In this document: piece by piece, positions 1 to 64,000 of the stretch
Layout: the number at the start of each line of letters is the position of its first letter
How positions within the stretch are numbered: position 1 is the stretch's first letter
DNA from: Candidatus Peregrinibacteria bacterium
Lineage (GTDB): Bacteria; Patescibacteriota; Gracilibacteria; UBA1369; LOWO2-01-FULL-3
Direction: 5' to 3'
Length of the DNA stretch: 64,000 bases
Assembly: GCA_026395515.1 (NCBI GenBank)
Contig: JAPLYN010000006.1
Coordinates: 12,844 to 76,843 of the forward strand
The notes under the pieces: generated by a model
What the model was told of the DNA's origin: nothing
What the model saw: the letters and a program-made list of their open reading frames with translations, nothing else
The model's database searches: none
Made by a program: the position numbers and the translations under genes

Positions 1-972
1 GCTAAACGTCACTACGCACACGTGGATTGTCCAGGACATGCGGATTACGTTAAGAACATGATTACTGGTGCCGCTCAGATGGATGCTGCGATTCTCGTAT
101 GTTCAGCTGCGGATGGTCCAATGCCACAGACTCGTGAACATATCTTGCTTGCTCGTCAGGTTAACGTTCCATACATTGTTGTATTCTTGAACAAAATCGA
201 CGTTGCAGATCCAGAAATCGCTGACCTTTCAGAAATGGAAGTTCGTGAACTTCTTACAAAGAATGGATACCCAGGAGACAAAACTCCAGTTATCCGTGGT
301 TCAGCTCTTAAAGCTCTTGAAAATCCAGATGATGAGACAGCTAGAAAGTGTATCGTTGAACTTTTGGAAACTCTTGATTCATACGTTCCAGATCCAGTTC
401 GTCTTCTCGACAAACCATTCTTGATGTCAGTTGAGGATGTGTTCTCAATCAAAGGACGTGGTACTGTTGCTACAGGAAGAGTTGATCAAGGTATCGTTAA
501 GATCAATGAAGAAGTTGAAATTATCGGTATTCGCCCAACAAGAAAAGTAGTAGTTACTGGTGTTGAAATGTTCCGTAAGCTTCTTGACCAAGGTCAAGCT
601 GGAGACAACGTTGGTCTATTGCTACGTGGTATTGAAAGAGAAGATATTGAAAGAGGTCAGGTTATTGCTAAACCAGGTTCAATCACTCCACATACTAAGT
701 TCGAAGCTGAGGTATATATCCTAACTAAAGACGAAGGTGGCCGTCATACTCCATTCTTCAAAGGATACAAACCACAGTTCTACGTTCGTACAACTTACGT
801 AACTGGTTCAGTAGAATTACCAGCAGACGTAGAGATGGTAATGCCAGGTGATAACATCAAGTTCGTTGTTACTCTTGGAGCTCCTATCGCTCTAGACCTA
901 GCTACACGTTTCGCTATCCGTGAGGGTGGTAGAACAGTAGGTGCCGGAGTTGTATCTAAGATCATTGCTTAG
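1..972 (+). CDS. tuf: Elongation factor Tu (5' end cut by window edge)
   Basis: Frame 1 is open from base 1 ([28 protein letters not shown]...). GTPase motifs DCPGH and NKID are present, and domains II/III run to TAG 970-972. The track start at 22 is an internal GTG. Confidence 0.97.
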
Positions 973-996
973 TTGCAAAGTTAAAACTCACAAATT

Positions 997-1056
997 AAAA
1001 ATCCCTGAGCAGAAGCGAGTGTCCGAGAGGACCGCCTAAGCCCGGGGATTTTTTTA
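997..1056. terminator. Probable bidirectional intrinsic terminator between tuf (+) and the convergent 145-aa ORF (-)
   Basis: Outer stem ATCCC (1001-1005) / GGGAT (1045-1049) with an inner GTCC-GAGA-GGAC hairpin (1021-1032). An A-run lies upstream and TTTTTTT downstream, so both strands see a hairpin followed by a U-run. Confidence 0.55.
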
Positions 1057-1080
1057 AACAAAAATAATTAGAAACAAAAA

Positions 1081-1518
1081 CTACCCAATAGGAAAACCAA
1101 CTTCATCCATAGCCAACTCAACTGTCTTCGCCATTTCACCATTCAACTCAGCAGCAGCCGTCCCAGCATTTGCAAAATCTGGAACAGAAGATCTAGGATT
1201 TGGATTCTCAAAAGCAGCTAATGGAATTTCAGCATTCAAACGTTGACTACTATAATATGGTCTAAAACCTTGAAGGAATAATAGTTCACTCAAAGCCCAA
1301 GAACGTTGTTCACCATTAATCCATTTAGGACCATACTGTTCAGGATTCAAATTACTAATCTCCACTTTTCCAGTCTCTTGATTTAAAGAAACTTGCACTC
1401 CTTCCGTATCCCATGCTTTTCCATCCCCGGAAAGCCTATCCCCAAAAGCCTTTTGTAAAAAATTACCAACATCTGCAGCAGTAAACTCCCTACCTTCATC
1501 CAATCCCTCAATAGACAT
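1081..1518 (-). CDS. Hypothetical protein, 145 aa, no motif recognised
   Basis: Long minus-strand ORF, third gene of a three-ORF minus-strand block inserted between tuf and rpsJ. No competing ORF. Confidence 0.55.
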   Translation of the reverse strand: MSIEGLDEGREFTAADVGNFLQKAFGDRLSGDGKAWDTEGVQVSLNQETGKVEISNLNPEQYGPKWINGEQRSWALSELLFLQGFRPYYSSQRLNAEIPLAAFENPNPRSSVPDFANAGTAAAELNGEMAKTVELAMDEVGFPIG

Positions 1519-1573
1519 AAATAAAAAATTAAAGATTAAACAATAAACAGTATATTACGGATCAAATAATTAT

Positions 1574-2104
1574 CTACCCCCTAATTCCTTCAGTCCCCTC
1601 TTTCACACCCTTAGCTACACGACGAATTTCTGGAGATTTTATTCCTTCCTGAGCTCTTCTTGCATCCCTGTAATCAGTTAAAGAAAATTCCACCAAAAAC
1701 CAGTTTTGCCCTATATCTAAATTAATAGAGCTAATCCCCAATACCGATTTTACCTCCTCCAAAGGGAAAGACTCTCTCACATCTCTAATTTTCCCCATAG
1801 ATCCAGCCACAGATACCTTGCCAGTTATATCAATAGATACCTTAGGCAAACCACTCTTTGACTTATCAACAACACCAATTTCATGTAATAACCCAATAAC
1901 CCTTTGACCAATATGTTGCCCAAGTTTAGCATCAATAGGAGCCAATTCCTCCCTTTCTCTTATAGCTCTTTCTGCTAATTCAGCATCAGTCATTGCCTCC
2001 AAAAAAGCATCTCTCAACAACTTTGTATCATCATGCTCAATCATAAAATAAAAAATATTATTAAATTCGATGGTCCATTGTAACACTTCAGTGGCAACTG
2101 TCAA
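1574..2104 (-). CDS. Hypothetical protein, 176 aa (or 156 aa from ATG at 2044)
   Basis: The TTG start at 2104 lies 4 nt after the TGA (2109-2111) of the upstream ORF, which suggests translational coupling. An alternative ATG sits at 2044. No motif recognised. Confidence 0.55.
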   Translation of the reverse strand: MTVATEVLQWTIEFNNIFYFMIEHDDTKLLRDAFLEAMTDAELAERAIREREELAPIDAKLGQHIGQRVIGLLHEIGVVDKSKSGLPKVSIDITGKVSVAGSMGKIRDVRESFPLEEVKSVLGISSINLDIGQNWFLVEFSLTDYRDARRAQEGIKSPEIRRVAKGVKEGTEGIRG

Positions 2105-2108
2105 CCAT

Positions 2109-2588
2109 TCATACGTTATTCCTCACCGCATCTCTCAACTCAGAGTTTACAGCCCCTCTAATTTCTCCAGTCACACCATCTAAAACCATCTCTAAAAAAT
2201 CAATATTCACATGTACTTCAGTCAAAAAATTACCCTTAGGCACAACTAGCTTAACCACCGGCCCAATCGCATTAAAAGCCTTTATGATTTCCGGACTAAA
2301 GAGAAAACCTTTCATCACCAACTTTCCATCTTTCATAGACAAAATAGGACCCGGTCTGACCACCGGGATTTTACATTGATCGAGGAATCGCATCACCAAA
2401 TTATCCAATTTTTCCATAGCAGCTAGTACATCAGGACTATCAAAATTTCTTGCTTCTCTATATAACTGCAACGCATCCAAATCTTTTACAGCGGCAACAC
2501 TTTTATCCATTAATACTGAGGAAAAACCGGTAACAACAGCTTCAACACCACTACTTCTGGCTTCAACTCCAGCAAAATCCTCACTCAT
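2109..2588 (-). CDS. Hypothetical protein, 159 aa, no motif recognised
   Basis: ATG-initiated ORF, first gene of the minus-strand three-ORF block. Confidence 0.55.
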   Translation of the reverse strand: MSEDFAGVEARSSGVEAVVTGFSSVLMDKSVAAVKDLDALQLYREARNFDSPDVLAAMEKLDNLVMRFLDQCKIPVVRPGPILSMKDGKLVMKGFLFSPEIIKAFNAIGPVVKLVVPKGNFLTEVHVNIDFLEMVLDGVTGEIRGAVNSELRDAVRNNV

Positions 2589-2682
2589 ATTTAAATATAA
2601 TTATTGAAATTTTGTGAGAGGCACTATACCAGATACCCACCAAAAAGCAATACCCCCCTATATCTGATAAATCCATAAAAAT

Positions 2683-2711
2683 TTGACATTCGACTAATCA
2701 ATCTATATAAA
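2683..2711 (+). promoter_or_regulatory. Sigma70-like promoter of the S10 cluster
   Basis: TTGACA (2683-2688), a 17-nt spacer, then TATAAA (2706-2711). It lies ~160 nt upstream of rpsJ. Confidence 0.55.
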
Positions 2712-2819
2712 GACACTACAAAATTGATTTTCTGCTTTTAGAGAATCACTCGAGGACAACCACTCGGGACAGCTCAAAGAATTGTATCTCTCGCCTACTT
2801 GGCGTGATATCAAATTTAT

Positions 2820-2847
2820 AACCGAGCTGTAAAATCTCGGTTTTTTT
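2820..2847 (+). terminator. Intrinsic terminator inside the rpsJ leader (candidate attenuator)
   Basis: AACCGAG (2820-2826), a 9-nt loop, CTCGGTT (2836-2842), then a T-run to 2847. It sits 25 nt before the rpsJ ATG and downstream of the predicted promoter. Confidence 0.6.
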
Positions 2848-2872
2848 AAATTTTATTTAACCCATTATAAAA

Positions 2873-3193
2873 ATGGCTTCAAAGCAAAAAATCCGTATCA
2901 AAATCAAGTCTTTCGACCACAAAGTGATCGACGAGACAGCAAAACTTATTATTGATAACGCAGTAAGAACAGGCGCCATCGTTGCTGGTCCTATTCCACT
3001 TCCTACAAAGATCGACAGATTCACAGTTCTTAAATCTACTTTCGTACATAAAAACGCTCGTGAACAGTTCGAAATGAGAACTCACGCTCGTCTTATTGAT
3101 ATTACTGAAAGCACCCCACATACTATTGAGACTCTATCAAGCTTGAGTCTTCCAGCAGGTGTTGAGATTGAAATTAAAATGTTGCAGAGCTAA
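2873..3193 (+). CDS. rpsJ: 30S ribosomal protein S10
   Basis: [20 protein letters not shown]..., 106 aa, first gene of the S10 cluster. Confidence 0.95.
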
Positions 3194-3249
3194 TTGTATA
3201 GGTCAATAGTTGGCTTTCATAAGCCTTAAAGTAATTTCTTTATTTTCTA

Positions 3250-3278
3250 TTGACTATCCAAAAGCTCGTCTGTATATT
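3250..3278 (+). promoter_or_regulatory. Internal sigma70-like promoter in the rpsJ-rplC spacer
   Basis: TTGACT (3250-3255), a 17-nt spacer, then TATATT (3273-3278). Confidence 0.45.
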
Positions 3279-3381
3279 CTAACGGCATTTTGATTAATGC
3301 ACGTTAATAACTCTCTGAACGGGTTTCAAATCTTTTCAGGGCACAATCCCCTAAGTGGGATGACTTAACCTCTACAAACAT

Positions 3382-3963
3382 ATGTCAGGTATTCTAGGTA
3401 AAAAATTAGGCATGACTCGCATCTTCCAAGATGACGGCCGCGTGATCCCAGTAACTGTTGTACAGTGTGAACCAAACGAAATCACACAAGTAAAGACAGT
3501 AGAAAGAGATGGATATCCGGCGTTAGTCCTAGGTTTTTCCAAATTGAAAAAGCCTACAAAGACTCAGAAATTCAGCTTTGTGAAAGAATTTAGAATCCCA
3601 GCTGCAGACGTTGCTAATTACAAAATTGGAGACGCCGTAACGGTTGAGGTATTAGAAGGAAGCAAAATCGTAACTGTAACTGGCTACTCTAAGGGTAAAG
3701 GTTTCCAAGGTGTAATCCGCCGTTGGGGATTCCATGGAGGTCCAGGAGGTCACGGTTCATTGCACCACAGAGAACCAGGTTCATCTGGTTGCCGTGCTAA
3801 GCCGGGTAGAGTACAAAAGGGTAAGAAATATCCTGGTCACCAAGGTTTAGATCGTAAGACTGAGAAGAAAACATTGGTAACTGTTGATAAAGAGAAAAAT
3901 ATTATTCTTATCAAGGGAGCACTTCCAGGACCAAATGGTGGACTAATTCAAATCTGCAAATAA
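3382..3963 (+). CDS. rplC: 50S ribosomal protein L3
   Basis: MSGILGKKLGMTRIF... canonical L3 N-terminus, with conserved gene order. Confidence 0.95.
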   Translation: MSGILGKKLGMTRIFQDDGRVIPVTVVQCEPNEITQVKTVERDGYPALVLGFSKLKKPTKTQKFSFVKEFRIPAADVANYKIGDAVTVEVLEGSKIVTVTGYSKGKGFQGVIRRWGFHGGPGGHGSLHHREPGSSGCRAKPGRVQKGKKYPGHQGLDRKTEKKTLVTVDKEKNIILIKGALPGPNGGLIQICK

Positions 3964-3970
3964 ATAAATT

Positions 3971-4606
3971 ATGAAAATAGACTTATACACACAAGCAGGA
4001 GAGAAGAACGGAACTTTAGAGCTTCCAAAAGAAATCTTTGAAGTACCATTCAATAAAGATTTGATTCACCAAGCTTTAGTAAGACAACTTGCTAACGGCC
4101 GTGTTGCTATCGCTCACGCTAAGAGTAAAGGAGAAGTTAGAGGTGGTGGACGCAAACCTCTTGCTCAGAAACATACTGGTAATGCTCGTCAGGGTTCTAT
4201 CAGAAATCCACATATGAAAGGTGGTGGTGTTGCATTCGGTCCAAGAAACGTTAGAAATTTCGAATTAATGATGCCAAAGAATCAACGTCGTAAAGCTCTA
4301 TTCTCTGCTTTATCAGCAAAGGCTAAGGCTAACGAAGTTATGGCTCTAGAAGGTTACGAGACAAAAGCTCCAAAGACAAAAGAATTCGCAGCTTTACTTA
4401 AGAAACTCCCAATCGAACAAGACGTACTTATCGTTCTTCCAGCAAAAAACGTAAATATTCAGAAAGCTACGGCTAATCTAGCTAACGCTAAGACTATCTG
4501 CGCTGGTTACATCAATATACAAGATCTACAAAAATACCAGAAAGTTCTTATCTTCAAGGATGCAGTAGCAAAATTGAAAGAAGTATTTCTTGGCGCTAAA
4601 AAATAA
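3971..4606 (+). CDS. rplD: 50S ribosomal protein L4
   Basis: L4-like sequence (..HAKSKGEVRGGGRKP..QKHTGNARQGS..), positioned after rplC. Confidence 0.93.
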   Translation: MKIDLYTQAGEKNGTLELPKEIFEVPFNKDLIHQALVRQLANGRVAIAHAKSKGEVRGGGRKPLAQKHTGNARQGSIRNPHMKGGGVAFGPRNVRNFELMMPKNQRRKALFSALSAKAKANEVMALEGYETKAPKTKEFAALLKKLPIEQDVLIVLPAKNVNIQKATANLANAKTICAGYINIQDLQKYQKVLIFKDAVAKLKEVFLGAKK

Positions 4607-4608
4607 TT

Positions 4609-4914
4609 ATGAAAACTAATTCACCTATCATCGAAGCTTTGGTAACTGAAAAGAGTTCAGTAGCACAAAGTACCGGCAAATATTCATTCGTCGTTACTAA
4701 AGACGCTACTAAAATCGATATCAAAAACGCTGTAAAAAAGCTTTATGGTATGGATGTAGCGAGCGTAAATATGATGATTAGTCCTAAGAAAACACGTCTT
4801 TTGAAAGGAAAGTATGTATGGGCTAAGAGACCAGCTTTCAAGAAGGCAGTTGTTACTCTCAAAGGAAAGAAAACTATGGATCCAAGTAAATTTAAAGAAC
4901 CTAAAGCAAAATAA
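4609..4914 (+). CDS. rplW: 50S ribosomal protein L23
   Basis: 101 aa, L23-like (..KYSFVVTKDATKIDIKNAVKKLYG..), with conserved position. Confidence 0.92.
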   Translation: MKTNSPIIEALVTEKSSVAQSTGKYSFVVTKDATKIDIKNAVKKLYGMDVASVNMMISPKKTRLLKGKYVWAKRPAFKKAVVTLKGKKTMDPSKFKEPKAK

Positions 4915-4917
4915 TAT

Positions 4918-5751
4918 ATGGCGCTAAAGAAATTCAAACCAGTAACTCCAGGACGTAGACAAATGACTATGGCGTCATTTGAAGAAATTACTACTAATGA
5001 ACCAGAGAAATCTTTAATTAAGATTTTGAAGAGACATTCAGGTAGAAACAATTCTGGTCAAATCACTTGCAGACATCGTGGTGGTGGTGAAAAGAAATTT
5101 TACCGCATCATCGACTTTAAGGGTGGTACAGACAAGTTGAATATGGAAGCTAAGGTACAAACTATTGAGTACGATCCATACCGCACTTGCTACATTATGC
5201 TTTTGAACTACAAGGATGGTGAAAAGAGATACCAAATTGCTCCTTTAGAAGTAAAGGTTGGAGACGAGATCGTTGCTAAGGAAAGAGGAAAGGTAAAACC
5301 AGGTAACCGTATGCAAGTTAAACATATTCCGATTGGTTTCAGTATGTACAATATTGAACTTAAACCTGGAAAAGGTGGACAAATGGGACGCAGCGCAGGA
5401 GCTAGCATCAAGTTAGTTTCTCTCGAAGGAGAATACGCTCAGATCCAAATGCAATCTGGTGAAGTGAGACTTATCAGCAAAGAATGTTACGCTAGCGTTG
5501 GACAGGTTGGAAATATCGACCACAACAATATCGTTTACGGTACAGCTGGTAGAAGACGTCATATGGGATGGAAGCCAACAGTAGCGGGTTCAGCAATGAT
5601 TCCGAAAGACCATCCACATGGAGGTGGTAAGGGACATACATCTATCGGTCTTATTCATCCAAAAACTCCTTGGGGTATGCCAGCACTTGGCTACAAGACT
5701 CGTACAAGGAAATATACAGATCGTATGATTGTTAAGGACAGAAGAAGATAA
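4918..5751 (+). CDS. rplB: 50S ribosomal protein L2
   Basis: MALKKFKPVTPGRR..., RHRGGGEKKFYR and HPHGGGKG motifs. Confidence 0.97.
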   Translation: MALKKFKPVTPGRRQMTMASFEEITTNEPEKSLIKILKRHSGRNNSGQITCRHRGGGEKKFYRIIDFKGGTDKLNMEAKVQTIEYDPYRTCYIMLLNYKDGEKRYQIAPLEVKVGDEIVAKERGKVKPGNRMQVKHIPIGFSMYNIELKPGKGGQMGRSAGASIKLVSLEGEYAQIQMQSGEVRLISKECYASVGQVGNIDHNNIVYGTAGRRRHMGWKPTVAGSAMIPKDHPHGGGKGHTSIGLIHPKTPWGMPALGYKTRTRKYTDRMIVKDRRR

Positions 5752-5769
5752 AAACATTAACTCACCAAT

Positions 5770-6069
5770 ATGAGCAGAAGTAGCAAAAAAGGACCATATT
5801 TAGACCCAAAACTTATTAAAAAAGTTGAAGCGATGAATAACTCTGGTCAGAAGAAACCAATTAAGACATGGATGAGAAGTTCAGATATTAGTCCAGAATT
5901 CGTAGGACACACATTCGCTGTTCACAACGGAAAACAATTTATCCCAGTATTCGTAACTGAAAATATGGTTGGCCACAAACTTGGAGAATTCGCTCCAACA
6001 AAGACATTCCGTGGTCACGGTGGTAAGCTCGCTAAAGGCGACGCTCCGGCCCCAGCAGCAGGCGGCTAA
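5770..6069 (+). CDS. rpsS: 30S ribosomal protein S19
   Basis: [15 protein letters not shown]...HNGKQFIPV...[13 protein letters not shown], with a short Ala/Pro/Gly C-terminal tail. Confidence 0.95.
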
Positions 6070-6122
6070 TCCCCCGCAAATCGTTGAAGAAAATAATAAC
6101 TACTCAAATTTAATCTGTAATC

Positions 6123-6524
6123 ATGAAAGCAATCCTAAGACAAGTTAGAATCTCCTGCAAGAAAGCGGCTTTAGTAGCTGACCTTGTTCGCAACAGAAAA
6201 GTTGAGGATGCTCTCAATATTCTAAGATTTACAACAAAGAAAGCGGCTCCACTTATCAGAAAAGTAATAGTAGCAGCTGCAGCAAACGCAGAAAACAATT
6301 TCAAACAAGACCAAGATAATTTATACGTAAAAGAAGTGGTAGTAACAGAAGGATCAACATTAAAGAGAGGTGTTAAGATCTCTCGTGGTCGTTCTCATCC
6401 TATCCTTAAGAGATGTGCTCATATCTCAGTAACACTCGAGAGCAGAGGAGGAAGCACAAAATCTGCAAAGGTATCTCCAGATACGACTGAAATCAAAGTT
6501 AAGAAACCTAAATCTAAAAAATAA
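6123..6524 (+). CDS. rplV: 50S ribosomal protein L22
   Basis: MKAILRQVRISCKKAALVADLVRNRKVEDALNIL..., with conserved position. Confidence 0.95.
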   Translation: MKAILRQVRISCKKAALVADLVRNRKVEDALNILRFTTKKAAPLIRKVIVAAAANAENNFKQDQDNLYVKEVVVTEGSTLKRGVKISRGRSHPILKRCAHISVTLESRGGSTKSAKVSPDTTEIKVKKPKSKK

Positions 6525-6537
6525 CAATTTCACCCCT

Positions 6538-7218
6538 ATGGGTCACAAAGTAAACCCAAAAGTAATCAGACTCGGTATAACCCATGATTGGAATACTAAG
6601 TGGTATGCAGGAAAGCATACATTCAGCAAACTATTTCACCAAGACTTATCTATTGAGAAATTGATTTTCAAGAATCTCGATGCAGAAGGTCTAGGTAAAA
6701 TTGAAATCATGAGAACTCAGGGTAAAGTAATTATCAACGTTCATACATCTAAGCCTGGTGTTATCATCGGTCACGGTGGAGAAGTTATCGAGAAATTGAA
6801 AGCGGCTTTAGCAAAAGAATTCAAAGAGACATTCGTTATAAATATTAAAGAGATTAAGAAACCGATGTTGGACGCTAAGATCGTTGCTGACAATATTGCG
6901 AGACAGGTTGAAAAGAGAATTTCATATCGTCGTGCAGCTAAAATGGCTATCGACAAAATTCTTGAGGCTGGAGCTCTAGGAGCGAAAGTTTACCTAGGAG
7001 GAAGGTTGAATGGAGTTGAAATCTCACGCAGTGAATTCTTCAGCAAGGGTAAGATCCCTTTACATACATTCCGTGCTGATATAGATTATGCATCTGTTCC
7101 CGCTTTTACAGCTTATGGAAAAATCGGTATCAAATGCTGGATCTACAAAGGTAATGTCTTCAAAAAAGACTTAACAGACAGAATGACTGCAACTCTAGAA
7201 GAAATTAAACAAGCTTAA
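6538..7218 (+). CDS. rpsC: 30S ribosomal protein S3
   Basis: MGHKVNPKVIRLGI..W..KWYA, KH-domain S3 signature. Confidence 0.96.
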   Translation: MGHKVNPKVIRLGITHDWNTKWYAGKHTFSKLFHQDLSIEKLIFKNLDAEGLGKIEIMRTQGKVIINVHTSKPGVIIGHGGEVIEKLKAALAKEFKETFVINIKEIKKPMLDAKIVADNIARQVEKRISYRRAAKMAIDKILEAGALGAKVYLGGRLNGVEISRSEFFSKGKIPLHTFRADIDYASVPAFTAYGKIGIKCWIYKGNVFKKDLTDRMTATLEEIKQA

Positions 7219-7220
7219 AA

Positions 7221-7640
7221 ATGTTACAACCAAAGAAGCAAAAATATAGAAAAGCGCATAGAGGTAGATCTGATACTAAAGGTATTTCTTACCGCGGTAC
7301 TCAGCTCAGCTTCGGAACTTATGGTTTAAAAGCTATCAGCTCAGGAGAAATCTCAGCACGTCAGATCGAAGCAGCTCGTCGTTGTATGAGCAGATACGTA
7401 GAACGTGGAGGCAAGATTTGGATCAACATTTTCCCACACAAACCACTTACTAAGAAAGCAGCGGAAGTTCCGATGGGTTCAGGTAAAGGTTCCCCAGAAT
7501 TATTCGTTTGTCCTATCAAGCCTGGAAGAATTATATTTGAGATGGAAGGTGTGGATCTAAAGACTGCAAAAGAAGCTATGAGATTAGCCGGTCATAAACT
7601 CCCAGTAGTATGTAAATTTGTTAACGGTAACGACTTATAA
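7221..7640 (+). CDS. rplP: 50S ribosomal protein L16
   Basis: MLQPKKQKYRKAHRGR...GKIWINIFPHKPLTKK. Confidence 0.96.
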   Translation: MLQPKKQKYRKAHRGRSDTKGISYRGTQLSFGTYGLKAISSGEISARQIEAARRCMSRYVERGGKIWINIFPHKPLTKKAAEVPMGSGKGSPELFVCPIKPGRIIFEMEGVDLKTAKEAMRLAGHKLPVVCKFVNGNDL

Positions 7641-7643
7641 TAT

Positions 7644-7835
7644 ATGAAAACTCAAGAAGAATTACTAAAATTAGACGCTAAGAAATTGAGTGAAGAACTA
7701 TCTCAATTGCAACATGACCTCGTTAGACTAGACTTCAGTGTCAAAAACGGTCAGGCAAAAGATACTCACATGTTGAAAGAGACAAGAAAGCAAATCGCTA
7801 GAGTTCAGACTATCATTAATTCACCAAAAGCCTAA
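7644..7835 (+). CDS. rpmC: 50S ribosomal protein L29
   Basis: 63 aa, helical, positioned between rplP and rpsQ. Confidence 0.9.
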   Translation: MKTQEELLKLDAKKLSEELSQLQHDLVRLDFSVKNGQAKDTHMLKETRKQIARVQTIINSPKA

Positions 7836-7845
7836 TTTAAACAAT

Positions 7846-8103
7846 ATGAGAGTAAAAAAAGGTACAGTTAGCAGCAATAAACAGACTAAGACCTTGGTGG
7901 TAGTAGTAAATACTTACAAGAACCATCCAAAATATAAGAAGAGATTCTTGGTTTCTAAAAAATTCCATGTTCACAATCCTGAAGATACAAAATTCGAGCT
8001 TGGAACAGAAGTAACTTTCTACGAAACACGCCCACTCAGCAAACTAAAGAAATGGACACTGGAGAAACCAGTAGCAAAAGAAACTACTAAAGTAACTAAA
8101 TAA
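7846..8103 (+). CDS. rpsQ: 30S ribosomal protein S17
   Basis: 85 aa, ..[19 protein letters not shown]...HNPEDT...RPLSK.K.W. Confidence 0.92.
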
Positions 8104-8105
8104 CA

Positions 8106-8474
8106 ATGATTCAATTCGGAACAAATCTAAAGGTTGTAGATAACACTGGTGCTAAAATGGCCAGAGTAATCAAAGTTCTTGGAGCTACTAGAGCTCGTTA
8201 CGCTCACCTCGGACAAGTTGTCGTTGTTTCAATCAAGGAAGCAAGTCCACGTGGTATCGTAAGAAAGAAGAGCGTTGAAAGAGCTGTTATCGTTCGTCAG
8301 GTTAGAGAGTATCACCGTGATGATGGTTCATGTATTAGCTTCGATGACAACGCTGTTGTAATCGTTGATAAAGATTCTCAACCAAAAGGAAGTCGTGTAT
8401 TCGGTCCAGTAGCTAGAGAGTTACGCGAAACAGGTTTCCAGAAAATTATTTCTCAAGCAACTGAAGTATTATAA
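8106..8474 (+). CDS. rplN: 50S ribosomal protein L14
   Basis: [17 protein letters not shown]..., 122 aa. Confidence 0.97.
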
Positions 8475-8482
8475 ACAACAAT

Positions 8483-8806
8483 ATGAAGCTAAAAAATAAC
8501 GACCAAGTAGTAGTCATTGCCGGAAAAGAAAAAGGCAAAAAAGGTAAAATTACCAAAATCTTAAGCAAACAAGAGAGAATTGTTGTAGAGAAATTAAACA
8601 TTCGTACAAAACATATTAAGAAGAGCCAAGGAAGAGCAGGAGAAAGAGTTCAGTTCGAAGCTCCTATGCATATTTCTAACGTAATGTTACTTTGCCCAAA
8701 TTGCGAAAAGATGACTCGCGTTGGATACAAGAAACTTACAACAGGCAAGAAGCAACGTATTTGCAAGAAATGTAAAGAATCAATCGATAAAGAATCTAAG
8801 AAATAA
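8483..8806 (+). CDS. rplX: 50S ribosomal protein L24 (with a CxxC...CxxC motif)
   Basis: KOW motif (VVVIAGKEKGKKGKI), with conserved position. The C-terminal half carries CPNC..(19 aa)..CKKC. Confidence 0.92.
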   Translation: MKLKNNDQVVVIAGKEKGKKGKITKILSKQERIVVEKLNIRTKHIKKSQGRAGERVQFEAPMHISNVMLLCPNCEKMTRVGYKKLTTGKKQRICKKCKESIDKESKK

Positions 8807-8812
8807 CATACC

Positions 8813-9373
8813 ATGACAAAAGCAGTAGACTTACAAACCAAGTTCAAGAAAGAGATTGCTCCAAAGCTTAAAGAAGTATTGGGCATCAAGAGTGTTATGG
8901 CTGTGCCAAGAGTAACTAGAATTACAATCAATTCTGGTATCGGTACATACACAAAGACTCACAACAAAGACTATTCAAACATTGTTGAGAACATTACTAA
9001 GATCAGCGGTCAGAAACCAATCGTTACTAGAGCTAAGAAAGCGATTTCTAACTTCAAGATCAAGCAGAATGAGCCAATGGGTGTGGTAGTAACTTTGAGA
9101 GGCAAAAGAATGTATGACTTCCTTAATAAGTTAGTAAATATCGTTTTCCCACGTGTTAGAGATTTCCGTGGTATCTCTCCTAGAGCTTTCGACGGCAGAG
9201 GTAACTACAATGTAGGTTTTAAGGAACACATTGTTTTCCCAGAAATCAGTCCAGACGATGTTATTAAATTGCACGGTCTTGAAGTAAATATCACTACTAC
9301 TGCAAAAGATAACAAAGAAGGATACGAACTATTAAAAGCATTAGGATTCCCATTCAATAAACCACTAAAATAA
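8813..9373 (+). CDS. rplE: 50S ribosomal protein L5
   Basis: 186 aa, ..[13 protein letters not shown]...FPE.., with conserved position. Confidence 0.95.
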
Positions 9374-9380
9374 TTCACAG

Positions 9381-9605
9381 ATGGCAAGATTAGCATTAAA
9401 AGTCAAAAATACTCGTAATAAGAAAAAAGTTGCAGCTGCGCGTGCAAAAGGCAAAACTATTAAGCTTGGCACACGTACTTACAATCGTTGCAAATTATGC
9501 GGAAGAGTAAACGGCTATATGAGAAGATTCGAAATCTGCAGAATTTGTTTCCGTGAATTGGCCAGAGAAGGCAAAATCATGGGAATCACAAAATCATCTT
9601 GGTAA
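9381..9605 (+). CDS. rpsN: 30S ribosomal protein S14 (zinc-binding short form, 74 aa)
   Basis: CKLCGR...[22 protein letters not shown], the C+ type S14 signature. Confidence 0.9.
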
Positions 9606-9652
9606 GACACAAACAATCCCTACTAAAATAATTAAAAGCTAAACAGCATATC

Positions 9653-10036
9653 ATGCATACAGATCCAATAGCAGACTTACTAACTAGAATTCGTAACAGC
9701 TACACAGCTCACCACGAAGAACTAAGCGTAAGCCACTCAAAAATGAAGGAAAGTGTTGTGAAGATTCTTAAAGAACACGGATTCGTTGAAGATTACGAAA
9801 CAGAAGTACAAGGAACATTCAAAATTATTAACATCATCCTAAAAGATAACTTGAGCGACCTAACTTTTAAAAGAGTTAGCAAGCCAGGTCAAAGAATCTA
9901 CGTCAAAAATGCTGACCTTAAAGCTGTAAAAAGCGGATTGGGACTATGCATCCTTTCTACCTCCAAAGGTTTGATGACGAATTCAGATGCTAAGAGACAG
10001 AAGTTAGGAGGAGAACTTATCTGCGAAATATATTAA
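9653..10036 (+). CDS. rpsH: 30S ribosomal protein S8
   Basis: MHTDPIADLLTRIRN..., 127 aa. Confidence 0.95.
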   Translation: MHTDPIADLLTRIRNSYTAHHEELSVSHSKMKESVVKILKEHGFVEDYETEVQGTFKIINIILKDNLSDLTFKRVSKPGQRIYVKNADLKAVKSGLGLCILSTSKGLMTNSDAKRQKLGGELICEIY

Positions 10037-10047
10037 ACAAATTCATC

Positions 10048-10617
10048 ATGTCACGAGTAGGTAAACAACCAGTTATCATCCCAAGCGGAGTTACAGCAAC
10101 AGTTCAAGGACAAAATGTAATTATCAAGGGACCAAAAGGAGAACTAAACAAAGATTTTCATCCAAAAATGAAGATTGAAGTTCAAGATAATAAAATAGTT
10201 GTAGCTAGAGAAGGAAACGAGAAATTCGACAAAGCCATCCACGGTCTTACAAGAAATCTTATCAACAATATGGTTGAAGGAGTAACTAAAGGTTACGTAA
10301 GAAAAATGGAAATCGTTGGAGTAGGTTTCAAAGCTAACCCAAACAAGAATAAGATTAACTTAAGTCTTGGATTCACACACCCTATTGAATTCGTAGCTCC
10401 AGTTGGAATCGATTTCAAATTAGACCCTGAAAACAAGAATATCATCATCATTACTGGAATCGACAAAGAAATTATTGGACACGTAGCAGCTAAAATCCGT
10501 TCATACAGAAAACCTGAACCATATAAAGGAAAAGGTATCCGTTACTTCGGAGAGAAGATTGCTAAGAAAGCTGGTAAAGCAGCTGGTGCCGGAGCTGGTG
10601 CTACTGGTGGTAAATAA
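10048..10617 (+). CDS. rplF: 50S ribosomal protein L6
   Basis: MSRVGKQPVIIPSGV...YKGKGIRY, with an Ala/Gly C-terminal tail. Confidence 0.95.
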   Translation: MSRVGKQPVIIPSGVTATVQGQNVIIKGPKGELNKDFHPKMKIEVQDNKIVVAREGNEKFDKAIHGLTRNLINNMVEGVTKGYVRKMEIVGVGFKANPNKNKINLSLGFTHPIEFVAPVGIDFKLDPENKNIIIITGIDKEIIGHVAAKIRSYRKPEPYKGKGIRYFGEKIAKKAGKAAGAGAGATGGK

Positions 10618-10655
10618 TAGCAGAAGATTAGTATTAAAATAATTACTCAAATATA

Positions 10656-11012
10656 ATGTCTAAAATCTCTAAAAAGAAAGAACAAACCAGATTACGCAGA
10701 CATCTTAAGATTCGTAAAAGAATCTCAGGTACAGCTGAAAGACCAAGACTAGTAGTTTTCAGAAGCTTAACTCACATCTACGCTCAGGTCATCAATGATG
10801 ATACTAGCAAAGTAGTAGCAAGTGCTTCAGATATGAAAATGAAAGGCAAAGAGAACAAGAGTGAAAGAGCTAAACAAGTAGGTATTGAAGTTGCAAAGAT
10901 TGCACAAGAGAAGAAAATCGACAAAGTTGTATTCGATAGAAACGGTTACAAATATCACGGACGTATCAAGGCTTTAGCTGACGGTGCTCGTGAAGGTGGT
11001 CTACAATTCTAA
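10656..11012 (+). CDS. rplR: 50S ribosomal protein L18
   Basis: ..[18 protein letters not shown]...[19 protein letters not shown]. Confidence 0.94.
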
Positions 11013-11027
11013 TTTACTAAACTCATC

Positions 11028-11660
11028 ATGCCAAAACCAGAACATAACAATAAAAAAGGAGGATTCGTTAAGAGAGAACCAAAAGAATTTGAAGAGGAAG
11101 TGATTCAAATCGACAGAGTTACTCGTGTAGTTAAAGGTGGTCGTAAACTACGTTTCCGCGCTACTGTAGCTATCGGTAATAAAAAAGGAAAGGTTGGTGT
11201 TGGTGTTGGTAAATCAAACGAAGTTCAAGGAGCAATTCAAAAAGCTATAAACAAGGCTAAGAAAGATCTTACTACTATCATTATGGACGGTAGCACTATC
11301 CCCCACCAAGTTTATTTGAAATTGAAGTCTTCAAAACTACTTCTTATGCCAGCGGTTCCAGGTACAGGTCTTATGGCCGGTGGAACAATCCGTAAAGTAT
11401 TAGCTTTAGCAGGAGTAAAAGACGTAATGAGCAAATCTTTCGGTACAAACAATAAACTAAACAATACTAAGGCAGCTTTCGCAGCATTAAAAATGTTGAA
11501 ATCTACTCCAATGATGGAAAGAAGAGCAGCGAAAAAAGCTATTCAGATTAAGAGTCCAGTTGTAGCGGCTACTACTAAAGCTCCTACTCCAGCAGTAAAA
11601 GCTCCAGAAGCTAAAGCTCCAGCGCCAAAAGTAGTGAAGAAAGATGAAACAATTAAATAA
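11028..11660 (+). CDS. rpsE: 30S ribosomal protein S5 (long C-terminal Ala/Pro/Lys tail)
   Basis: ..VIQIDRVTRVVKGGRKLRFRATVAIGNKKGKVGVGVGKS.., 210 aa. Confidence 0.95.
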   Translation: MPKPEHNNKKGGFVKREPKEFEEEVIQIDRVTRVVKGGRKLRFRATVAIGNKKGKVGVGVGKSNEVQGAIQKAINKAKKDLTTIIMDGSTIPHQVYLKLKSSKLLLMPAVPGTGLMAGGTIRKVLALAGVKDVMSKSFGTNNKLNNTKAAFAALKMLKSTPMMERRAAKKAIQIKSPVVAATTKAPTPAVKAPEAKAPAPKVVKKDETIK

Positions 11661-11668
11661 TAATTCAA

Positions 11669-12157
11669 ATGACTCTATTTAACTTAAGCAGCAAATTAGG
11701 AAAGAAAAAGAAAAAATTACTTGGTCGTGGAAACGGTTCAGGTCACGGAACTTTTTGTTGCCGTGGTGGTAAAGGTCAATCAGCTCGTAGCGGTGGTAGC
11801 ATCCGTCCAGGTTTTGAAGGAGGACAGACTACAATGCTTCGTCGTATGCCTAAACTAAGAGGATTCAAGAACCCAAATCATCAAGAATTTCAAGTCGTAA
11901 ATGTTGGAGATTTAAACGTTTTTGATAATAATACGGAAGTTAATCTAGATTCTCTATTCGCTAAGAAGTTGGTTTCAAAGAAAAGCAAACCAGTTAAGCT
12001 TCTAGGAAATGGTGAATTAGAGAAAACACTTACAATTACTGTAAGCAAAGCTTCTGCTAGTGCTATTGAAGCAATCGAGGCTAAGAAAGGAAAAGTAATA
12101 ATCCTACCTAGCAACTCATTTGCAGACAAGCCAAAGGCAGAAAAGAAAAGTGCATAA
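11669..12157 (+). CDS. rplO: 50S ribosomal protein L15
   Basis: ..GRGNGSGHGTFCCRGGKGQSARSG..., directly after rpsE with no L30 gene between them. Confidence 0.93.
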   Translation: MTLFNLSSKLGKKKKKLLGRGNGSGHGTFCCRGGKGQSARSGGSIRPGFEGGQTTMLRRMPKLRGFKNPNHQEFQVVNVGDLNVFDNNTEVNLDSLFAKKLVSKKSKPVKLLGNGELEKTLTITVSKASASAIEAIEAKKGKVIILPSNSFADKPKAEKKSA

Positions 12158-12179
12158 ATCCTATTAGAAAACCTAAAAA

Positions 12180-13478
12180 ATGCTTAAATACCTCAGTCAG
12201 ATTTGGAACTCCAAAGATCTTCGCAATAAAATTCTATTTACTCTAGGTATCGTAGTTCTCTATAGATTCCTTGCTCATATCACTGTTCCAGGAGCAAACA
12301 TGGAAGCTCTAAAAGCCGTTGCAAACCGCAACCAACTTCTAGAAATGTTCAGCTTACTTACAGGTGGTAGCACTTCCCACTTCTCTATCGTGTTGATGGG
12401 TATTTCTCCATATATTAATGCTTCAGTAATTATCCAATTATTGACAGTTATCGTTCCTAAACTTGAAAATCTTTCTAAAGAAGGTGAAGCTGGTCAGAAG
12501 AAAATCAACACTTATACACGTTGGTTGACTCTTCCTTTGGCTTTCTTACAATCTTATGGAATGATTATTCTTTTGAATAGCCAATCAAAGATTCCTTTAA
12601 TTGAAAATACTACAAGCCCAGCTACTATTATTCCTATCATGCTAACGATCTCTGCAGGTACTCTGCTTCTCGTTTGGCTTGGTGAACAAATTAGCGAGAA
12701 AGGTATTGGTAATGGTATCTCCGTACTTATCTTCTCAAGCATCGTTTCTGGTATTCCACAGGTTGTTGGACAAGGTTTATACCTAGCTCAAGGCGACGAA
12801 AGCAAACTTGTTCCATTCGTAGTAATCTCAATTCTTACAGTATTACTCGTTACTTTTGTAATCTTAGTTACAGAAGCACAAAGAAAAATTCCACTTACAT
12901 ACGCAGGCAGCGGAGTTCGCAGCAAGAGCGACCAAGCTTTCCTTCCTATTCGTATCAATCAGGCAGGTATGATTCCTATCATCTTCGCCGTAGCTTTGGT
13001 TAGTTTCCCAGGTATCGTAGGACAATTCCTTCTTCACGCTAAAACCCCTTGGTTGAGCCATTTAGGAGATAGTCTTACTACCCTATTCCAACCAAACAGC
13101 TTCTCATACATGATTGTATACTTCTTACTCGTAATAGCATTCACATTCTTCTACGTTTCAATCACTTTCAACCCTGAAAAAGTTGCTGAGAACATTCAGA
13201 AACGCGGAGGTTATATTCCAGGAATTCGTCCAGGTGTACAAACAACTGAATATCTAGCTCATGTTTCAAACAGATTGACTCTTTTCGGAGCTCTCTTCCT
13301 TGGATTCATTGCTGGATTACCAGTATTCATTCAATTCGCTCTTAGCGCAGCAGGTCTTGGTTCAATACCACTCCTTATCTCTGGCGCTGGTATCATCATT
13401 ATCGTAGGTGTAGTTTTGGAACTTATTCGCCAAATCAACGCTCAGATGGTAATGCACGATTACAAAAAATTCTATTAA
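12180..13478 (+). CDS. secY: Preprotein translocase subunit SecY
   Basis: 432 aa, polytopic membrane protein, in the canonical position after rplO. Confidence 0.96.
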   Translation: MLKYLSQIWNSKDLRNKILFTLGIVVLYRFLAHITVPGANMEALKAVANRNQLLEMFSLLTGGSTSHFSIVLMGISPYINASVIIQLLTVIVPKLENLSKEGEAGQKKINTYTRWLTLPLAFLQSYGMIILLNSQSKIPLIENTTSPATIIPIMLTISAGTLLLVWLGEQISEKGIGNGISVLIFSSIVSGIPQVVGQGLYLAQGDESKLVPFVVISILTVLLVTFVILVTEAQRKIPLTYAGSGVRSKSDQAFLPIRINQAGMIPIIFAVALVSFPGIVGQFLLHAKTPWLSHLGDSLTTLFQPNSFSYMIVYFLLVIAFTFFYVSITFNPEKVAENIQKRGGYIPGIRPGVQTTEYLAHVSNRLTLFGALFLGFIAGLPVFIQFALSAAGLGSIPLLISGAGIIIIVGVVLELIRQINAQMVMHDYKKFY

Positions 13479-13479
13479 A

Positions 13480-13496
13480 AGAGCGCTCTGCGCTCT
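13480..13496 (+). other. GC-rich perfect hairpin between secY and adk
   Basis: AGAGCGC-TCT-GCGCTCT (7-bp stem, 3-nt loop) starting 2 nt after the secY stop. No T-run follows it. Confidence 0.4.
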
Positions 13497-13545
13497 GATA
13501 TAAAATAGAGTTTTGCGAAACAAAATACATTATCCCCTACAACTT

Positions 13546-14175
13546 ATGGATCTCATTTTGTTTGGAATGCAAGGCGCAGGCAAAGGTACTATTGGTAAAT
13601 CTTTAGCCGAAAGATACAACCTTAAGATTTTTGAAACGGGTGGAGCTCTCCGCGCACTTTCCCAAGAAGATAGTGAACTTGCTCGTAAAGTAAAATCCAT
13701 CATCGAAGCCGGACATCTTGTTCCGAATGAAGTAGTAATGGAAATCGTAGAAGACTTTTTAGCAAAACTTCCACCAAACACTAATGTCCTTTTTGACGGT
13801 ATTCCAAGAAAAGTAGAACAGGCAGAGTCACTCAATGCCCTACTCAAAAAGAATGGCCGCACATACCGCGCCGTAATTTTAGACATCAAAGAAGAAATTG
13901 CACTCAAGAGACTTACTACTCGCAGACTTTGCAAAGTATGTAAGACAATTTATCCAATCACCTACACTGCCGACAAATGTACTTGTGGCGGTGAATTAAT
14001 TACTCGTTCTGACGACAATCCGGAAGCAATCCAAACTCGCCTCAAAGCTTACCGCGACGAAACTGTCCCAGCTATCGCTCTCTACCAAGAAGGCATGATC
14101 AAAATCGACGGCGAACCAGCCATCGACGAAGTTCAAAAGTTAGCATTTGAAGCGTTGGACAAGGTATTAAAATAA
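13546..14175 (+). CDS. adk: Adenylate kinase (zinc-lid type)
   Basis: MDLILFGMQGAGKGT P-loop at the ATG at 13546 (the track TTG at 13513 is probably upstream read-in). The lid carries CKVC...CTC. Confidence 0.93.
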   Translation: MDLILFGMQGAGKGTIGKSLAERYNLKIFETGGALRALSQEDSELARKVKSIIEAGHLVPNEVVMEIVEDFLAKLPPNTNVLFDGIPRKVEQAESLNALLKKNGRTYRAVILDIKEEIALKRLTTRRLCKVCKTIYPITYTADKCTCGGELITRSDDNPEAIQTRLKAYRDETVPAIALYQEGMIKIDGEPAIDEVQKLAFEALDKVLK

Positions 14176-14231
14176 ACAACACAGCAACCACCAAAAACAC
14201 TTCTAAAAAGAAGACCTGGAATACCTCGATT

Positions 14232-14259
14232 TTGACAAATAATTATTTTGGCGTAAAAT
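14232..14259 (+). promoter_or_regulatory. Sigma70-like promoter for the 115-aa ORF
   Basis: TTGACA (14232-14237), a 16-nt spacer, then TAAAAT (14254-14259). Confidence 0.45.
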
Positions 14260-14285
14260 ACTAAACTAATCTTTAATATTGAATT

Positions 14286-14633
14286 ATGAGCTGGAAACTT
14301 GAAGCAATATCTACTCCACCGACACCATATAAGGGCGTAGGAAGAGCAAGTATGGATCAATTAATGCAAACAGAATTAGCGGTTGAAACAATAGTTTTAA
14401 CCAATAGTGAGGAATTAGCAAATAAAGTTAAAGCAACAATTAATATAAATCCACTAACGCACGCCGTCACTTTCGTCACGGAAAAAGGAAAACAACCTGC
14501 CTCATCTATAGAAAAACTTAATGAAATGCTAATTAACGAAGGACTAGAACCAATTGACCAAAATATATCCATGCAAGTTGCTCAAGCCCTAGACAAAAAT
14601 TATAAGCCACAATTTTTGAAACATAAAGTGTGA
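14286..14633 (+). CDS. Hypothetical protein, 115 aa, inserted between adk and map
   Basis: ATG ORF with its own promoter-like element. No motif recognised. Confidence 0.5.
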   Translation: MSWKLEAISTPPTPYKGVGRASMDQLMQTELAVETIVLTNSEELANKVKATININPLTHAVTFVTEKGKQPASSIEKLNEMLINEGLEPIDQNISMQVAQALDKNYKPQFLKHKV

Positions 14634-14705
14634 AGACGGCCATTTGCCCTTCCACTTCTCATGATGTAAACTTCACCTAAATCAAAATCGATTAATTTCA
14701 CATAA

Positions 14706-15461
14706 ATGGCCATCCTAATTAAAACAGACAGAGAAATTGAACTCATGCGCATCTCCGGCAAAATTCTCGCCGAAGTTCTCGACGCTTGCTCAAAAAAAGC
14801 TCAAATCGGAGTTTCCACAAAAGAACTCGATACTTTCGCTGAAGACCTCATTAGAAAAAATGGCGCCAAGCCAGCCTTCAAAGGCTACCACGGCTTCCCT
14901 GCTACACTTTGCACAGCAGTTAATGACCGCATCGTCCATGGTATCCCTCGCGCCGACGAAATCCTTCAAGACGGCGACCTTCTCACTATAGACTGTGGAG
15001 TCACTTACGAAGGCATGGTCACGGATGCCGCTCGTTCTATCGGAATAGGCAAAATTTCTGATGAAAAATCTCGCTTAATCAAAACAGCCAATGAGGCTCT
15101 CTCAAAAGCTATCGATTTCGTAAAACCTGGAGTTCATGTTGGCGAAATTGGAGCCCTAATCCAAGAAACCATAGAAAAAGAAGGTTTTCATGTAGTTTAT
15201 GACCTCACTGGACACGGCGTCGGACGCAAACTTCACGAAGATCCAATTATCGCAAATTTCTTCGATGGAAACAAAGGACCAACATTAAAAGCCGGAATGA
15301 CTATAGCAATTGAACCAATTTTCTCCGCCGGAACAAGTAAAATGAAGACTCTAAAAGACGGCTGGACGATTGTAACGGTAGACGGTTCTACTGCAGTACA
15401 AGCCGAAAATACCCTATTGATCACTGAGAAAGGTTGCGAAGTTTTGACAGAATTAAACTAG
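14706..15461 (+). CDS. map: Methionine aminopeptidase, type I
   Basis: 251 aa with metal-ligand context (..DLLTIDCG.., ..GHGVGRKLHEDP.., ..IEP.., ..AENT..). Confidence 0.95.
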   Translation: MAILIKTDREIELMRISGKILAEVLDACSKKAQIGVSTKELDTFAEDLIRKNGAKPAFKGYHGFPATLCTAVNDRIVHGIPRADEILQDGDLLTIDCGVTYEGMVTDAARSIGIGKISDEKSRLIKTANEALSKAIDFVKPGVHVGEIGALIQETIEKEGFHVVYDLTGHGVGRKLHEDPIIANFFDGNKGPTLKAGMTIAIEPIFSAGTSKMKTLKDGWTIVTVDGSTAVQAENTLLITEKGCEVLTELN

Positions 15462-15496
15462 AAAACACTTTTTTTACATGAAAAGTGAAAAATCAC

Positions 15497-15525
15497 TTGC
15501 ACAGATGTATTATCTCATGTAAGAT
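15497..15525 (+). promoter_or_regulatory. Sigma70-like promoter upstream of infA
   Basis: TTGCAC (15497-15502), a 17-nt spacer, then TAAGAT (15520-15525). Confidence 0.4.
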
Positions 15526-15569
15526 CCAAACGCTTTTTTTATAAAAAAACCGTCAAAACGGGCATCTAA

Positions 15570-15800
15570 ATGGGCAAAGAAGAAGCTATCGTACTAGAGG
15601 GCACAGTAACAGAGGCACTACCAAGTACAGAGTTCAAGGTTGAATTGGCCGACGGCCGATTAATCACTGCACATTTATCAGGAAGAATGAGGATGCATTA
15701 CATCAAAATTCTACCTGGAGATCGCGTTACGGTTGAGATTAGCACTTACGACCTTACAAAGGGTCGAATAACTTATAGACATACCGGAAAAAAATCATGA
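15570..15800 (+). CDS. infA: Translation initiation factor IF-1
   Basis: [18 protein letters not shown]...[32 protein letters not shown]. Confidence 0.96.
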
Positions 15801-15910
15801 AAGTACAAGCATCAGTCAAAAAGATTTGTCAAAAGTGTCAGGTTATCCGTCGCAAAAGCGTAATCCGCGTTATCTGCGAGAATAAACGTCATAAACAAAG
15901 ACAAGGTTAA
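15797..15910 (+). CDS. rpmJ: 50S ribosomal protein L36 (not in the ORF track, 37 aa)
   Basis: Hand translation from the ATG at 15797 (an ATGA overlap with the infA stop) gives [37 protein letters not shown], ending at TAA 15908-15910. This matches the zinc-ribbon L36 signature. Confidence 0.9.
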
Positions 15911-15990
15911 TTAAATCCTTACTAATCGGGACTCCATTCGGAATGCCGATTACTTAGAATTTAATCCAAAATAATAATAATTATATACAC

Positions 15991-16365
15991 ATGGCACGTA
16001 TTGCTGGAGTAAATCTACCGAAAGAAAAGCGCGTTGAAATTGGTCTAACAGCCATCTACGGCGTTGGTCGCAACTTGAGTAAGCAAATTCTTACTGAGGC
16101 TAAAATAGATTTCAATAAAAAAGTTGAAGTACTAACTGAGCCGGAAATTGCTTCTATACGTGAAATTCTAGTTAGATTTGCTACAGAGGGTGATCTAAAA
16201 AGAAAGATCGCTATGGACATTAAGAGATTACAAGAAATTGGAACATACCGTGGTTTAAGACATAAAAAAGGATTACCAGTTCGTGGTCAACGTACAAGAT
16301 ACAACTGCAGAACAAGAAAGGGTAAACGCAAGACAGTTGCAAACAAGAAAATCATAGCTAAATAA
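15991..16365 (+). CDS. rpsM: 30S ribosomal protein S13
   Basis: [24 protein letters not shown]... Confidence 0.96.
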
Positions 16366-16373
16366 CAATAACC

Positions 16374-16853
16374 ATGACTGAAGAATTAAAAAAACCAGCA
16401 AAGGCTCCAGCTGATAAAGCAGAAGCTAAAAAAGACACTAAAGAAGTTGCCAAAGAAGAAGGCAAAGGAAAAAAAGTGGTAAAGAAAAAAACTGGTAAGA
16501 GACGTAATGTACAAGTTGGTAACGCTTATGTTCAAGCATCTTACAATAATACTATCGTAACTATTACTGAACAGAACGGAAACGTTCTTTCCTGGAGTAG
16601 TTCCGGAGCAAGCGGATTCAAAGGAGCTAGAAAATCTACTCCATACGCTGCACAAATTTCTGCTGAACATGCTGCTGAAAAAGCTAAAGTATACGGTTTG
16701 GAAAGAGTACACGTATTTATCAAAGGTGTTGGTGCAGGTCGTGAACAATCAGTTCGTGGTCTAGTTACTAGCGGTCTTGATCTTATTTCTATCAACGACG
16801 TTACTCCAATCCCACACAATGGTTGCCGCAAGAAGAAAGCTAGAAGAGTATAG
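16374..16853 (+). CDS. rpsK: 30S ribosomal protein S11 (with a ~40-aa Lys/Glu/Ala-rich N-terminal extension)
   Basis: ..[44 protein letters not shown]...[18 protein letters not shown]. Confidence 0.95.
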
Positions 16854-16889
16854 TCATTATAATATCCCACAAAAAATTAATTAAATATC

Positions 16890-17504
16890 ATGAGATACAC
16901 AGGTCCAGTAACACGTTTATCAAGAAGATTAGGAGTAGTACTTTTCACTAATGGTGAAAGTAAACTTAAAGCTTTTAATAAGAAGAACTATAAACCTGGA
17001 CAACACGGACAGAAGCGTTTTTCTCAGATGTCAGAATTCAGCAAACAGCTTTTAGAGAAACAGAAAGCTCGTTTTATGTATGGTATTAGCGAAAAACAAT
17101 CTCGCAAATATTATGAAATGGCGACTAAGACTAATGAAGTTACTGGTGTTAAATATCTTGGACTTATCGAACAAAGATTAGACAATGTTATGTATCGCGC
17201 AGGATTAGCTGAGACTAGACCTCAAGGAAGACAAATGGTTAGTCACGGTATTATCTGTTTGAACGGAAAGAGAGTAAATACTCCTTCTATTCTAGTAAAA
17301 GTTGGCGATAAATTTGAAGTAAGCGCTAAAAAGAAAACATCAAAACTTTTTGAAGCTACAAAGAAAGAGAAAAAAGTTAAAGCTCCAAAATGGATGAAAG
17401 TCGATCTTGCTAACCTATCAGGCGAAATAACTGCTCTACCTGGCAAGGACGATATTGAAAATATTATTGAGCATCAGCTCATTACTGAGTACTATTCTAA
17501 ATAA
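16890..17504 (+). CDS. rpsD: 30S ribosomal protein S4
   Basis: MRYTGPVTRLSRRLG..., S4 domain (RLDNVMYRAGLA.TR.Q.RQ.V.HG). Confidence 0.95.
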   Translation: MRYTGPVTRLSRRLGVVLFTNGESKLKAFNKKNYKPGQHGQKRFSQMSEFSKQLLEKQKARFMYGISEKQSRKYYEMATKTNEVTGVKYLGLIEQRLDNVMYRAGLAETRPQGRQMVSHGIICLNGKRVNTPSILVKVGDKFEVSAKKKTSKLFEATKKEKKVKAPKWMKVDLANLSGEITALPGKDDIENIIEHQLITEYYSK

Positions 17505-17574
17505 TCGCGACGAAGTAGCCTTTGCATTTTCCCCTCGTGCAACTTCGCAACTTCTACCATATAACATTATTCAA

Positions 17575-18549
17575 ATGCATCAAATCCAAGAAGACATAGG
17601 AATACCTAAGCTCAAGGCTGAAAGCATCGGTCCAAATCACTCAATTTTCACATTGAGTCCTTTGCCAACTGGCTACGGCGTAACTCTTGGTAATGCCCTA
17701 CGTCGTGTCCTTCTTTCTTCCCTTCCAGGTGCTTGTGTAGCTGGTATCAAGATCGACGGAATCAGTCATGAATACTCCACAATTCCTGGAGTAAAAGAAA
17801 GTGTTATGGATATCACTCTTAATTTGAAATTGCTAGAAATAAAGAAAACTACTCCAGAATTATCTATCGCTGTTCTTGAAATCAATAAGACAGGTGAAAT
17901 TTACGGAAAAGACGTTAAGTGTCCTTCAGAAGTAGAAATCATGAATCCAGATCAATATATCTGTACAGTAGAAAAAGGTACAAAAGTTAAGATCGAAATG
18001 CGTATTGAAAAAGGTGTTGGTTACGTACCAGCTACTCACAGACAGAAAGAAGAAAAAGATCCACAGATTATTTTGATGGATGCTATCTATTCTCCAGTTA
18101 GAAAAGTTCGTTACGATATCGAGGCAACTCGTGTCGGACAAGCTACAAACTTGGACAAGATGACTCTCGAAGTGAAGACAAACGGTGCTATCACTCCAGA
18201 AGATGCAATCAAGTTCGCTTCAAACGTTCTTCAATCATACTTCGGTTTCTTCAATGCTGAAAACGCTATGGTGGAAGAATATTACATGTCAGATGTTAAA
18301 TCTATCATGGACAAGGAACGTGAACAGGAAGCTAACAAACCTACTCAAGAATCATATACACCAATCGAAATTCTTGGTTTCTCTCCAAGAACTCTTAATG
18401 CACTTATCAATGGCGGCATCGGTTCAATCGAACAATTGTCTAAATGCACAGAAAGTAAGTTGTCAAACTTGAGAGGATTTGGTAAGAAGGCGCTAACAGA
18501 AGTTGCTTCTGCACTTGAGAAAAAGGGATTTAAACTATCAGAAGAATAA
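17575..18549 (+). CDS. rpoA: DNA-directed RNA polymerase subunit alpha
   Basis: The ATG at 17575 gives MHQIQEDIGIPKLK...GYGVTLGNALRRVLLSSLPGA. The C-terminal domain is present (..LGFSPRTLNALINGGI..). The track start at 17455 overlaps rpsD and adds an implausible extension. Confidence 0.95.
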   Translation: MHQIQEDIGIPKLKAESIGPNHSIFTLSPLPTGYGVTLGNALRRVLLSSLPGACVAGIKIDGISHEYSTIPGVKESVMDITLNLKLLEIKKTTPELSIAVLEINKTGEIYGKDVKCPSEVEIMNPDQYICTVEKGTKVKIEMRIEKGVGYVPATHRQKEEKDPQIILMDAIYSPVRKVRYDIEATRVGQATNLDKMTLEVKTNGAITPEDAIKFASNVLQSYFGFFNAENAMVEEYYMSDVKSIMDKEREQEANKPTQESYTPIEILGFSPRTLNALINGGIGSIEQLSKCTESKLSNLRGFGKKALTEVASALEKKGFKLSEE

Positions 18550-18561
18550 TTTACATACAAT

Positions 18562-18915
18562 ATGAGACACAAAGTAAAGAAAGTCAGAATCGGCAATGAT
18601 AAAAGCCATACAACAGCCTTGATGAAGAATCTAGCTATGTCTGTAATCATCTACGAAAAAATCAAAACTACATCAGCAAAAGCTAGAGCAGTTCAACCTT
18701 TAGTTGAAAGATTAATCAACTACGGAAAAGCTGAAAACAAGAGAGAAGCGATTAGACTTATTATGAGTGTTCTCGATCACGAAAATAGCTCTAAGAAAAT
18801 TCTAGAAGTATTAGCTGACAAGTATAAAGATAAAACTTCTGGCTATACACGCATCACAAAACTTGGTTATCGCACAGGTGATAATGCTCCAGTTGTACAA
18901 CTTGAATTAATTTAA
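18562..18915 (+). CDS. rplQ: 50S ribosomal protein L17
   Basis: MRHKVKKVRIGNDKSHTTALMKNL...GYTRITKLGYR.GDNAP. Confidence 0.94.
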   Translation: MRHKVKKVRIGNDKSHTTALMKNLAMSVIIYEKIKTTSAKARAVQPLVERLINYGKAENKREAIRLIMSVLDHENSSKKILEVLADKYKDKTSGYTRITKLGYRTGDNAPVVQLELI

Positions 18916-18934
18916 TAGGCGCAGCCAACAACAT

Positions 18935-19366
18935 ATGAAAACAACAATCGTAAAAAAAGTAGATATCCAAAGAAAATGGTACATCATTGATGCCCAGGAT
19001 AAAATTTTAGGTAAAATCGCTACAAAAGTAGCTGACAAACTAAGAGGAAAAGATAAGCCTATTTTCTCTCCACACATGGATTGCGGAGATTTCGTTATCA
19101 TCACTAATGTTGATAAAGTAAAGCTTACAGGTAAAAAACTTACTGACAAAACTTACGATCGCCATACTGGTTATCCAGGTGGACTTATCTCTCCAAATGC
19201 TAAGACAGTTCTTACTGGAAAAAATCCAGAAAGAGTTATCATCGCAGCTGTAAGAGGAATGTTACCAAAGAACAATCTACGTGACGAGATGATGAAAAAA
19301 CTAAAATTGTTTACAGGTACTGAACACGGTCACGAAGCACAGCAACCTGAAGTTCTAGAAATTTAA
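18935..19366 (+). CDS. rplM: 50S ribosomal protein L13
   Basis: ..KWYIIDAQDKILG.IATKVA..LRGK.KP.FSPH.D.GDFVII.N.. Confidence 0.95.
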   Translation: MKTTIVKKVDIQRKWYIIDAQDKILGKIATKVADKLRGKDKPIFSPHMDCGDFVIITNVDKVKLTGKKLTDKTYDRHTGYPGGLISPNAKTVLTGKNPERVIIAAVRGMLPKNNLRDEMMKKLKLFTGTEHGHEAQQPEVLEI

Positions 19367-19402
19367 TTGTAAATTCTTAATCGCTAATCGTTAATTGATA
19401 CC

Positions 19403-19879
19403 ATGGCTACAAAACGTACTACAAAAGTCGCAACACCAACAGAAGAGAAAGAAGTAAAAGAGGTAAAACCTACTCTTGCTGCTACTCCAAAAGGAAAATA
19501 TTACTATGCTTGCGGTAAGAGAAAGACATCAATCGCTAAAGTACAAATGTTTAAAGGTAGCGGTGAAATTACAATCAATGGAAGAGCAGTTAATGAATAT
19601 CTTCCAGTAAAAACTCTAGTTGGAACTCTAAAAACTCCACTTACAATTACTGGTTCAGTTAAATCTTTCGACATCGTTGCAAAAGTACAAGGTGGTGGTA
19701 TCAGCTCACAAGCTGAAGCTATCCGTCATGGTATTGCAAAAGCTCTTCTTATCTACGATCCATTGAATAAAGCAGCTCTTAAGAAGGCTGGTTTACTTAC
19801 ACGTGATTCACGTATTAAAGAGCGCAAGAAGTTCGGTCTTAAGAGAGCTCGTAAAGGTCCACAGTTCAGCAAACGTTAA
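19403..19879 (+). CDS. rpsI: 30S ribosomal protein S9
   Basis: ..GGG.SSQAEAIRHGIAKAL......LKKAGLLTRDSRIKERKKFGLKRARKGPQFSKR. Confidence 0.95.
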   Translation: MATKRTTKVATPTEEKEVKEVKPTLAATPKGKYYYACGKRKTSIAKVQMFKGSGEITINGRAVNEYLPVKTLVGTLKTPLTITGSVKSFDIVAKVQGGGISSQAEAIRHGIAKALLIYDPLNKAALKKAGLLTRDSRIKERKKFGLKRARKGPQFSKR

Positions 19880-19909
19880 GAATCTGGACTCATCAAAATT
19901 CAAATTCAA

Positions 19910-19942
19910 AACAACTTTCCATTCTCGGAAGGTTGTTTTTTT
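19910..19942 (+). terminator. Intrinsic terminator ending the ribosomal supercluster
   Basis: AACAACTTTCC (19910-19920), loop ATTCTC, GGAAGGTTGTT (19927-19937): an 11-bp stem including one G-T pair, with the T-run continuing to 19942. Confidence 0.8.
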
Positions 19943-19973
19943 GTTAGGATAACCACGAACTCCCCTCTCACCT

Positions 19974-22583
19974 ATGGCCACCCTAAGCAAAAACTACCTG
20001 GAAACTGGTCTTTCTTCTGCGCAAGCAGCGGCTAATCTTGCAAAATTTGGCCCAAATGAAATAAAAACCAAAAAGGAATTCACCGCTCTCAAAATTTTAA
20101 TCTCCCAATTCACTTCTTTCCTTATCGTCATACTCATTGCTTCGGGCCTAATTTCAATTTATCTCAACGAATTGATTGATGGCATAGCCATACTCGCAAT
20201 CGTGCTAATAAACGCAATTATCGGCTTTATACAAGAATACAAAGCGGAGAATGCTGTGAAAGCTTTGAAAAGTCTCGTAGTGCAAACCTGCATAGTCCTT
20301 CGCGATGGCACAGAAAAAGAAATTCCCATCCATGACCTCGTCCCAGAAGACATCATCCTCCTATCTGAAGGCGAAAAAATTCCTGCCGATCTTGAAGTTA
20401 TTGAATCATTCTCACTAAAAGCCGATGAATCTATTCTCACCGGAGAAAGTATTCCAAATGAAAAAAAGGCCGGCAAAGGAAAATCCGAGGCTAAGGCTCC
20501 GTGCCCTGCGGAGTGCAGGGCCTCCCTCCTCTTCAAAGGCACTATCATCGTAAACGGCCGCGGCAAAGCCAAGGTTATTGGGACCGGAATGAACACTGAA
20601 TTCGGCAAAATTGTAAATCTTCTTTCAAAAGAGGAAAAAACTCAATCACTCCTTTCCATACAGCTCGATCGCCTAGGAAAACAAATTGGAATAATAACAC
20701 TCATATTAATCATCGTTCTCTTTATAATTGGATACCTCAAACATATTTCAGCTTATGAAATGCTCTTCGTATCGGTATCTCTGGGAGTTTCCACTATCCC
20801 GGAAGGCATGCCAATAATTGTAACCCTTACTTTAGCCATTGGAGTGCAACTCCTTGCGAGAAAAAATGCTATCGTGCGCAAAATGAACGCCATCGAAACG
20901 CTTGGCGCTACTACCGTAATCTGTTCCGACAAAACCGGTACCCTCACAATGAATGAGATGACCGTCAAAAAAGTCTTTACCAATTTTAATGAAACATCTA
21001 TTCCAGGCGTCGGTTACACATGGACCGACAAAATTTCCCTCAAAACAAAAGAAGATGAAAAGCTGCTAGAAATTTGCGAAAACTGCAACAACTCTTTTGT
21101 CGATAAAAATATTCTCGGCGACCCTACAGAAATTGCACTCAAGATTCTAGCTCGCAAGGCCAATCAATCAAAAACCTACAAAAAACTCGATGAAATAACC
21201 TTCACATCAGATAGAAAAATGATGAGTACACTCAATCTCATCGACAATAAAAAATACGTTCTATCTAAAGGAGCCTTCGAAGAAATTCTCAAAAATTGTA
21301 CTCACATAAGTATCAAAGGGAAAATCCGCGCCATCACTGCAAAAGACAAACAACTGATAGAAAAAACTGCGATTTCCTACGCCGAAGAAGCTTTACGAGT
21401 TCTCGGATTCGCCTACAAAGAATTCTCCACTAAATTCACGGAAGATAAATTAGTTTTTGTCGGACTTGTCGGAATGATTGATCCTCCTAGAAAAGAGGTG
21501 GCAAATTCCATAAAGTTGGCTCAACAAGCTGGAATACAGATTAAAATAATCACAGGAGATAATCCAATTACAGCAAAAGCTATAGGTAAAAGTGTCGGCT
21601 TAAAAATCACCAACGTCATTACTGGAGATGAAATGGATAAGCTCAATGATACTGAACTCTCCAAACTAATTTATAAAACTTCCATTTTTGCCCGCACCAG
21701 ACCTGAACACAAATATCGCATCGTCTCCCTTCTCCAAGCCGCAAACGAAGTAGTAGCCGTCACAGGCGATGGCGTAAATGATGCACCAGCACTAAAAAAA
21801 GCAGATGTGGGAATTGCTATGGGAATCAAAGGAACAGAGGCAACAAAAGAAGTAGCCGATATTGTCCTCAAAGATGACAATTTCAGTACAATAATCACTA
21901 CTATCGAACAAGGCCGCCAAATATACAACAACATTCTTTCCTTCATTAAATACATGCTTGCGGCCAATCTGGATGGCATCATGATTGTTGGACTAGTTAC
22001 AATAATAGGATTTCCACTACCTCTCTTGCCTTTGCAAATTCTCTGGATAAACCTGGCAACAGATGCCTTGCCAGCACTAGCACTAGGACAATCCAAAGGA
22101 GCTAAAGGATTAATGCAGGAAAAACCTCATCCAAAAGATGAAAATATGTTCAGAAAATTTGGCGACATAATTATTGTCACTATTATTATACAAACCATCC
22201 TCAATTTGGTGCTCTACTTCTATGGACTCAATCAAGATACTCTAATGAACATAAATACTTCAGATCTCTCGATTGGATCACACACCAGAACACTAATCTT
22301 CACGGAAATAGTAATTTTCGAATTATTTTTTGCTTTCGTTTGCAAAGGAAAAGATAATAAAAAATTCTCATCATATTTTTCAAATCGCAGCCTAAATATA
22401 GCAGTTCTACTTTCTCTACTTCTTCAAGTCGTTGTTATATATCTTCCATTTGCTCAAACAATTTTCAAAACCATTCCACTAAACATTTACGAATGGGTGG
22501 CAATAACAATCTGCAGCCTAACTGCGTTTGTCATACCTGCTATAACAGAATTTCTTAGGAAAATTTTCAAAAAATCTATATAA
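19974..22583 (+). CDS. P-type cation-transporting ATPase (P2-like, Ca2+/Mg2+-type)
   Basis: 869 aa with LTGES, ICSDKTGTLT, ITGDN and VTGDGVNDAPALKKADVGIAMG motifs, plus multiple TM segments. Confidence 0.93.
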   Translation: MATLSKNYLETGLSSAQAAANLAKFGPNEIKTKKEFTALKILISQFTSFLIVILIASGLISIYLNELIDGIAILAIVLINAIIGFIQEYKAENAVKALKSLVVQTCIVLRDGTEKEIPIHDLVPEDIILLSEGEKIPADLEVIESFSLKADESILTGESIPNEKKAGKGKSEAKAPCPAECRASLLFKGTIIVNGRGKAKVIGTGMNTEFGKIVNLLSKEEKTQSLLSIQLDRLGKQIGIITLILIIVLFIIGYLKHISAYEMLFVSVSLGVSTIPEGMPIIVTLTLAIGVQLLARKNAIVRKMNAIETLGATTVICSDKTGTLTMNEMTVKKVFTNFNETSIPGVGYTWTDKISLKTKEDEKLLEICENCNNSFVDKNILGDPTEIALKILARKANQSKTYKKLDEITFTSDRKMMSTLNLIDNKKYVLSKGAFEEILKNCTHISIKGKIRAITAKDKQLIEKTAISYAEEALRVLGFAYKEFSTKFTEDKLVFVGLVGMIDPPRKEVANSIKLAQQAGIQIKIITGDNPITAKAIGKSVGLKITNVITGDEMDKLNDTELSKLIYKTSIFARTRPEHKYRIVSLLQAANEVVAVTGDGVNDAPALKKADVGIAMGIKGTEATKEVADIVLKDDNFSTIITTIEQGRQIYNNILSFIKYMLAANLDGIMIVGLVTIIGFPLPLLPLQILWINLATDALPALALGQSKGAKGLMQEKPHPKDENMFRKFGDIIIVTIIIQTILNLVLYFYGLNQDTLMNINTSDLSIGSHTRTLIFTEIVIFELFFAFVCKGKDNKKFSSYFSNRSLNIAVLLSLLLQVVVIYLPFAQTIFKTIPLNIYEWVAITICSLTAFVIPAITEFLRKIFKKSI

Positions 22584-22590
22584 TCGGGAC

Positions 22591-23238
22591 ATGCGTTTCG
22601 ACATACTCACAATTTTCCCAAACATCTTTGATTCGTACATCAATACGAGCATTCTCAAACGTGCCCAAGAAAAGAAAATTATTAAGATTGTTATTCACGA
22701 CATTCGTAAATTTACTAAAGACAAACACAACAAAGTAGATGACCTTCCTTTTGGTGGAGGCGCGGGCATGGTAATGACTCCTCAACCACTTTACGACTGC
22801 ATCAAACACGTTAAGAAACTCAACAAAGGCCCAGTAATTTATCTCTCCCCTCGCGGAAAAGTTCTCACTCAAATAAAAGTGGAACAATATAGCAAGAAGT
22901 GCAAAGGCATGATTCTCCTCTGCGGACATTATGAAGGAATCGATCAGAGAATTATCGACTCACTAGTTGATGAAGAATTATCCATCGGTAAATATGTTCT
23001 TACCGGCGGAGAACTACCAGCCATTACCGTAGTAGATGCTGTAGCTCGCCTACTTCCGGGAGTTCTCGGACGTGCTGAATCTCACGAAGAAGAATCATTT
23101 TCCAAATCTCTAAATCGCAAAAAAGAATATCCACACTACACTCGCCCAGCAGATTTTCTCGGAATGAAAGTTCCAGATGTCCTAATGTCCGGGCATCACA
23201 AAGAAATTGCCAAATGGCGCAAAAGCAAACTTTCCTAA
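22591..23238 (+). CDS. trmD: tRNA (guanine37-N1)-methyltransferase
   Basis: MRFDILTIFPNIF..Y...SIL.RA...........D.R.FT.DKH..VDD.PFGGGAGMVM..., 215 aa. Confidence 0.93.
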   Translation: MRFDILTIFPNIFDSYINTSILKRAQEKKIIKIVIHDIRKFTKDKHNKVDDLPFGGGAGMVMTPQPLYDCIKHVKKLNKGPVIYLSPRGKVLTQIKVEQYSKKCKGMILLCGHYEGIDQRIIDSLVDEELSIGKYVLTGGELPAITVVDAVARLLPGVLGRAESHEEESFSKSLNRKKEYPHYTRPADFLGMKVPDVLMSGHHKEIAKWRKSKLS

Positions 23239-23241
23239 ACT

Positions 23242-25077
23242 ATGAATCAAGACCTCCTCTTCAATATTTTGGCTCTTTTGGGCTCTGTCGCTCCGATTAG
23301 TTTAGCGGCATCTTTAACCATTCCAAAATTTTATCTCAAGCTTAACGGCAGACTTTCAAGAACTACCAGCATCTGTACTCCAATCACCGGAGTACTCACA
23401 AAAGAACCAGTAGAAGTTAAAACTGTTTTCTTTGATAAATTCAAAGCCCGTGCTGCATTAAATGTTTCCGACAGTCATCATTTCACTCTACTCGACACCC
23501 AAAGCAAAATAGAAATCGAAGTAAAAAGAACCGAACTCCAAAAAGAGAATGCCATGAATTTAATGGCTATCACTACATGCTTTTGTCATTACGAGAAAAT
23601 GAAGAACATTGAAGAAATAAGTGAAAATCTTTTCAAATCTTGTGCTATCGATCTCAAAAAAATTCGTGAAGAACACCAAGTAATTACAAAAATAAACTCC
23701 GATCCGGAAAAGAAAATTTCTACTGCAGTTGTTGTAAACAATAAGACTAAAGAAATTTTTGCTTTCTCCAAAGGTAATCCATACAAAATTCTTGAAAAAT
23801 GTACTCGCGAATTAGTAGACGGCAAAAAAGAACCAATCGACCATCAGCGCCGCCACAAGCTAAAAAAACGTATTGAGAAAATGAACAAGAAAGGTCAAAA
23901 AGTAATTGCCTTCGCTTACAAAGGAATGCCAATTAAACGTCTCGAAAATTACAGTGAACAACTCTGTGAAACAGAAATGGTTCTCATCGGATCAATAGGA
24001 CTCGTAGAAAATATAAACAGCGAACTAATCCCCTACATCGAAGAAATCAAAAAAAATAAGATTAAAATTTTTGTAATTTCCGGAGTGAAAGAGAAAAAGG
24101 CCGTAGCCATTGCCACAGAAATGAAAATCATCAATCCAAACCATTTTGAAGCTGTAGATGGAGAAGCACTCGACAATATCGACGAACAAAGATTTGAAAA
24201 AATGCTTCTAAACAGAGACAAAGATTACGTTTTCTGTGATATGAAACCAAATCATCGTAATCGAATTATTGAGACTCTAGATAAGATTGGTGAGATCGCA
24301 ACCTTCGCCAGCAAAAAACATGGTCATAGCATTAAAGAACTTTTGGAACATATCGATCGCAGCCGTAAAAATCGTAAAAATCGCGGCAAATTAATCAGTC
24401 ACGCCCTCAATTCAAAACTAGCTGAAATTGGGCTTCTGGTAGCGGCATTTATCTTACGCGCACCGTTCCCACTTTCCATTTCGCTTATCATAATTTTAGA
24501 TATTTTCATCAACATAATTCTAGAACTCGCAGTAAATAGCGATAAAAAATCTGACTCCCACATCATTAATCAGGAGAAAATTTTTAATCCTAAACTACTC
24601 ATCAACGGAACTCTCAGCGCGCTAGTTATCGGAACCGTTTATTTCTGGAGCCTACTCCGTTATGGTTGGATCCCAGGAGAAAATATTTCAACAGATAGCG
24701 TCGCCTACACAAAATCCAGCACTATGGTTTTTATTCTGTTGGCGATCGTTCAGATAATTCTATCCTACGAAATTCGTAATAAAGAAAAAAGTATTTTCAG
24801 AAACAAAACACTCTCAAATATCTATCTACTTTTAACAACAATAGTTTGCGGCTTAATTATTCAAACTCTAACTAGCTATTCTAGCTTAGAAAAACTCCTA
24901 AATCTCACAGACCTCAATGGCAACGAAATCGCCGTTATCATTTTCAGCTCTTTCCTTTTCCTTCTGATTGTAGAATTATATAAAGCAATTCTTCGCCATA
25001 TCCACAAAAATGAAAATATCAATCCCGTTAGCCAAATACCTGCGCATCAAAGTCCTTCCGAAAAGCTCGACGAATGA
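23242..25077 (+). CDS. P-type ATPase paralog lacking the A domain and M1-M3, with all catalytic motifs substituted
   Basis: Colinear with residues ~300-869 of the ATPase at 19974. The motifs differ: SICTPITGVLT in place of ICSDKTGTLT, ISGVKE in place of ITGDNP, and FASKKHGHSIKEL in place of TGDGVNDAPAL. The C-terminal TM helices are retained. Confidence 0.7.
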   Translation: MNQDLLFNILALLGSVAPISLAASLTIPKFYLKLNGRLSRTTSICTPITGVLTKEPVEVKTVFFDKFKARAALNVSDSHHFTLLDTQSKIEIEVKRTELQKENAMNLMAITTCFCHYEKMKNIEEISENLFKSCAIDLKKIREEHQVITKINSDPEKKISTAVVVNNKTKEIFAFSKGNPYKILEKCTRELVDGKKEPIDHQRRHKLKKRIEKMNKKGQKVIAFAYKGMPIKRLENYSEQLCETEMVLIGSIGLVENINSELIPYIEEIKKNKIKIFVISGVKEKKAVAIATEMKIINPNHFEAVDGEALDNIDEQRFEKMLLNRDKDYVFCDMKPNHRNRIIETLDKIGEIATFASKKHGHSIKELLEHIDRSRKNRKNRGKLISHALNSKLAEIGLLVAAFILRAPFPLSISLIIILDIFINIILELAVNSDKKSDSHIINQEKIFNPKLLINGTLSALVIGTVYFWSLLRYGWIPGENISTDSVAYTKSSTMVFILLAIVQIILSYEIRNKEKSIFRNKTLSNIYLLLTTIVCGLIIQTLTSYSSLEKLLNLTDLNGNEIAVIIFSSFLFLLIVELYKAILRHIHKNENINPVSQIPAHQSPSEKLDE

Positions 25078-25270
25078 AGTGACAGAAATAATGACGGATG
25101 ACACTGGCGAACAAACCATAAAAATCCGCATTAAAGCTGTACCAGAAAAAGGAAAAGCCAACGAAGAATTAATCAAATTTCTCAGCAAAGAACTAAGCAT
25201 CCCAAAAGATCAAATCACTATAATCAGCGGCAAAAGCACTCAATTAAAACTAGTCAGATTCGACTACTAA
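25010..25270 (+). CDS. DUF167/UPF0235 (YggU-like) small protein
   Basis: ..LRIKVLPKSSTNEV......IKIRIKAVPEKGKANEELIKFLSKELSIPKDQITIISGKSTQLKLVRF. The track start overlaps the upstream gene by 68 nt, so the true start may be internal. Confidence 0.7.
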   Translation: MKISIPLAKYLRIKVLPKSSTNEVTEIMTDDTGEQTIKIRIKAVPEKGKANEELIKFLSKELSIPKDQITIISGKSTQLKLVRFDY

Positions 25271-25279
25271 CAACAAGTC

Positions 25280-26074
25280 ATGGAACTCTACAACCTTGCC
25301 GATATCAAAACTATTTTAGAAAAACACGGTCTCTGGGCAAAAAAACAATTTGGCCAAAACTTTCTGATAAACAAAGATATTTTGATGACTATAGTGGAAA
25401 CTGCCAAACTCAAACCCACTGAACAAGTAATCGAAATTGGTCCTGGTCTTGGCGTACTCACAAATGAACTAGCAAAACTTGTCACTAGAGTGACTTGCCT
25501 TGAGTTAGACACCACTTTGCTTCCTGTTCTAAAAGAAACGCTCTCAGCGTACAAAAACGTGCAAATTTTAAATCAGGATGCCCTACACTTCACTCCATGT
25601 TTCAAAGAATACAAAGTCGTGGCAAATATTCCCTACAACATCACTTCCCCATTAATAAATCTCTTCCTTCAAGCAGATCTGAAACCTGAATCAATGACCA
25701 TCTTGGTACAAAGAGAAGTTGCTGAAAAAATCTGCATCATTGATCCAGACATGACCGTACTATCTCTTCAAGTAGCCCTTTTCGGCAAAGCAAGATTAGT
25801 TAAAAAAGTTGGAGCAGGATGTTTTTATCCAGCACCAAAAGTAGAATCTGCCATTCTTCATATAGATATCTACAAACCAGGAGACGAAAATTACGTTGAA
25901 ACAAAAAAAGCTCTAGAAGCTCTCAATCTAGCTAAAAAAGCTTTCTCTCAACGCCGCAAAATGCTTTCCAACACCCTCGCCGACTACAAAGAAAAAATGG
26001 CCAAAGTAGGCATAGCTTCAAATCGCCGTCCAGAAACTCTTTCCATCAAAGAATGGATAAGTCTAACAGATTGA
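25280..26074 (+). CDS. rsmA: 16S rRNA (adenine1518/1519-N6)-dimethyltransferase
   Basis: ..FGQNFLINKDIL...IEIGPGLGVLT...VANIPYNITSPL... Confidence 0.93.
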   Translation: MELYNLADIKTILEKHGLWAKKQFGQNFLINKDILMTIVETAKLKPTEQVIEIGPGLGVLTNELAKLVTRVTCLELDTTLLPVLKETLSAYKNVQILNQDALHFTPCFKEYKVVANIPYNITSPLINLFLQADLKPESMTILVQREVAEKICIIDPDMTVLSLQVALFGKARLVKKVGAGCFYPAPKVESAILHIDIYKPGDENYVETKKALEALNLAKKAFSQRRKMLSNTLADYKEKMAKVGIASNRRPETLSIKEWISLTD

Positions 26075-26122
26075 ATAAAAAGCTAAAATAAGCTATAATT
26101 ATAAGATTATTTCTAATAATTT

Positions 26123-27766
26123 ATGCTTTTAAAAAAGCCCACCAAAATCAGTATTTTTAAAGAATTTTTTCTGGTTTTCGACGCGCCATCAGAAGGAATT
26201 AAAGGAATTAAACGTGAACCTGAAGGAGCAGAAGCTCACCCACGAAAAGACCTAGATGAACAAAAAGAACCTGTAAAAGTTGATGCAAAAAAAGAAACTA
26301 AAAAGATGGCTAGTGATATTGGCAATGACCTGGCAACAATAGAAAAATCATTAGAAAAATATGCTAAATCTTATGAAGAGGCACTAAACAGCCAAGTAAA
26401 AGAAGAAGATTTATCAGAAATCCGAAAAAAAGCAGAAAGTGACGAAACTGCTCTTGAAGATTTGCAAAACGATTCAGAATGGCTGGGAGTTAAAATAGAA
26501 GATTATGACAAAAAGTTTGGAAAATTATCCAAAGCTTATTTGGAAATAAAAAAGGATGACTCTAAAAAAGAAGTCTTAGTCGTAAAAAATGATTTAGATA
26601 ACAATCACAAAGTAAAATTTGGCCTGGGTGCTGGACATCTTTTACCACCAAGTGTCGCTAGTGCAAGTATTACTGATCTATCGGGAAATACCCGCACAGG
26701 AAAAAGAGAAATTCATAGTGGAAAAGTTGGTTATTATGATGAAAAAGGCTATATCCCAATCTTCGGCAGCTACACCATAGAACCTAAAGAATTCCTACAG
26801 GAAGGTTCTGAAGACTATAAAAAAATAGTTGAAGCAGAAAAAAATAATCATCTGGAAAGGAAAAGTAAACCTACGACCACCGAACCACAACCAGAACAGC
26901 CAACGGCAGCAGCAACAGCAACGCCAAAGCCAGAACCACAAACTGCATCGCCTGCACCTGGTCCAAGTGAAATTAAAACACCTCAACCAGCAGAAAAACC
27001 TGCCACAGCTCCGACAACCACAGCAGCACCAGCCGCTTCTCCCTCAGCTTTATCCGAAGAACTGATAACAGCTTTTCAGAAAAATGTTGAGAAAATTACT
27101 GAAAATATGAAAGGAAATGTTGCAGTCAGCATCTTTGATCCTGACACTGGAAAATATATCGCACGGCTAAACCAAAATGAAATTACCCCATCAGCATCTT
27201 TAATTAAAGTGCAGATTCTATTTGCGCTCTATAAAGCCGTAAAGCTTGGCAAAGTAAAAGACAGCGATGTTCCGCAACTACAGAAGGCTGCCGAAAAAAT
27301 GATTGCAGATAGCAATAATGCTTCAACCAATGTGATTATAAACTATCTTGGTATGGATTTTATAAACCAATCAATACAGGAACTCGGATTCAAAGATACA
27401 AAACTTAATCGCTTAATGCTCGGCCCAGGGTCAGGACGAAACTGGACCAGCGCACAAGACATGACAAAAGCATTGACCCTTGCCATCACGCATGAGGCTC
27501 CAGACGGATGGCCTTCAGCCATGGAATTAATGCAAATAAATGGACACACTGGAAAATTGGGAGGAATGATTCCGCAAGAAGTGAAAATAGCACGAAAGTG
27601 TGGTGCAATTGCTGATCAAGAACATTATTCAGCCATTTACACCCTCGGCAAGAAAAAACTTATCATAGTTGTCATGGTATCAAATTTCGATACCAGAGAG
27701 CATGCAAAAGAAGGAATTAGAAAAATCGGCATGCTTGTATATGATGCATTAAAGCAAAAGACTTAA
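26123..27766 (+). CDS. Multidomain protein: Lys/Glu-rich N-terminus, shared unknown domain, Pro/Thr/Ala linker, C-terminal class-A beta-lactamase-fold serine hydrolase domain
   Basis: The C-terminal domain has an SxxK-like motif (PSASLIKV), an SDN-like motif (ADSNNASTN) and a KTG-like motif (RKCG). A low-complexity PT-rich linker spans ~26870-27050. Confidence 0.6.
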   Translation: MLLKKPTKISIFKEFFLVFDAPSEGIKGIKREPEGAEAHPRKDLDEQKEPVKVDAKKETKKMASDIGNDLATIEKSLEKYAKSYEEALNSQVKEEDLSEIRKKAESDETALEDLQNDSEWLGVKIEDYDKKFGKLSKAYLEIKKDDSKKEVLVVKNDLDNNHKVKFGLGAGHLLPPSVASASITDLSGNTRTGKREIHSGKVGYYDEKGYIPIFGSYTIEPKEFLQEGSEDYKKIVEAEKNNHLERKSKPTTTEPQPEQPTAAATATPKPEPQTASPAPGPSEIKTPQPAEKPATAPTTTAAPAASPSALSEELITAFQKNVEKITENMKGNVAVSIFDPDTGKYIARLNQNEITPSASLIKVQILFALYKAVKLGKVKDSDVPQLQKAAEKMIADSNNASTNVIINYLGMDFINQSIQELGFKDTKLNRLMLGPGSGRNWTSAQDMTKALTLAITHEAPDGWPSAMELMQINGHTGKLGGMIPQEVKIARKCGAIADQEHYSAIYTLGKKKLIIVVMVSNFDTREHAKEGIRKIGMLVYDALKQKT

Positions 27767-27768
27767 TT

Positions 27769-28743
27769 TTAAAGAGCCGCCTCTAAATCTTTTTTCATTT
27801 CTAGAACAGCAGTTCTTGCCGCTTCAGCATAAGCATCAGGAAGCATTCCCATTTTTTCATATGCAAAAATAATTCCGCGGCTATTATTGATAAGCGCGCC
27901 AAAACCATCTTCATTAAAACAAGGCTTCACATCTTCTGCTCCAGCTCCTTGAGCACCATATCCTGGCACCAAGAAAATAGTATTTGGCATAATCTCGCGA
28001 AGTTTCTTTGCTTGCTCAGGAAAAGTCGCCCCAACCACCGCACCCACAAAGTTATAATTATTCTCCCCAATCTCATCAGCTCCCCAACTATCTACCAAAT
28101 GACCCACAATTTCATATAAAGCCTTACCAGGTCCTCCCTTATTATCCACATCTTGCATTATCAAATCCTGCAAATCTCCACTGCTCTTATTTGAAGTCTT
28201 CACGAGAACGAAAACTCCTTTTCCATATTTTTTGCATTCTTCCAAAAATGGCTTAATTCCATCCCAACCAAGATAAGGATTAATTGTAATACTATCCGCT
28301 TCAAAAATTGGCATCACCACTTCATTATCACCTTCAAAAATCTGCACCTCCCCAAGAAAAGCCTGAGCATAAGCTTCAGCCGTAGTTCCGATATCATTTC
28401 TTTTCGCATCAGCAATAGTGAGCAAGCCTTTTGATTTTGCATATCTCAATGTATCCACATAAGCCTTAACTCCATCTGCTCCATAAATTTCATAGAACGC
28501 AATTTGTGGCTTCACTACAGGCACAAGATCAAACACCGCATCAATAATTCCTTTATTAAATTCATACAAAGCCATCGCCGCAGCACCAGTCGGAGAAAGA
28601 TGCTGTCCATCATCATCCGTATATGCCAAAGCACGATTCACAATACTAGCTGGAATCTTATCCAAACGTGGATCAAGCCCCACACAAATAGCATTTCCCT
28701 TAGCCTTCACTGCTTCTATCAATTTGTCTGCAAAGTTTTTCAT
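27769..28743 (-). CDS. pyrF: Orotidine 5'-phosphate decarboxylase, long (type 2) form
   Basis: MKNFADKLIEAVKAKGNAICVGLDPRLDKIP..., 324 aa, last gene of the pyr operon. Confidence 0.88.
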   Translation of the reverse strand: MKNFADKLIEAVKAKGNAICVGLDPRLDKIPASIVNRALAYTDDDGQHLSPTGAAAMALYEFNKGIIDAVFDLVPVVKPQIAFYEIYGADGVKAYVDTLRYAKSKGLLTIADAKRNDIGTTAEAYAQAFLGEVQIFEGDNEVVMPIFEADSITINPYLGWDGIKPFLEECKKYGKGVFVLVKTSNKSSGDLQDLIMQDVDNKGGPGKALYEIVGHLVDSWGADEIGENNYNFVGAVVGATFPEQAKKLREIMPNTIFLVPGYGAQGAGAEDVKPCFNEDGFGALINNSRGIIFAYEKMGMLPDAYAEAARTAVLEMKKDLEAAL

Positions 28744-28763
28744 CTCGCTTTTTTTAAAATATA

Positions 28764-30155
28764 TTAACCAAACGGTTTATTAATCCAAACTACCGGTGCA
28801 CCCTTAGGATCATCAGGATTCAAATTTGTTCCATTCCTATGCATACGCCATTTATTACCTCCGTCGCCGCTGGCACAATCTGCAATCATTTTATCTTCAT
28901 CCTTCCAGCCCAAGAACATCGCACTATGTAATCCTCTCCAATATTGATTTCCATTATAATACCAAATCCAATCCCCTGGCTTCAAAATACTTTTCAACTG
29001 ATCAGGTTTTGCCTCATGTCCGCGATAATCACGACCGGAATAATGAGCCTGACCATTGAAAACCGTTCTTCCAATCGGCGAATTAAATCCCGCCATTCTT
29101 CTGATCTGCGCCACCCATTTTCCACAATCCGCAGCATGCTTAATTATATGACCTCTGTATTCATACGGTCCCTTAAATCCTTTCGGATATTTCTTCAAAG
29201 CAGCCGCAAACCCAATAGCAATCTCCACTAATTCTTTCACTTTAGGATTTTCGCCACATTTATCAATAATTCTCTTAATGTCTTCTTCGTCATATTCAGC
29301 AGAGAAATTCTTTCCACCTCTTTCCTTCAAAACTACATCATTTTCAACTAACTTATCCAAAAACTTTTTATCCTTATCAGCCTCTTCCGATTTATCATAA
29401 GCCGCATAGTCTAATTCTTTATTCCCATCTTTATCAGTCTTCGAAAATTTATCTTCAAAAGATTTATCCACACCACCGATCAACACTTCATCCCCAGTAA
29501 AAATCGGCATATACCCAGCATTATCAAAGAATCCATTTCCGGAATTCCCTTTAGCATTTCCGCTTCCAATATCAGCATTTCCTTTCAATCCCAATCTACG
29601 TGTACTGGTCCTCTGCATATCCTTAGTATTTTTTCCTCTATAATCCAAAGGATAAACTGTAATTTTTCTCACTGCAGCCGGCATCAAATCTCCCGCACCA
29701 ATTCTATCATAGGCTTCATTATTTCCATGAAAATCAATCTTCAATCTAAGCCCTTCAACTGGCTTTTTATATAATTCCCATTTTGCAAAATCTATTTTTT
29801 CTTTTGAGCCAACCACATCTGTAAAAGCATACAATAAAATTCCAGGATAAGCTTTCTCCAACTTCATCAAAGCCCTCACGCTCAATTGCTCAAGATCCAC
29901 TTTTTCCGCTCCATCCAAAACCTCCTTCAATTTCGGCAAATTATTAATATTTTTCTCAATAAGAGTTTTCCTATTCTGACTTTTCACAAGCTCCTTCGCA
30001 AAAGGATCAGCAATTTTTGCTCTTTCTTCTTTACCGGCAGCATCAATAGAACTTTTCTTTCTTTCAACTTTTCCCTCTTTTTTAACTTCAGACTTATCTT
30101 CACTCTTTTGCTCTACCTTGGCCTTTGGTGGTATTAACTTTTCTTTATCAGCCAT
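28764..30155 (-). CDS. Lys-rich protein with the shared unknown domain and a C-terminal NlpC/P60-like (papain-fold) putative cell-wall hydrolase domain
   Basis: C-terminal DCGKWV (candidate Cys) ... PGDWIWYY ... GLHSAMFLGW (candidate His), a pattern typical of NlpC/P60. The ORF is embedded between pyrE and pyrF with ~20-nt spacers. Confidence 0.5.
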   Translation of the reverse strand: MADKEKLIPPKAKVEQKSEDKSEVKKEGKVERKKSSIDAAGKEERAKIADPFAKELVKSQNRKTLIEKNINNLPKLKEVLDGAEKVDLEQLSVRALMKLEKAYPGILLYAFTDVVGSKEKIDFAKWELYKKPVEGLRLKIDFHGNNEAYDRIGAGDLMPAAVRKITVYPLDYRGKNTKDMQRTSTRRLGLKGNADIGSGNAKGNSGNGFFDNAGYMPIFTGDEVLIGGVDKSFEDKFSKTDKDGNKELDYAAYDKSEEADKDKKFLDKLVENDVVLKERGGKNFSAEYDEEDIKRIIDKCGENPKVKELVEIAIGFAAALKKYPKGFKGPYEYRGHIIKHAADCGKWVAQIRRMAGFNSPIGRTVFNGQAHYSGRDYRGHEAKPDQLKSILKPGDWIWYYNGNQYWRGLHSAMFLGWKDEDKMIADCASGDGGNKWRMHRNGTNLNPDDPKGAPVVWINKPFG

Positions 30156-30174
30156 AGAAATTCATTACAAGATA

Positions 30175-30840
30175 TTAGATGCCAAATTCTGCTCTGTAAA
30201 TTTTTATCTTTTCCATCATCGCTTCATCTATATACACCTGGCCGTTCACTTCTTTTCCATACAAAGACTCAATCACCTCATCTAGAGTCACAATTGAGAA
30301 GACTTTAACTCCGAGTTTCTCAATTTCCTCCAAAGCATTCTTCCCTTCATTATTTTTTTCCATTCTATTCATCGCAATCAACACTCCAAGAACTTTCGGA
30401 TTTCCATTAGTTTTCAAAAGTTCCAAAGTCTCGCGAATTGCCGTACCAGCTGTAATCACATCATCAATCAAAAGCACTTTTGTCTCCGCCCCAAGAGGAG
30501 CTCCCACCAACAATTTTCCTTCTCCGTGATCCTTCATTTCTTTACGATTAAAAGTAAAAGAAACTTCTTTTTTGAACTCGGAATGCAGCACTGCTGTCGT
30601 TACTACCGACAGAGGAATTCCCTTATAAGCAGGCCCGAAAATCACTTCCGCTTCTACGCCAGAATCGATAAATGCCTGAGCATAAGCTCTAGCTAATTCG
30701 CTAATTAATTCACCAGTATAAAAGCTTCCAACGTTCAAAAAGTAAGGAGCTTTTCTTCCACTTTTCAAAGTAAATTCTCCAAACTTCAAAGCCTGAGCCT
30801 TCACCAAAAGTTCTATAAAATCTTTTTTATACTGCTTCAT
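30175..30840 (-). CDS. pyrE: Orotate phosphoribosyltransferase
   Basis: 221 aa with a PRPP-binding motif (KVLLIDDVITAGTA). Confidence 0.92.
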   Translation of the reverse strand: MKQYKKDFIELLVKAQALKFGEFTLKSGRKAPYFLNVGSFYTGELISELARAYAQAFIDSGVEAEVIFGPAYKGIPLSVVTTAVLHSEFKKEVSFTFNRKEMKDHGEGKLLVGAPLGAETKVLLIDDVITAGTAIRETLELLKTNGNPKVLGVLIAMNRMEKNNEGKNALEEIEKLGVKVFSIVTLDEVIESLYGKEVNGQVYIDEAMMEKIKIYRAEFGI

Positions 30841-30843
30841 AAA

Positions 30844-31680
30844 TTACTTCGCCAATGGCTTAAAGAAATAATGTTTGCGGCCCTGAGCATCACGATGATA
30901 TTGCCCCATTTCAGGCAATTTCTTGAGATAACTCCACTTCATCACCGGACCTTTTTTACAGCAGAGATCACCTTTATCATCTATCGCACACTGTCCACAA
31001 ACTCCGATTCCGCACTTCATATATTTTTCCATCGACATATAAGCTTCCACTCCATGTTTTTCGGCCACTTGTCCCACCACTTTCATCATAACTTCCGGAC
31101 CACAAGTAAACACCTGATTAATTTTCTTTTCATCCATTACTTTATCCAAAACTTGAGTAATATATCCTTTAAATCCAGCTGAACCATCATCTGTAGAAAT
31201 ATGTAAATCAACTCCTAGTCCCAAAATTTTCTGACCATATAAAAGTAAATCCTTATTTCTCGCACCAATCAAAAACTCCACCTTACACTTCGCTTTTACC
31301 GCTTCATGAGCCACAAAATACATAGGCGCTGCACCATATCCACCAGCCACAAGAGCCAAATGTTCGCCAGCTTTAAATTTATAATGAGTTCCAAGTGGTC
31401 CACGCACTCCAACCTTATCCCCCACCTTTAATTCATGCATTTTTTGAGAAAAAGGCCCAACGGCACATATCGTCACCCAAAGTTCTTTTCCATCATCAAA
31501 GGCAATAGACATCGGCTTTTCATCAAAACCCGGAATCCACATCATGAGGAACTGCCCCGGCTTACCACCAATACTCGATTCAAATACAAAAGTCTTCGTC
31601 ATCTCGTTCTCCTGCACGATCTTGGCAATCGATAAGATCTCAAATCTTGAATCAAATTTTTTAATATTCATAGTTCTCAA
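30844..31680 (-). CDS. pyrK: Dihydroorotate dehydrogenase electron-transfer subunit
   Basis: FNR-like fold with a C-terminal 2Fe-2S cysteine cluster (CGIGVCGQCAI..LCC), adjacent to pyrD. Confidence 0.88.
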   Translation of the reverse strand: MRTMNIKKFDSRFEILSIAKIVQENEMTKTFVFESSIGGKPGQFLMMWIPGFDEKPMSIAFDDGKELWVTICAVGPFSQKMHELKVGDKVGVRGPLGTHYKFKAGEHLALVAGGYGAAPMYFVAHEAVKAKCKVEFLIGARNKDLLLYGQKILGLGVDLHISTDDGSAGFKGYITQVLDKVMDEKKINQVFTCGPEVMMKVVGQVAEKHGVEAYMSMEKYMKCGIGVCGQCAIDDKGDLCCKKGPVMKWSYLKKLPEMGQYHRDAQGRKHYFFKPLAK

Positions 31681-32598
31681 TTAATTGTGTACGCAGCCAA
31701 TAATCTCTTCCAAATCCTTCACGCCATTTTTATCGCACCACTCAGCCATTTCTTTGGCTACTTTGCCGAAGCCTTCAGCCCCACGATAGTAAACCATCGT
31801 TCCCATTCCCACTAGTGTCGCACCCGCCATCATAATTTCAATTGCATCCTCACCAGTCATAATTCCTCCAGTTCCAATTATCGGTAATTTTGTCGCTTTA
31901 TACACTTCATAAACCGCTTTCACCGCCGCCGGTTTAATTCCCGGACCGGACAATCCACCAGATTTATTTGTCAGAATAGGACGACGCACATTGATATCAA
32001 TTCCCATTCCATAAAGCGTATTGATCGCACAGAATCCATCCGCACCGGCATCCGCACAAGCCTTAGCAATTTCACCAATATTGAAAACGTTCGGAGTCAG
32101 CTTAATAATTATCGGTTTATTCGTCCTCGCCCTCACTGCCCGAGTCACTGCCGCCGCATCACCCGCCACACAAGCAAATGGCTTACCGTGGCTATCTTCC
32201 ACATTAGGACAAGCAATATTTACTTCAATAATATCTGGATCACATTTTGTAATTTCTTCAGCAAGCACACCAAAATCTTCAATACTTCCCGCCACAATAT
32301 TCGCAATAATCGGACCTGGTTTTCTTTTATTATATTCCGGGAAAGTCTCCTGAGCCGCCTTCTCCATTCCGGCATCAGAAAGCCCTACAGCATTGAGAAA
32401 ATAATTTTCTGTTCCATACATTGTAGGATTTTTATGTCCCACATTTTCCTTCAACCAAATTGATTTTGTCGTCACACCACCTGCACCTTTCCTAATCACG
32501 CTTTTTAAACTACTAGCAGTCACACCCAAAATTCCGGAAGCGAGCACCGTCGGATTCTTGAATTTCACTCCACAAAAATTTACTTCTAGATTTGCCAT
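31681..32598 (-). CDS. pyrD: Dihydroorotate dehydrogenase 1B, catalytic subunit
   Basis: MANLEVNFCGVKFKNPTVLASG...GG.SGP.IKP......IIGTGGI..G.DA.E. Confidence 0.93.
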   Translation of the reverse strand: MANLEVNFCGVKFKNPTVLASGILGVTASSLKSVIRKGAGGVTTKSIWLKENVGHKNPTMYGTENYFLNAVGLSDAGMEKAAQETFPEYNKRKPGPIIANIVAGSIEDFGVLAEEITKCDPDIIEVNIACPNVEDSHGKPFACVAGDAAAVTRAVRARTNKPIIIKLTPNVFNIGEIAKACADAGADGFCAINTLYGMGIDINVRRPILTNKSGGLSGPGIKPAAVKAVYEVYKATKLPIIGTGGIMTGEDAIEIMMAGATLVGMGTMVYYRGAEGFGKVAKEMAEWCDKNGVKDLEEIIGCVHN

Positions 32599-32604
32599 AA
32601 TTCT

Positions 32605-33990
32605 TTATTTAACAGGTTCAAACTCCACTTCCTTACCTACCTTTTTTCCAACAATCTTTCCGTTCTTATAAACTAATTCTCCGTTCACAAATGTCATAAT
32701 CGGACAGCCTTTGAAAGTGCTGCCAGCATACGGTGACCACTTACATTTTGTAAACAATTTTTCATTTTTTACTTCAAACATTTTTTCCATATCCACCACC
32801 ACTAAGTCCGCATCAAATCCAGCCTCAACTTGTCCTTTATTCTTCATACCAAAAATTTTCGCCGGACTTTCACAACACAATTTCACCACTTCTTTCATCT
32901 CCAATCCTCCATCATTTACAGCATTCAATAAAATCGGCAACAAAGTATCAAGCTCCGGAATTCCAGATGGAACATCCATATATTCCTGCTCTTTCTCTAC
33001 CAAAGTATGAGGCGCATGATCAGTCGCAATAATATGAACTTCCCCAAATTTCAAAGCCTTCCACATCGTAAACAAATCCATCTTACTTCTCACCGGTGGA
33101 TTCACCTTTATCAAATTTCCAAAAGTCGCGTAATCATCATCAGAAAGCAATAAATGATGCGGCGCCACTTCACAAGTAATGCGTGGCTGACCAGCTTCAT
33201 CCAAATTCTGATATTCCAATAACATCGTTAATTCCTGATCGCTAGACACATGAGCAACATGCAATCTCTTACCATTCTCTTTCGCCAATTCACAAAGAAA
33301 TTTCACCGCACTTACCGCACAATCAGCAGATCTTATTTTTGAATGAACAGACGGATCAATCACCGCTTCTTTCGGCACAATAAGTTTTCCATCATCATCA
33401 ATTCTTGCACCATATTCCGCCAAATATTCTAAAGCTTTTTCTTTAATCATTCCTTCATCCTCTGCATGAGCCACAATAAACTTATTACACTTCTTAAAAA
33501 GCTCGGCAATAGTCTCAGTTCCCACACCCATATTTCCTGTCGAATTAGCCACATAAACTTTCACCGCAGGAATATTTTCAGCCTTATTTATTTCGCTAAT
33601 ATTCTTGCCGTCAAAACCCATGTACAAGCCATAATTACAATATGCTTTCTTCGCCACTAATTTTCTTTTTTCTTCCAAATCTTTCACCGTCAAAATCGGC
33701 GGAACATTATTTGGCATGTCACAAATAGTCGTCACACCTCCAGCCACTGCGGCTTTAGTTCCAGTAGTCCAATCTTCTTTATATTTCTGGCCCGGCTCGC
33801 GCAAATGCACATGCACATCAATAAGCCCAGGCAAAATAATTTTTCCCTTACAATCTATAGTCTCATCCACTTCATGTTTCTGTCCCCAATCAAAAGTATT
33901 CACAATTTTTCCATCTTCAATAAGAACGTCAGCATCGTACACGCCTAGCGCGCATCCGACCTGCCCATTTTTTAGAAGAATTTTTGTCAT
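32605..33990 (-). CDS. pyrC: Dihydroorotase
   Basis: ..LPGLIDVHVHLREPG... amidohydrolase metal motif, 461 aa, between pyrB and pyrD. Confidence 0.9.
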   Translation of the reverse strand: MTKILLKNGQVGCALGVYDADVLIEDGKIVNTFDWGQKHEVDETIDCKGKIILPGLIDVHVHLREPGQKYKEDWTTGTKAAVAGGVTTICDMPNNVPPILTVKDLEEKRKLVAKKAYCNYGLYMGFDGKNISEINKAENIPAVKVYVANSTGNMGVGTETIAELFKKCNKFIVAHAEDEGMIKEKALEYLAEYGARIDDDGKLIVPKEAVIDPSVHSKIRSADCAVSAVKFLCELAKENGKRLHVAHVSSDQELTMLLEYQNLDEAGQPRITCEVAPHHLLLSDDDYATFGNLIKVNPPVRSKMDLFTMWKALKFGEVHIIATDHAPHTLVEKEQEYMDVPSGIPELDTLLPILLNAVNDGGLEMKEVVKLCCESPAKIFGMKNKGQVEAGFDADLVVVDMEKMFEVKNEKLFTKCKWSPYAGSTFKGCPIMTFVNGELVYKNGKIVGKKVGKEVEFEPVK

Positions 33991-33992
33991 AA

Positions 33993-34910
33993 TTAACCTT
34001 TAATCACTTTTTTCAAAAGCGCCATCCTAATCGCCACACCATTTCCCACCTGATGAAAATATCTCGCTCTTGGATCTGCATCCACTTCAACCGCTATATC
34101 TTCCACTCTTGGCAAAGGCTGCAATACAATCGCATGTTTCTTAGCTTTCTTCATAAGAGCAGCATCCACCACAAACACTCCAACAAATTTCTTATATTCC
34201 CTATCGCTCACAAATCTTTCTTTTTGAATTCTGCTAACGCTAATCACATCCACTTCTTTCACCATCTCTTCTGGAGTCGCCACTACTTTCGCGCTCGCTC
34301 CCATCTCCTTAAAAATCTCACTCGGCATCTCCAATCCTTTAGGAGAAACCAAGACGAATTTTACTTTAAAGTGTTTCAACAAACCAAATTGTGAATGTTG
34401 TACTCGGCTATTTTTCAAATCTCCAATCATTCCAATAGTAAGTCCATCAATCTTTCCGAATTCCTTCCAAATCGTATAGAGATCAAGCAAAGCCTGAGTC
34501 GGATGTTCATTCGAACCATCTCCAGCATTTATCACGGGCACGTCACTATACTTAGCGAGAATCGCCACAGAGCCAGGTTCCGGATGTCTCATTGCAATCA
34601 CATTCGCAATCTGTGAAACCACTTTTCCAGTATCTTCCAAGGTTTCCAATTTTCTCACTGAAGAAGTCTGCATCATGTCTGCATTGCTTACCACTCTTCC
34701 TCCAAGTCTTAACATCGCCGCTTCAAAACTAAATCTCGTTCTAGTCGAAGGCTCATAAAAAAGTGTCGCCATAATTTTTCCTTCCATCTCTTTTCCAAAC
34801 TTTCCACTCTTCACCAATTTCTCCATTTTTTTGGCTTCAGCAAACAAACTTAGCAATCCTTCCTTATCGAATTGCTGAGTAGACAAGATGTTTTGGCCTT
34901 TGAATTTCAT
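33993..34910 (-). CDS. pyrB: Aspartate carbamoyltransferase catalytic subunit
   Basis: ..FYEPSTRTRFSFE...HPTQALLD... Confidence 0.94.
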   Translation of the reverse strand: MKFKGQNILSTQQFDKEGLLSLFAEAKKMEKLVKSGKFGKEMEGKIMATLFYEPSTRTRFSFEAAMLRLGGRVVSNADMMQTSSVRKLETLEDTGKVVSQIANVIAMRHPEPGSVAILAKYSDVPVINAGDGSNEHPTQALLDLYTIWKEFGKIDGLTIGMIGDLKNSRVQHSQFGLLKHFKVKFVLVSPKGLEMPSEIFKEMGASAKVVATPEEMVKEVDVISVSRIQKERFVSDREYKKFVGVFVVDAALMKKAKKHAIVLQPLPRVEDIAVEVDADPRARYFHQVGNGVAIRMALLKKVIKG

Positions 34911-34976
34911 ACTTTCTTTTTAATCCTAAACACTTTAAAATAAAAAAGCGAATCTGTAAAGCTAACCAAAATAAAC

Positions 34977-35411
34977 ATGGAAATCAAAAACATCGACGAC
35001 CTCATGACCCAGCTCGGGAACTTTTTAAACACTTACTACTATTATGCGGTAGCAGCTGGAGTAATCATTACGATTATTATCGTTGTGATCGCCCTCAAAA
35101 TTCGTCTAAAAATTATTAACAAAGGCAAAGGAAAATCCGATTCTTCATCTGATGCCGGCAGTATGATTATGTCTCTTCTCATCGGCAGCAATCCGGAAAT
35201 TCTCAATCAAATGGTCGACGAAAAAGCTAAGCATAAAGAAAAAATCATCGAAGAAATTAAAAGATTCAGCAAAATCAAAGACTTCAAAAAAATAAATGAC
35301 AGCACTGCAGAAATTACAGTAGAAATCGACGGCGAAGAACACTGGTACCGCGCAAAAACCACAGCCGATGGACACAAACCAAAGATTCTTTCCCTAAGTA
35401 AAATTAAATAG
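34977..35411 (+). CDS. Small membrane-anchored hypothetical protein, 144 aa
   Basis: Single hydrophobic segment (YYYAVAAGVIITIIIVVIALKI). Divergent from pyrB. Confidence 0.55.
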   Translation: MEIKNIDDLMTQLGNFLNTYYYYAVAAGVIITIIIVVIALKIRLKIINKGKGKSDSSSDAGSMIMSLLIGSNPEILNQMVDEKAKHKEKIIEEIKRFSKIKDFKKINDSTAEITVEIDGEEHWYRAKTTADGHKPKILSLSKIK

Positions 35412-35420
35412 ACCAGAAGC

Positions 35421-35449
35421 TTGCATTCCCTAATAATTTAAGCTAAAAA
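35421..35449 (+). promoter_or_regulatory. Possible promoter upstream of carA
   Basis: TTGCAT (35421-35426), a 17-nt spacer, then TAAAAA (35444-35449). Confidence 0.35.
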
Positions 35450-35469
35450 TAAGTAAATTCAATTTCAGC

Positions 35470-36540
35470 ATGTCAAAAGCCACACTTATCCTTAAAGACG
35501 GCACTCGCCTCACTGGCGAAAGCTTCGGAGCAGACGTCGCGTCTGCGGGAGAGGTTGTTTTCAATACTGGTATGATGGGCTACCCAGAGAGCTTTTCTGA
35601 TCCTTCCTACACAGGACAGATCATGGTTCTTACCTATCCGCTTATTGGAAATTATGGAGTTGGTGCCGACAGCAAAGACAAAGACGGCGTAGAAAAAAGA
35701 TTTGAAAGTGGAAAAATTCACATCAAAGGACTTATCGTTAGCGAATATTCTGAAAACTACAGCCACTGGGATGCAAAAAAATCTCTCAGCACTTGGCTTA
35801 AAGAAAATAATATTCCAGCAATCACTGGAATAGACACTCGCGCTCTTACTCAAAAAATCCGTCAGACCGGTACTATTCTAGGAAAAATTGTTCCGGAAAA
35901 AGCTACTGACACTGAATTCTACAATCCCGACCTCGACAATCTAGTTGATCAAGTTTCTATCAAGAAACCTAAAGTTTACGAGAAAGGAAAAAAGAGAATC
36001 ATCTGCGTAGATTGCGGTATGAAAAACAACATTCTTCGCAATTTTCTCGATCGCGATGTCACTGTCGTGAGAGTTCCTTGGAATTATGACTTCATTGCTG
36101 CCGGCGAAAAGTTCGACGGAATTTTCTTGTCTAATGGTCCGGGCGATCCTTCTATGCTCACAGAACTTCACGCTATTGTCCGCAAAGCTATTGCTCTCAA
36201 AAAACCAATTTTTGGAATCTGTCTCGGCTGCCAAATTATGGCTCTCGCGACTGGCGCCAAGACTTATAAATTAAAATTCGGTCACCGTTCTCAGAATCAG
36301 CCATGTATAGACGTTGATACTGAACGCTGCTATATCACAAGCCAAAATCACGGCTTCGCTGTTGATGAAAAAACTCTTAAACCAGGCTGGCAAGTTTGGC
36401 TTCGCAATGCCAATGACCAGACAGTAGAAGGAATCAAGCACAAGACACTTCCCTTCTTCTCTTGCCAATTCCACCCTGAAGCAACTCCAGGTCCTACAGA
36501 CACAACAAAATTCTTCGATCAATTCGTAGACCTGTTATAA
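35470..36540 (+). CDS. carA: Carbamoyl-phosphate synthase small (glutaminase) subunit
   Basis: ..VFNTGMMGYPES.SDPSY.GQI....PLIGNYG...; GATase triad context (GICLGCQ, QFHPE). Confidence 0.94.
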   Translation: MSKATLILKDGTRLTGESFGADVASAGEVVFNTGMMGYPESFSDPSYTGQIMVLTYPLIGNYGVGADSKDKDGVEKRFESGKIHIKGLIVSEYSENYSHWDAKKSLSTWLKENNIPAITGIDTRALTQKIRQTGTILGKIVPEKATDTEFYNPDLDNLVDQVSIKKPKVYEKGKKRIICVDCGMKNNILRNFLDRDVTVVRVPWNYDFIAAGEKFDGIFLSNGPGDPSMLTELHAIVRKAIALKKPIFGICLGCQIMALATGAKTYKLKFGHRSQNQPCIDVDTERCYITSQNHGFAVDEKTLKPGWQVWLRNANDQTVEGIKHKTLPFFSCQFHPEATPGPTDTTKFFDQFVDLL

Positions 36541-36556
36541 AAAAATTACCCCAGAT

Positions 36557-36935
36557 ACCAAAAACCCACTGACGAATCAATGGGAAAGTTTTAGACAGCA
36601 AAGACGTTTTGTTTTACTGGGAGCTTTTATTTTTGTTTTATAATCCGGCCAAGGTTTAGTGTTGTTTTCAGCCGCACCACCGGCCGCCTGGGCTCTTCAT
36701 AGACTAAGTATCAATGACGATGACTTGCTAGAAGCAGGACGGTACTCAGAACTGTCTGAGCAGCTTCGGCTGTCTACCTAGGGCAGAGAACCATTCCTTA
36801 GCGAGGAAGGCAGAGCGAACGATATTTTTCATTCACTCCAGCTCTCATCGCTATGAGAGATTTTTTGTTTTTGTTTCGAGATCTTGAGTGTTAATGAGCG
36901 GTGCTTTTCTAGGGCATTTGATTTCTTTTGAAATC
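36557..36935 (-). ncRNA. Candidate ~380-nt structured ncRNA, copy 1 (family unknown)
   Basis: Minus-strand TTGACA (36968-36963), a 16-nt spacer, TATAGT (36946-36941). A 5' hairpin GATTTC-AAAA-GAAATC spans 36935-36920. The terminator hairpin at 36584-36565 has a UUCG loop and is followed by UUUUUGGU. There is no conserved ORF. Confidence 0.45.
36842..36872 (+). terminator. Plus-strand intrinsic terminator inside repeat copy 1
   Basis: CTCTCAT-CGCT-ATGAGAG followed by ATTTTTTGTTTTTG. It would end a carA transcript that carries a ~330-nt 3' UTR. Confidence 0.5.
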
Positions 36936-37141
36936 ACATCACTATAGCAGGTATGAGTTTATTGTCAAAAAACTATAGTGGACGAATAGCGTAAAGTATT
37001 GTAAAGCAACATTCCCTAAAGATATGCAAATCTTCCCCTTTTCATACTTCCCCACACTCTCCAAAACTTCTCAAGTCCTATCTTTTGACTTTTACACTCA
37101 AAAAAAATATCTTCAACCTCCTAAAATAACTTTTTGAACAC

Positions 37142-39262
37142 ATGGCAGAATCAGAATTAGCAGTACAAGAAGAAAAAATTATAGACCCTCTTGCAGGTGA
37201 AGAACTTTCACAAGAAGACATTGATAAAGAAGTTCAATCAAGAATAGATGCCATTGAATTTGCCACAAAAGAAGAAATAATAGCCGCTTTAAGATCAAGT
37301 AATCCAACAGCAACTAGATATTTAGCCGCATTTTCAAAAAAAGATTTGCCTAGACTTACCAAAGCCGAAGTAGCCGATCTCGCCAAAGAATCTCCAAATA
37401 CAGCTGCGTCTGCACAAATTAAAAACTTAAACGTATCAGCTAGATTCATACGTCATCGTCTAAAAATAGAATCAGAAGTAACTGAAGGAAACAACAACGT
37501 AGTAAACCGTGTTCTATGCAATACCAGAATCAGGATTACAGGACAATCCGTTCCCCCATTCGTAGTTGAACTCCATCAAGCAGTAAGAGAAAAAATTCCG
37601 ACTCAAAATTCCAAAAAAGCAGAATTACTAGAACTAATTATCGATCAATATTTAGGAATTCCATTAGTAAATCTATCTGCCTATTTAGATCTTGAACCTG
37701 CCGACATATCAGCAGCAATTGAATCAATCAACGAAGAACTAAAATCTTCAAAAGTAAAAATTCATATTCGTAATGGAGTAGCAGTCATCGGAGATACAAA
37801 CGGATATATAACTCTATTCGACAACGCCGAAACTAGAAAAAATCTTTTCCCAAAGAAAAAAGAAGAAGCTCAGACAGAAACTGCAGATGCAAAAGCAACA
37901 AGACTAGAATCCGAATTAGGCGCAGCCTTAGCAGCATTAGCAGCAGAAAAGGAAAAGACTACCGCTGCCGAAACAACAATAGCAGAACTCACACGAAAAC
38001 TTTCAGAAGCAGAAGACATGGCCCTAGAAGCAGATGAAAAAGCTGGACAAGCCGAATCTAAAGCCACAAATCTCGAAGCAGAAAAACAAACTCTTACAGC
38101 ACAAGTATCAAAACTAGAATTAGATATTCAAGAATCTTTAAGAATATCCGCAGAAACAGCACAAGGAAGCGGATTAGAAGAGTTGAGAAAAGGAAAAGAA
38201 AAAGTGGAAGCAGAAGTAAAAAGACTAGAAGCAAAATTAGAAGCAAAAACGGCTGAACTTACTACCTCAAGAGAAGAATCCAGAACAGCACGTGAAGAAG
38301 CCCGTGTAGCAAAATCAGTTGAATCAACTCTAAGAAAACAATTAGAGGCAGCAAAAAAACAAGCCGCCGATGCTGAAGAAGCAAGAGGTGCAGCTATGAG
38401 AAAAGCAGGTAGAGGTGGAGTAGATGTTGATTCTGCAAAAGATAAAGCAACCATCCAAGATCTACAGGAAACAATAAGAAGAGGAGAAGAACAAAATAGA
38501 TCATTAAGAATCCAACTTCAAAGACAGAATGGATTAGCAACCATCCACCCTGAAGAATTAGCGAGACTAAAAAGAAACTCCACGGAATTAAATGGAGCAT
38601 CAGAAACAATCAGAAATCTACAAAGACAACTAGAAGCAAAAGAATCCCCTGCCCAACCTGAACAAAAAGACTCATCAGAACTAATTCAATTAAGAGCAAA
38701 ATTGGCAGAAAAAGATGCAGCTCTAATCAAAGCTCAACAAGATCTAGCTCAATCAACACAACAATTCACAGTTTTAACTAACGAACTTCGCGAAACTACC
38801 GAACTTCTAGAATCAGCAACTAGTTCAACCCCAGCCGCAAAAGGCCCTGAACCAAAAGTCACTGCAGTCGCTGCACCAGCTAAAACTCCGATTCCTACGC
38901 CAAAAAATCCTACAGTCGTCATACCAGCTCAAGCGCCAAAACCTAAACCTGCTCCAATTGAAGACCCCATCGAACAAATTAAAAAAAATGACTTCAGCAA
39001 TAGTGAAGCATTAATAAATACAGTCAATAAAGCCCTCACTCTAAACGCCGGAACCAATCAACACGGATTACCAAAGGCAAAATTAAGAGACATCCGCAAC
39101 GCCTTAACAAACCTACAATTTGGAAAAGATTCTTGGCTACACGATACCAGAGTAAAAATTGTAAAGGCGCTTAATGACATGAAAGAAAAAGGAAATGGCG
39201 ATCACATTCCAGTGGAAGCAGTTGAAGCATGCATAAGAACCATAGACGTATTACCTAAATAA
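37142..39262 (+). CDS. Coiled-coil protein, 706 aa (N-terminal globular part, long Ala/Glu/Lys-rich heptad region, Pro-rich linker, C-terminal domain)
   Basis: Long ATG ORF. The central ~300 aa are A/E/K/L/T-rich, as in coiled coils. No enzymatic motif recognised. Confidence 0.75.
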   Translation: MAESELAVQEEKIIDPLAGEELSQEDIDKEVQSRIDAIEFATKEEIIAALRSSNPTATRYLAAFSKKDLPRLTKAEVADLAKESPNTAASAQIKNLNVSARFIRHRLKIESEVTEGNNNVVNRVLCNTRIRITGQSVPPFVVELHQAVREKIPTQNSKKAELLELIIDQYLGIPLVNLSAYLDLEPADISAAIESINEELKSSKVKIHIRNGVAVIGDTNGYITLFDNAETRKNLFPKKKEEAQTETADAKATRLESELGAALAALAAEKEKTTAAETTIAELTRKLSEAEDMALEADEKAGQAESKATNLEAEKQTLTAQVSKLELDIQESLRISAETAQGSGLEELRKGKEKVEAEVKRLEAKLEAKTAELTTSREESRTAREEARVAKSVESTLRKQLEAAKKQAADAEEARGAAMRKAGRGGVDVDSAKDKATIQDLQETIRRGEEQNRSLRIQLQRQNGLATIHPEELARLKRNSTELNGASETIRNLQRQLEAKESPAQPEQKDSSELIQLRAKLAEKDAALIKAQQDLAQSTQQFTVLTNELRETTELLESATSSTPAAKGPEPKVTAVAAPAKTPIPTPKNPTVVIPAQAPKPKPAPIEDPIEQIKKNDFSNSEALINTVNKALTLNAGTNQHGLPKAKLRDIRNALTNLQFGKDSWLHDTRVKIVKALNDMKEKGNGDHIPVEAVEACIRTIDVLPK

Positions 39263-39756
39263 AAACTCCCCCACATACCAAAAACCCACCGACGAATCGA
39301 TGGGAAAGTTTTAATCAGTAAGAAATTTTTGTTTTTACTGGGAGCTTTTATTTTTGTTTTTACATCCAGCCAAGGTTTAGTGTTGTTTTCAGCCGCACCA
39401 CCGGCCGTCTGGGCTCTTCTAGACGAAATGTCAATGAAGACGAATTGCTAGAAGCAGAACGGTGCTCAGAACTGTCTGAGCTGCTTCGGCTGTCTACCTA
39501 GGGCAGAGAACCATCCCTTAGCGGGGACAGAAGAGCGAACGATATTTTTCATTCACTCCATCTCTCGTCGCTAAGACAAGATTTTTTTGTTTTTGTTTTG
39601 AACTTTCTTGAGTGTTAATGAGCAACTTTGCTTTTCTAGGGCATTGATTTCTTCTTGTTGAAATCACATCACTATAGCAGGACTGAGTTTATTGTCAAAA
39701 TTCTGTTCTAGACACATGCCTAATAATATTGCGAAACAATTTTTCCTAAAGATATT
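39263..39756. repeat. Direct repeat copy 2 (~494 bp, non-coding)
   Basis: Colinear with 36541-37025. It begins at the first base after the stop of the coiled-coil gene. Confidence 0.9.
39277..39665 (-). ncRNA. Candidate ~390-nt structured ncRNA, copy 2
   Basis: Minus-strand TTGACA (39698-39693), a 16-nt spacer, TATAGT (39676-39671). The 5' hairpin GATTTC/GAAATC (39665-39646) has an 8-nt loop. The terminator hairpin spans 39304-39285, followed by a U-run. Confidence 0.45.
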
Positions 39757-39810
39757 CACCCTTGTAATAAATCGCCAAAATTGCTAACTATTAAATATAA
39801 ATATATTCGC

Positions 39811-42132
39811 ATGTTCGTCTCTCTCGACTTAGAAACCACAGGTTTTGACCCAAATATTGATAAGATTATTGAGTTTGGTGCAGTAAAATTTGATTTAACA
39901 GGAGAAAAAGAAACTCTGAAATTTTTCGTAAACCCAGGAGTTACCCTACCAAAAATCATCACTCATATTACAAACATCAAGGATTCTGACCTAAAAGACG
40001 CTCCCCCATTCGAAGACAAAAGAGCTGAAGTACAAGCCTTTATTGGCAACCTGCCAATCATTGGTCACAACATAAAATTCGATCTCGCATTTTTGGAAGC
40101 GAACAAAATTGAAATTAAAAACCCAAGCTACGATACTCAAGAACTTAGCGGAATTCTTTTACCAAACATGCCTTCTTACAGTTTGGAAATTCTCAGCGAA
40201 AAGTTAAATCTTACGCATTGCGAAAAGCATCGTGCTCTCGATGATTCCATCGCAGCTATGGAACTTTTTCTAAAATTAATTAAAGAATTTGAAAACCTTG
40301 AACCAGAACTTTTAGAGCAAATGAAAGCTCTCACTCAAAAGTCTAATTGGCCGCTAAAGAATCTTATTTCCAGCATTTCCAGCAAACCAAATCCCGAAGC
40401 TAAAGTTACAAAAAAAGAACCGAAAGAATTCACACCATCAGCAAATTCTCTCAAAATACTCGAGCACACTGAGTCTGCACTTTTCGAATTAATTCCACCA
40501 TACGACAATTTAATTAAAACTCTTTGCGAGAAAGCAGATGGCGATACTTGCATCGTAGTTCCCTATCAAACTTTCAGAAAAATAAATAGCGAAATATCTC
40601 ATGAAGTAAGCAAAGTAGACGTTGCAAAAAGCTATGTATCTTTGAAAAGACTAAAGAGATTTAGCGAAAAAGAATTCTTCGAAAATTACGAAATCAGCGC
40701 ACTTTTAAAATATTTAAACTGGAGCAAACAAACAAAAACCGGACTACTCAGCGAAGTCGCACTCTTCCACGATGAAAGAGCTACCATTCTTAAAGTAAAT
40801 ATCGACGAAAACATTACCAACCCTGAAGAAGAAATGTTCTTCAAAAAAGCGCTTGAAAAAGGCCAAAACAAAGCATCTCTCTACACCAATCAAGCACTTA
40901 TAGAAAACCCGCCGGAAAATAAAAGATTAATTCTCATCGACTTTGATAATTTTTTAAATTCACTACATTTTCACGCTTCAACTTATATAAAGCTTGAACC
41001 AGCAATTGATATTCTAAAAACTTTGGAAGAATATTTCCCAAGCGACCTCACTGTCACCACCTTGATCACCAAGACTACTATCCTCTTTGGTCTCCTTGGC
41101 ATTATTTTTGAAAGACACAACGATCAGAGTATTTACGGAGCAAAAAGCACAATTAATACAGATATTTTCCAAACAAAAGAATGGATAGATGCAGTGAATA
41201 GCTTAAACAACGTCATCGAAATTTCCCAAGAATTAGTAAATGTAAAAAATGAAGAAACAGCCGGCTCCCTCAAACAATGGAAAACATTTTTAAAGAATTT
41301 ATACAGCATTCTTTCTAAGCCAGATTTAGCAAACAACATGGTTTGGTTAGAAAAAGATCCACAATCAAATATAGTAATACGTAAAGCTCCTTTTTCTCTT
41401 AAAGAAGACCTGAAAAACATATTTGGCAAAGCAAAAAATTACCAAATTATTGATGAATGCGTGACTATTAATGACGACGGAAATTTCATCAAATCTCTAG
41501 GAAATTTAGATTCAAAATTACCAATCTACGATCTCAATCCGAAAGACGAAAAGATCGAAATTTATATTACAAAAGATACTGACGGTAGCGATCTAAACAA
41601 GATTCCGCGATTCATTGAAAAATACTACAAAGAAAAATCTCAAAACATTGTGATGCTTTTCAGCGCAAAAAAAGATCTAGAAGTCACCACCCTACAATTA
41701 AGCAAAGAAAATGTTCCAGTTCTTCCCCAATTAGCTGGATCCTTAGGCAAAATCCAAGAACGATACATTAGTGAAAAGAAATCACTTATGCCGCCAGTTC
41801 TTCTAGTTACTTCTCACATTTGGGAAAATTTCGAACCAAATCAAGACATCGACACCCTCATCATTTACAAAATTCCTTTCGATCCACCAAGTGATCCAAA
41901 AATTATTTCTCTTAGTCGAAATTACGCCAATGCCTTTATGGAATTACAAGTTCCCCTAGCCGTAAAATCTACAAAGAAAATTATCAATCGCCTAAAGAGC
42001 AGTCACGCAAATCTCAAAAAAGTAATCATTTTTGACATTCGTTTAACAAACAAAAAATACGCTGACGTATTCTTGGAAAATTTAAACTTAATGGCACCAA
42101 CAAGCGTCGTAAAACTCCACACTCTCCTATAA
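39811..42132 (+). CDS. DnaQ-like 3'-5' exonuclease fused to a DinG-family helicase-like region with degenerate ATPase motifs
   Basis: The ATG at 39811 gives MFVSLDLETTGFDP.. (ExoI), HNIKFDLAFL (ExoII) and HRALDDSIA (ExoIII). The C-terminal ..LIIYKIPFDPPSDP.. is DinG-like. I found no GxGK[ST] Walker A, and DFDN occupies the DEAH position. Confidence 0.7.
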   Translation: MFVSLDLETTGFDPNIDKIIEFGAVKFDLTGEKETLKFFVNPGVTLPKIITHITNIKDSDLKDAPPFEDKRAEVQAFIGNLPIIGHNIKFDLAFLEANKIEIKNPSYDTQELSGILLPNMPSYSLEILSEKLNLTHCEKHRALDDSIAAMELFLKLIKEFENLEPELLEQMKALTQKSNWPLKNLISSISSKPNPEAKVTKKEPKEFTPSANSLKILEHTESALFELIPPYDNLIKTLCEKADGDTCIVVPYQTFRKINSEISHEVSKVDVAKSYVSLKRLKRFSEKEFFENYEISALLKYLNWSKQTKTGLLSEVALFHDERATILKVNIDENITNPEEEMFFKKALEKGQNKASLYTNQALIENPPENKRLILIDFDNFLNSLHFHASTYIKLEPAIDILKTLEEYFPSDLTVTTLITKTTILFGLLGIIFERHNDQSIYGAKSTINTDIFQTKEWIDAVNSLNNVIEISQELVNVKNEETAGSLKQWKTFLKNLYSILSKPDLANNMVWLEKDPQSNIVIRKAPFSLKEDLKNIFGKAKNYQIIDECVTINDDGNFIKSLGNLDSKLPIYDLNPKDEKIEIYITKDTDGSDLNKIPRFIEKYYKEKSQNIVMLFSAKKDLEVTTLQLSKENVPVLPQLAGSLGKIQERYISEKKSLMPPVLLVTSHIWENFEPNQDIDTLIIYKIPFDPPSDPKIISLSRNYANAFMELQVPLAVKSTKKIINRLKSSHANLKKVIIFDIRLTNKKYADVFLENLNLMAPTSVVKLHTLL

Positions 42133-42160
42133 AAAGAGCCCGACTTTTGGCCGAGCTCTT
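42129..42160 (-). terminator. Intrinsic terminator for the minus-strand lipoprotein gene
   Basis: AAGAGC (42134-42139) / GCTCTT (42155-42160) stem with inner CG/CG pairs. The minus strand reads hairpin then CTTTTTAT. Confidence 0.55.
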
Positions 42161-42183
42161 AAGAATTCAAATCAGTCTCAAAA

Positions 42184-42774
42184 CTATTTCAATACTTTAA
42201 ATGTTCCTGTGAAGTTTTTGATTTCTTCATCAGTAGGATAAGCTCCCATAGTTAACATCTCAATTTGGTACAATCTATTTCCAATAAAATATGTCTGAGC
42301 AATCAAATGTGTTCCATCATCACCCTTAGCCTTGTATCTTAAACCAGCGCTATTTGCATCATAATCCATATCTTTTTCTTCTTCAGGAGCCTTAATTCCA
42401 AAAGATCCAAGAGCACCACCTTGTTCATCTTTCAAAACTTTTCTAGCTTCTTCTTTTGTAAACTCACCAGCAGTGATATCTGTATATGCTACTAAAAATG
42501 CATGATTATCATCTGAAGCATAGCTATAAGAAGTCATAGTTGCCTTAAAGCCACCACCATCTCCATCAATTTTATCTGAACTAACTTCAGGTTTTCCAGG
42601 GAAATTAATGCTAAAATTACCTTCTTTAGAAACAAACGCTTCAACTGTAGCAGTCTTAGCATCAGTTTTAGTTGCAGGCGCTGCAGGGTTTGCGGCTGGA
42701 GTAGAAGATCCACAAGCTGTTAAAACTAACAACGCGAGCGGCACCAACGCCCAGAATTTTTTCGACATTTTCAT
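42184..42774 (-). CDS. Lipoprotein, unknown function
   Basis: The ATG at 42774 gives MKMSKKFWALVPLALLVLTACGSS (signal peptide and lipobox LTAC). Confidence 0.75.
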   Translation of the reverse strand: MKMSKKFWALVPLALLVLTACGSSTPAANPAAPATKTDAKTATVEAFVSKEGNFSINFPGKPEVSSDKIDGDGGGFKATMTSYSYASDDNHAFLVAYTDITAGEFTKEEARKVLKDEQGGALGSFGIKAPEEEKDMDYDANSAGLRYKAKGDDGTHLIAQTYFIGNRLYQIEMLTMGAYPTDEEIKNFTGTFKVLK

Positions 42775-42841
42775 GAAATAGGGATTAGGAAATATCAGGA
42801 ACATTTTAAGCCTTTGACGAAAATAATCAAATCTGAAAAAT

Positions 42842-43579
42842 TTAGCCTACTAAATTCTTAATAAAATACCCCACTAAATAAGCAATAGTTGCCGCCATTC
42901 CTCCTATCAAGGCAGTTTCAATTCCACACACAAACCAATTTCTCATCGAGAATTTTGATTTAATCGTGCCAACAAAAAATAATCCAAGCAAAGTTGTGAC
43001 AGCTGTAATATAAAACATTTCTTTATCAGAAAAACTCACAAAAGCTTTAAACGTATAACCAATCAAAGGAATAAAACCAACAGTTATAAAAGAAAAGAAA
43101 GTTATTAAAGCTCCCCTCATAGGATTCACATTTTCATTTGTCATATTAAACTCATTTCTCATCATCAAATCTACCCAACCCTCTGGATTAGAAGTAATTA
43201 CTTCCACCGCTCTTTCCAAATCTTTTCCCTTAAATCCATAGGTTTTCATAATATCCCTCACCTCTCCTATTTCGTGATCGGTTTTTTCCGTCAAATGTCT
43301 AAATTCAATTTGGCGAATTTTTTCGTACTGCTCTAGGTTCGCCTTGTCACTCAAATATTTACCGATAGACATAGAAAAACCATCTCCAAATAGATTAGCA
43401 AAACCTAAAATCAAAATAATTGGCACAGCAAGCGAAGCTCCTTCTACACCTGCCACCACAGCAAAAGTAGTTACCGCTCCATCAATTCCGCCGTACACGA
43501 AATCAGCAATCCAATTGTAATCATTGGAAGTGGAATGCTCCTCTGTGTCTAAAGAATCATCATGCTTACTCATGAACAC
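42842..43579 (-). CDS. VIT1/CCC1-family iron/manganese transporter
   Basis: ..DFVYGGIDGAVTTFAVVAGVEGA.., a central cytosolic helical segment and C-terminal TM helices. Confidence 0.8.
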   Translation of the reverse strand: MFMSKHDDSLDTEEHSTSNDYNWIADFVYGGIDGAVTTFAVVAGVEGASLAVPIILILGFANLFGDGFSMSIGKYLSDKANLEQYEKIRQIEFRHLTEKTDHEIGEVRDIMKTYGFKGKDLERAVEVITSNPEGWVDLMMRNEFNMTNENVNPMRGALITFFSFITVGFIPLIGYTFKAFVSFSDKEMFYITAVTTLLGLFFVGTIKSKFSMRNWFVCGIETALIGGMAATIAYLVGYFIKNLVG

Positions 43580-43608
43580 AATTATCTAGTATTTAAAAAA
43601 TAAAGCAA

Positions 43609-43637
43609 TTGACACAAAAAAAATTTAAGAATACATT
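43609..43637 (+). promoter_or_regulatory. Sigma70-like promoter of the argGH leader
   Basis: TTGACA (43609-43614), a 17-nt spacer, then TACATT (43632-43637). Confidence 0.55.
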
Positions 43638-43657
43638 CACATCGTAATAAAAATTAC

Positions 43658-43723
43658 ATGATCAAATTAACATCTACAACAAGTGTAGTTCGCCGCAGCC
43701 GCTTACGTCAGAAGCTGCGTTGA
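43658..43723 (+). CDS. Candidate Arg-rich leader peptide (21 aa)
   Basis: Hand translation gives MIKLTSTTSVVRRSRLRQKLR*, with 5 Arg (CGC x3, CGT x2) in the last 10 codons. It lies between the promoter and a terminator, upstream of argG. Confidence 0.55.
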   Translation: MIKLTSTTSVVRRSRLRQKLR

Positions 43724-43751
43724 TTTGATGAAAAATAATCATTCAAACTAC

Positions 43752-43780
43752 AAGGCTTCACAAAAATGAAGTCTTTTTTA
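43752..43780 (+). terminator. Intrinsic terminator (attenuator) upstream of argG
   Basis: AAGGCTTCA-CAAAAA-TGAAGTCTT (9-bp stem with one G-T pair), with the T-run continuing to 43779. It sits 32 nt before the argG ATG. Confidence 0.65.
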
Positions 43781-43811
43781 TTTAAACAATATAAACTAAC
43801 AATTTCTCACA

Positions 43812-45074
43812 ATGCAAAACACTACAAAATATCAAGCCGTCGCTTCTCACGAAGCAAAAAAAGGAGAGTTTAAAAAAGCCGTACTTCTCTATTCAGGAGG
43901 ACTAGATACATCTGTAATGCTCAAATGGATTCAAGATGAATATCAGGCGGAAATTATCGCCCTCACAATAGACATTGGACAAAACGAAGACTTCGGTCCA
44001 ATCAAAGAAAAAGCTCTAAAACTAGGAGCAGTAGCAGCACATGTAATTGATGCCAAAGAAGAATTTGCTAATAATTATTTATCAAAAGCTATCAAGGCAA
44101 ACGCTGATTACCAAGGTGGTTATCACCTATTTTGCCCACTTGGGAGAGCAATCATCTCAAAAGTAGGAGTTGATATTGCTCACCAAGAAAACGCTCAAGT
44201 AGTAGCCCACGGATGCACTGGAAAAGGCAATGACCAAGTAAGGTTCGAAGGATATATCACTACACTCGATCCTCAATTAAAAACTATCGCACCTGTTAGG
44301 GAATGGGGCATGGGAAGAGAAGAAGAATTAGAATACGCTGCGAAACACGGCATTCCAGTCACTCAAACTGCTGCAAAAATCTATTCCTACGATGAAAATC
44401 TTTGGGGTGACAGTGCCGAAGGTGGAGAGATTGAAAGCATGAGCAAAATTCCGCCATTAGATAATATTTTGATCAACTGCAAAACTCCGAAAAATGCTCC
44501 AGACCAATCAGAAATTCTAGAAATAGAATTTGAAGAAGGTCTACCAACCGCTGTAAATGGAGAAAAAATGGTTCTTTGGAAGCTAATTAAAATGCTCGCT
44601 CAAATCGGAGCAAAACACGCCGTTGGTATTACTCACTTGGTTGAGGACAGAGTTGTTGGTCTAAAAGTTAGAGGAATTTTCGAAGAACCTGCTGCTGAAA
44701 TTCTCATCCAAGCTCACAAAAATCTTGAAAAACTTGTTTGCACTAGAGATGAAAATGAATTCAAAACAGCCATCGATCAGAAGTGGGCATATCTTTGCTA
44801 CGGCGCAAAATGGTTCCACCCATTGATGAATCACTTGAATGCTTACATCGATAGCGTGAATAAAAAAGTATGTGGAACTGTGACCGTAGAGCTTTACAAA
44901 GGCAAGGTTTCCGTGGTAGCAGTAAAGTCGAAATATTCGCTATTCAATGAGAATCTAGCGACTTTCATGAAGAACAGTTCTTTCAATCAGAATTCATCAG
45001 CTGGATTCATTGAGCTTTGGAACTTACCACAAAAAACTGCATACAATCTTACTAAAGATATTTACAATAAATAG
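43812..45074 (+). CDS. argG: Argininosuccinate synthase
   Basis: ..AVLLYSGGLDTSV.. ATP-PPase motif, 420 aa. Confidence 0.94.
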   Translation: MQNTTKYQAVASHEAKKGEFKKAVLLYSGGLDTSVMLKWIQDEYQAEIIALTIDIGQNEDFGPIKEKALKLGAVAAHVIDAKEEFANNYLSKAIKANADYQGGYHLFCPLGRAIISKVGVDIAHQENAQVVAHGCTGKGNDQVRFEGYITTLDPQLKTIAPVREWGMGREEELEYAAKHGIPVTQTAAKIYSYDENLWGDSAEGGEIESMSKIPPLDNILINCKTPKNAPDQSEILEIEFEEGLPTAVNGEKMVLWKLIKMLAQIGAKHAVGITHLVEDRVVGLKVRGIFEEPAAEILIQAHKNLEKLVCTRDENEFKTAIDQKWAYLCYGAKWFHPLMNHLNAYIDSVNKKVCGTVTVELYKGKVSVVAVKSKYSLFNENLATFMKNSSFNQNSSAGFIELWNLPQKTAYNLTKDIYNK

Positions 45075-45080
45075 TAGCAA

Positions 45081-46370
45081 ATGGGTAAACTTTGGAAAAA
45101 ATCAGGCACCACTCTGCATCCCTTAGTTGAAAAATACACCGTCGGCACGGACTATATTCTCGATGCCAAATTAATGCCCTATGACATTCAGGCTACAAAA
45201 GCTCATGCCAAAGGACTTCAACAGATCGGAATTTTCAAAGCAGCAGAAATTCGCCGCATATTTTCCAGCCTAAATAGACTCGAAAGAGATTTCAAAAAGG
45301 GCCGTGTAAAAATCACCGTTCAAGATGAAGATTGCCACACGGTAATTGAAAATTATCTTACCAAGAAAATTAAAAAGCTTGGACTCAAGATTCACACTGG
45401 CAGAAGCCGAAATGATCAGGTTCTCACTGCCCTTCGTCTCTACATGAAAGATCATCTCAAAATGATACGTTCAAAGACGAAGAAACTCGCACGTGAGTTT
45501 CTCGATTTTGCTCAGAAATATCAGAACATGCCACTTCCAGGCTACAGTCATACTCAACAAGCCATGCTTTCAAGTGTAGGACATTACGCCTGCAGCATTT
45601 TGGAAAGCTTATTGGACGACATAGACTTCCTCGACTACACAATGCAGCACATTAATAAAAACCCGCTAGGAAGCGCTGCTGGTTTCGGTGTTTCTCTCAT
45701 GCTCGATCGCGAACTCACAGCTAAAGAGATGAGATTCCGTCATGTTCAAATAAATTCTCTCTACTGTCAGAATAGCCGTGGAAAATTTGAAAGCATCTAT
45801 TTGGAAAGTTTATCCCAAATAATGATGACCTTAAGTCGTTTTGCGACCGATCTATTACTTTTCACTTCTCAGGAATTTAATTTCTTTGAAGTAAAAAATA
45901 ATCTCGTCACCGGTTCCAGCATCATGCCGCAGAAAAGAAATCTCGATGCGATGGAATTATTGCGCGGATTTAACTCCGTAGTTCAAAGCAATCAGGCACA
46001 AATTAAAGATCTCGTTAAAGGGCTTATTTCAGGCTACAACCGCGATCTTCAATTGATTAAAAAACCATTATTTGAAAGCACAGACATTGTAATGGATAGC
46101 TTGGACGTTGTGGATTTATATCTCAAAGGAATCACTCCAAAAGAAGAATCCATTATGCAGAAAATTAATAAAAATATTTTCACCGCCGACCTTGCCATCA
46201 ATCTAGCAAAGAATAAAAAAATGCCTTTCAGGACTGCTTACCAGAAAGCCATGAAGCTCATTAAAAAGGAAAAAATCGATGTCAAAGAAAACCTAAAAAC
46301 CAAGATCAGTCTGGGAGCTCCAGGCAATCTCGATATTCAGCATTACAAGAATCGTCTCGCAAAATTATAA
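45081..46370 (+). CDS. argH: Argininosuccinate lyase
   Basis: ..HTGRSRNDQV.. and ..GSSIMPQKRN.. fumarate-lyase signature. Confidence 0.93.
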   Translation: MGKLWKKSGTTLHPLVEKYTVGTDYILDAKLMPYDIQATKAHAKGLQQIGIFKAAEIRRIFSSLNRLERDFKKGRVKITVQDEDCHTVIENYLTKKIKKLGLKIHTGRSRNDQVLTALRLYMKDHLKMIRSKTKKLAREFLDFAQKYQNMPLPGYSHTQQAMLSSVGHYACSILESLLDDIDFLDYTMQHINKNPLGSAAGFGVSLMLDRELTAKEMRFRHVQINSLYCQNSRGKFESIYLESLSQIMMTLSRFATDLLLFTSQEFNFFEVKNNLVTGSSIMPQKRNLDAMELLRGFNSVVQSNQAQIKDLVKGLISGYNRDLQLIKKPLFESTDIVMDSLDVVDLYLKGITPKEESIMQKINKNIFTADLAINLAKNKKMPFRTAYQKAMKLIKKEKIDVKENLKTKISLGAPGNLDIQHYKNRLAKL

Positions 46371-46373
46371 GCA

Positions 46374-47744
46374 CTATTTTCCCATCACTAGATCAGTGAT
46401 TCCGGAAAAATCGGCAAGCAATTTAACATTCAAAGTAATAATAATTACGGCCACGACCCACGCCAAAATTTTAATCCAAAGCTTATTAGCGAATTGGCCC
46501 ATTTTTCTCTTATCACTGGTAAAAATAATCAACGGCACAATTGCAAAAGGCAACTGCAAGCTAAGAATAACTTGGCTTAAAATAAGTAATTTAGCCGTCC
46601 CACTTTCACCATAAATAACAGTCACTAATACTGCAGGTATAATAGCAATCAACCTCGTAATTAAACGACGCAACCAAGGAGGCAAACGCAAATTCAAGAA
46701 CCCTTCCATCACAATTTGACCTGCAAGCGTACCAGTAAGCGTAGAATTCTGCCCTGAAGCTAAAAGAGCTACCGCAAAAAGCGTACTTGCAATCCCCACC
46801 CCTAAGGTAGGAGTCAACAATTGATAAGCCTGCTGAATTTCCGCTACCTCATGCTGGCCACTCGTAAAGAATGCTGCAGCAGAAACAATTAAAATTGCCG
46901 CATTAATAAATAAGGCAAACATCAAAGCAACAGTAGAATCAATTGTAGCGAATTTAACAGCTTCCCTTTTACCTTCAGTATCCAATTCGTACTTACGAGT
47001 CTGAACGATAGAAGAGTGTAAATAAAGATTATGTGGCATTACTGTAGCACCCAAAATTCCAATTGCTATAAAAAGCATTTCTGGATTTTTAATAATATCA
47101 AAAGATGGAACGAATCCCGCAAGCACAGGACCAATAGCCGGATTTGAAAAAATAATTTCAGCAAAGAAACACGCACCAACAGTTAACACCAAAGCAACCA
47201 CAAGCGCCTCTATATATCTAAAGCCTTTATTTTGTAAAAACAAAACCAACAACACATCAAGAGATGTGATACACACACCCCAAACCAAAGGAATACCAAA
47301 AAGTAAATTCAAAGCTATAGCTGAACCAATAACCTCCGCCAAATCACACGCTGCAATTGCCAACTCACACAAAACCCACAAACCAAAAGCCACAGGCTTC
47401 GAATAATGATCACGACAAGCCTGAGCCAAATCCCTACCAGTCACAATACCCAATTTTGCAGACAACGACTGCAGCAAAATTGCCATAAGATTAGAAATGA
47501 GAATTACACTAAGCAAAGTGTAACCAAAAGCTGATCCTCCGGCTAAGTCTGTCGCCCAATTTCCAGGATCCATATACCCTACCGCAACCAAATAACCAGG
47601 ACCGGCAAAAGCAAACATTTTACGCCAAAATCCTACTCCTTTCGGTATATGAATAGTTCGATTTACTTCTGATAAACTTGGGTTTCCGCTTTGCAATCTC
47701 CACACCGGTTCATCAGCTGATTGAGATCTAAAAAAGTTCTTCAT
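46374..47744 (-). CDS. mntH: NRAMP-family divalent metal (Mn2+/Fe2+) transporter
   Basis: ..[24 protein letters not shown].., 456 aa polytopic. Confidence 0.93.
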
Positions 47745-47760
47745 TTTATCTTTAATGACT

Positions 47761-47784
47761 AAATGTTAGGCTACACTAACTTTA
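47761..47784. promoter_or_regulatory. DtxR/MntR-type operator candidate in the mntH-mntR divergent region
   Basis: AAATGTTAG-GCTACA-CTAACTTTA imperfect palindrome (GTTAG at 47765-47769, CTAAC at 47776-47780), resembling the TTAGG..CCTAA iron/manganese boxes. Confidence 0.45.
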
Positions 47785-47841
47785 TTAATACACCCTTACT
47801 TTCACCTTGTCAATATCGATACCTAGAGATATTATACTCCC

Positions 47842-48222
47842 ATGGAACAGGAAGACTATTTAGAGACGATATACAAGCTAACCCTAGAGCAAGGATTAGT
47901 TCGTATTTCTGATATTGCCAAGATTTTAAAACTCAGCAAACCATCAGTTACTCAGATGATGCAGCGCCTTGAAAAAGATGAATGCGTAATCTATAAACCA
48001 TACTTACCTCTCAAGCTAACGGTAAAAGGCAAAAAGATTGGGAAAAAAGTTGCTGAGAGACACGAAGTCCTCGCCGAATTATTAACAATTCTTGATATTC
48101 CGGAGAACATTCAGGAAAAAGATATTCACGGAATCGAGCACAGCCTAAGCCAAATAACCCTAGATCGCCTCCGTCAAACAGCCAAATTCCTCAAAGAGAA
48201 AAAATTCAAACCTAAGATTTGA
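47842..48222 (+). CDS. mntR: DtxR-family metal-dependent transcriptional regulator
   Basis: MEQEDYLETIYKL....G.VRISDIAKILKLSKPSVTQMMQRLEKDE.., 126 aa. Confidence 0.88.
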   Translation: MEQEDYLETIYKLTLEQGLVRISDIAKILKLSKPSVTQMMQRLEKDECVIYKPYLPLKLTVKGKKIGKKVAERHEVLAELLTILDIPENIQEKDIHGIEHSLSQITLDRLRQTAKFLKEKKFKPKI

Positions 48223-48254
48223 CACTCCAAACACCTCTCTGTTATACATAAGCC

Positions 48255-48308
48255 ATGAACGCAGCAAAAATTATTATCACGACTACTACAACCACTACAA
48301 TTATGTAG
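48255..48308 (+). CDS. thrL: Thr/Ile-rich leader peptide (17 aa)
   Basis: Hand translation gives MNAAKIIITTTTTTTIM*, with 7 consecutive Thr flanked by Ile. Confidence 0.8.
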   Translation: MNAAKIIITTTTTTTIM

Positions 48309-48335
48309 ATGGAGTCTTGGTAATACACTCATTAC

Positions 48336-48365
48336 ACCGACTCCAAAGTAGTCGGTTATTTTTTT
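48336..48365 (+). terminator. thr attenuator terminator
   Basis: ACCGACT-CCAAAGT-AGTCGGT then TATTTTTTT. The upstream GGAGTC (48311-48316) can pair with GACTCC (48339-48344) as an antiterminator. Confidence 0.8.
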
Positions 48366-48375
48366 ATTCAAAATT

Positions 48376-50181
48376 ATGGAAAATTCTCAAAAAATAGAGA
48401 TATGGACAGATACAGATGGACTAATGACAGCCAATCCTAGAAAAGTAAAAAAAGCCTTTCCTATCAAGGAAATAAGTTACATTGAAGCAATGGAAATGTG
48501 TCATTTCGGAGTAAAAATAATTCACCCAACAGTAATCCAAGAAGCCCAAAGAAAAAACATTCCAATAGTAATTAAAAACAGGCTAAATCCTGATTTCCCT
48601 GGAACAGTTATTAGCAAAAAAACTAATCACAATTTCATCATCCAGGGAATTTCCTCTATTTCAGACATAGCGCTTCTACGTTTACAAGGTAGTGGAATGG
48701 TAGGAGTACCGGGAGTTTCAAAAAGACTTTTTGGCGCACTTTCCAATGAAAAAATAAATATCATTTTAATCAGTCAGGCATCTTCCGAACACTCAATCTG
48801 CTTCGCCGTAGAACCAAATTCAGCCGAACAAGCAAAAAGCGCCATTGAATCAGAATTTTCAGAAGAAATAAAAAACAATCAGATAGATCCAGTCTTTATC
48901 GAAAAAAATCTTTCTATCATCGCCATCGTAGGCGAAAATATGCGCCACACACCTGGTATCTCCGCCAAACTATTTTCTGCTCTCGGAAAAAACGGCATCA
49001 ATATTTCCGCTATTGCTCAAGGATCCTCCGAGCTAAACATTTCCACAGTAATCTCAAAATCAGATGAAAATAAAGCTCTCAATGCCATTCATGATGCCTT
49101 CTTCCTCTCCGGCACAAAAACTTTAAATTTATTTTTCTTCGGCTGCGGACAAATTGGCAAAACAATACTCAAACAAATTTCAGAACAAAGTGAATTTCTT
49201 CAAAATGAAAAGCTTTTAGAAATGAAAATTACAGGTCTAGCGAATAGCAAAAAGATGATCTTATCAGAACAAGGAATTGACCTAAGCAATTGGCAAAATT
49301 CTCTAGAAAATGGTGATCCAAGCAATGCCGAATCCTTCACCGCAAAAATGATTAAACTCAATCTGCCAAATAGTGTTTTTATTGACTGCACAAGCAATGA
49401 AGAAATCACAAAGTTTTACGAAAAAATTCTCAAAGAAAGTATTTCTATTGTCACACCAAACAAAAAGGCTAATTCCCGCGACCTTAAAACTTATAAAAAA
49501 TTAAAAGAAGCAGCCAAAAAATCCAATATCAAATTTCTCTACGAAACAAACGTGGGAGCTGGATTACCAATCATCAATACACTACAAGATCTCCTCTACA
49601 GTGGAGATAAAATAATTAAAATCGAAGCAGTTCTATCAGGAACCCTCAGCTACATTTTCAATTCCTTCACCGGAGAAAAACCATTCAGTGAAATCGTCCT
49701 AGAAGCTCAAAAAAAAGGCTACACAGAACCAGATCCGCGCGATGACTTAAACGGTTTAGATGTCGCAAGAAAATTATTAATTCTCAGTCGCGAAATTGGA
49801 CTACCCCTAGAAATGGAAGATATTGAAGTCGAAAATTTAGTACCGGAAGATTGCAGACAAACATCAAACTTAGAAGATTTTTTTGCAAAACTTTCTACAC
49901 ATAATTATGACTACGCAGAAAAACTTTCCAAAGCAAAATCAGAAGAAAAACGTCTCTGCTACATCTCGAAAATAGAAAACAATAAAGCCAGCGTAAAACT
50001 TGAAACCATAAACAAAAATCATCCATTTAACAGCCTGTCGGGAAGCGACAACATAGTTTCATTCACGACCACACGCTACCTCGAAAGACCACTAGTAATT
50101 AAAGGCCCTGGAGCCGGAGCAGAAGTTACGGCCGCAGGAGTATTTGCAGATGTAATTAGAATAGCAAATTACCTCAACTAA
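48376..50181 (+). CDS. thrA: Homoserine dehydrogenase with ACT domains and only the C-terminal remnant of the aspartokinase domain (N-terminally truncated ThrA-like)
   Basis: It starts at ..EIWTDTDGLMTANPRKV..ISYIEAMEM.HFG.KIIHP.., which corresponds to around residue 225 of bifunctional AK-HSDH. ACT-like repeats follow, then GCGQIGKT NAD-binding and the HSDH catalytic domain. Confidence 0.8.
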   Translation: MENSQKIEIWTDTDGLMTANPRKVKKAFPIKEISYIEAMEMCHFGVKIIHPTVIQEAQRKNIPIVIKNRLNPDFPGTVISKKTNHNFIIQGISSISDIALLRLQGSGMVGVPGVSKRLFGALSNEKINIILISQASSEHSICFAVEPNSAEQAKSAIESEFSEEIKNNQIDPVFIEKNLSIIAIVGENMRHTPGISAKLFSALGKNGINISAIAQGSSELNISTVISKSDENKALNAIHDAFFLSGTKTLNLFFFGCGQIGKTILKQISEQSEFLQNEKLLEMKITGLANSKKMILSEQGIDLSNWQNSLENGDPSNAESFTAKMIKLNLPNSVFIDCTSNEEITKFYEKILKESISIVTPNKKANSRDLKTYKKLKEAAKKSNIKFLYETNVGAGLPIINTLQDLLYSGDKIIKIEAVLSGTLSYIFNSFTGEKPFSEIVLEAQKKGYTEPDPRDDLNGLDVARKLLILSREIGLPLEMEDIEVENLVPEDCRQTSNLEDFFAKLSTHNYDYAEKLSKAKSEEKRLCYISKIENNKASVKLETINKNHPFNSLSGSDNIVSFTTTRYLERPLVIKGPGAGAEVTAAGVFADVIRIANYLN

Positions 50182-50182
50182 C

Positions 50183-50857
50183 ATGAGAATCACAAAAAAT
50201 TCATTCGAAAACAAGCTAGCCAACAACGAACTTGTAATAAGTATAATTGGAATGTCCAACATAGGGAAAACCCATTGGTCAAAAAAATTAAAAGACTCAG
50301 ATTTTGAACACAAATGCTGTGACGATTTAATAGAAAAAATTCTCGAACCAGAGCTACAAGCTCTCGGATATAAAGGCTTGGCAGATTTAGCAAAATGGCT
50401 TGGCTATCCATATGAAGACAAATTCATGGTTAACCAACAACAATATATTCAACACGAATGTAACGTCATGGAAAACATTCTTAAAGAATTAGATAAAAGA
50501 AAAACTAAAAATATTACCATCGATACCACAGGAAGCGTAATCTATACCGGCGACTACATCTGCAAAAGACTAAAAGAAAAAAGCCTAATCATATTCATTG
50601 AATCAACTCCTCAAATGCAGACCGAAATGTTTCAGCGATTTCTGAGCAATCCTAAGCCAATAGTTTGGGCTCATAGTTTTACAAAAAAAGAGAAGGAGGA
50701 CAATATGGCAGCGCTCAAACGTTGCTACCCAGAGCTTTTAAAATATCGTACCAGCCAATACCGCAGACATGCAGACATCATTATCCCTTACAAAAGAATT
50801 GAACGAGATTTATCCTCAGAACAATTTTTAGAATTAATAAAAAGCTACCTACGATAA
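50183..50857 (+). CDS. P-loop kinase-like protein occupying the thrB position
   Basis: Walker A GMSNIGKT near the N-terminus, 224 aa. It is tightly packed between the thrA-like gene (1-nt gap) and thrC (1-nt gap). Confidence 0.6.
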   Translation: MRITKNSFENKLANNELVISIIGMSNIGKTHWSKKLKDSDFEHKCCDDLIEKILEPELQALGYKGLADLAKWLGYPYEDKFMVNQQQYIQHECNVMENILKELDKRKTKNITIDTTGSVIYTGDYICKRLKEKSLIIFIESTPQMQTEMFQRFLSNPKPIVWAHSFTKKEKEDNMAALKRCYPELLKYRTSQYRRHADIIIPYKRIERDLSSEQFLELIKSYLR

Positions 50858-50858
50858 T

Positions 50859-52178
50859 ATGAAATTATTCAGTACAAATAGAAAAGCAGATCCTAAATTT
50901 TTACCGCCACTAGCCACATTCGAAAAAGCTGTAATGCAAGGCCTTGCCGAAGATGGAGGACTTTTCATGCCTACGGAAATACCAACACTTCCAAAAGATT
51001 TCTTTGAAAAAATTTCAATCTTAAGCCTTCCAGAAATTTCTTTTGAAGTAGCGAAAACTTTACTACAAGAAGACATTCCAGAAAAAGATCTCAGAAAAAT
51101 AATAGATGAAAGCATTAATTTTGATGCACCTCTTAAGCAAGTCGTGGAAAATATATTTTCTTTAGAACTATTCCACGGCCCTACTCTCGCCTTCAAAGAT
51201 TTTGGCGCCAGATTTATGGCACGCATCATGTCGTATTTCATCAATAAATCTGACAAAAAAATCACCATAATAGTTGCGACATCTGGAGATACCGGAAGCG
51301 CTGTAGCAAGCGGCGTATACAATGTGCCGGGAATAAGAGTTTTTCTTCTTTATCCAAGTGGAAAAGTAAGCAAAATACAAGAACAACAACTCACCACCAT
51401 GGGCGGAAATATTCACGCTCTAGAAATTGATGGAACTTTCGATGATTGCCAAAGGTTAGTAAAAACTGCTTTCGTTGATAAAGAATTGAAAACTATTTTT
51501 GCCGAAAATAACGATTCTCTCGGTTCAGCCAATTCAATAAACATTGCCAGACTAATCCCCCAATCTTTTTATTATTTCTACGCTTATGCTCAATTGAAAA
51601 ACAAAGACTATGCAGTTTTCTCTATACCAAGCGGAAATCTTGGGAACTTAACTGCAGGATTAATTGCGAAAAAAATGGGACTCCCAATAAAAAAATTCAT
51701 CGCAGCAAATAATTCCAACAATTCATTCACGGAATATTTACACACAGGAAATTTCACAGCCAAAGCCTCAGTCACTACAATTTCCAATGCTATGGACGTA
51801 GGCAATCCCAGTAACTTCGTCCGCATCCTCGAACTCTACGAAAACAATTTAGAAAAAATTCGACAAGACATATCTTCTGCTGACTTTTCAGATGAAAAAA
51901 CTGCCGCAGCCATTAAAGAAGTTTATGAAAAATATCACTACACTATGGATCCCCACGGAGCTGTCGCCTATCTCGGATTAAAAACTTTCTCCCCTTGCGG
52001 AATATTTTTTGAGACAGCACATCCAGCAAAATTTCTAGATGTAGTTGAACCTATCATCGGAACAAAAATTCAAATCCCAGAACGCCTAGCTTCCTGTCTC
52101 ACTAAAACAAAAGTCACCACAAAACTATCCAAAGAATTCCAAGATTTTAAAAATTTTTTAGCCAAAAACGCTAAATAA
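50859..52178 (+). CDS. thrC: Threonine synthase
   Basis: ..GGLFMP..IP... and FHGPTLAFKDFG (PLP lysine), 439 aa. Confidence 0.93.
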   Translation: MKLFSTNRKADPKFLPPLATFEKAVMQGLAEDGGLFMPTEIPTLPKDFFEKISILSLPEISFEVAKTLLQEDIPEKDLRKIIDESINFDAPLKQVVENIFSLELFHGPTLAFKDFGARFMARIMSYFINKSDKKITIIVATSGDTGSAVASGVYNVPGIRVFLLYPSGKVSKIQEQQLTTMGGNIHALEIDGTFDDCQRLVKTAFVDKELKTIFAENNDSLGSANSINIARLIPQSFYYFYAYAQLKNKDYAVFSIPSGNLGNLTAGLIAKKMGLPIKKFIAANNSNNSFTEYLHTGNFTAKASVTTISNAMDVGNPSNFVRILELYENNLEKIRQDISSADFSDEKTAAAIKEVYEKYHYTMDPHGAVAYLGLKTFSPCGIFFETAHPAKFLDVVEPIIGTKIQIPERLASCLTKTKVTTKLSKEFQDFKNFLAKNAK

Positions 52179-52220
52179 TGTTAAATTGGACCATAGACGT
52201 ACTAATTAACAACAACAGAT

Positions 52221-52820
52221 ATGGCACACACACTTCCAGCCCTTCCATACGCTTACGATGCCTTGGAACCACATATAGACGCTCGTACAATGGAAATCCA
52301 CCACACTAAGCACCACCAAACATACGTTGATAAATTAAATGCTGCACTTTCAAAATATCCAGAGCTCGCTGACAAACCATTAGATGAACTTCTAAAAGAT
52401 CTAAATGTGGTTCCAGAAGATATTCGCACAGCAGTAAGAAATCACGGAGGAGGACACTACAATCACTCCATGTTTTGGAAAATAATGGCTCCAAATGCAG
52501 GAGGCCAACCATCTGGAAAACTTGCAGAAATGATTACAACAAAATTTGGTAGCTTTGATAAATTAAAAGAAGAATTCAATACAGCAGCTGCAAACAGATT
52601 TGGTAGTGGCTGGGCTTGGCTTTCAATCGATAAAACAGGCGCTCTAGTAGTAACATCTTCAGCAAATCAAGATTGTCCCCTATCAGATGGCCTAAAACCA
52701 ATTCTCTGTCTCGACGTTTGGGAACATGCCTACTATCTCAACTACCAAAATCGTCGTCCGGATTACATGAATGCTTGGTGGAATGTAGTAAGTTGGAGCG
52801 AAGTAGAAAAAGGAATATAA
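52221..52820 (+). CDS. sodA: Fe/Mn superoxide dismutase
   Basis: [31 protein letters not shown]...[16 protein letters not shown]. Confidence 0.95.
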
Positions 52821-52893
52821 ATTTTCCTCATCAATTTGCCAAAAACAGAATTGCTAGTAGAATAAAGAGCGATTATTAAATACTAATGACTAT

Positions 52894-53523
52894 ATGATTT
52901 ACGCACTTTTAATTCTAGCTGTTTTAGCAGTAATGGTTGTGAGCGTTTACAATGGAGTAATTACTCTAAAGAATAAAGTTGAAGAAGCTTGGGCAGATAT
53001 AGATACTCAACTCAAGAGACGTTATGATCTAATTCCAAATTTAGTTGAGACTGTAAAAGGTTATGCTGGACATGAAGCTCAAACTCTAGAAAAAGTTATT
53101 CAAGCTCGTAATAGTGCCATGAATGCAAAATCTCTTCCAGAGAAGGAAGCGGCTGAAAACATGATGACTGGAGCTTTGAAAACAATTTTTGCTTTATCCG
53201 AAAGCTATCCTGACTTGAAAGCAAATCAGAACTTTATGGATCTTCAAAATACTCTCAAAGAAATTGAAGAACATATTCAACTTTCTCGTCGTTATTACAA
53301 TGCTACAGTTCGTGATCTCAATACTAAGCTCGAAGTATTCCCAAATAACGTCATTGCTGGACCTCTAGGATTAAACAAAAAAGAATTCTTCCAAGCAAAC
53401 GAAGGAGAAAAAGAAAATGTTAAAGTAAGTTTCACTCCTGCAGCACCAGCGCCTACACCAGTTGCGCCATCTGCGCCTGCAACTCCTGCTGCTCCAACAA
53501 CACCAGAGCAACCAAAGCAATAA
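52894..53523 (+). CDS. lemA: LemA-family membrane protein
   Basis: N-terminal TM segment, ..AWADIDTQLKRRYDLIPNLVETVKGYA.HE...L..V..AR.., with a Pro/Ala-rich tail. Confidence 0.88.
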   Translation: MIYALLILAVLAVMVVSVYNGVITLKNKVEEAWADIDTQLKRRYDLIPNLVETVKGYAGHEAQTLEKVIQARNSAMNAKSLPEKEAAENMMTGALKTIFALSESYPDLKANQNFMDLQNTLKEIEEHIQLSRRYYNATVRDLNTKLEVFPNNVIAGPLGLNKKEFFQANEGEKENVKVSFTPAAPAPTPVAPSAPATPAAPTTPEQPKQ

Positions 53524-55256
53524 TGACATTAAAGCAAAAAGCCTCATTCTTTTTAGGGATTTTTCTGTTTTTACAGATGAATTTGGCTTTCGCAGAAATT
53601 ACAGAAAACTGGGAAATAAAATCCTTCGACTCCGAGATATACTTAAATACCGATAGTTCTGCAGACATTAGTGAAACTATTACTGCAGATTTCAGCAAAG
53701 AGTCCCATCACGGAATAGAAAGAGACATTCCCTACTCTTTTGTAAATCAACGCAGCACTCCAATAAAAATCCTCAAAGCCATAGATGAAACCGGTCAAGC
53801 TTGGAAGCTAAAAACCTTCAAAGAAAATGGGTATTTGAAAGTGCAAATGACCACGACAGATGATCATTTAATGAACAATGAAACTAAGTTCATTCTCAAA
53901 TACCACATAGATAATATTTTTAATACCTACGACGATCACGATGAATTTTATTGGAATACAAACGGCACAGAATGGAGCGTCCCAACGAATTCAGTAAACA
54001 CGACAATTCATTCACCAATAAAAATCGCCGAATTTCCACAAGTCTCTTGCTTCACAGGAGAATATGGATCAACCGCACGAAACTGCGATTTCAAAGTAGT
54101 AGATGAAAAAACACTTTCAATTTCAACCACTAAACCACTCAACTCATACGAAGGACTTACCATGGTTTATGGCTTACCAAAGGGCACAGTTACCCCTCCT
54201 TCAATTTTCAAAATAATACTGTGGTTCATCCAAGACAATTTGATTATTTTCCTACCACTTGGAGTATTTCTTCTAATGTTTTTCCGTTGGTATAAATACG
54301 GACGTGATGACCAAGAAGTTTCAAACACTATAGTTCCTACTTTCATTCCACCAAAAGATTTATCCCCAACAGAGACAGGCACACTCATAGACGAAAAATT
54401 AGATCCTCGAGATATCACAGCAGCAATTATCGATTATGCTGTTCGCGGTTACATTAAAATAAAAGAGATTGAAACTCCTGGTCTTTTCGGCAAAAAAACA
54501 GATTATGAATTAGAATTAGTAAAACCTTGTCTCCTTGAGAAAAAATTTGAGAAAGAAATTATTCTTGGAATTTTTAATCAAAATAAACCAGGACAAAAGA
54601 AAAAGATTTCCGACCTTACCAATAGTTTTTATACACACGTACCAACAATTACTGATGCAGTAATGGAAGCTTTGATCACAGGAGATTACTTCCCACATAA
54701 TCCAGATACAGTACGTTCCACATATCAATTCATTGGCTTCGGAACAGTATTTGTAGCCTTTTTCGTCGCCAGCCTAGAATCACCTCTCCAAATTTTTGCC
54801 ATCGCACTTTCAGGATTAATAGTGGTTCTATTTGGAGCAATCATGCCAAGGAAAACTACCAAAGGCACAAAAACTTATTACGAATTAAAAGGTCTTTATG
54901 AATACATAAACACAGCGGAAAAAGACAGAATGAAATTCCAAGAACAAAACAACATTCTTTTCGAAAAACTCCTACCCTACGCAATGGCCTTTGGCATCAT
55001 CGACAAATGGACCAAAGCCTTTGATGGAATATTGAGCCAACCACCTTCCTGGTACTATCCAGTAAGCCCATACAGCCATTTCAATATGGTAATGTTCTCC
55101 AATAGTATAAGCAGCTTTTCAAACTCAACCACAAGCAATCTCACGACAAAACCTGGCGGACGAGGCGGAAATGGCGCCTGGAGCGGAGGCAGCGGCTTTG
55201 GAGGAGGAGGATTCTCTGGTGGAGGCTTCGGCGGTGGTGGCGGACGAGGGCTATAA
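53523..55256 (+). CDS. DUF2207-like membrane protein with a Gly-rich C-terminus
   Basis: Signal/TM segment, a large extracytoplasmic domain, internal TM helices, and a GGSGFGGGGFSGGGFGGGGG tail. Its start overlaps the lemA stop, the usual LemA pairing. Confidence 0.7.
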   Translation: MTLKQKASFFLGIFLFLQMNLAFAEITENWEIKSFDSEIYLNTDSSADISETITADFSKESHHGIERDIPYSFVNQRSTPIKILKAIDETGQAWKLKTFKENGYLKVQMTTTDDHLMNNETKFILKYHIDNIFNTYDDHDEFYWNTNGTEWSVPTNSVNTTIHSPIKIAEFPQVSCFTGEYGSTARNCDFKVVDEKTLSISTTKPLNSYEGLTMVYGLPKGTVTPPSIFKIILWFIQDNLIIFLPLGVFLLMFFRWYKYGRDDQEVSNTIVPTFIPPKDLSPTETGTLIDEKLDPRDITAAIIDYAVRGYIKIKEIETPGLFGKKTDYELELVKPCLLEKKFEKEIILGIFNQNKPGQKKKISDLTNSFYTHVPTITDAVMEALITGDYFPHNPDTVRSTYQFIGFGTVFVAFFVASLESPLQIFAIALSGLIVVLFGAIMPRKTTKGTKTYYELKGLYEYINTAEKDRMKFQEQNNILFEKLLPYAMAFGIIDKWTKAFDGILSQPPSWYYPVSPYSHFNMVMFSNSISSFSNSTTSNLTTKPGGRGGNGAWSGGSGFGGGGFSGGGFGGGGGRGL

Positions 55257-55258
55257 AA

Positions 55259-57241
55259 CTACATTCCCAACTCTTCTTTCATATTCTCAATCTCATCTCT
55301 AATTTCTGCAGCTTTTTCAAATTCCAAATTCTGACTAGCCAAATCCATCTTCGCCTCCATCACCTTTATCATTCTCTCCATTTCATCTCTAGGCATCTTC
55401 TTGAGATCAAGATCCTTATCGCCTTTCTTGCCCTTCTTCTTTCCACCAAACTGACTAATATCTTTTACCGCTTTCACAATAGTTTCAGGAGTAATTCCGT
55501 GTTCAGTATTGTAAGCAATTTGCTTAGCACGACGTCTGCTAGTTTCTCCAATCGCCTTCTTCATTGCATCAGTCATCTTGTCCGCATACATAATTACATA
55601 TCCATTCACGTTACGGGCACAACGACCAACCGTCTGAATGAGCGCGCTCGCACTTCTCAAAAATCCTTCCTTATCAGCATCGAGAATTGCCACAAGACTC
55701 ACCTCCGGCAAATCCAAACCTTCACGCAATAAGTTAATACCAACAAGCACATCAAATTTTCCGAGACGCAAATCGCGCAAAATTTCAATTCTCTCTAAAG
55801 TATCAATATCGGAATGTAAATATTTAACACGAATATCCGCATCAGACAAAAATTCCGTAAGATCTTCCGCACCACGTTTAGTTAAAGTAGTAATAAGAAC
55901 ACGATCACCTTTTACAACACGAGCAGTAATTTCTTTCATTAAATCTTCAATTTGTCCGGCAATTGGACGTACTGAAATTTCCGGATCCACAAGCCCCGTA
56001 GGTCTTACTACCTGTTCCACAATTCCATGTTTTGGAGTGTGCGCATCCTCATATTTTCCAGGAGTAGCAGAAACAAAAACCGTATTATTCATATACTTTT
56101 CAAACTCATCAAACTTCAAAGGTCTATTATCATGAGCTGAAGGTAAACGGAAACCATGTTCAATCAAAGTTTGTTTACGAGAAAAATTTCCATTATGCAT
56201 GCCTCCAATTTGAGGAACAGTCATATGGGACTCATCAATAAACAACAAGAAATCTTTTGGTAAATAATCCATCAAAGTTGTCGGTGGCTCACCAGGAAGT
56301 TTACCAGCCAAGTAACGAGTATAGTTCTCAATACCGCTGCAATATCCCGTTTCCTGCAAAATTTCTATATCATATTCTGTACGAGTTCTAATTCTCTCAG
56401 CTTCAATATTTCTTCCCATTTTCAATAACTCTGCATGACGAATTTCCATGTCCGCTCTAATTCCAGCAATCGCCTTTTCAATCTTATCCTTTGTAGTCAC
56501 ATCATGTTTTGCCGGGAATATTGTGACACTCTTTAATTCATTTTTTAATTCACCGGTAAAAGAATCTACTTCGGAAATTGCATCTACGTCATCACCAAAA
56601 AATTCGATTCTAAAAACAGTATCTCTATCAGGAGGGAAAACCTCCACCGTATCACCAAGCACATGGAACATACCATTCTTAAATTCCATTGCTGAACGGG
56701 TATATTGAATCTCCGTCAATTGTCTCAACAAATGATCACGAGGAATACTATCACCTACCGTAATTGTTCTCGCCAAAGTCGCATAATCATCCACAGAACC
56801 AAGACCGTAAATACATGACACAGAAGCCACAATCAAAACATCCTTACGAGTAAGTAAATTCACAGTAGCTGCATGTCTAAACTTCTCAATTTCCTCATTA
56901 ATCGAAGCATCTTTTTCAATATAAGTATCAGTAGAAGGCAAATACGCTTCCGGTTGATAATAATCATAATATGAAACGAAATAGCTCACTGCATTGTCCG
57001 GAAAAAATTCCTGAAACTCACTGCAAAGCTGCGCCGCCAAAGTTTTATTATGAGCAAGCACGATAGTCGGTCTTTGCAATTCCTCTACTACTTTCGCCAT
57101 CGTAAAAGTTTTACCAGAACCAGTAACTCCGAGTAGTGTTTGAAATTGCTCTCCTTTATTTAATCCAGCACACAATGCCTTAATTGCCGCAGGCTGATCG
57201 CCCTTCGGTTGCATCGGTGATTTGAGTACAAATTTTTTCAT
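55259..57241 (-). CDS. uvrB: Excinuclease ABC subunit B
   Basis: The ATG at 57241 gives MKKFVLKSPMQPKGDQPAAI...LLGVTGSGKTFTMA. Helicase motifs are present, along with a C-terminal UVR domain (..FEKAAEIRDEI..). Confidence 0.95.
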   Translation of the reverse strand: MKKFVLKSPMQPKGDQPAAIKALCAGLNKGEQFQTLLGVTGSGKTFTMAKVVEELQRPTIVLAHNKTLAAQLCSEFQEFFPDNAVSYFVSYYDYYQPEAYLPSTDTYIEKDASINEEIEKFRHAATVNLLTRKDVLIVASVSCIYGLGSVDDYATLARTITVGDSIPRDHLLRQLTEIQYTRSAMEFKNGMFHVLGDTVEVFPPDRDTVFRIEFFGDDVDAISEVDSFTGELKNELKSVTIFPAKHDVTTKDKIEKAIAGIRADMEIRHAELLKMGRNIEAERIRTRTEYDIEILQETGYCSGIENYTRYLAGKLPGEPPTTLMDYLPKDFLLFIDESHMTVPQIGGMHNGNFSRKQTLIEHGFRLPSAHDNRPLKFDEFEKYMNNTVFVSATPGKYEDAHTPKHGIVEQVVRPTGLVDPEISVRPIAGQIEDLMKEITARVVKGDRVLITTLTKRGAEDLTEFLSDADIRVKYLHSDIDTLERIEILRDLRLGKFDVLVGINLLREGLDLPEVSLVAILDADKEGFLRSASALIQTVGRCARNVNGYVIMYADKMTDAMKKAIGETSRRRAKQIAYNTEHGITPETIVKAVKDISQFGGKKKGKKGDKDLDLKKMPRDEMERMIKVMEAKMDLASQNLEFEKAAEIRDEIENMKEELGM

Positions 57242-57362
57242 AATTTCTGAAAACAGCCTGAGGATGATACCACGCATTGCTTTACTCGTCTAGTTTATGC
57301 GCTTAAATTCACCTTTTAAAACACCTCTTTGAATAAAAATCATTATCGATTATTATAAGCTC

Positions 57363-58190
57363 ATGTACAAAGACCTCCTCAAATTTGCCATCAAGACAGC
57401 AAAAAAAGCTGGGAAGTATGTTTTGGCTGAACAAAAAAAAGGACTCATTATCGAAGAGAAAGGCAAAAATGATTTAGTCACCAACGCCGACAAAGCATCA
57501 GAAGAACTAATTATAAAAGAAATAAACAAAGCCTATCCCGACCACGCAATTATTGGTGAAGAATCTAGTTTTATTCGCAAATCAGACTTTAGCGACTACG
57601 CAGATTCTGAATATATTTGGCTTGTAGATCCAATCGACGGCACCACAAATTATGCTCATCAATTAAAGGAATATGCCGTCTCAATCGGTCTCTTCAAATT
57701 ATCAAAAAAAGAAAAATCCAAAAACTTTCAATATCTTACCGGCGAATTAATTGTCGGAGTAGTGTACGCACCAGGAATGAATGAACTTTTTTCCGCCGCA
57801 AAAGGTGAAGGAGCATATATGAACGGCAAAAAAATCCAAGTCACAAAAATCAACGAAGTAAAAAACGGACTATTTGCGACTGGATTCCCTTACAAGAACC
57901 AAGGAATAAATCTTCCATACTTCAATGCCATGATGGGACGTTGCCAAGCTATACGCAGACTTGGAGCTGCTTCTTTGGATCTCTGCTACGTCGCTGCTGG
58001 ACGTTTTGAAGGATATTGGGAATTTGGGCTAAAGCCTTGGGATATCGCCGCTGGAGCACTAATCATAGAAGAAGCTGGAGGAACCGTAACAGATACAAAC
58101 GGAAATCAAATAGATCTTTTTGGCGCTGACATTTTTGGCAGTAATCACAAAATTCACCAAGAGACCTTAAACATCTTCAAAAATATCTAG
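57363..58190 (+). CDS. suhB: Inositol monophosphatase family protein
   Basis: ..WLVDPIDGTTNY.. and ..WDIAAG.. motifs, 275 aa. Confidence 0.88.
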   Translation: MYKDLLKFAIKTAKKAGKYVLAEQKKGLIIEEKGKNDLVTNADKASEELIIKEINKAYPDHAIIGEESSFIRKSDFSDYADSEYIWLVDPIDGTTNYAHQLKEYAVSIGLFKLSKKEKSKNFQYLTGELIVGVVYAPGMNELFSAAKGEGAYMNGKKIQVTKINEVKNGLFATGFPYKNQGINLPYFNAMMGRCQAIRRLGAASLDLCYVAAGRFEGYWEFGLKPWDIAAGALIIEEAGGTVTDTNGNQIDLFGADIFGSNHKIHQETLNIFKNI

Positions 58191-58977
58191 GCTTTACAAT
58201 CGGTATTTTCTTTCTCAAAAGTGCATTATTTTCATCACTGACGTCTTCAACTACTCCACACACACGCTGATGGAAAGCCCATCTAGAAACTACTAAAACA
58301 GAATTTTCCTTCCATTCATGAACATGCTGAAATCCTTCTAACTTCAAATCCAGAGATTTTTGAAAATCAAAAATATCCTGATCTGTAATTCTCAAATCGG
58401 AAGACACATTAAAAATAAAACCAGAGAGACGCTTACCTATTTCGTCATCACCAAATTCATTACCGTATAACATCCTGTATTTCATCGCCAATTCAAACAA
58501 CTTCTTTAACTCAACTGCTTGAGCACTAAGTTCAGGAGAATTTCTCACCAAAATTTCTATATTTTCAAAAAATGCCTTCACCACAACGCTTCTACTTGAA
58601 ATAGCCGTATTTTGATCACGACCACCTTCTGAAAAAAGCGCAAAATCCTCAAGATCCCTATGCCAAATAGTATTTAATTTTTCCCTAACATTTATAAATT
58701 TAAGAAATCGAGAATTCTCGGGCTGCTTGCTGCGCTGATAATCGGCAAAGCCAGGCTCTACTCTCATAGATGCAAAACCACAACTCTCTACCCAATTCCA
58801 AAATCTAATTCTATCAGCTCCCCAAATCAACCTTCCAACTTGTTCATGAGTCATCTCCCCACCATCATTAAAAACCAAGCCGAATCTATTTTCATAAATA
58901 TCCCTACCATCAGTAGAATACTCAGGATAAAGAATTTTAGCCTCCACACCTTCCCCAAATTTATAAACCTCGCTCAT
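58177..58977 (-). CDS. Hypothetical protein, 266 aa (weak resemblance to Fe(II)/2-oxoglutarate dioxygenases)
   Basis: Clean ORF. WHRD (an HxD-like motif) and a distal ..HEWKENSVLVVSRWAFHQR.. are reminiscent of TauD/TfdA-type facial-triad spacing. Seen by eye only. Confidence 0.5.
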   Translation of the reverse strand: MSEVYKFGEGVEAKILYPEYSTDGRDIYENRFGLVFNDGGEMTHEQVGRLIWGADRIRFWNWVESCGFASMRVEPGFADYQRSKQPENSRFLKFINVREKLNTIWHRDLEDFALFSEGGRDQNTAISSRSVVVKAFFENIEILVRNSPELSAQAVELKKLFELAMKYRMLYGNEFGDDEIGKRLSGFIFNVSSDLRITDQDIFDFQKSLDLKLEGFQHVHEWKENSVLVVSRWAFHQRVCGVVEDVSDENNALLRKKIPIVKPRYF

Positions 58978-59037
58978 GATATTTTTTTAAGCGCACAGAG
59001 TAAAAGAATACGATTAATATGTCAAATTCCCATGGAC

Positions 59038-59066
59038 TTGCCTAAAAATGGCTTTTCTATTACTAT
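59038..59066 (+). promoter_or_regulatory. Sigma70-like promoter upstream of tRNA-Arg
   Basis: TTGCCT (59038-59043), a 17-nt spacer, then TACTAT (59061-59066). Confidence 0.4.
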
Positions 59067-59098
59067 TGGCGGGCCTTCAAAGGCAAACACCTTCACGT

Positions 59099-59175
59099 GC
59101 GCTCGTAGCTCAGATGGATAGAGCATCAGCTTGCGGAGCTGGGGGTCACAGGTTCGACTCCTGTCGGGCGCACCA
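59099..59175 (+). tRNA. tRNA-Arg, anticodon GCG, CCA encoded
   Basis: Hand-folded cloverleaf: acceptor GCGCTCG/CGGGCGC, D arm GCTC/GAGC, anticodon stem TCAGC/GCTGG with loop TT-GCG-GA, variable loop GGGTC, T arm ACAGG-TTCGACT-CCTGT, discriminator A, then CCA. Confidence 0.88.
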
Positions 59176-59226
59176 TTTCAATTTAGTAGCTACTCTATAG
59201 TAGCCCGTTGACAAAACGGCATATTA

Positions 59227-60960
59227 GTGCCAAAATTAACTCCTTTTGCATATCATATGACTGAGCCAGAATTAAATATAGACGACGACTCCTCTGGAAG
59301 AGATGAGGAAGACGCCATGTTGAAAGCCGGCTATGCTGGAATTCTTCATCAAAGATATCCATTTCACCCTACGGACACAGCCTCCTTTAATGATGAAAAC
59401 TCTTACGTTTTAAGCTTGGAAAAAGAGTACTTAGACATTCCACCTAATTTAGAATTTGGACGACTTTTTAATTCCATACCCGAAGAACATAGATCAAGAC
59501 TTAAAGATATTTGGAAATTAGTTGAAAATAATTATTTTGAATACTTAGAGATATGTGAAGATCTTGAACAAAAATGGACAACCGGTGTCCCCATCGATCA
59601 ATTAGGGGAATTTTCCGAAAGAATAGTTAAGGATTCAAAGATAATGATGATCCCAGAACTAAAAAACGGAGTAAGAGCCATAGTCGAAAAATCTTCAGAA
59701 AAGCGCGAACTAAGAACATGGAAAAGGGAAGAAAAAGCACTTCGTAAGTCACTTTATGATGTTACAAAAAAATATATAGTTTCCTTACGTCTATATTACG
59801 AGATGCTTCTAGAAAGCAACCCTGAAAAAAGAGGTGAAGATAAAGAAAACGAAGATTATGTTTTACCAAAGGATCATCAAGATCGCGATGAAATCGTAGA
59901 AAGAAATCGTTATCTCAGATACATCGATGCTGCACATCAAGGTATCGCAATTGGCAAAGCTGCTCATCATGGGCAAGAAAAAGGACGAATGAGAAAAACT
60001 GAAAAACTTCCATATATTATTCACGGAATGGATGTAAGTCATGCAACATCACTCGATGTTCTTCCTTATACCTTAGACCGAGGAATGGCAAACCTAGCGG
60101 TAATAATAGCTTTAGTAGGCCCAATTCACGATGTTATTGAGGATACAGATTTGAAAATGGAAGATCTTTTTGGAAGCCAAGGTTATCTAAAAAGATTAAC
60201 AGACGCATACGACAGCAGCCTAGATCCAAAAATTAAAAGCGGCTTTCCTACGCCAGATACAACCCGCGATAAAATAAAAGAAAAAGTCTTAAATCTTCTA
60301 AAGCCTGACGTATTTAAAATAGTGCAAGAAGTCCTAAGGTTAGTAAGCCATAACTCCCAATGGACAGATCAAGAGAAAGCCAAAGCTGTACAGCAATCGA
60401 TCCCAGGCAAAGAAACTACTATGAAAATTTTAGGAATCACTCCTGAAAAATACAAAGGATGGAAAGCAGATAAACCAGATAGAAGTAACAATACTTTCTT
60501 TGAATTCCCAGAGGAAACTGAAGAAAAAGAAAACAAATCGACTGCATTCCTAATGCGCATAAATGCTATGCACGGAGTAGAAAGCCGCCAAGTTGCCCTA
60601 ATAATTAAACTAGAAGATAGAGCAAATAACATTCTATCATTGGATAAAATGAAGCCTGAAAAACAAAGAAGTATGCTTCGCAGCACTACTTCCAGAGTAA
60701 TTGCTTGGGCAATGCTGGATCACGACAACAAAAACTATCCACTATACAATGCGCTTCCACGTTGTATTGATACAACCCTCAAAGGCTACGAAAAGTTCAT
60801 GGCCTCAAATCCAGAAGCAATCACAGACCTCGACCGTAGATACATAGCAGAACTAGAACAATGGCAAATAGATGTAAAACGCTTCGTTGTCCCCTCTAAA
60901 ATAATAGCAGTATTAAAGCGAAACAGAGAGCTGAAGTCTAAAGAATCTCAAGCTGCCTAG
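59227..60960 (+). CDS. Large protein with a central RelA/SpoT-type HD (ppGpp-hydrolase-like) domain
   Basis: ..AAHHGQEKGRMRKTEKLPYIIHGMDV.....VGPIHDVIEDTD.. and a distal ..IIKLEDRANNILSL.. The start is GTG at 59227 or ATG at 59257. No synthetase motif recognised. Confidence 0.65.
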   Translation: MPKLTPFAYHMTEPELNIDDDSSGRDEEDAMLKAGYAGILHQRYPFHPTDTASFNDENSYVLSLEKEYLDIPPNLEFGRLFNSIPEEHRSRLKDIWKLVENNYFEYLEICEDLEQKWTTGVPIDQLGEFSERIVKDSKIMMIPELKNGVRAIVEKSSEKRELRTWKREEKALRKSLYDVTKKYIVSLRLYYEMLLESNPEKRGEDKENEDYVLPKDHQDRDEIVERNRYLRYIDAAHQGIAIGKAAHHGQEKGRMRKTEKLPYIIHGMDVSHATSLDVLPYTLDRGMANLAVIIALVGPIHDVIEDTDLKMEDLFGSQGYLKRLTDAYDSSLDPKIKSGFPTPDTTRDKIKEKVLNLLKPDVFKIVQEVLRLVSHNSQWTDQEKAKAVQQSIPGKETTMKILGITPEKYKGWKADKPDRSNNTFFEFPEETEEKENKSTAFLMRINAMHGVESRQVALIIKLEDRANNILSLDKMKPEKQRSMLRSTTSRVIAWAMLDHDNKNYPLYNALPRCIDTTLKGYEKFMASNPEAITDLDRRYIAELEQWQIDVKRFVVPSKIIAVLKRNRELKSKESQAA

Positions 60961-63900
60961 TTTACCGTCTTCTTTCCAAATATCATTTCATTAATATTGC
61001 TCAACCAAGGATTTTTTCCATTCACCACAGTCAAAAGAACATTCACTGAAGTTTCTCCGGCAGCGATAGTTGCTGTTCCTGAAGCTAAAGTATAATCCGC
61101 TCCACTTCCTGTCGCTGTACCTCCGGTAACTGCGTAATCGACAGTCACACTCCATGGGAAAGAACTAGAAAGAGTTAAAGGTAAATTCACAGAAGTTACA
61201 GACTCAAGACCGCTTGCGCTTGTTGTAGAAAATCCTACATTCGGAAACTCAACCCATCTAAAATATGGATATCCATTATTTGTAGAAGTCCCAATATTCC
61301 AAATACTGCTGAAATCCCAACCAGCATCAGTAAAAGTAGACCCAGTTTTCATTTCTAAAGTAGTTTTTGCCACGCCTCCATCACTATCTCCTCTTCCTGA
61401 AGTTTCTGTATCCCATCCCGAAGCAGAAACGGTTCCAGTATTAGCTCCACAAAAACCCTTTGCACTTCCACCACTCACAGTGCCTAAAGAATATGAATTA
61501 CCTACAGTTCCTTCATTATTACCTACAAATCCTCCCACTCCACCAGAAGTTCCTACCACGTTACCACTAGAATATGAGCTGGAAACTCCCCCATTAGTTG
61601 AGGATTTATTATATCCGACAAATCCTCCCACGTATGAAGCTCCTGAAACGTTTGCTGTAGAATACGAACCTCCCACAAAAGCGCCAGTATCATTATATCC
61701 AATCAATCCACCATCATAATCTGCAAGACCAGTAACGGTTCCTGTGGAATATGAAAAATAAACATTAGCACCACTGCCGCTATATCCCAAAAGTCCTCCC
61801 ACTCCATTATCACCAGTTATATTTGCATTTTGAACACCAGTATAAATAATCAATCCACCATCACCAAGACCACCAAACAAACCAACTCCATTGGCAGCCG
61901 GCCTATTAATAAATAAATTTTTAACAGCGTATTTTTGTCCGTTAAAAGTACCCGTAAATTGAACACCTGGGTTCACAGTTCCAAGAGGCTCAAATCCCAA
62001 TCCACCATTCCACAAAGCCCCACCGGCATGAGTATCAGTCTGACAATCCACATCTCCTGTCAAAATATAATGACCGGCAAGATTTTCGCTAATCGCCTGC
62101 AATTCAGTACAAGTAGAAATAGAAACTGGAGTAACAACTGTAAAACTCCAAGTCGTAGCATCAGCTATGCCAGCATATGGATTATGAGCGGCATCCTCGA
62201 AAGTTCCCACATCCATTAGCACATGATATTCCGTCGTATAATCGAGCAAGCTTCCCATATGCAATATCACAGTGCTACCGCTAATACTTACATCATCTGT
62301 ATTTGTTGCAGTAATAGTTTGAAAAACACTTTCTCCCTGCATTACATAAATGTGCTTATCAGCCACAGCACTAACATTTTCGCCAAAGTTAATGGTCAAA
62401 GTTGCTGCAGGAGAAACACCCGTCGCATTATCTAGAGGAGAAAACGAACTCACTGAAGGTGGTGTGCTATCTGGAGGAGTAGGATCATCTAAAGTAGTGA
62501 AATTCCAAGTCGTACTATCAGCAATTCCAGTAATTGGATTCGAAGATGCATCAGTAAAAGCACCAGAATCAATTATCATATGATAAGCAGTGGAATAAGC
62601 TAAACTAGATGGTAAAGTAACCGCTACAGTCCCTCCAAGAACAGACACAGAACCTCCATCAACAGCAATAGTTGCAACTGTAGTTCCTCCATTCATCACA
62701 TACATATTTTTGCCACCCACAGCGATAACATTCTCATCAAAAACAACCGTAAGTCCGGTAGTAATAGACACTCCCGTGGCATTATCTGCCGGAGTTATAG
62801 AAGTAACCGAAGGAGGAGTCACATCTGGAGCAGCACCGGTATCAAAATTCCATGTTGTACTATCCGCAATTCCAGCAAATGGATTTCCAGACCCATCTTC
62901 AAAAGCTCCCACATCAACCAACACATGATAAGAAGTAGAGTAATCCAAAGGAGCAGCCAAATGCATCGTTACAACATTATCTGCCACCACCACTACAGCT
63001 CCATTAGTTGCCTCACTCGATTGAATAGTAGATCCTCCCTGCATTACAGTAATATATTTAGCCGCAATCGGAGTTACATTTTCAGTAAAAGTTAAAGTCA
63101 AATCAGTCGTACGAGACACCCCGGTAGCTTCATCTGCCGGCAACAAAGTTGAAACACTTGGAGGAGTCACATCTGGAGCAGCGCCGGTAGCAAAATTCCA
63201 TGTAGTAGAACTAGCAATTCCGGCAAATGGATTACCAAAAGTATCCTCAAAAGCACCAGCATCCATTGTCACATAATAACCGGTTGAATAATCCAAATTT
63301 GAATTCAAATCAATAACAACAATTGCATTAAGAATCGAAACTTTTATTCCATCCACAGCCACACTTTCAAAAGTGGTGTCATCAGCAATTCTTTTTACAT
63401 AGAGAAATTTACCCGCTACCGCGTTAACATTCTTATCAAAGGTAACAACTAAATTTGAACCTGCAGAAACTCCCGTAGCACCATCAGTAGGAGATAAAGT
63501 GGCAACCACCGGTGGTGTAGCCGTAGTAAAATTCCAATCAGTAGCACTGGAAATTCCAGCAATAGGATTCAAAGCAGCATCAGTAAAAGCTCCAGCATCA
63601 ATCAATATATTATAACCAGTAGTCCAATCCAAAGTTGTAGCCAAATTCACTTCCACACTAGCTCCGGTAACCGTAACCTTTGAACCATTAGTAACATCAA
63701 CCGATTCCACGACAGTTCCTCCTTGTTTAACAACGATATATTTTCCTGCAACAGCAACAACATTCTCATCAAAATTAATAGTCAAATTTGTATTTGGCGA
63801 AACTCCTGTAGCGTTATCAAGTGGAGTCAATGTCGTAATCGATGGAGCCGTAACATCTGGAGTAACTGTAGTAAAATTCCAAGTGGTTGAATCTGAAATA

Positions 63901-64000
63901 CCAGCATAACTCATACCCATCTCATCTACAAAAGCCCCCGAATCAATCAAAACATTATATTCAGTAGAAGGATCGAGGGTCACAGATAAATCAATAGTTA
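60957..64000 (-). CDS. Giant surface protein (N-terminus beyond the window): tandem ~105-aa Ig-like repeats, GLUG-motif region, Calx-beta-like C-terminal domain
   Basis: The frame stays open upstream of the track GTG at 63983 (..TIDLSVTLDPSTEY..). At least 7 repeats follow the pattern ..PPSV..L.P.D.ATGVS....L...F.ENV......I.V...G.......LDYST.Y.V..D.GAF.D..GNP.AGI.DSTTWNF.T. GGL[LI]GY / GGFVG[YN]N motifs follow, then VDYAVTGGTATGSGADYTLASGTATIAAGETS. Confidence 0.85.
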   Translation of the reverse strand, partial: TIDLSVTLDPSTEYNVLIDSGAFVDEMGMSYAGISDSTTWNFTTVTPDVTAPSITTLTPLDNATGVSPNTNLTINFDENVVAVAGKYIVVKQGGTVVESVDVTNGSKVTVTGASVEVNLATTLDWTTGYNILIDAGAFTDAALNPIAGISSATDWNFTTATPPVVATLSPTDGATGVSAGSNLVVTFDKNVNAVAGKFLYVKRIADDTTFESVAVDGIKVSILNAIVVIDLNSNLDYSTGYYVTMDAGAFEDTFGNPFAGIASSTTWNFATGAAPDVTPPSVSTLLPADEATGVSRTTDLTLTFTENVTPIAAKYITVMQGGSTIQSSEATNGAVVVVADNVVTMHLAAPLDYSTSYHVLVDVGAFEDGSGNPFAGIADSTTWNFDTGAAPDVTPPSVTSITPADNATGVSITTGLTVVFDENVIAVGGKNMYVMNGGTTVATIAVDGGSVSVLGGTVAVTLPSSLAYSTAYHMIIDSGAFTDASSNPITGIADSTTWNFTTLDDPTPPDSTPPSVSSFSPLDNATGVSPAATLTINFGENVSAVADKHIYVMQGESVFQTITATNTDDVSISGSTVILHMGSLLDYTTEYHVLMDVGTFEDAAHNPYAGIADATTWSFTVVTPVSISTCTELQAISENLAGHYILTGDVDCQTDTHAGGALWNGGLGFEPLGTVNPGVQFTGTFNGQKYAVKNLFINRPAANGVGLFGGLGDGGLIIYTGVQNANITGDNGVGGLLGYSGSGANVYFSYSTGTVTGLADYDGGLIGYNDTGAFVGGSYSTANVSGASYVGGFVGYNKSSTNGGVSSSYSSGNVVGTSGGVGGFVGNNEGTVGNSYSLGTVSGGSAKGFCGANTGTVSASGWDTETSGRGDSDGGVAKTTLEMKTGSTFTDAGWDFSSIWNIGTSTNNGYPYFRWVEFPNVGFSTTSASGLESVTSVNLPLTLSSSFPWSVTVDYAVTGGTATGSGADYTLASGTATIAAGETSVNVLLTVVNGKNPWLSNINEMIFGKKTVN

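What the first reader, a model, noticed from the sequence alone, without database searches (positions are those of the whole stretch)
36541..39756. Two diverged ~490-bp direct repeats, each starting right after a stop codon, bracket a coiled-coil gene
Regions 36541-37025 and 39263-39756 align end to end.
- Long blocks are identical: ACTGGGAGCTTTTATTTTTGTTTT, CCAAGGTTTAGTGTTGTTTTCAGCCGCACCACCGGCCG, CTCAGAACTGTCTGAGC, GCTTCGGCTGTCTACCTAGGGCAGAGAACCAT, AGAGCGAACGATATTTTTCATTCACTCC, GAAATCACATCACTATAGCAGG and TGAGTTTATTGTCAAAA.
- These blocks are separated by substitutions and small indels. I did not compute percent identity.
- Copy 1 begins at the first base after the carA TAA. Copy 2 begins at the first base after the TAA of the coiled-coil gene.
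- Neither copy holds an ORF over 60 aa, and both contain GC-rich segments that stand out in an AT-rich genome.

The layout is carA | R1 | coiled-coil | R2 | dnaQ-dinG-like. It looks like a conserved non-coding module reused in front of two consecutive genes, or a duplication that captured the coiled-coil gene. It has no inverted ends and no transposase, so it does not look like an IS, MITE or CRISPR element.
Basis: seen in the sequence. Interest (0 to 1): 0.8.

Follow-up and report, generated by a model that had tools for sequence, protein, structure and literature searches.

The report
Duplicated gene for unknown structured RNA
The two "repeats" are two copies of a complete gene, read from the opposite strand, for a roughly 380-nucleotide folded non-coding RNA found in all 8 carA-selected relatives checked in this group of ultra-small bacteria and matching no catalogued RNA family.

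Summary
Regions 36541-37028 and 39261-39758 align end to end at about 85% identity (E about 1e-154), and the window holds only these two copies.

Each copy is a self-contained transcription unit on the MINUS strand. It has a near-consensus extended -10 sigma-70 promoter, a roughly 380-nt body and an intrinsic terminator that sits against the stop codon of the convergent upstream gene.

Homologs occur in about 25 Peregrinibacteria/Peribacteria genomes and metagenome contigs. Nearly all lie antisense between carA and the DnaQ-DinG-like gene, including 8 of 8 loci chosen only by carA. Covariation is strong: 46 of 79 pairs show compensatory changes, and 91.5% of cells pair against 36-46% in slid controls. 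G-U asymmetry picks the minus strand. No ORF is conserved.

Rfam 15 gives no match, even in lax single-unit scans, so a diverged RNase P RNA is rejected. No phage, plasmid or literature match was found.

Relatives carry one copy, at the R2 position. R1 is a lineage-specific ~490-bp duplication inserted between the carA stop and the promoter of the coiled-coil gene. Both paralogs keep the fold.

Function is unknown. The best guess is a trans-acting RNP scaffold or protein-binding RNA.

The parts
36558..36935 (-). RNA gene copy 1 (paralog U1): predicted transcript of about 378 nt, with a start near G36935 (+/-2) and a 3' end in the U-tract.
   Evidence: Promoter and terminator scan. MFE z = -4.38 for the exact transcript. 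It forms 75 of 75 family-consensus pairs.
36941..36968 (-). Promoter of copy 1: -35 TTGACA (36968-36963), 16-nt spacer, extended -10 TGcTATAGT (36949-36941).
   Evidence: 11 of 12 consensus matches with TG. Both boxes are conserved in family members across the alignments.
36969..37028 (-). Region upstream of the promoter that was duplicated along with copy 1. It is about 77% identical to 39699-39758. Only the ~20 nt next to the -35 box are conserved in the wider family.
   Evidence: the repeat finder D3; alignments.
36558..36584 (-). Intrinsic terminator of copy 1: 8-bp stem 36584-36565 (CCCATTGA/TCAGTGGG) and U-tract 36564-36558. It is probably bidirectional and also closes carA.
   Evidence: The stem covaries between copies (U-A to C-G) and across the family. 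The carA stop lies 24 nt away.
39278..39665 (-). RNA gene copy 2 (paralog U2, the ancestral position): predicted transcript of about 388 nt.
   Evidence: MFE z = -4.16. It forms 71 of 75 consensus pairs, and two of the four misses are a MAFFT register shift in P1. It is orthologous in position to the single copy of L002, L028, L003, L005 and others.
39671..39698 (-). Promoter of copy 2: -35 TTGACA (39698-39693) and extended -10 TGcTATAGT (39679-39671).
   Evidence: the boxes are identical to those of copy 1.
39278..39304 (-). Intrinsic terminator of copy 2: stem 39304-39285 and U-tract 39284-39278. It abuts the stop codon of the coiled-coil gene.
36648..36690 (-). Most conserved core of the RNA, shown for copy 1 (the equivalent in copy 2 is 39369-39411). 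It reads CAGG-CGGCCG-GUGGUG-CGGCUG-AAAACAACACUAAACCUUGGC. It contains hairpin P6 with an invariant GUGGUG loop, a possible pseudoknot GGUG/CACU, and the 3' strand of a tentative long-range helix that pairs with GCCCUAG at 36915-36909.
   Evidence: The core is invariant or nearly so in 21 sequences. P6 shows C-G to U-A in three sequences and G-U to A-U in one. The pseudoknot pairs in 96% of cells but changes only on one side. The long-range helix is unproven, because the GCCCUAG block is absent from L023, L026, L031 and L033.
36863..36876 (-). Nearly invariant (conserved in all 21 sequences, a few single substitutions) single-stranded A/C-rich tract AAACAAAAACAAAA. Further tracts are AAAACAAAAAUAAAAG at 36639-36624 and AAAACAAAA in the P7 loop. 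The copy 2 equivalents are 39598-39585 and 39360-39345.
   Evidence: The tracts are predicted to be unpaired. They cause recurring sub-threshold CrcZ-like Rfam hits of 10-20 bits against a gathering score of 95.
37142..39262 (+). Bracketed cargo gene: a 706-aa coiled-coil protein of unknown function, with its own promoter-like site at 37085-37113. It is not part of the RNA gene.
   Evidence: No Pfam, PHROG or PDB family beyond generic coiled-coil noise. Orthologs are only 72-76% identical where carA is 99% and DinG 96%. The promoter region is homologous to the carA-coil spacer of L002 and L028.
35470..36540 (+). carA (carbamoyl-phosphate synthase small subunit). It is convergent with RNA copy 1 and serves as the left synteny anchor.
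   Evidence: Pfam CPSase_sm_chain plus GATase; homologs.
39781..42132 (+). DnaQ-exonuclease/DinG-helicase-like gene, divergent from RNA copy 2 and the right synteny anchor. The likely true start is the ATG at 39812 (MFVSLDLETTG).
   Evidence: Pfam RNase_T plus Helicase_C_2; sequence; synteny.

Best explanation
Each ~490-bp repeat is a complete, independently transcribed gene on the minus strand for a structured non-coding RNA of about 380 nt. The family is specific to Peregrinibacteria/Peribacteria and is not in Rfam 15.

Transcription (shown by sequence and conservation): a sigma-70 polymerase should start about 7 nt after an extended -10 promoter (TTGACA-16-TGcTATAGT). Transcription runs away from the downstream plus-strand gene. 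It stops at an intrinsic terminator placed back to back with the stop codon of the convergent upstream gene, so one hairpin probably terminates both.

Fold (shown by covariation): a 5' hairpin (P1); an A/C-rich linker; a long irregular hairpin (P2, 21 bp); a junction bearing hairpins P3, P4, P5 and P6; a second A/C-rich linker; hairpin P7; and the terminator. P6 has an invariant GUGGUG loop. A pseudoknot between the P6 loop and the downstream CACU, and a long-range closing helix, are tentative.

Origin of the repeat (shown by comparison): the ancestral layout is carA -> | <- RNA gene | DinG-like ->. Relatives carry one copy, at the R2 position. In the ancestor of the window/L009/L007 clade the gene plus about 60 nt upstream was duplicated. 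The new copy (R1) lies between the carA stop and the promoter of a pre-existing coiled-coil cargo gene. Both paralogs have since been kept under purifying selection, with signs of occasional gene conversion.

Function (inferred, not shown): the RNA acts in trans as a stable RNA. Its invariant junction nucleotides and three exposed AANAANAA-type tracts would bind one or more proteins, as an RNP scaffold or a sponge. I give this functional guess about 0.3. The confidence stated below refers to 'two paralogous copies of a minus-strand structured ncRNA gene'.
For: Transcription signals:
- Both copies have an 11/12 extended -10 promoter and an 8-bp terminator followed by UUUUUGG on the minus strand.
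- These signals are conserved in homologs.

Fold stability:
- The exact transcripts fold with z = -4.38 and -4.16.
- The plus strand of R1 gives z = -1.2.

Family:
- nhmmer finds the unit in every locus fetched through carA alone: L002, L003, L005, L007, L033, L034, L035 and L036, i.e. 8 of 8.
- It is also in 13 GTDB-representative contigs and 12 metagenome contigs, nearly all labelled Peribacteria/Peregrinibacteria where labelled (one 2.4-kb contig, L016, is labelled Chthoniobacter and is probably mis-binned).
- It lies antisense between carA and DinG in nearly all of them.

Covariation:
- On 21 sequences, 91.5% of cells pair against 36-46% when partners are slid.
- 46 of 79 pairs show double changes against 12-26 in slid controls.
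- The covariation score is 0.425 against about 0.11, and 0 of 500 shuffles reach any measure (similar).
- RNAalifold independently predicts 69 pairs, 35 of them compensatory.

Strand: 159 G-U cells against 36 A-C cells.

Not coding:
- The 28-aa ORF shared by U1 and U2 exists only in that clade. By my reading of the sequence, its 6 nucleotide differences give 5 amino-acid changes.
- No ORF is conserved across the family.

Not a known RNA: no Rfam 15 hit at gathering or at E<=10, including 400-nt single-unit scans. ARAGORN finds no tmRNA.

Duplication history:
- The NJ tree places the U1 clade and the U2 clade as sisters, with single-copy L002 and L022 outside.
- Orthologs are 96-98% identical and paralogs 87%.
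- R1 is a clean insertion relative to L002 and L028.
- U1/U2 substitutions are depleted in family-conserved columns (5.5% against 15.3%), and three pairs differ by full compensation.
Against: - There is no expression data, so the transcript, its ends and its abundance are predictions.
- Function is entirely inferred.
- The family members found by the two DNA-pattern scans were ascertained with an invariant-core pattern. This inflates the apparent conservation of that core, although the carA-selected loci also carry it.
- The MAFFT alignments are imperfect in variable loops.
- The long-range helix and the pseudoknot rest on invariant or one-sided changes only. The 5' GCCCUAG block is missing in four members.
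- The sister relationship of U1 and U2 could be exaggerated by gene conversion, so the duplication may be older than the tree suggests.
- Whole genomes could not be scanned. I therefore cannot show that these organisms also carry canonical RNase P, tmRNA, SRP and 6S RNAs elsewhere.
Confidence: 0.88

Rival explanations
1. One reading: a plus-strand cis-regulatory module (promoter, leader or UTR) reused upstream of the coiled-coil gene and of the DinG-like gene.
For: Each copy lies upstream of a plus-strand gene. The plus strand has one terminator-like hairpin followed by a T-run at 36842-36859.
Against: - The conserved promoter and terminator are on the minus strand.
- G-U/A-C asymmetry favours the minus strand, 159 against 36 cells.
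- The plus-strand fold of R1 is not better than shuffles (z = -1.2).
- In L021 and L023 the unit sits next to grpE-hrcA with no DinG or coiled-coil gene.
- The coiled-coil gene has its own promoter region outside the repeat, and L002 and L028 keep that region without any repeat in front.
- The plus-strand 'terminator' is simply the complement of the invariant A-tract plus the base of P2.
Confidence: 0.03
2. A highly diverged copy of a canonical housekeeping RNA that Rfam models miss. CPR RNase P RNAs are known to fall below thresholds; tmRNA, SRP RNA and 6S RNA are the other candidates.
For: - The size (~380 nt), strong promoter, terminator, one copy per genome and lineage-wide conservation all resemble rnpB or ssrA.
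- PMC8172020 reports that 10 of 35 circular CPR genomes needed lowered thresholds to find RNase P RNA.
- The loop UGGU could in principle pair with a tRNA 3'-ACCA end (my inference).
Against: - No RNase P, tmRNA, SRP or 6S model appears even at E<=10 in 400-nt single-unit scans, where hits of 10-12 bits are listed.
- ARAGORN is negative.
- The 5' end forms a local hairpin with variable loop insertions rather than a P1 helix with the 3' end.
- There is no GGAAAGUCC / ACAGAAnCCGGCUUA P4 pair. The only 5' block vaguely resembling CR-I is absent in four members.
- There is no tRNA-like 3' domain.
Confidence: 0.04
3. The direct repeat is an att-type duplication left by site-specific integration of a mobile cassette (the coiled-coil gene) into an RNA gene, as happens with islands at tRNA and tmRNA genes.
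For: - The interval between carA and the RNA gene's 3' end is a cargo hotspot with different genes in different lineages.
- The Peribacteria genome paper reports one direct repeat bracketing about 3 kb in all five genomes.
- L016 and L007 are mosaics of the two paralogs, which suggests recombination between the copies.
Against: - No integrase or recombinase lies in or next to the bracketed segment.
- Both copies are full length, including promoter and upstream DNA. A typical att duplication covers only a 3' fragment.
- The copies differ by 13-15%, whereas a recent integration would leave near-identical repeats.
- L002, L028 and L033 carry coiled-coil cargo with only one RNA gene.
- There are no phage, plasmid or viral hits.
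Confidence: 0.04
4. The repeat encodes a small protein (the 28-aa minus-strand ORF MKNIVRS...) and is conserved for that reason.
For: Both window copies, L009, L007 and L016 keep an ATG-initiated 28-codon ORF preceded by GGAG.
Against: - By my reading of the two sequences, the six nucleotide differences between the copies in this ORF give five amino-acid changes and none is synonymous.
- The ORF is absent or replaced by unrelated ORFs in all other members, and insertions of 12-60 nt fall inside it.
- The same nucleotides form covarying helix P2.
Confidence: 0.02
5. The duplication is an assembly artefact in which one locus was represented twice.
For: Short-read assemblers do break at this element: L001, L012 and L016 end inside it.
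Against: - The copies are 13-15% diverged with paralog-specific substitutions.
- Those substitutions are shared by independent assemblies: L009a matches U2 at 98%, L009b matches U1 at 96%, and L007 matches U1 at 92%.
- Unique flanks (carA, the coiled-coil gene, DinG) are contiguous in the window and in L009.
Confidence: 0.01

Closest known systems
Large orphan structured bacterial ncRNAs (OLE, ROOL, GOLLD, raiA, HEARO classes; Breaker/Weinberg-type motifs in Rfam)
   Same: It is an independently transcribed RNA of several hundred nucleotides. Invariant junction nucleotides alternate with covarying helices and variable-length loop insertions. It was found by comparative genomics, and its biochemical function is unknown (the class properties are from general knowledge).
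   Different: It has no sequence or structure match to any of them in Rfam 15. It is restricted to one CPR lineage and occupies a fixed syntenic site between carA and DinG. It carries three conserved A/C-rich single-stranded tracts.
Bacterial RNase P RNA, including the diverged CPR forms described in PMC8172020
   Same: Similar length, a strong promoter with a terminator, one copy per genome, lineage-wide conservation, and a location in a lineage where Rfam models are known to under-detect.
   Different: There is no CM similarity at lax thresholds, no P1 pairing of the two ends and no P4 core blocks. The only CR-I-like block is dispensable in four members.
CrcZ/CrcY-type protein-sequestering RNAs (Hfq sponges with AANAANAA motifs) and CsrB/RsmZ-type sponges
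   Same: It has several exposed A-rich AANAANAA-like tracts separated by hairpins, a strong promoter and an intrinsic terminator. Weak CrcZ-model hits recur on the A-tracts of several members.
   Different: Scores are 10-20 bits against a gathering score of 95, so this is not homology. It has only three tracts and a much more elaborate conserved fold. Whether these organisms encode Hfq or Crc-like proteins was not tested.
6S RNA / Ms1 RNA (stable RNA-polymerase-binding RNAs)
   Same: A stable, housekeeping-type RNA gene with a consensus promoter, and conserved synteny across a lineage.
   Different: It lacks the long rod with a central open-promoter-like bubble. It is about twice the size of 6S RNA. 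No Rfam match was found.
tRNA/tmRNA genes as anchors of variable genomic islands
   Same: The DNA just beyond the 3' end of the RNA gene holds different cargo in different lineages: coiled-coil proteins, an NADase_transloc/SLH protein, and small ORFs. In one clade the RNA gene is present as a direct repeat on both sides of the cargo.
   Different: There is no integrase. Both copies are full length and diverged. Most cargo-bearing genomes have no second copy.

Membership tests
Independent structured ncRNA gene (generic definition) | Own promoter and terminator on one strand, conserved in homologs | tested here: met
   Minus-strand TTGACA-16-TGcTATAGT promoter and intrinsic terminator in both copies. 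Both are conserved across 21 or more homologs.
Independent structured ncRNA gene (generic definition) | Secondary structure supported by compensatory base changes above controls | tested here: met
   46 of 79 pairs show double changes, 91.5% of cells pair against 36-46% in slid controls, and 0 of 500 shuffles reach the observed values. RNAalifold finds 35 of 69 pairs compensatory.
Independent structured ncRNA gene (generic definition) | No conserved reading frame | tested here: met
   No ORF is shared across the family. The 28-aa ORF is clade-specific and its differences are non-synonymous.
Independent structured ncRNA gene (generic definition) | Detected transcript of the predicted size and strand | not testable with these tools
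Any Rfam 15 family (4227 covariance models) | Covariance-model score at or near the family gathering threshold | tested here: not met
   Only a tRNA elsewhere in the window reaches gathering. Scans at E<=10 of both copies, of single units and of 7 homolog loci give only noise.
Bacterial RNase P RNA | Similarity to RF00010/RF00011, even below threshold as reported for CPR | tested here: not met
   No RNase P model is listed at E<=10 in 400-nt scans that do list hits down to 10 bits.
Bacterial RNase P RNA | P1 helix joining the 5' and 3' ends, and a P4 helix from the conserved CR-I and CR-V blocks | tested here: not met
   The 5' end is a local hairpin with variable loop insertions. No GGAAAGUCC / ACAGAAnCCGGCUUA pair is present. 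The 5' GCCCUAGAAAAGC block is absent in L023, L026, L031 and L033.
tmRNA | tRNA-like acceptor/T-arm domain and a tag reading frame | tested here: not met
   ARAGORN finds no tmRNA in the window, and no Rfam tmRNA hit appears.
IS element / MITE | Terminal inverted repeats, target-site duplication, a transposase (IS), and many dispersed copies | tested here: not met
   No terminal inverted repeats were found and no transposase is nearby. There are two copies in the window and one syntenic copy per relative. No plasmid, phage or viral matches were found.
Riboswitch / cis-acting leader | Lies in the 5' UTR of, and on the same strand as, the regulated gene | tested here: not met
   Downstream of the RNA on its own strand is only the antisense of carA or the cargo gene. 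The RNA ends at a terminator against a convergent stop codon.
CrcZ-like Hfq sponge | Multiple AANAANAA motifs in single-stranded context | tested here: inconclusive
   Three conserved A/C-rich tracts fit the motif and are predicted to be unpaired. The CrcZ model scores only 10-20 bits against a gathering score of 95.
CrcZ-like Hfq sponge | Cognate protein (Hfq/Crc) encoded by the organism and bound by the RNA | not tested
Integrase-mediated island at an RNA gene | Tyrosine or serine recombinase in the island, and a short 3'-fragment repeat of the target gene | tested here: not met
   The only bracketed gene is the coiled-coil protein, which has no recombinase domain. Both repeats are full-length genes.

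The most novel reading that the evidence does not exclude
This is a previously unrecognised class of large structured RNA that is universal, and possibly essential, in Peregrinibacteria. These are CPR bacteria with genomes of about 1 Mb, in which almost every conserved element is indispensable. The RNA would have a dedicated biochemical role of its own: either a new ribozyme or RNP core, or a lineage-specific functional replacement for a canonical RNA-protein machine. The invariant pseudoknotted GUGGUG hairpin would form the active or binding centre. One clade would maintain two specialised isoforms.
Probability: 0.2. Interest if true: 0.85.

Novelty: new member of a known kind. Interest (0 to 1): 0.58.

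Why it matters
CPR/Patescibacteria make up a large share of bacterial diversity, yet almost nothing is known about their non-coding RNAs. I found no paper in the searched library that links Peregrinibacteria with an ncRNA.

This element is a ~380-nt RNA with very strong covariation and a consensus promoter. It is present at a fixed locus in every relative examined. That makes it a good candidate for a new Rfam family and for structural or biochemical study. Large, intricately folded bacterial RNAs have repeatedly turned out to be ribozymes or RNP cores.

There are practical consequences too. Public annotations place spurious small ORFs over this gene, for example the 47-aa call in L007 and the 64-aa call in L001. 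Short-read assemblers break at the duplicated copies. Recognising the element improves both annotation and MAG finishing.

The paralog pair brackets a fast-evolving cargo gene, and the variable cargo interval next to the RNA gene offers a small, tractable case of genome plasticity in reduced genomes.

Tried and rejected
- Rfam at gathering on the whole window, and at E<=10 on the region, on single units and on 7 homolog loci: nothing but noise.
- ARAGORN for tmRNA: negative.
- Plus-strand reading: the fold of R1 is no better than shuffles, and the only plus-strand 'terminator' is the complement of an A-tract plus a helix. Rejected.
- Small-protein reading: the 28-aa ORF is clade-specific and changes non-synonymously. 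Rejected.
- Mobile element: no hits in phages or plasmids (blastn, distant mode) or in viral contigs (pattern scan), and no inverted ends. Rejected.
- Similarity between the last codons of carA and of the coiled-coil gene, which might have meant the repeat extends into the CDS: not seen in the L002 or L028 coiled-coil genes, so it is chance.
- Annotating the coiled-coil protein with Pfam, PHROGs and PDB sequences: only generic coiled-coil noise.
- Literature searches for Peregrinibacteria/CPR plus ncRNA terms: no description of this RNA.
- Two JGI contigs (P0107, P0062) could not be fetched as DNA. P0107's gene table still shows a 619-nt gap between carA and DinG.
- The ribosum RNAalifold run paired A-tracts with the terminator U-tract. 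I judged these pairs spurious and removed them from the curated structure.
- I did not build a covariance model. The full RNA exceeds the 400-column limit and the calibration-time limit, and nhmmer was already sufficient for detection.

Full report
**1. Observation**

blastn aligns 36541-37028 with 39261-39758 at 85% identity (E = 3e-154). MAFFT shows long identical blocks separated by substitutions and small indels. The repeat finder reports four collinear segments offset by 2720-2730 bp. All seven quoted blocks occur once in each copy. Both copies begin at the base after a TAA stop, of carA and of the 706-aa coiled-coil gene respectively. No ORF exceeds 49 aa. blastn and nhmmer find no third copy in the window.

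**2. The functional strand is the minus strand**

A consensus scan found two signals in both copies on the minus strand:
- a TTGACA-16-TATAGT promoter with a TG extension (11/12), at 36968..36941 and 39698..39671;
- about 375 nt downstream, an 8-bp G+C-rich hairpin followed by TTTTTGG, at 36584..36565 and 39304..39285.

The exact predicted transcripts fold far better than shuffles (z = -4.38 and -4.16). The plus strand of R1 does not (z = -1.2).

**3. Relatives**

carA homologs identify the organism as a Peregrinibacteria/Peribacteria (CPR) bacterium. I fetched carA neighbourhoods chosen only by carA similarity (99% to 74% identity). Every locus for which DNA was available carries one homolog of the unit on the strand opposite to carA. 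These are L002, L003, L005, L007, L033, L034, L035 and L036, i.e. 8 of 8 (nhmmer).

Pattern scans with the invariant core added 13 loci from GTDB species representatives and 12 metagenome contigs, nearly all labelled Peribacteria or Peregrinibacteria where labelled. One 2.4-kb contig, L016, is labelled Chthoniobacter and is probably mis-binned.

tblastn of the window's neighbours shows the basic layout: carA -> | <- RNA gene | DnaQ-DinG-like ->. In the simplest genomes nothing else lies between them (L008, L015, L025, L026, L031, L020). In others, variable cargo sits between carA and the RNA gene's 3' end. In L021 and L023 the unit lies next to grpE-hrcA instead, so it is not tied in cis to carA or DinG.

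**4. It is a structured RNA, not a protein gene and not a DNA element**

Alignments show conserved -35 and -10 boxes. Behind them, invariant blocks alternate with hairpins whose stems change sequence but stay complementary, and whose loops take insertions of up to about 60 nt. The invariant blocks include GCCCUAGAAAAGC, AAACAAAAACAAAA, GAUGG, CCGAAG, GUCCUGCC and CAGGCGGCCGGUGGUGCGGCUGAAAACAACACUAAACCUUGGC.

RNAalifold predicts 69 pairs, 35 of them with compensatory changes. For a curated structure on 21 sequences (similar on 20 sequences):

| Measure | Observed | Control |
|---|---|---|
| Cells forming a standard pair | 91.5% | 36-46% (partners slid) |
| Pairs with double changes | 46 of 79 | 12-26 (partners slid) |
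| Covariation score | 0.425 | about 0.11 (partners slid) |
| Shuffles reaching any measure | 0 of 500 | not applicable |

G-U cells outnumber A-C cells 159 to 36, which fixes the strand.

The 28-aa ORF common to both window copies is confined to that clade, and its differences are non-synonymous. No ORF is conserved family-wide.

**5. It is not a known family**

Rfam 15 gives nothing at gathering. At E<=10 there is only noise for the region, for single 400-nt units and for seven homolog loci. The recurring 10-20-bit CrcZ hits come from the A-rich tracts.

CPR RNase P RNAs are known to escape Rfam thresholds (PMC8172020), so I tested that rival explicitly:
- no RNase P model appears even in the laxest scans;
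- the 5' end is a local hairpin rather than half of P1;
- there are no P4 core blocks;
- the only CR-I-like block is missing in four members.

ARAGORN finds no tmRNA. There is no match in phage, plasmid or viral collections. No paper in the library pairs Peregrinibacteria with ncRNA.

**6. Origin of the repeat**

A neighbour-joining tree of the units places the U1 clade (window R1, L009b, L007) and the U2 clade (window R2, L009a, L016) as sisters. The single-copy genomes L002 and L022 fall outside them. Orthologs are 96-98% identical and paralogs 87%.

L002 and L028 have carA | coiled-coil gene | one RNA gene | DinG. Their short carA-coil spacer is homologous to window 37050-37135. R2 is therefore the ancestral copy. 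R1 is a ~490-bp segmental duplication (the gene plus about 60 nt upstream) inserted between the carA stop and the promoter of the coiled-coil gene. The insertion happened in the common ancestor of the window, L009 and L007.

Both paralogs keep the fold. Three pairs differ by full compensation, and substitutions avoid family-conserved columns (5.5% against 15.3%).

L016 and L007 are block mosaics of U1 and U2 states. This suggests gene conversion, or chimeric assembly.

The 'starts right after a stop codon' feature simply reflects the tight convergent packing of the upstream gene and the RNA gene's terminator region. The same packing is seen across the family.

**7. Mechanism**

Shown or strongly supported: each copy is an autonomous minus-strand gene, its RNA adopts a conserved multi-helix fold, and the duplication is old and both copies are maintained.

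Inferred: the terminator works in both directions. The RNA acts in trans. Its invariant junction, its GUGGUG hairpin (possibly pseudoknotted with the downstream CACU; compatible with the data but unproven) and its three exposed AANAANAA-type tracts serve as protein-binding or catalytic elements.

I rate 'RNP scaffold or protein sponge' at about 0.3. The rest of the probability is spread over a ribozyme, a tRNA-end-binding RNA (UGGU against ACCA) and other roles.

**8. Verdict**

It is a lineage-specific duplication of a previously undescribed structured ncRNA gene that is conserved across Peregrinibacteria. As a kind of thing (a stable structured bacterial ncRNA) it is known. As a family it appears to be new.

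Noticed in passing
window 36541-39262; L002 3229-5430; L003 11069-14420; L005 11069-14515; L033 11072-12964; L018, L019, L014: The interval between the carA stop and the 3' end of the RNA gene is a cargo hotspot. Different lineages hold coiled-coil proteins, an NADase_transloc/SLH protein plus a 496-aa protein, seven small ORFs, or nothing. No integrase was seen.
   Followed up: partly
window 37142-39262 (+) against L009 and L007 orthologs: The coiled-coil protein is only 72-76% identical between strains whose carA is 99% and DinG-like protein 96% identical. The gene is evolving fast or being exchanged, and it is flanked by the two RNA-gene copies.
   Followed up: partly
PMC4736985 (Ca. Peribacter riflensis complete genomes): [quoted passage not shown] This could be the same RNA-gene duplication around a cargo gene in a distant genus. 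I could not fetch those genomes.
   Followed up: no
L016 2010-2418; L007 2470-2914: These units are block mosaics of U1-type and U2-type diagnostic positions. L016 runs 2...2 | 1...1 | 2...2. L007 has a U2-type 5' hairpin on a U1-type body. The cause is either gene conversion between paralogs or chimeric assembly across the repeat.
   Followed up: partly
L007 2724-2867 (-); L001 2438-2632 (-): Public gene calls place small hypothetical ORFs (47 aa and 64 aa) inside the RNA gene. These are probably spurious protein annotations.
   Followed up: no
window 39781-39812: The mechanical ORF for the DnaQ-DinG-like gene starts at TTG 39781. The ATG at 39812 gives MFVSLDLETTG, the usual start just before exonuclease motif I, so it is probably the true start.
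   Followed up: no
L005 15319-17597 (also L006): In this relative the DnaQ-DinG-like gene is called as two ORFs, an RNase_T domain of 194 aa and a helicase part of 568 aa. This may be a frameshift, a pseudogene or a genuine split.
   Followed up: no
L016 (CAYYAN010000257.1): A 2.4-kb contig carrying a Peribacteria-type coiled-coil gene and the RNA gene is binned in a MAG labelled Chthoniobacter sp. It is probably mis-binned.
   Followed up: no
L010 3460-3812 and L014 6576-6719 (MAG CAYHSM): Two contigs of one MAG end inside the unit, and the parts of the family profile they cover overlap by about 54 positions. This looks like one RNA gene split by an assembly break rather than two copies.
   Followed up: partly
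window 59099-59175 (+): tRNA-Arg (anticodon GCG). It is the only Rfam/ARAGORN hit in the 64-kb window.
   Followed up: no
window 32605-36540 and relatives: A conserved pyrimidine-biosynthesis cluster (dihydroorotase-like amidohydrolase, pyrB-like carbamoyltransferase, a small unknown ORF, carA) lies upstream. Further pyr genes (pyrD, pyrK-like, pyrE, pyrF) follow in the relatives. The synteny holds across carA identities of 72-99%.
   Followed up: no

Follow-up and report, generated by a model that had tools for sequence, protein, structure and literature searches.

A probable family of ~380-nt structured RNA genes restricted to Peribacteria, present as two direct repeats in one genome

The window analysed here, a 64-kb stretch of genomic DNA, contains two direct repeats (termed copy 1 and copy 2) that share 86-88% identity and lie 2720-2730 bp apart. 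Neither copy contains an ORF of at least 50 aa, the G+C content of the element is 0.46 versus ~0.34 in its flanks, and no further copy resembling the repeats was found in the 64 kb. An earlier note on this DNA had read each repeat as a structured noncoding RNA (ncRNA) gene, transcribed from the minus strand between its own promoter and terminator; the transcription signals, the strand-specific fold and the covariation described below support this reading. The same note had guessed that the organism belongs to the CPR, which agrees with the relatives of its carA gene, found in Peribacteria and Peregrinibacteria. Altogether, it is probable that each repeat is a free-standing ~380-nt structured ncRNA gene of a family restricted to Peribacteria (Peregrinibacteriota, CPR).

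Transcription signals and boundaries of the two copies

The gene of copy 1, from promoter to terminator, spans positions 36557-36968 of the minus strand, and that of copy 2 spans 39277-39698 of the same strand. Both were delimited by a promoter and terminator scan and recovered by nhmmer (E = 2e-126 for copy 1), in addition to synteny in relatives for copy 2. The predicted transcripts run from 36936 to 36557 (~380 nt) and from 39666 to 39277 (~390 nt), respectively. The promoter of copy 1 (36941-36968, minus strand) is of the sigma-70 type and comprises a -35 box TTGACA (36968-36963), a 16-nt spacer and a -10 box TATAGT (36946-36941) with an extended -10 TG, which together agree with the consensus at 11/12 positions. 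Copy 2 has the same promoter at 39671-39698 of the minus strand, and the scanned region has no other 11/12 match. The boxes TTGAC(A/T) and TAnnnT are present in 16/16 homologs with upstream sequence; moreover, no homolog with the relevant flanks lacks the -35 box, the -10 box or the terminator.

The intrinsic terminator of copy 1 (36557-36584, minus strand) consists of an 8-bp stem, a UUCG loop and a U tract, and reads CCCATTGA-TTCG-TCAGTGGG at 36584-36565, followed by TTTTTGGT. That of copy 2 lies at 39277-39304 of the minus strand, with the hairpin at 39304-39285. Both terminators came from the scan, and the terminator helix (helix 10) shows compensatory changes in 7/7 pairs; between the two window copies, its stem differs by a U-A to C-G swap. 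The terminator of copy 1 adjoins the stop codon of carA (36540), and that of copy 2 adjoins the stop of a gene encoding a 706-aa protein. When copy 1 is read on the plus strand, the terminator hairpin is followed by GUUUU, which points to bidirectional termination, so that the terminator probably stops transcription both ways. A re-scan recovered each promoter, 5′ hairpin and terminator that the earlier note had listed for the two copies, at the same coordinates. From these conserved signals we infer minus-strand transcription of both copies; as judged from its sequence, each begins at a strong promoter of the constitutive type and ends at an intrinsic terminator.

Predicted fold of the RNA

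The predicted fold consists of a 5′ hairpin, a long irregular hairpin and a five-way junction, one arm of which carries an invariant GUGGUG loop; conserved A/C-rich tracts, predicted to be single-stranded, separate the three parts. All parts are described along the minus strand. The 5′-terminal hairpin GAUUUC-AAAA-GAAAUC (36920-36935) starts at about +1 and was predicted by RNAfold, as was its counterpart in copy 2 (39645-39666). It is found in most of the 24 homologs that were folded singly by RNAfold, with the stem variants GAUUUC/GAAAUC, GAUUUUC/GAAAAUC, GAUUUUU/AAAAAUC and GAAUUC/GAAUUC. The conserved motif GCCCUAGAAAAGC (36903-36915; copy 2, 39630-39642) comes next, which is predicted to be single-stranded and is near-invariant in 18/22 aligned sequences. 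It is followed by the A/C-rich linker 1, AAACAAAAACAAAA (36863-36876; copy 2, 39585-39598), a 14-mer that is near-invariant across homologs and that, with at most one mismatch, occurs in the whole window only inside the two RNA copies. The long irregular hairpin (36806-36846; copy 2, 39526-39566) comprises helices 1 and 2, has a tip of varying length, and shows compensatory changes in 12/16 pairs.

The five-way-junction core (36645-36805; copy 2, 39366-39525) comprises helices 3-8. It is closed by a helix between CUCGCUAAGG (36805-36796) and CCUUGGCCGG (36654-36645), and holds an arm of variable length (36792-36768), an arm with a CAGU loop (36762-36743), an arm with a variable tip (36738-36687) and the arm CGGCCG-GUGGUG-CGGCUG (36686-36669), the last of which leads into the junction strand AAAACAACACUAAA (36668-36655). 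Helices 3-8 are 88-100% paired, with compensatory changes in 21/38 pairs. The junction strands and the GUGGUG loop, as well as the block CGGUGGUGCG.CU, are invariant in all homologs, and the helices covary freely. Downstream of the core, the A/C-rich linker 2, AAAACAAAAAUAAAAG (36624-36639; copy 2, 39345-39360), leads to a small hairpin CAGU...GCUG with the A/C-rich loop AAAACAAAA (36596-36619; copy 2, 39316-39340). In this hairpin (helix 9), 93% of cells are paired and 2/4 pairs have compensatory changes. Linkers 1 and 2, the junction strand and the loop of the small hairpin are conserved, and all of them fall in columns predicted to be unpaired.

Evidence for a conserved structure on the minus strand

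The minus strand folds much better than shuffled sequence, with z = -4.6 for copy 1 and -5.65 for copy 2; the plus strand folds no better than its shuffles (z = -1.3). For the comparative analysis, 22 sequences were aligned by MAFFT, which is blind to structure, and the consensus structure was derived by RNAalifold. Covariation among homologs, which the earlier note had named as a check, was found in this alignment: compensatory changes occur in 42 of the 65 predicted pairs, and canonical pairing amounts to 94.9% over the 65 pairs versus 33-48% when the partners are slid. Double-change cells number 211, compared to 29-48 in the slid controls, and 0/500 shuffles gave values as high as the observed covariation. 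The shuffle control ignores phylogeny, whereas the slid-partner control corrects for it and gave the same outcome. A U-G pair at columns 286/474 is present in 22/22 sequences. Such invariant or frequent G-U pairs would become A-C mismatches if read on the other strand, which favours the minus strand.

An all-against-all covariation scan placed its top 11 column pairs within the predicted helices; below these, clade splits dominate the signal, and nothing convincing in the way of pseudoknots or tertiary pairs emerged beyond the nested helices. A covariance model of the 122-position core, built without the sequences of the window or of the close relative L008, matches exactly the two copies in the window (E ~1e-34), with scores of 110.5 bits at 36644-36769 for copy 1 and 113.9 bits at 39365-39489 for copy 2, compared to 13 bits for the next best match. 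Within the core, the CUCGCUAAGG strand is 98% paired with its 3′ partner and 85.5% paired with an alternative 5′ partner; compensatory changes are present in both pairings, which are mutually exclusive. Two other candidate pairings were considered. A closing helix between GAAAAG at the 5′ end and CUUUUC before the terminator occurs in some homologs, but it is lost in L035 and L036 and does not belong to the core; a two-way terminator, the U tract of which would be the CUUUUC, gives the better explanation. In many sequences, the 5′ motif GCCCUAG could also pair with CUAGGC of the 3′ strand or with CUA(A)GGG, with zero supporting double changes.

Homologs and genomic position

The search yielded 29 distinct homologs, which are 341-433 nt long and come, with few exceptions, from metagenome-assembled genomes (MAGs) labelled Peribacteria or Peregrinibacteria. 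Almost always, the RNA gene is flanked by the 3′ end of carA on one side and, on the other, by a gene for a DnaQ-DinG exonuclease/helicase that is transcribed divergently and stands back-to-back with the RNA promoter. When syntenic contigs were fetched via carA alone, the RNA was present in 7/7 contigs with readable DNA, and three further contigs, for which gene maps only were used, have a gap of ~490-620 nt upstream of the DnaQ-DinG gene. Most of the sampled relatives have one copy within the stretch fetched. This genome and that of L008 have two paralogs, one on either side of the inserted gene for the 706-aa coiled-coil protein; synteny in relatives places copy 2, which is divergent from the DnaQ-DinG gene, in the ancestral position. 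A single direct repeat region around ~3 kb, reported for complete Peribacteria genomes such as Ca. Peribacter riflensis (PMC4736985), is a candidate for another occurrence of this RNA gene. The orthologs share 96-98.5% identity, compared to 84-86% between paralogs, and the stem differences between the window copies comprise three compensatory and three wobble-compatible changes. Judged from these sequences, both paralogs are maintained, with the fold preserved in each.

In relatives, the segment from carA to the 3′ end of the RNA is a hot spot of variable genes, and no partial duplicate of the RNA was found beside carA in relatives with insertions. The RNA also had no match in a viral contig collection, and thus gave no sign of carriage by phages there. 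Elsewhere in the window, ARAGORN reported solely a tRNA-Arg, at 59099-59175.

Comparison with known RNA families

A search of the window and of 14 homologous loci (144 kb) against the 4227 families of Rfam 15 gave no match at gathering thresholds, in line with the novelty that the earlier note had put forward for checking. A permissive scan of 36400-39900, with E up to 10, returned chance-level matches only (bxd_6, snoTBR5, a viral pseudoknot and CrcZ at ~12 bits). The note had further held that the RNA is not tmRNA, RNase P RNA or SRP RNA, and the negative results of Rfam and ARAGORN, together with the absence of the diagnostic features, bear this out. tmRNA possesses a tRNA-like domain formed by its 5′ and 3′ ends, with a T-arm and CCA, plus a frame for the tag peptide; for tmRNA (RF00023), both ARAGORN and Rfam were negative, and the 3′ end of the present RNA is a terminator hairpin without a T-loop or CCA end. 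In RNase P RNA, CR-I and CR-V form the P4 pseudoknot and the P1 helix joins the two ends; its models (RF00010/RF00011/RF00373) gave no match up to E = 10, an end-to-end helix and a P4-like long-range pairing are lacking, and the P4-type GGAAAGUCC...CCGGCUUA pairing is absent from both the sequence and the consensus structure. SRP RNA (RF00169/RF01854), which is marked by a helix 8 with a GNRA loop and conserved symmetric and asymmetric loops, gave no Rfam match either; the conserved hairpin loops of the present RNA are CAGU and GUGGUG, not GNRA, and there is no GNRA-capped helix 8. 6S RNA is ~180-200 nt long and largely double-stranded, with a large central bubble that mimics an open promoter. 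Its model (RF00013) had no match, and the present family has 341-433 nt, branches at a five-way junction and lacks a 6S-like central bubble.

Homology to CrcZ (RF01675) was also rejected, with 11.5-12.1 bits versus a gathering score of 95 and E = 3-5, over A-rich tracts only. OLE, ROOL, GOLLD, raiA, HEARO and all other families of Rfam 15 gave zero matches in the window element and the 14 loci. A cis-regulatory leader or riboswitch is not consistent with an RNA that ends in a terminator, with the convergent carA or the gene for the 706-aa protein as the next gene downstream. A mobile-element repeat (MITE, IS end or att duplication) was set aside as well, given two full-length direct copies only at a fixed syntenic position; the neighbours of the copies encode carA, the coiled-coil protein and DnaQ-DinG. 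A literature search found no description of this Peribacteria RNA. Altogether, the repeats almost certainly represent a real ncRNA gene family that is absent from Rfam.

Proposed function and alternatives

For the function, we tentatively propose, by analogy, that the RNA may be an abundant trans-acting scaffold or sponge that binds proteins. Its three to five AAYAAAAAYAAA tracts would serve as protein-binding platforms, like the Hfq-titrating A-rich motifs of CrcZ, and the junction core would either position the A/C tracts or be the binding site for a second partner. The proposal draws on the A/C-rich 14-mer, which is near-invariant among homologs while the remaining RNA is ~50% identical, is predicted to be unpaired, recurs in lineage-specific insertions (the 5′ hairpin loops of L001, L023 and L002) and is confined, window-wide, to the RNA copies. 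On the other side, the A/C tracts could be mere linkers whose composition keeps them from pairing with other parts of the molecule. A literature search found nothing on Hfq in Peribacteria.

The highly conserved five-way junction exceeds the needs of known sponge RNAs, which hints at a more specialised task, for instance catalysis or the recognition of a ligand or an RNA. If the RNA were a sensor or a catalyst, its invariant junction core would be an active site or a ligand/RNA pocket. This reading would account for junction strands and a GUGGUG loop that stay invariant among covarying helices, and for a size and a multi-helix junction that are typical of tertiary-folded RNAs. In one version, the UGGU within the GUGGUG loop, which by our own reading of the sequence is complementary to the tRNA 3′ ACCA, would contact tRNA; pairing of this type with the tRNA 3′ end is used by T-box RNAs and by the L15 loop of RNase P. 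The two exclusive partners of CUCGCUAAGG, both with compensatory changes, would suit a conformational switch, but the 5′ pairing is the weaker one, and its support could stem from the resemblance of the two partner strands. Moreover, nothing found points to a ligand, a substrate or a cleavage site, the all-against-all scan detected no pseudoknot or tertiary covariation, and the RNA bears no likeness to any riboswitch or ribozyme model of Rfam. We regard it as unlikely that this is a new Peribacteria-confined class of large RNAs with the junction and the GUGGUG loop as a sensing or active centre, perhaps for tRNA 3′ ends or a metabolite, and possibly with the CUCGCUAAGG switch.

A regulator that pairs in trans with mRNAs through the unpaired GCCCUAGAAAAGC, AAAACAACACUAAA or A/C tracts would be expressed, as this RNA would be, from a gene that stands on its own between a promoter and a terminator, and would expose conserved unpaired segments of the kind predicted here. 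However, the present RNA is several times longer and far more structured than typical base-pairing sRNAs, and the 64-kb window, which covers 5% of one genome, shows no excess of sequences complementary to GCCCUAGAAAAGC and AAAACAACACUAAA (two and two non-self matches with two mismatches, within shuffle expectation); such a role has a low probability in our view. Still less credible is a highly diverged housekeeping RNA (RNase P RNA, tmRNA, SRP RNA or 6S RNA) that the Rfam models missed. The strong constitutive-type promoter, the single copy in most relatives sampled and a length of 341-433 nt, within the range of RNase P RNA and tmRNA, would fit it, and unusual forms of core machinery are a known trait of CPR genomes. 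Yet Rfam, even with filters relaxed and E values up to 10, was negative, as it was in the 14 further loci, ARAGORN was negative, the 5′ and 3′ ends do not pair with each other, and the family was found in one class only. Finally, the repeats might have no RNA function, and be DNA-level signals (divergent promoters, a two-way terminator, a recombination or integration site) or the remnant of a mobile element. The seemingly two-way terminator next to the convergent gene's stop codon, the promoters back-to-back with the DnaQ-DinG gene, the hot spot of variable genes between carA and the RNA 3′ end, and the two copies that flank an inserted gene here, as after recombination, would agree with such an origin. 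Strand-specific compensatory changes in ten helices over ~300 nt are not what DNA signals give rise to. A mobile remnant fares no better: the relatives sampled have one or two copies at a fixed position, the window has no third one, terminal inverted repeats are lacking, neither an integrase nor a transposase lies nearby, and there was no viral-contig match and no partial duplicate beside carA in relatives with insertions. Given the covariation of the aligned sequences, this explanation appears strongly disfavoured, with a probability close to nil.

Significance

The CPR bacteria represent a large share of bacterial diversity, and to our knowledge, rRNA, tRNA and the universal RNAs aside, almost nothing is known of their ncRNAs. 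Few structured RNAs reach several hundred nucleotides and have invariant junctions; those with a solved function have mostly proved to be ribozymes, ribonucleoprotein scaffolds or global regulators. The near-consensus promoter and the two diverged, fold-preserving copies in a genome of ~1.2 Mb suggest that the RNA plays an important part in the cell. With its boundaries defined, its structure supported by covariation, and both a seed for a core covariance model and a search pattern at hand, the family can now be entered in an RNA database, searched for in metatranscriptomes and produced in vitro for structural work. In addition, the RNA gene accounts for a direct repeat that is able to mislead genome assembly in these organisms.

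Relation to known systems

The closest functional analogy for the A/C tracts is provided by CrcZ, which, like CrcY and CrcX of Pseudomonas (RF01675), is a free-standing RNA of ~400 nt with an intrinsic terminator at its end. Several A-rich tracts of the AAnAAnAA type lie unpaired between the hairpins of CrcZ, and the Peribacteria RNA likewise has several such motifs in regions predicted to be unpaired, namely linkers 1 and 2, the junction strand and the loop of the small hairpin. Despite these similarities, the two RNAs share no homology in sequence or structure, and their host phyla are unrelated; the promoter of CrcZ depends on sigma-54 and CbrB, whereas that of the Peribacteria RNA is of the sigma-70 type, and CrcZ lacks the large conserved five-way junction. 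The CsrB/RsmZ sponges embody a similar idea, an abundant RNA with many short, unpaired protein-binding motifs. However, their motif is GGA in hairpin loops, compared to an A/C-rich motif in linkers here, there is no homology, and the core of the Peribacteria RNA is far more complex.

In overall character, the RNA resembles the orphan large RNAs raiA/ModT, OLE, ROOL, GOLLD and HEARO, which are long (200-800 nt) and multi-helix, have invariant junction nucleotides, and were likewise discovered by comparison as lineage-restricted RNAs that bore no functional label when found. None of their Rfam models match, and the host range here is CPR Peribacteria. GOLLD and ROOL are tied to phages or tRNA clusters, unlike the Peribacteria RNA, and OLE and HEARO have oap genes and the IscB gene alongside, respectively, whereas no partner-protein gene adjoins the RNA described here. 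Bacterial RNase P RNA shares its length (about 340-430 nt), its strong promoter and its multi-helix junction, in addition to a GGU-containing loop for which pairing with the tRNA 3′ CCA is conceivable; the Peribacteria RNA differs in that it lacks the conserved regions, the P4 pseudoknot and the end pairing of RNase P RNA, and occurs in one class only.

Each repeat carries a complete predicted minus-strand transcription unit

The two copies of the element are direct repeats of ~415-470 nt, spaced 2720-2730 bp apart and 86-88% identical to each other, with no third sequence resembling either copy elsewhere in the window. Direct reading of positions 36300-40000 recovered every transcription signal that the earlier note had listed for both repeats, and the 5' hairpins fold as it described. 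A consensus scan located the promoters, each composed of TTGACA, a 16-nt spacer and TATAGT with an upstream TG, on the minus strand at 36968-36941 and 39698-39671; both match the consensus at 11 of 12 positions and are the sole such matches in the 4.2 kb scanned. The hairpin-plus-U terminators revealed by consensus scanning span 36584-36565 in copy 1, where CCCATTGA-TTCG-TCAGTGGG is followed by TTTTTGGT, and 39304-39285 in copy 2. Promoter boxes and terminator are kept throughout the homologs. A GTCYA box sits 11-12 nt upstream of the -35 hexamer of the RNA on the minus strand (GTCCA at 36979-36983 and GTCTA at 39709-39713) and is conserved in all homologs having upstream sequence; a regulator might bind this box, or it may belong to the promoter or transcription start of the divergent DnaQ-DinG gene.

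Neither copy contains an ORF of at least 50 aa. The minus-strand transcripts fold well beyond dinucleotide shuffles (z = -4.6 and -5.65), whereas the plus strand has no such excess (z = -1.3), and the G+C content is 0.46 over the element versus ~0.34 alongside. The plus strand carries a terminator-like hairpin and T run at 36842-36859, complementary to an alternative hairpin of the minus strand (CUCUCAU/AUGAGAG) that is followed by A/C linker 1 (a conserved A/C-rich stretch predicted to be single-stranded); this signal might halt antisense transcription reading through from carA, or be incidental.

Gene neighborhood and homologs of the RNA

The gene upstream of the element is carA (35470-36540, plus strand), with pyrB and pyrC further upstream; this pyrimidine gene cluster (pyrC, pyrB and others) lies on the strand opposite to carA, and a conserved 144-aa small protein with no family match is encoded between pyrB and carA (34977-35411). 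Neither in the window nor in any relative examined is carA followed by carB. Between the two RNA copies lies a plus-strand gene (37142-39262) for a 706-aa coiled-coil protein that has no Pfam or NCBIfam match. Locus L008 (Ca. Peribacteria ZH-bin-154), a close relative that likewise has two RNA copies, encodes a counterpart with only 72% identity, compared to 99% for the flanking carA and 96% for DinG; the coiled-coil protein is either fast-evolving or was replaced via recombination. The gene after copy 2 (39781-42132) encodes a DnaQ-family exonuclease fused to a DinG-family helicase. The remaining window holds ordinary housekeeping genes; the 336-348-bp tandem repeats at 62127-63906 are Big_5 Ig-like domains within a 1008-aa protein (60957-63983, minus strand), probably a surface protein.

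The carA protein has its nearest relatives in MAGs that carry the label Candidatus Peribacteria, Peregrinibacteria or Gracilibacteria, with Peribacteria being a class within Candidatus Peregrinibacteriota. Among contigs of carA relatives chosen purely through the carA protein, all seven with readable DNA have the element, with its position and strand unchanged. The best-conserved block, used as an exact pattern against 185,579 species-representative genomes, yielded 14 stretches, 13 of which are labelled Peribacteria, Peregrinibacteria, Patescibacteria or just "bacterium". The 14th is the 2.4-kb contig CAYYAN010000257.1 (L016), which is binned as Chthoniobacter and also encodes a homolog of the 706-aa protein; the contig is probably a misbinned piece of a Peribacteria genome. 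The RNA of this contig seems to combine the copy-1 and copy-2 types in a mosaic, suggesting gene conversion between paralogs. The conserved block was also found in 13 stretches of metagenome contigs and in none of the viral contigs. Deduplication left 29 distinct homologs (25 full length) of 341-433 nt.

In almost every locus, the RNA gene converges on its carA-side neighbor and diverges from the DnaQ-DinG gene, an arrangement kept even at a DinG identity of only 43-47%. The exceptions are two loci where the RNA adjoins grpE-hrcA (L021 and L024) and one with two genes between RNA and DinG (L035). The RNA and DinG are thus not strictly linked, and their association may be no more than a consequence of conserved gene order in this clade.

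Searching the window against Rfam 15 (4227 models) at gathering thresholds matched only a tRNA, and relaxed filters with E up to 10 gave only chance-level matches over the element, where the CrcZ model reached 12 bits against a gathering score of 95. Rfam 15 had no matches in 144 kb from 14 homolog-bearing loci, ARAGORN detected no tmRNA, and no description of the RNA was found in the full-text literature. We conclude that the element represents a genuine ncRNA gene family, one that is missing from both Rfam 15 and the searchable literature.

Covariation and anatomy of the fold

From 22 sequences aligned with MAFFT without structural information, RNAalifold predicted 65 pairs in ten helices, with compensatory changes in 42 of them. 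As controls, partners were slid by 1-3 columns and 500 shuffles were made. Standard pairs occupy 94.9% of the cells (33-48% when slid), both sides have changed in 42 pairs (14-23 when slid) and in 211 cells (29-48 when slid), and none of the 500 shuffles reached the observed value in any of the three measures. When all columns were compared with one another for covariation, the top 11 pairs lay without exception in predicted helices, and no pseudoknot stood out. Frequent, even invariant G-U pairs fix the RNA strand as minus. A core covariance model of 122 positions and 25 pairs, trained on other genomes only and run with filters off, scored 110.5 bits on copy 1 and 113.9 bits on copy 2, with 13.3 bits for the next best.

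In copy 1, read along the minus strand, the 5' hairpin (36935-36920) is followed by the conserved unpaired motif GCCCUAGAAAAGC (36915-36903), the A/C linker AAACAAAAACAAAA (36876-36863) and a long irregular hairpin (36846-36806). The long-range helix CUCGCUAAGG/CCUUGGCCGG (36805-36796 with 36654-36645) closes a five-way junction, whose arms comprise one of variable length (36792-36768), one with a CAGU loop (36762-36743), one with a variable tip (36738-36687) and CGGCCG-GUGGUG-CGGCUG (36686-36669), in addition to the junction strand AAAACAACACUAAA. The A/C linker AAAACAAAAAUAAAAG (36639-36624) and a small hairpin with an A/C-rich loop (36619-36596) lead to the terminator at the 3' end. The block CAGGCGGCCGGUGGUGCGGCUGAAAACAACAC is almost invariant, versus only ~50% identity across the whole alignment. 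In the window's sub-clade only, the loop of the first junction arm (36776-36784, minus strand) is UGCCCUAGG, which repeats the conserved 5' motif UGCCCUAG and includes the palindrome CCUAGG, a sequence that could permit loop-loop or intermolecular pairing.

The strand CUCGCUAAGG has two mutually exclusive partners: in copy 1, 36796-36805 could pair with 36847-36855 or 36645-36654. Pairing with the 3' strand CCUUGGCYGG is 98% canonical, and pairing with the 5' strand CYUAGCGA, which would lengthen the long hairpin, is 85.5% canonical versus 30-52% when slid; each has double changes in four pairs. These dual partners could represent a conformational switch or folding intermediate, or could be a by-product of the likeness between both partner strands.

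Duplication history

Between orthologous copies (window versus L008), identity is 96% and 98.5%, compared to 84-86% between paralogs; thus, the duplication is older than the split of the two genomes. The window paralogs differ at 44 unpaired columns but at only 8 of the 65 pairs, with three of the latter changes fully compensatory and three wobble-compatible. Such few, mostly pairing-preserving stem changes indicate selection on the fold in both copies.

The segment between the carA stop and the RNA 3' end (36540-36557 and 39262-39277 in the window) is a variable-gene hot spot. In relatives (L001, L002, L004, L006, L018-L020, L022, L029, L035 and L036), this gap ranges from 0 to ~4.5 kb of unrelated genes, encoding SLH-domain proteins, coiled-coil proteins and small ORFs. 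On the opposite side, the RNA gene is nearly always just 70-350 nt from the DnaQ-DinG start. No partial RNA duplicate was found beside carA in relatives. Most likely, recombination at the RNA gene both introduced the 706-aa gene and gave rise to the second RNA copy. The genomes of Ca. Peribacter riflensis (58.5% G+C) are each reported to have "one direct repeat region", for which an alternative assembly path would drop ~3 kb (PMC4736985); this may be the same arrangement of duplicated RNA around an insert.

Putative function and comparison with known RNAs

The element is conserved, strand-specific, highly structured and non-coding, and lies between a strong promoter and a terminator, outside any 5' UTR; we infer that it is an abundant trans-acting RNA. 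A purely DNA-level explanation is hardly credible given the tests run, and the Rfam 15 and ARAGORN results make a disguised housekeeping RNA very improbable. The clearest hint of function lies in three to five A/C-rich tracts that are predicted to be unpaired, are conserved in sequence far beyond the need of a neutral linker, reappear in lineage-specific insertions and are confined to the RNA within the window. CrcZ displays AAnAAnAA motifs to Hfq in such an arrangement, and it is by this likeness in presentation that we tentatively favor a protein-binding scaffold or sponge, which would contact its protein via the A/C tracts.

The invariance of the five-way junction and of the GUGGUG loop points to an additional activity there, more specific than that of such a scaffold or sponge. 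Both features would fit a sensor or catalyst, which we consider unlikely as a reading of the whole RNA, and a role as base-pairing regulator appears more doubtful still. The family is solid and useful, and potentially far more interesting once its function is found; the present evidence overturns nothing and opens no long-standing question. Compared to the orphan large structured bacterial RNAs raiA, OLE, ROOL and GOLLD, the Peribacteria RNA is unrelated in sequence and fold and belongs to a different, poorly studied phylum, but it is alike in kind.

Follow-up and report, generated by a model that had tools for sequence, protein, structure and literature searches.

The Locus and Its Two Repeat Copies

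The locus described here is part of a 64-kb stretch of DNA, in the following termed the window, from a metagenome-assembled genome (MAG) of Candidatus Peregrinibacteria/Peribacteria with a GC content of about 38%. In agreement with a first-pass annotation of the sequence, the window contains a pair of direct repeats, each ~490 bp long, at positions 36536-37028 (copy A) and 39256-39758 (copy B); they share about 85% identity in pairwise comparison. Searches with nhmmer and blastn revealed no further copies within the 64-kb window beyond these two. The genes at the locus are:

35470..36540, plus strand: carA, convergent with copy A and a member of the conserved block carA - X - RNA - dinG
~36935->36558, minus strand: RNA gene copy A, predicted transcript of ~378 nt (from promoter and terminator positions)
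37142..39262, plus strand: ORF706, encoding a hypervariable coiled-coil protein of 706 aa, located between the copies, divergent from copy A and convergent with copy B
~39665->39278, minus strand: RNA gene copy B, predicted transcript of ~388 nt (from promoter and terminator positions)
39781..42132, plus strand: gene for a DnaQ-type exonuclease/DinG-type helicase fusion (Pfam and NCBIfam matches), divergent from copy B

ORF706 is without a Pfam or NCBIfam match. Its AlphaFold2 model features a coiled coil spanning residues 248-560, and PDB sequence search, AlphaFold2 and Foldseek yielded a generic coiled coil only.

Promoters, Terminators and an Upstream Element

A consensus scan detected a promoter and a terminator in both copies, exclusively on the minus strand. 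The predicted elements are:

36973..36984, minus strand: upstream element of copy A, CGTCCACTATAG, family consensus GTCYA-N3-AK, directly upstream of the -35 box
36941..36968, minus strand: promoter of copy A, -35 box TTGACA at 36968-36963, 16-nt spacer, extended -10 box TGcTATAGT at 36949-36941
36565..36584, minus strand: intrinsic terminator of copy A, CCCAUUGA-UUCG-UCAGUGGG, followed by UUUUU
39703-39714, minus strand: upstream element of copy B
39671..39698, minus strand: promoter of copy B, TTGACA-16-TGcTATAGT
39285..39304, minus strand: intrinsic terminator of copy B, CCCAUCGA-UUCG-UCGGUGGG, followed by UUUUU

The promoters of both copies match 11 of 12 sigma-70 consensus positions. For copy A, the predicted start is at 36934/36935 and the predicted 3' end is the U-tract at 36558-36564. 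A TTGACA-type -35 box, a spacer of ~17 nt and a TAnnnT -10 box are shared by all 20 family members for which upstream sequence is available, and in each of these the 5' hairpin of the RNA begins 6-7 bases after the -10 box. The upstream element is likewise kept in nearly all of them, the exceptions being L039 and L041. Read on the plus strand, it corresponds to a -10-like TATAGT followed by GGAC, and it may be the promoter of the divergent gene.

At the other end, every 3'-complete member carries a GC-rich hairpin followed by a U-run, with the consensus CCCAYYGA-UUCG-UCRGUGGG plus UUUUU for the two window copies. The compensatory change noticed here in the first-pass annotation holds: a U-A pair in copy A (36579/36570) is replaced by C-G in copy B (39299/39290). 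Next to it, both copies have a U-G pair when the minus strand is read, where the plus strand would have C-A.

Homologs and Genomic Neighborhood

An exact-pattern scan of the GTDB species genomes retrieved only three close MAGs. With a 19-nt pattern taken from the most conserved segment, 25 metagenome loci were found, 17 of them true homologs and eight chance matches; the 17 true loci represent ~11 distinct, much more divergent sequences of 342-531 nt. When DinG homologs of one distant locus were collected instead, i.e., without use of any RNA pattern, the RNA was present at all four fetched loci. Altogether, the family comprises ~20 homologs of 342-531 nt from MAGs of Peregrinibacteria/Gracilibacteria and from metagenomes, among them loci labeled as Peregrinibacteria (L038, L040) and Gracilibacteria (L041).

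The neighborhood of the RNA is kept as well. In 12 of 14 distinct lineages it lies immediately divergent from the dinG-like gene, with the identity of the encoded protein to that of the window ranging from 80% down to 33%. At locus L039 the RNA is located one gene farther from the dinG-like gene, and at L029 just a DinG fragment is found nearby. On its other side, the RNA is convergent with one or two fast-evolving genes of the ORF706 family, beyond which carA is located. ORF706 homologs exhibit 43-72% identity and are always flanked by the RNA.

In the single-copy relatives L013 and L023, the gene occupies the copy B position only, which identifies copy B as the ancestral locus and copy A as the derived duplicate. 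Copy A arose lineage-specifically, by duplication of the gene along with its promoter region. The only long contig with an ORF706 homolog (GCA_943357285.1) contains both copies, orthologous to A and B, respectively, and the duplication must therefore be older than the split between that organism and the one studied here. Locus L040 harbors two tandem RNA copies, such that at least two independent duplications have occurred, a dispersed one in the clade of the window and a tandem one in L040. The two copies cause short-read assemblies to break at this locus; the short Logan contigs with ORF706 homologs all end inside the repeat on both sides. The genome paper on Candidatus Peribacter riflensis (2016; PMC4736985) mentions one direct repeat of about insert size and an alternative assembly path that drops ~3 kb. 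The geometry of that repeat equals that of the window copies, which makes it a candidate match only.

Secondary Structure and Covariation

Three domains make up the modeled fold: P1-P4 form the 5' domain, a multi-branched core follows, and in the 3' domain hairpin P10 precedes the terminator. The principal elements are:

36920..36935, minus strand: P1 of copy A, 5'-terminal hairpin GAUUUC-AAAA-GAAAUC
36648..36802, minus strand: core domain of copy A, closed by P5 and containing P6, P7, P8, P9 and P11
36802-36796 with 36654-36648, minus strand: P5 of copy A, long-range helix GCUAAGG/CCUUGGC
36761-36744, minus strand: P7 of copy A
36738-36729 with 36701-36687, minus strand: P8 of copy A
36686-36669, minus strand: P11 of copy A, hairpin CGGCCG/CGGCUG
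39369..39522, minus strand: core domain of copy B (covariation counts)
39522-39516 with 39375-39369, minus strand: P5 of copy B
39481-39464, minus strand: P7 of copy B
39458/39408, minus strand: outer pairs of P8 of copy B
39407-39390, minus strand: P11 of copy B

Within the core, P5 encloses the variable hairpin P6, hairpin P7, helix P8 topped by the apical hairpin P9, and hairpin P11, together with a single-stranded GAAAACAACACY segment and the nearly invariant segment GGCGGCCGGUGGUGCGGCUGAAAACAACAC. The invariance of the latter is inflated, as 11 homologs were found by means of the 19-nt pattern that lies inside it; L039 and L041, which were derived from synteny, vary within this segment.

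The core model was built from RNAalifold predictions and inspection of divergent homologs, and counts were made on alignments A5 and A8. It covers 30 pairs from P5, P7, P8 and P11 in 19 sequences, i.e., 570 cells (an earlier version included 16 sequences). MAFFT had placed single-base indels wrongly beside both P5 strands, and one or two N placeholders per row were inserted by hand; these were left out of the pair counts by the counting tool. In the 19 sequences, 97.4% of the cells are paired, as compared with 84.3% in shuffled alignments and 28-44% when the helices are slid by one to three columns. Changes on both sides of a pair affect 16 of the 30 pairs (9.7 in shuffles) and 89 cells (23.9 in shuffles), with four of seven pairs concerned in P5 and six of seven in P7. 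The covariation score amounts to 0.473 vs. 0.209 in shuffled alignments, and none of 500 shuffles scored as high. The sequences L038, L040 and L041 were added after the structure had been fixed and have ~94% of their cells paired, whereas the other sequences in the covariation count had also been used to derive the structure. In L039, which is too divergent for automatic alignment, P5 is kept as GCUUGGG/CCCAGGC, and P11 reads GCCCC/GGGGU, a double compensation.

The two copies in the window differ in nine of 93 modeled pairs, of which five are kept while four are broken or re-registered. Double compensations between the copies are found in P8, with C-G (36738/36687) replaced by U-A (39458/39408), and in P9, with A-U (36721/36710) replaced by G-C (39441/39430); both had been overlooked in the first-pass annotation. 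By themselves, the two window copies are only suggestive with respect to a conserved fold, while the family data are decisive.

Of the six helices that the first-pass annotation had offered, the terminator, the 5' hairpin and P7 proved sound and the other three did not. The stem of the 5' hairpin (GAUUUC/GAAAUC) is indeed identical in both copies with loops of four and eight nt, respectively, and a 5'-end hairpin is present in every family member. The flanking pair of the CTCAGA hairpin, which corresponds to P7, changes as described from G-U (36761/36744) to G-C (39481/39464), in line with the six covarying pairs of this helix in the family. The complementarity proposed between 36646-52 and 36680-86 does exist; it is not kept in the homologs, where a variable U/A position would give rise to G-A mismatches, and its bases belong instead to the covarying P5 and to the local hairpin P11. 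The suggested conversion of TTCCT/AGGAA into TCCC/GGGA had to be abandoned, as these segments pair only with a slip in register, do so in none of the distant homologs and overlap P5. CAGC-TTCG-GCTG, finally, is part of a variable joining segment that reads CCGGAG, CCAAGG, CCGAUU or GCGAUG elsewhere. In the absence of conservation, neither its breakage in copy B nor the UUCG loop on the plus strand, both of which had been held against the minus strand, carries any weight.

Outside the core model, P1-P4, P6, P9, P10a/b and the terminator recur at equal positions with differing sequences in per-sequence folds, and it is these folds plus a few worked examples, rather than statistics, that support P1-P4, P6, P9 and P10. 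From an uncurated alignment of the 3' domain, RNAalifold recovered the terminator only. Three further elements were considered and rejected. A K-turn candidate picked by eye (GAUGG/CCGAAG) was dropped as unsupported. A pseudoknot joining the P11 loop (GUGGUG) to CAACAC farther downstream found no support either, since these bases hardly vary and no compensation is seen in L041. Pairing of the P2 loop CCUAGAAA with UUCUAG of P8 is limited to the window clade.

Strand, Coding Potential and Relation to Known RNA Families

The fold is strongly asymmetric with respect to strand. With the minus strand as sense, the core model contains 55 G-U cells as opposed to a single A-C cell; 97.9% of the cells pair in this orientation vs. 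86.7% when read from the plus strand. One of the P5 pairs is U-G in all 19 sequences. For the window copies, ten and eight of the modeled pairs are G-U, compared with zero and one A-C, respectively. Folding energies agree: the z-score is -4.96 on the minus strand vs. -1.24 on the plus strand for copy A and -5.33 vs. -3.46 for copy B, and in all 11 divergent homologs examined the sense strand has the more negative value (means of -6.27 sense and -3.67 antisense). The first-pass annotation had proposed that the minus strand encodes a functional RNA fold and had set as a test beforehand that more homologs be compared and strand asymmetry be scored. Compensatory changes were found, the plus strand was not favored, and the proposal is upheld by promoter and terminator, by the 16 of 30 covarying pairs, by the 55:1 ratio of G-U to A-C and by the 11 of 11 sense folds.

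Comparison with the 4227 covariance models of Rfam 15 identified a tRNA at 59099 as the only element of the window that reaches a gathering threshold. Around both copies, matches at E <= 10 were all sub-threshold (12-20 bits vs. cut-offs of 39-95), and five divergent homologous loci returned nothing at the RNA at E <= 1. ARAGORN predicted no tmRNA, 6S RNA gave no Rfam match, and for RNase P RNA and SRP RNA there was no match even at permissive E-values. Viral contigs, phages and plasmids contained no matches to the RNA, and no account of it was found in the literature searched, which covered non-coding RNAs of Peregrinibacteria, Patescibacteria and Gracilibacteria and Hfq in the candidate phyla radiation. 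What the locus does exhibit are the general features of a free-standing bacterial small-RNA gene, i.e., a promoter, an intrinsic terminator, a conserved structure and no conserved open reading frame.

Given its position between plus-strand genes, the element might be imagined to act in cis on plus-strand transcripts, either in the 3' UTR of carA/ORF706 or as leader of ORF706/dinG, and its terminator hairpin could also halt convergent plus-strand transcription. The ratio of 55 G-U to one A-C, helices that fail on the plus strand (86.7% of cells pair), weaker plus-strand folding in each case and the location of both the kept promoter and the U-tract on the minus strand render such a role very improbable. 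Direct repeats on either side of a gene are also reminiscent of a non-functional dispersed repeat or the remnant of a mobile element, and a 28-aa open reading frame common to both copies brings a small-protein gene to mind. This group of explanations we regard as next to negligible: the RNA is single-copy and syntenic in most lineages, terminal inverted repeats and a transposase are missing, covariation is present, and open reading frames and peptides differ between members, the 28-aa frame of the window clade being truncated or absent elsewhere. It is also highly unlikely that a divergent housekeeping RNA (6S RNA, tmRNA, RNase P RNA or SRP RNA) is hidden here. In size the family does overlap with tmRNA and RNase P RNA, and it has a strong, housekeeping-type promoter, but no family in Rfam 15 matches at gathering or permissive thresholds, ARAGORN finds no tmRNA, and the 3' end is a terminator hairpin with U-tract and not a CCA end or tRNA-like domain. 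The multi-hairpin, multi-branched fold of 342-531 nt furthermore differs from the ~180-nt rod with central bubble that characterizes 6S RNA.

We therefore consider it very probable that the two repeats are paralogous, independently transcribed minus-strand genes for a stable, highly structured non-coding RNA of ~380 nt that belongs to a previously undescribed family of the Peregrinibacteria/Gracilibacteria within the candidate phyla radiation. From the comparative sequence data, the existence of the family, its strand and its core fold are well supported. It is a new RNA family, and it could not be assigned to any of the described families with which it was compared.

A-Rich Tracts and Possible Function

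Apart from the core, the most conspicuous property of the RNA consists in A-rich tracts:

36861..36876, minus strand: tract 1 of copy A (AAACAAAAACAAAAAA), single-stranded linker ahead of P3
36625..36639, minus strand: tract 2 of copy A (AAAACAAAAAUAAAA), just 3' of P5
36603-36612, minus strand: tract 3 of copy A (ACAAAAC, shorter), hairpin loop of P10b
39582..39599, minus strand: tract 1 of copy B
39346-39361, minus strand: tract 2 of copy B
~39322-39334, minus strand: tract 3 of copy B, P10b loop

Between one and four strict AAAACAAAAAYAAAA tracts are present per RNA, situated in linkers and hairpin loops, namely after P2, just 3' of P5 and in the P10b loop. In L036, L018, L037 and L038, P4 has lineage-specific insertions whose apical loops contain extra tracts. 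For tract 2, folding predicts that the 3' half pairs in helix P10a. Tract density amounts to 5.24 per kb in the RNAs as opposed to 0.025 per kb in ~650 kb of flanking sequence (~200-fold), and within the window the tracts are confined to the two RNA genes. In one reading frame they take the form of (AAN)n repeats. It is to such motifs that the distal face of Hfq binds, and CrcZ makes use of them.

These properties suggest, as a tentative possibility, that the RNA acts in trans. It would be abundant and serve as a scaffold for a protein or sequester it through its A-rich tracts. This reading builds on the tracts, on the strength of the promoter, on terminal hairpins that would be protective and on the repeated duplication. 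Dosage may be under selection, as the gene has been duplicated more than once. A tblastn search for Hfq in ~400 kb of sequence gave no match, with coverage too partial to speak for whole genomes, and CsrA gave no match in the limited, likewise partial sequence searched.

An RNA of this kind might also be the subunit of an unrecognized ribonucleoprotein or a catalytic or 'ornate' RNA, with the core as its functional center, possibly together with the DnaQ-exonuclease/DinG-helicase or the ORF706-family protein. A segment of ~30 nt that is near-invariant and a multi-branched core have been kept while DinG falls to 33% identity, synteny with the dinG-like and ORF706-family genes is strict, and a size of 342-531 nt with lineage-specific helix expansions is typical for large structured RNAs. 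Synteny by itself, however, is no proof of a physical or functional link, a gene intervenes before the dinG-like gene in L039, only a DinG fragment is found at L029, and fold and family searches with ORF706 were uninformative. We thus regard this explanation as conceivable but doubtful, and the same reservation applies to its more specific form, according to which the RNA would be the core of a ribonucleoprotein or ribozyme that is confined to the Peregrinibacteria/Gracilibacteria branch and functionally tied to the adjoining DnaQ-exonuclease/DinG-helicase gene. That the gene stands alone, with a promoter and a terminator of its own, and that the RNA has conserved single-stranded segments would suit a base-pairing small RNA acting in trans or an antisense regulator of the neighboring genes. 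Such a role appears unlikely, as the RNA does not overlap the flanking genes, sites complementary to its conserved single-stranded segments do not occur elsewhere in the 64-kb window, and it exceeds typical base-pairing small RNAs by far in both size and degree of structure.

Bacteria of the candidate phyla radiation possess genomes of ~1 Mb and, to our knowledge, almost nothing is known about their RNA biology. The RNA described here bears the marks of an important cellular RNA: a length of 340-530 nt, strong covariation, a strong promoter, a locus kept down to 33% DinG identity and at least two duplications. It is a new and experimentally tractable addition to the few large bacterial RNAs that are without an assigned function, and its A-rich tracts, its invariant core and its DinG neighborhood offer handles toward an RNA-binding partner in uncultured organisms. 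Were the ribonucleoprotein or ribozyme explanation true, the family would constitute a new class of large functional RNA that has resided beside a dinG-like gene since the lineages diverged.

Comparison With Known Regulatory and Structured RNAs

With regard to protein sequestration through A-rich tracts, CrcZ and CrcY from Pseudomonas (RF01675), which sequester Hfq/Crc, are the obvious point of reference. Like the RNA studied here, they are free-standing, ~400 nt in length and contain several single-stranded tracts of the AAnAAnAA type between hairpins. On the other hand, sequence or structure homology is absent: the CrcZ model yields the only Rfam match on the A-tracts, and this is a very weak one (11.5-12.1 bits vs. 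a gathering score of 95). Several A-rich tracts of the CrcZ type are therefore present without homology to CrcZ. CrcZ lacks a covarying multi-branched core and an invariant segment, and it is a proteobacterial RNA under the control of CbrAB/RpoN, while the promoter of the present RNA is of the sigma-70 type.

The sponges CsrB/RsmZ and 6S RNA are abundant and stable and bind protein via motifs that are repeated or act by mimicry, as is proposed for the present RNA. Additional copies of their genes are frequent (RsmX/Y/Z; 6S-1 and 6S-2). They differ from the present RNA in that the latter has neither GGA-in-loop repeats nor a rod with central bubble, and no homology was detected.

A third group for comparison is formed by OLE, ROOL, GOLLD, the raiA motif and HEARO. 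A large and intricate fold, highly conserved nucleotides, a narrow taxonomic range and discovery by comparative genomics are common to these and the present RNA. None of their Rfam models matches it, and it is smaller than OLE, ROOL and GOLLD. It is further set apart from these orphan structured RNAs by its origin from the candidate phyla radiation, by the neighborhood carA - X - RNA - dinG and by its distinctive repeated A-rich tracts.

Conserved upstream element and internal features of the RNA

36973-36984 (copy A) and 39703-39714 (copy B), minus strand: conserved element GTCYA-N3-AK, at the same position across the family loci

This element lies ~10 nt upstream of the -35 of the RNA. Of the 20 members for which upstream sequence is available, nearly all keep it, the exceptions being loci L039 and L041. 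Its opposite strand contains TAYNNT, resembling a -10, with GGAC or AGAC after it, and the element probably serves the dinG-like gene as its divergent promoter. The duplicated version at copy A is now oriented toward ORF706, the gene situated between the two RNA copies.

36844-36860 and 36803-36815 (copy A), minus strand: helix P3 and the linker preceding P5, with equivalents in every member

Two partners are possible for GAGAGA, the purine strand of P3, i.e., the upstream UCUCU strand or the pyrimidine-rich linker before the long-range helix P5 (CUCUUUCUUU type), and minimum-free-energy folds of the individual members contain one or the other. These predicted pairings may represent an alternative conformation or simply reflect low sequence complexity.

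36746-36832 (copy A) and 39466-39552 (copy B), minus strand: 28-aa ORF, MKNIVRS...LRQF

This ORF is common to copies A and B and close relatives. Because it is shortened or missing in the homologous loci L013 and L031 as well as in more distant members, it is probably not a gene.

Genomic neighborhood

The genes convergent with the RNA, for which we considered ORF706 (37142-39262) of the window and its counterparts at loci L013, L015, L017, L018, L026, L029, L030, L036, L037 and L041, are hypervariable, with 72% identity between genomes whose carA genes are 99% identical. The sole part common to the encoded proteins is an N-terminal stretch of ~100 aa (residues ~100-225 of ORF706). ORF706 is predicted to form a coiled coil over most of its length. 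The protein occupying this slot at the Gracilibacteria locus L041 features an S-layer homology (SLH) domain.

A pyrimidine-biosynthesis cluster of the window (32605-36540), consisting of a dihydroorotase-like gene, pyrB, a 144-aa ORF and carA, has the RNA locus at its end; the cluster is syntenic in the relatives L002, L023, L030, L039 and L040. Synteny with the dinG-like gene has two exceptions: a 311-aa gene separates it from the RNA at L039 (2662-3597), and at L029 (146-289, 686-1600) only a 48-aa DinG-like fragment is present ~1.3 kb upstream, on the far side of a 304-aa ORF.

RNA gene duplication and assembly breaks

3006-3447 and 3490-3932 of L040, minus strand: tandem RNA copies adjoining the dinG-like gene on its upstream side

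The two copies are nearly identical to each other, and their host belongs to a different Peregrinibacteria lineage from that of the window; here the RNA gene has been duplicated a second time, independently of the duplication in the window. Short-read assemblies are interrupted within the RNA repeat where identical stretches exceed the k-mer length, as seen in the Logan contigs L001 and L003-L008 and at the contig ends of L009, L011 and L012. For Ca. Peribacter riflensis, one direct repeat was reported in 2016 for which an alternative assembly path would lose ~3 kb (PMC4736985), and this repeat may be the same locus as the RNA pair of the window.
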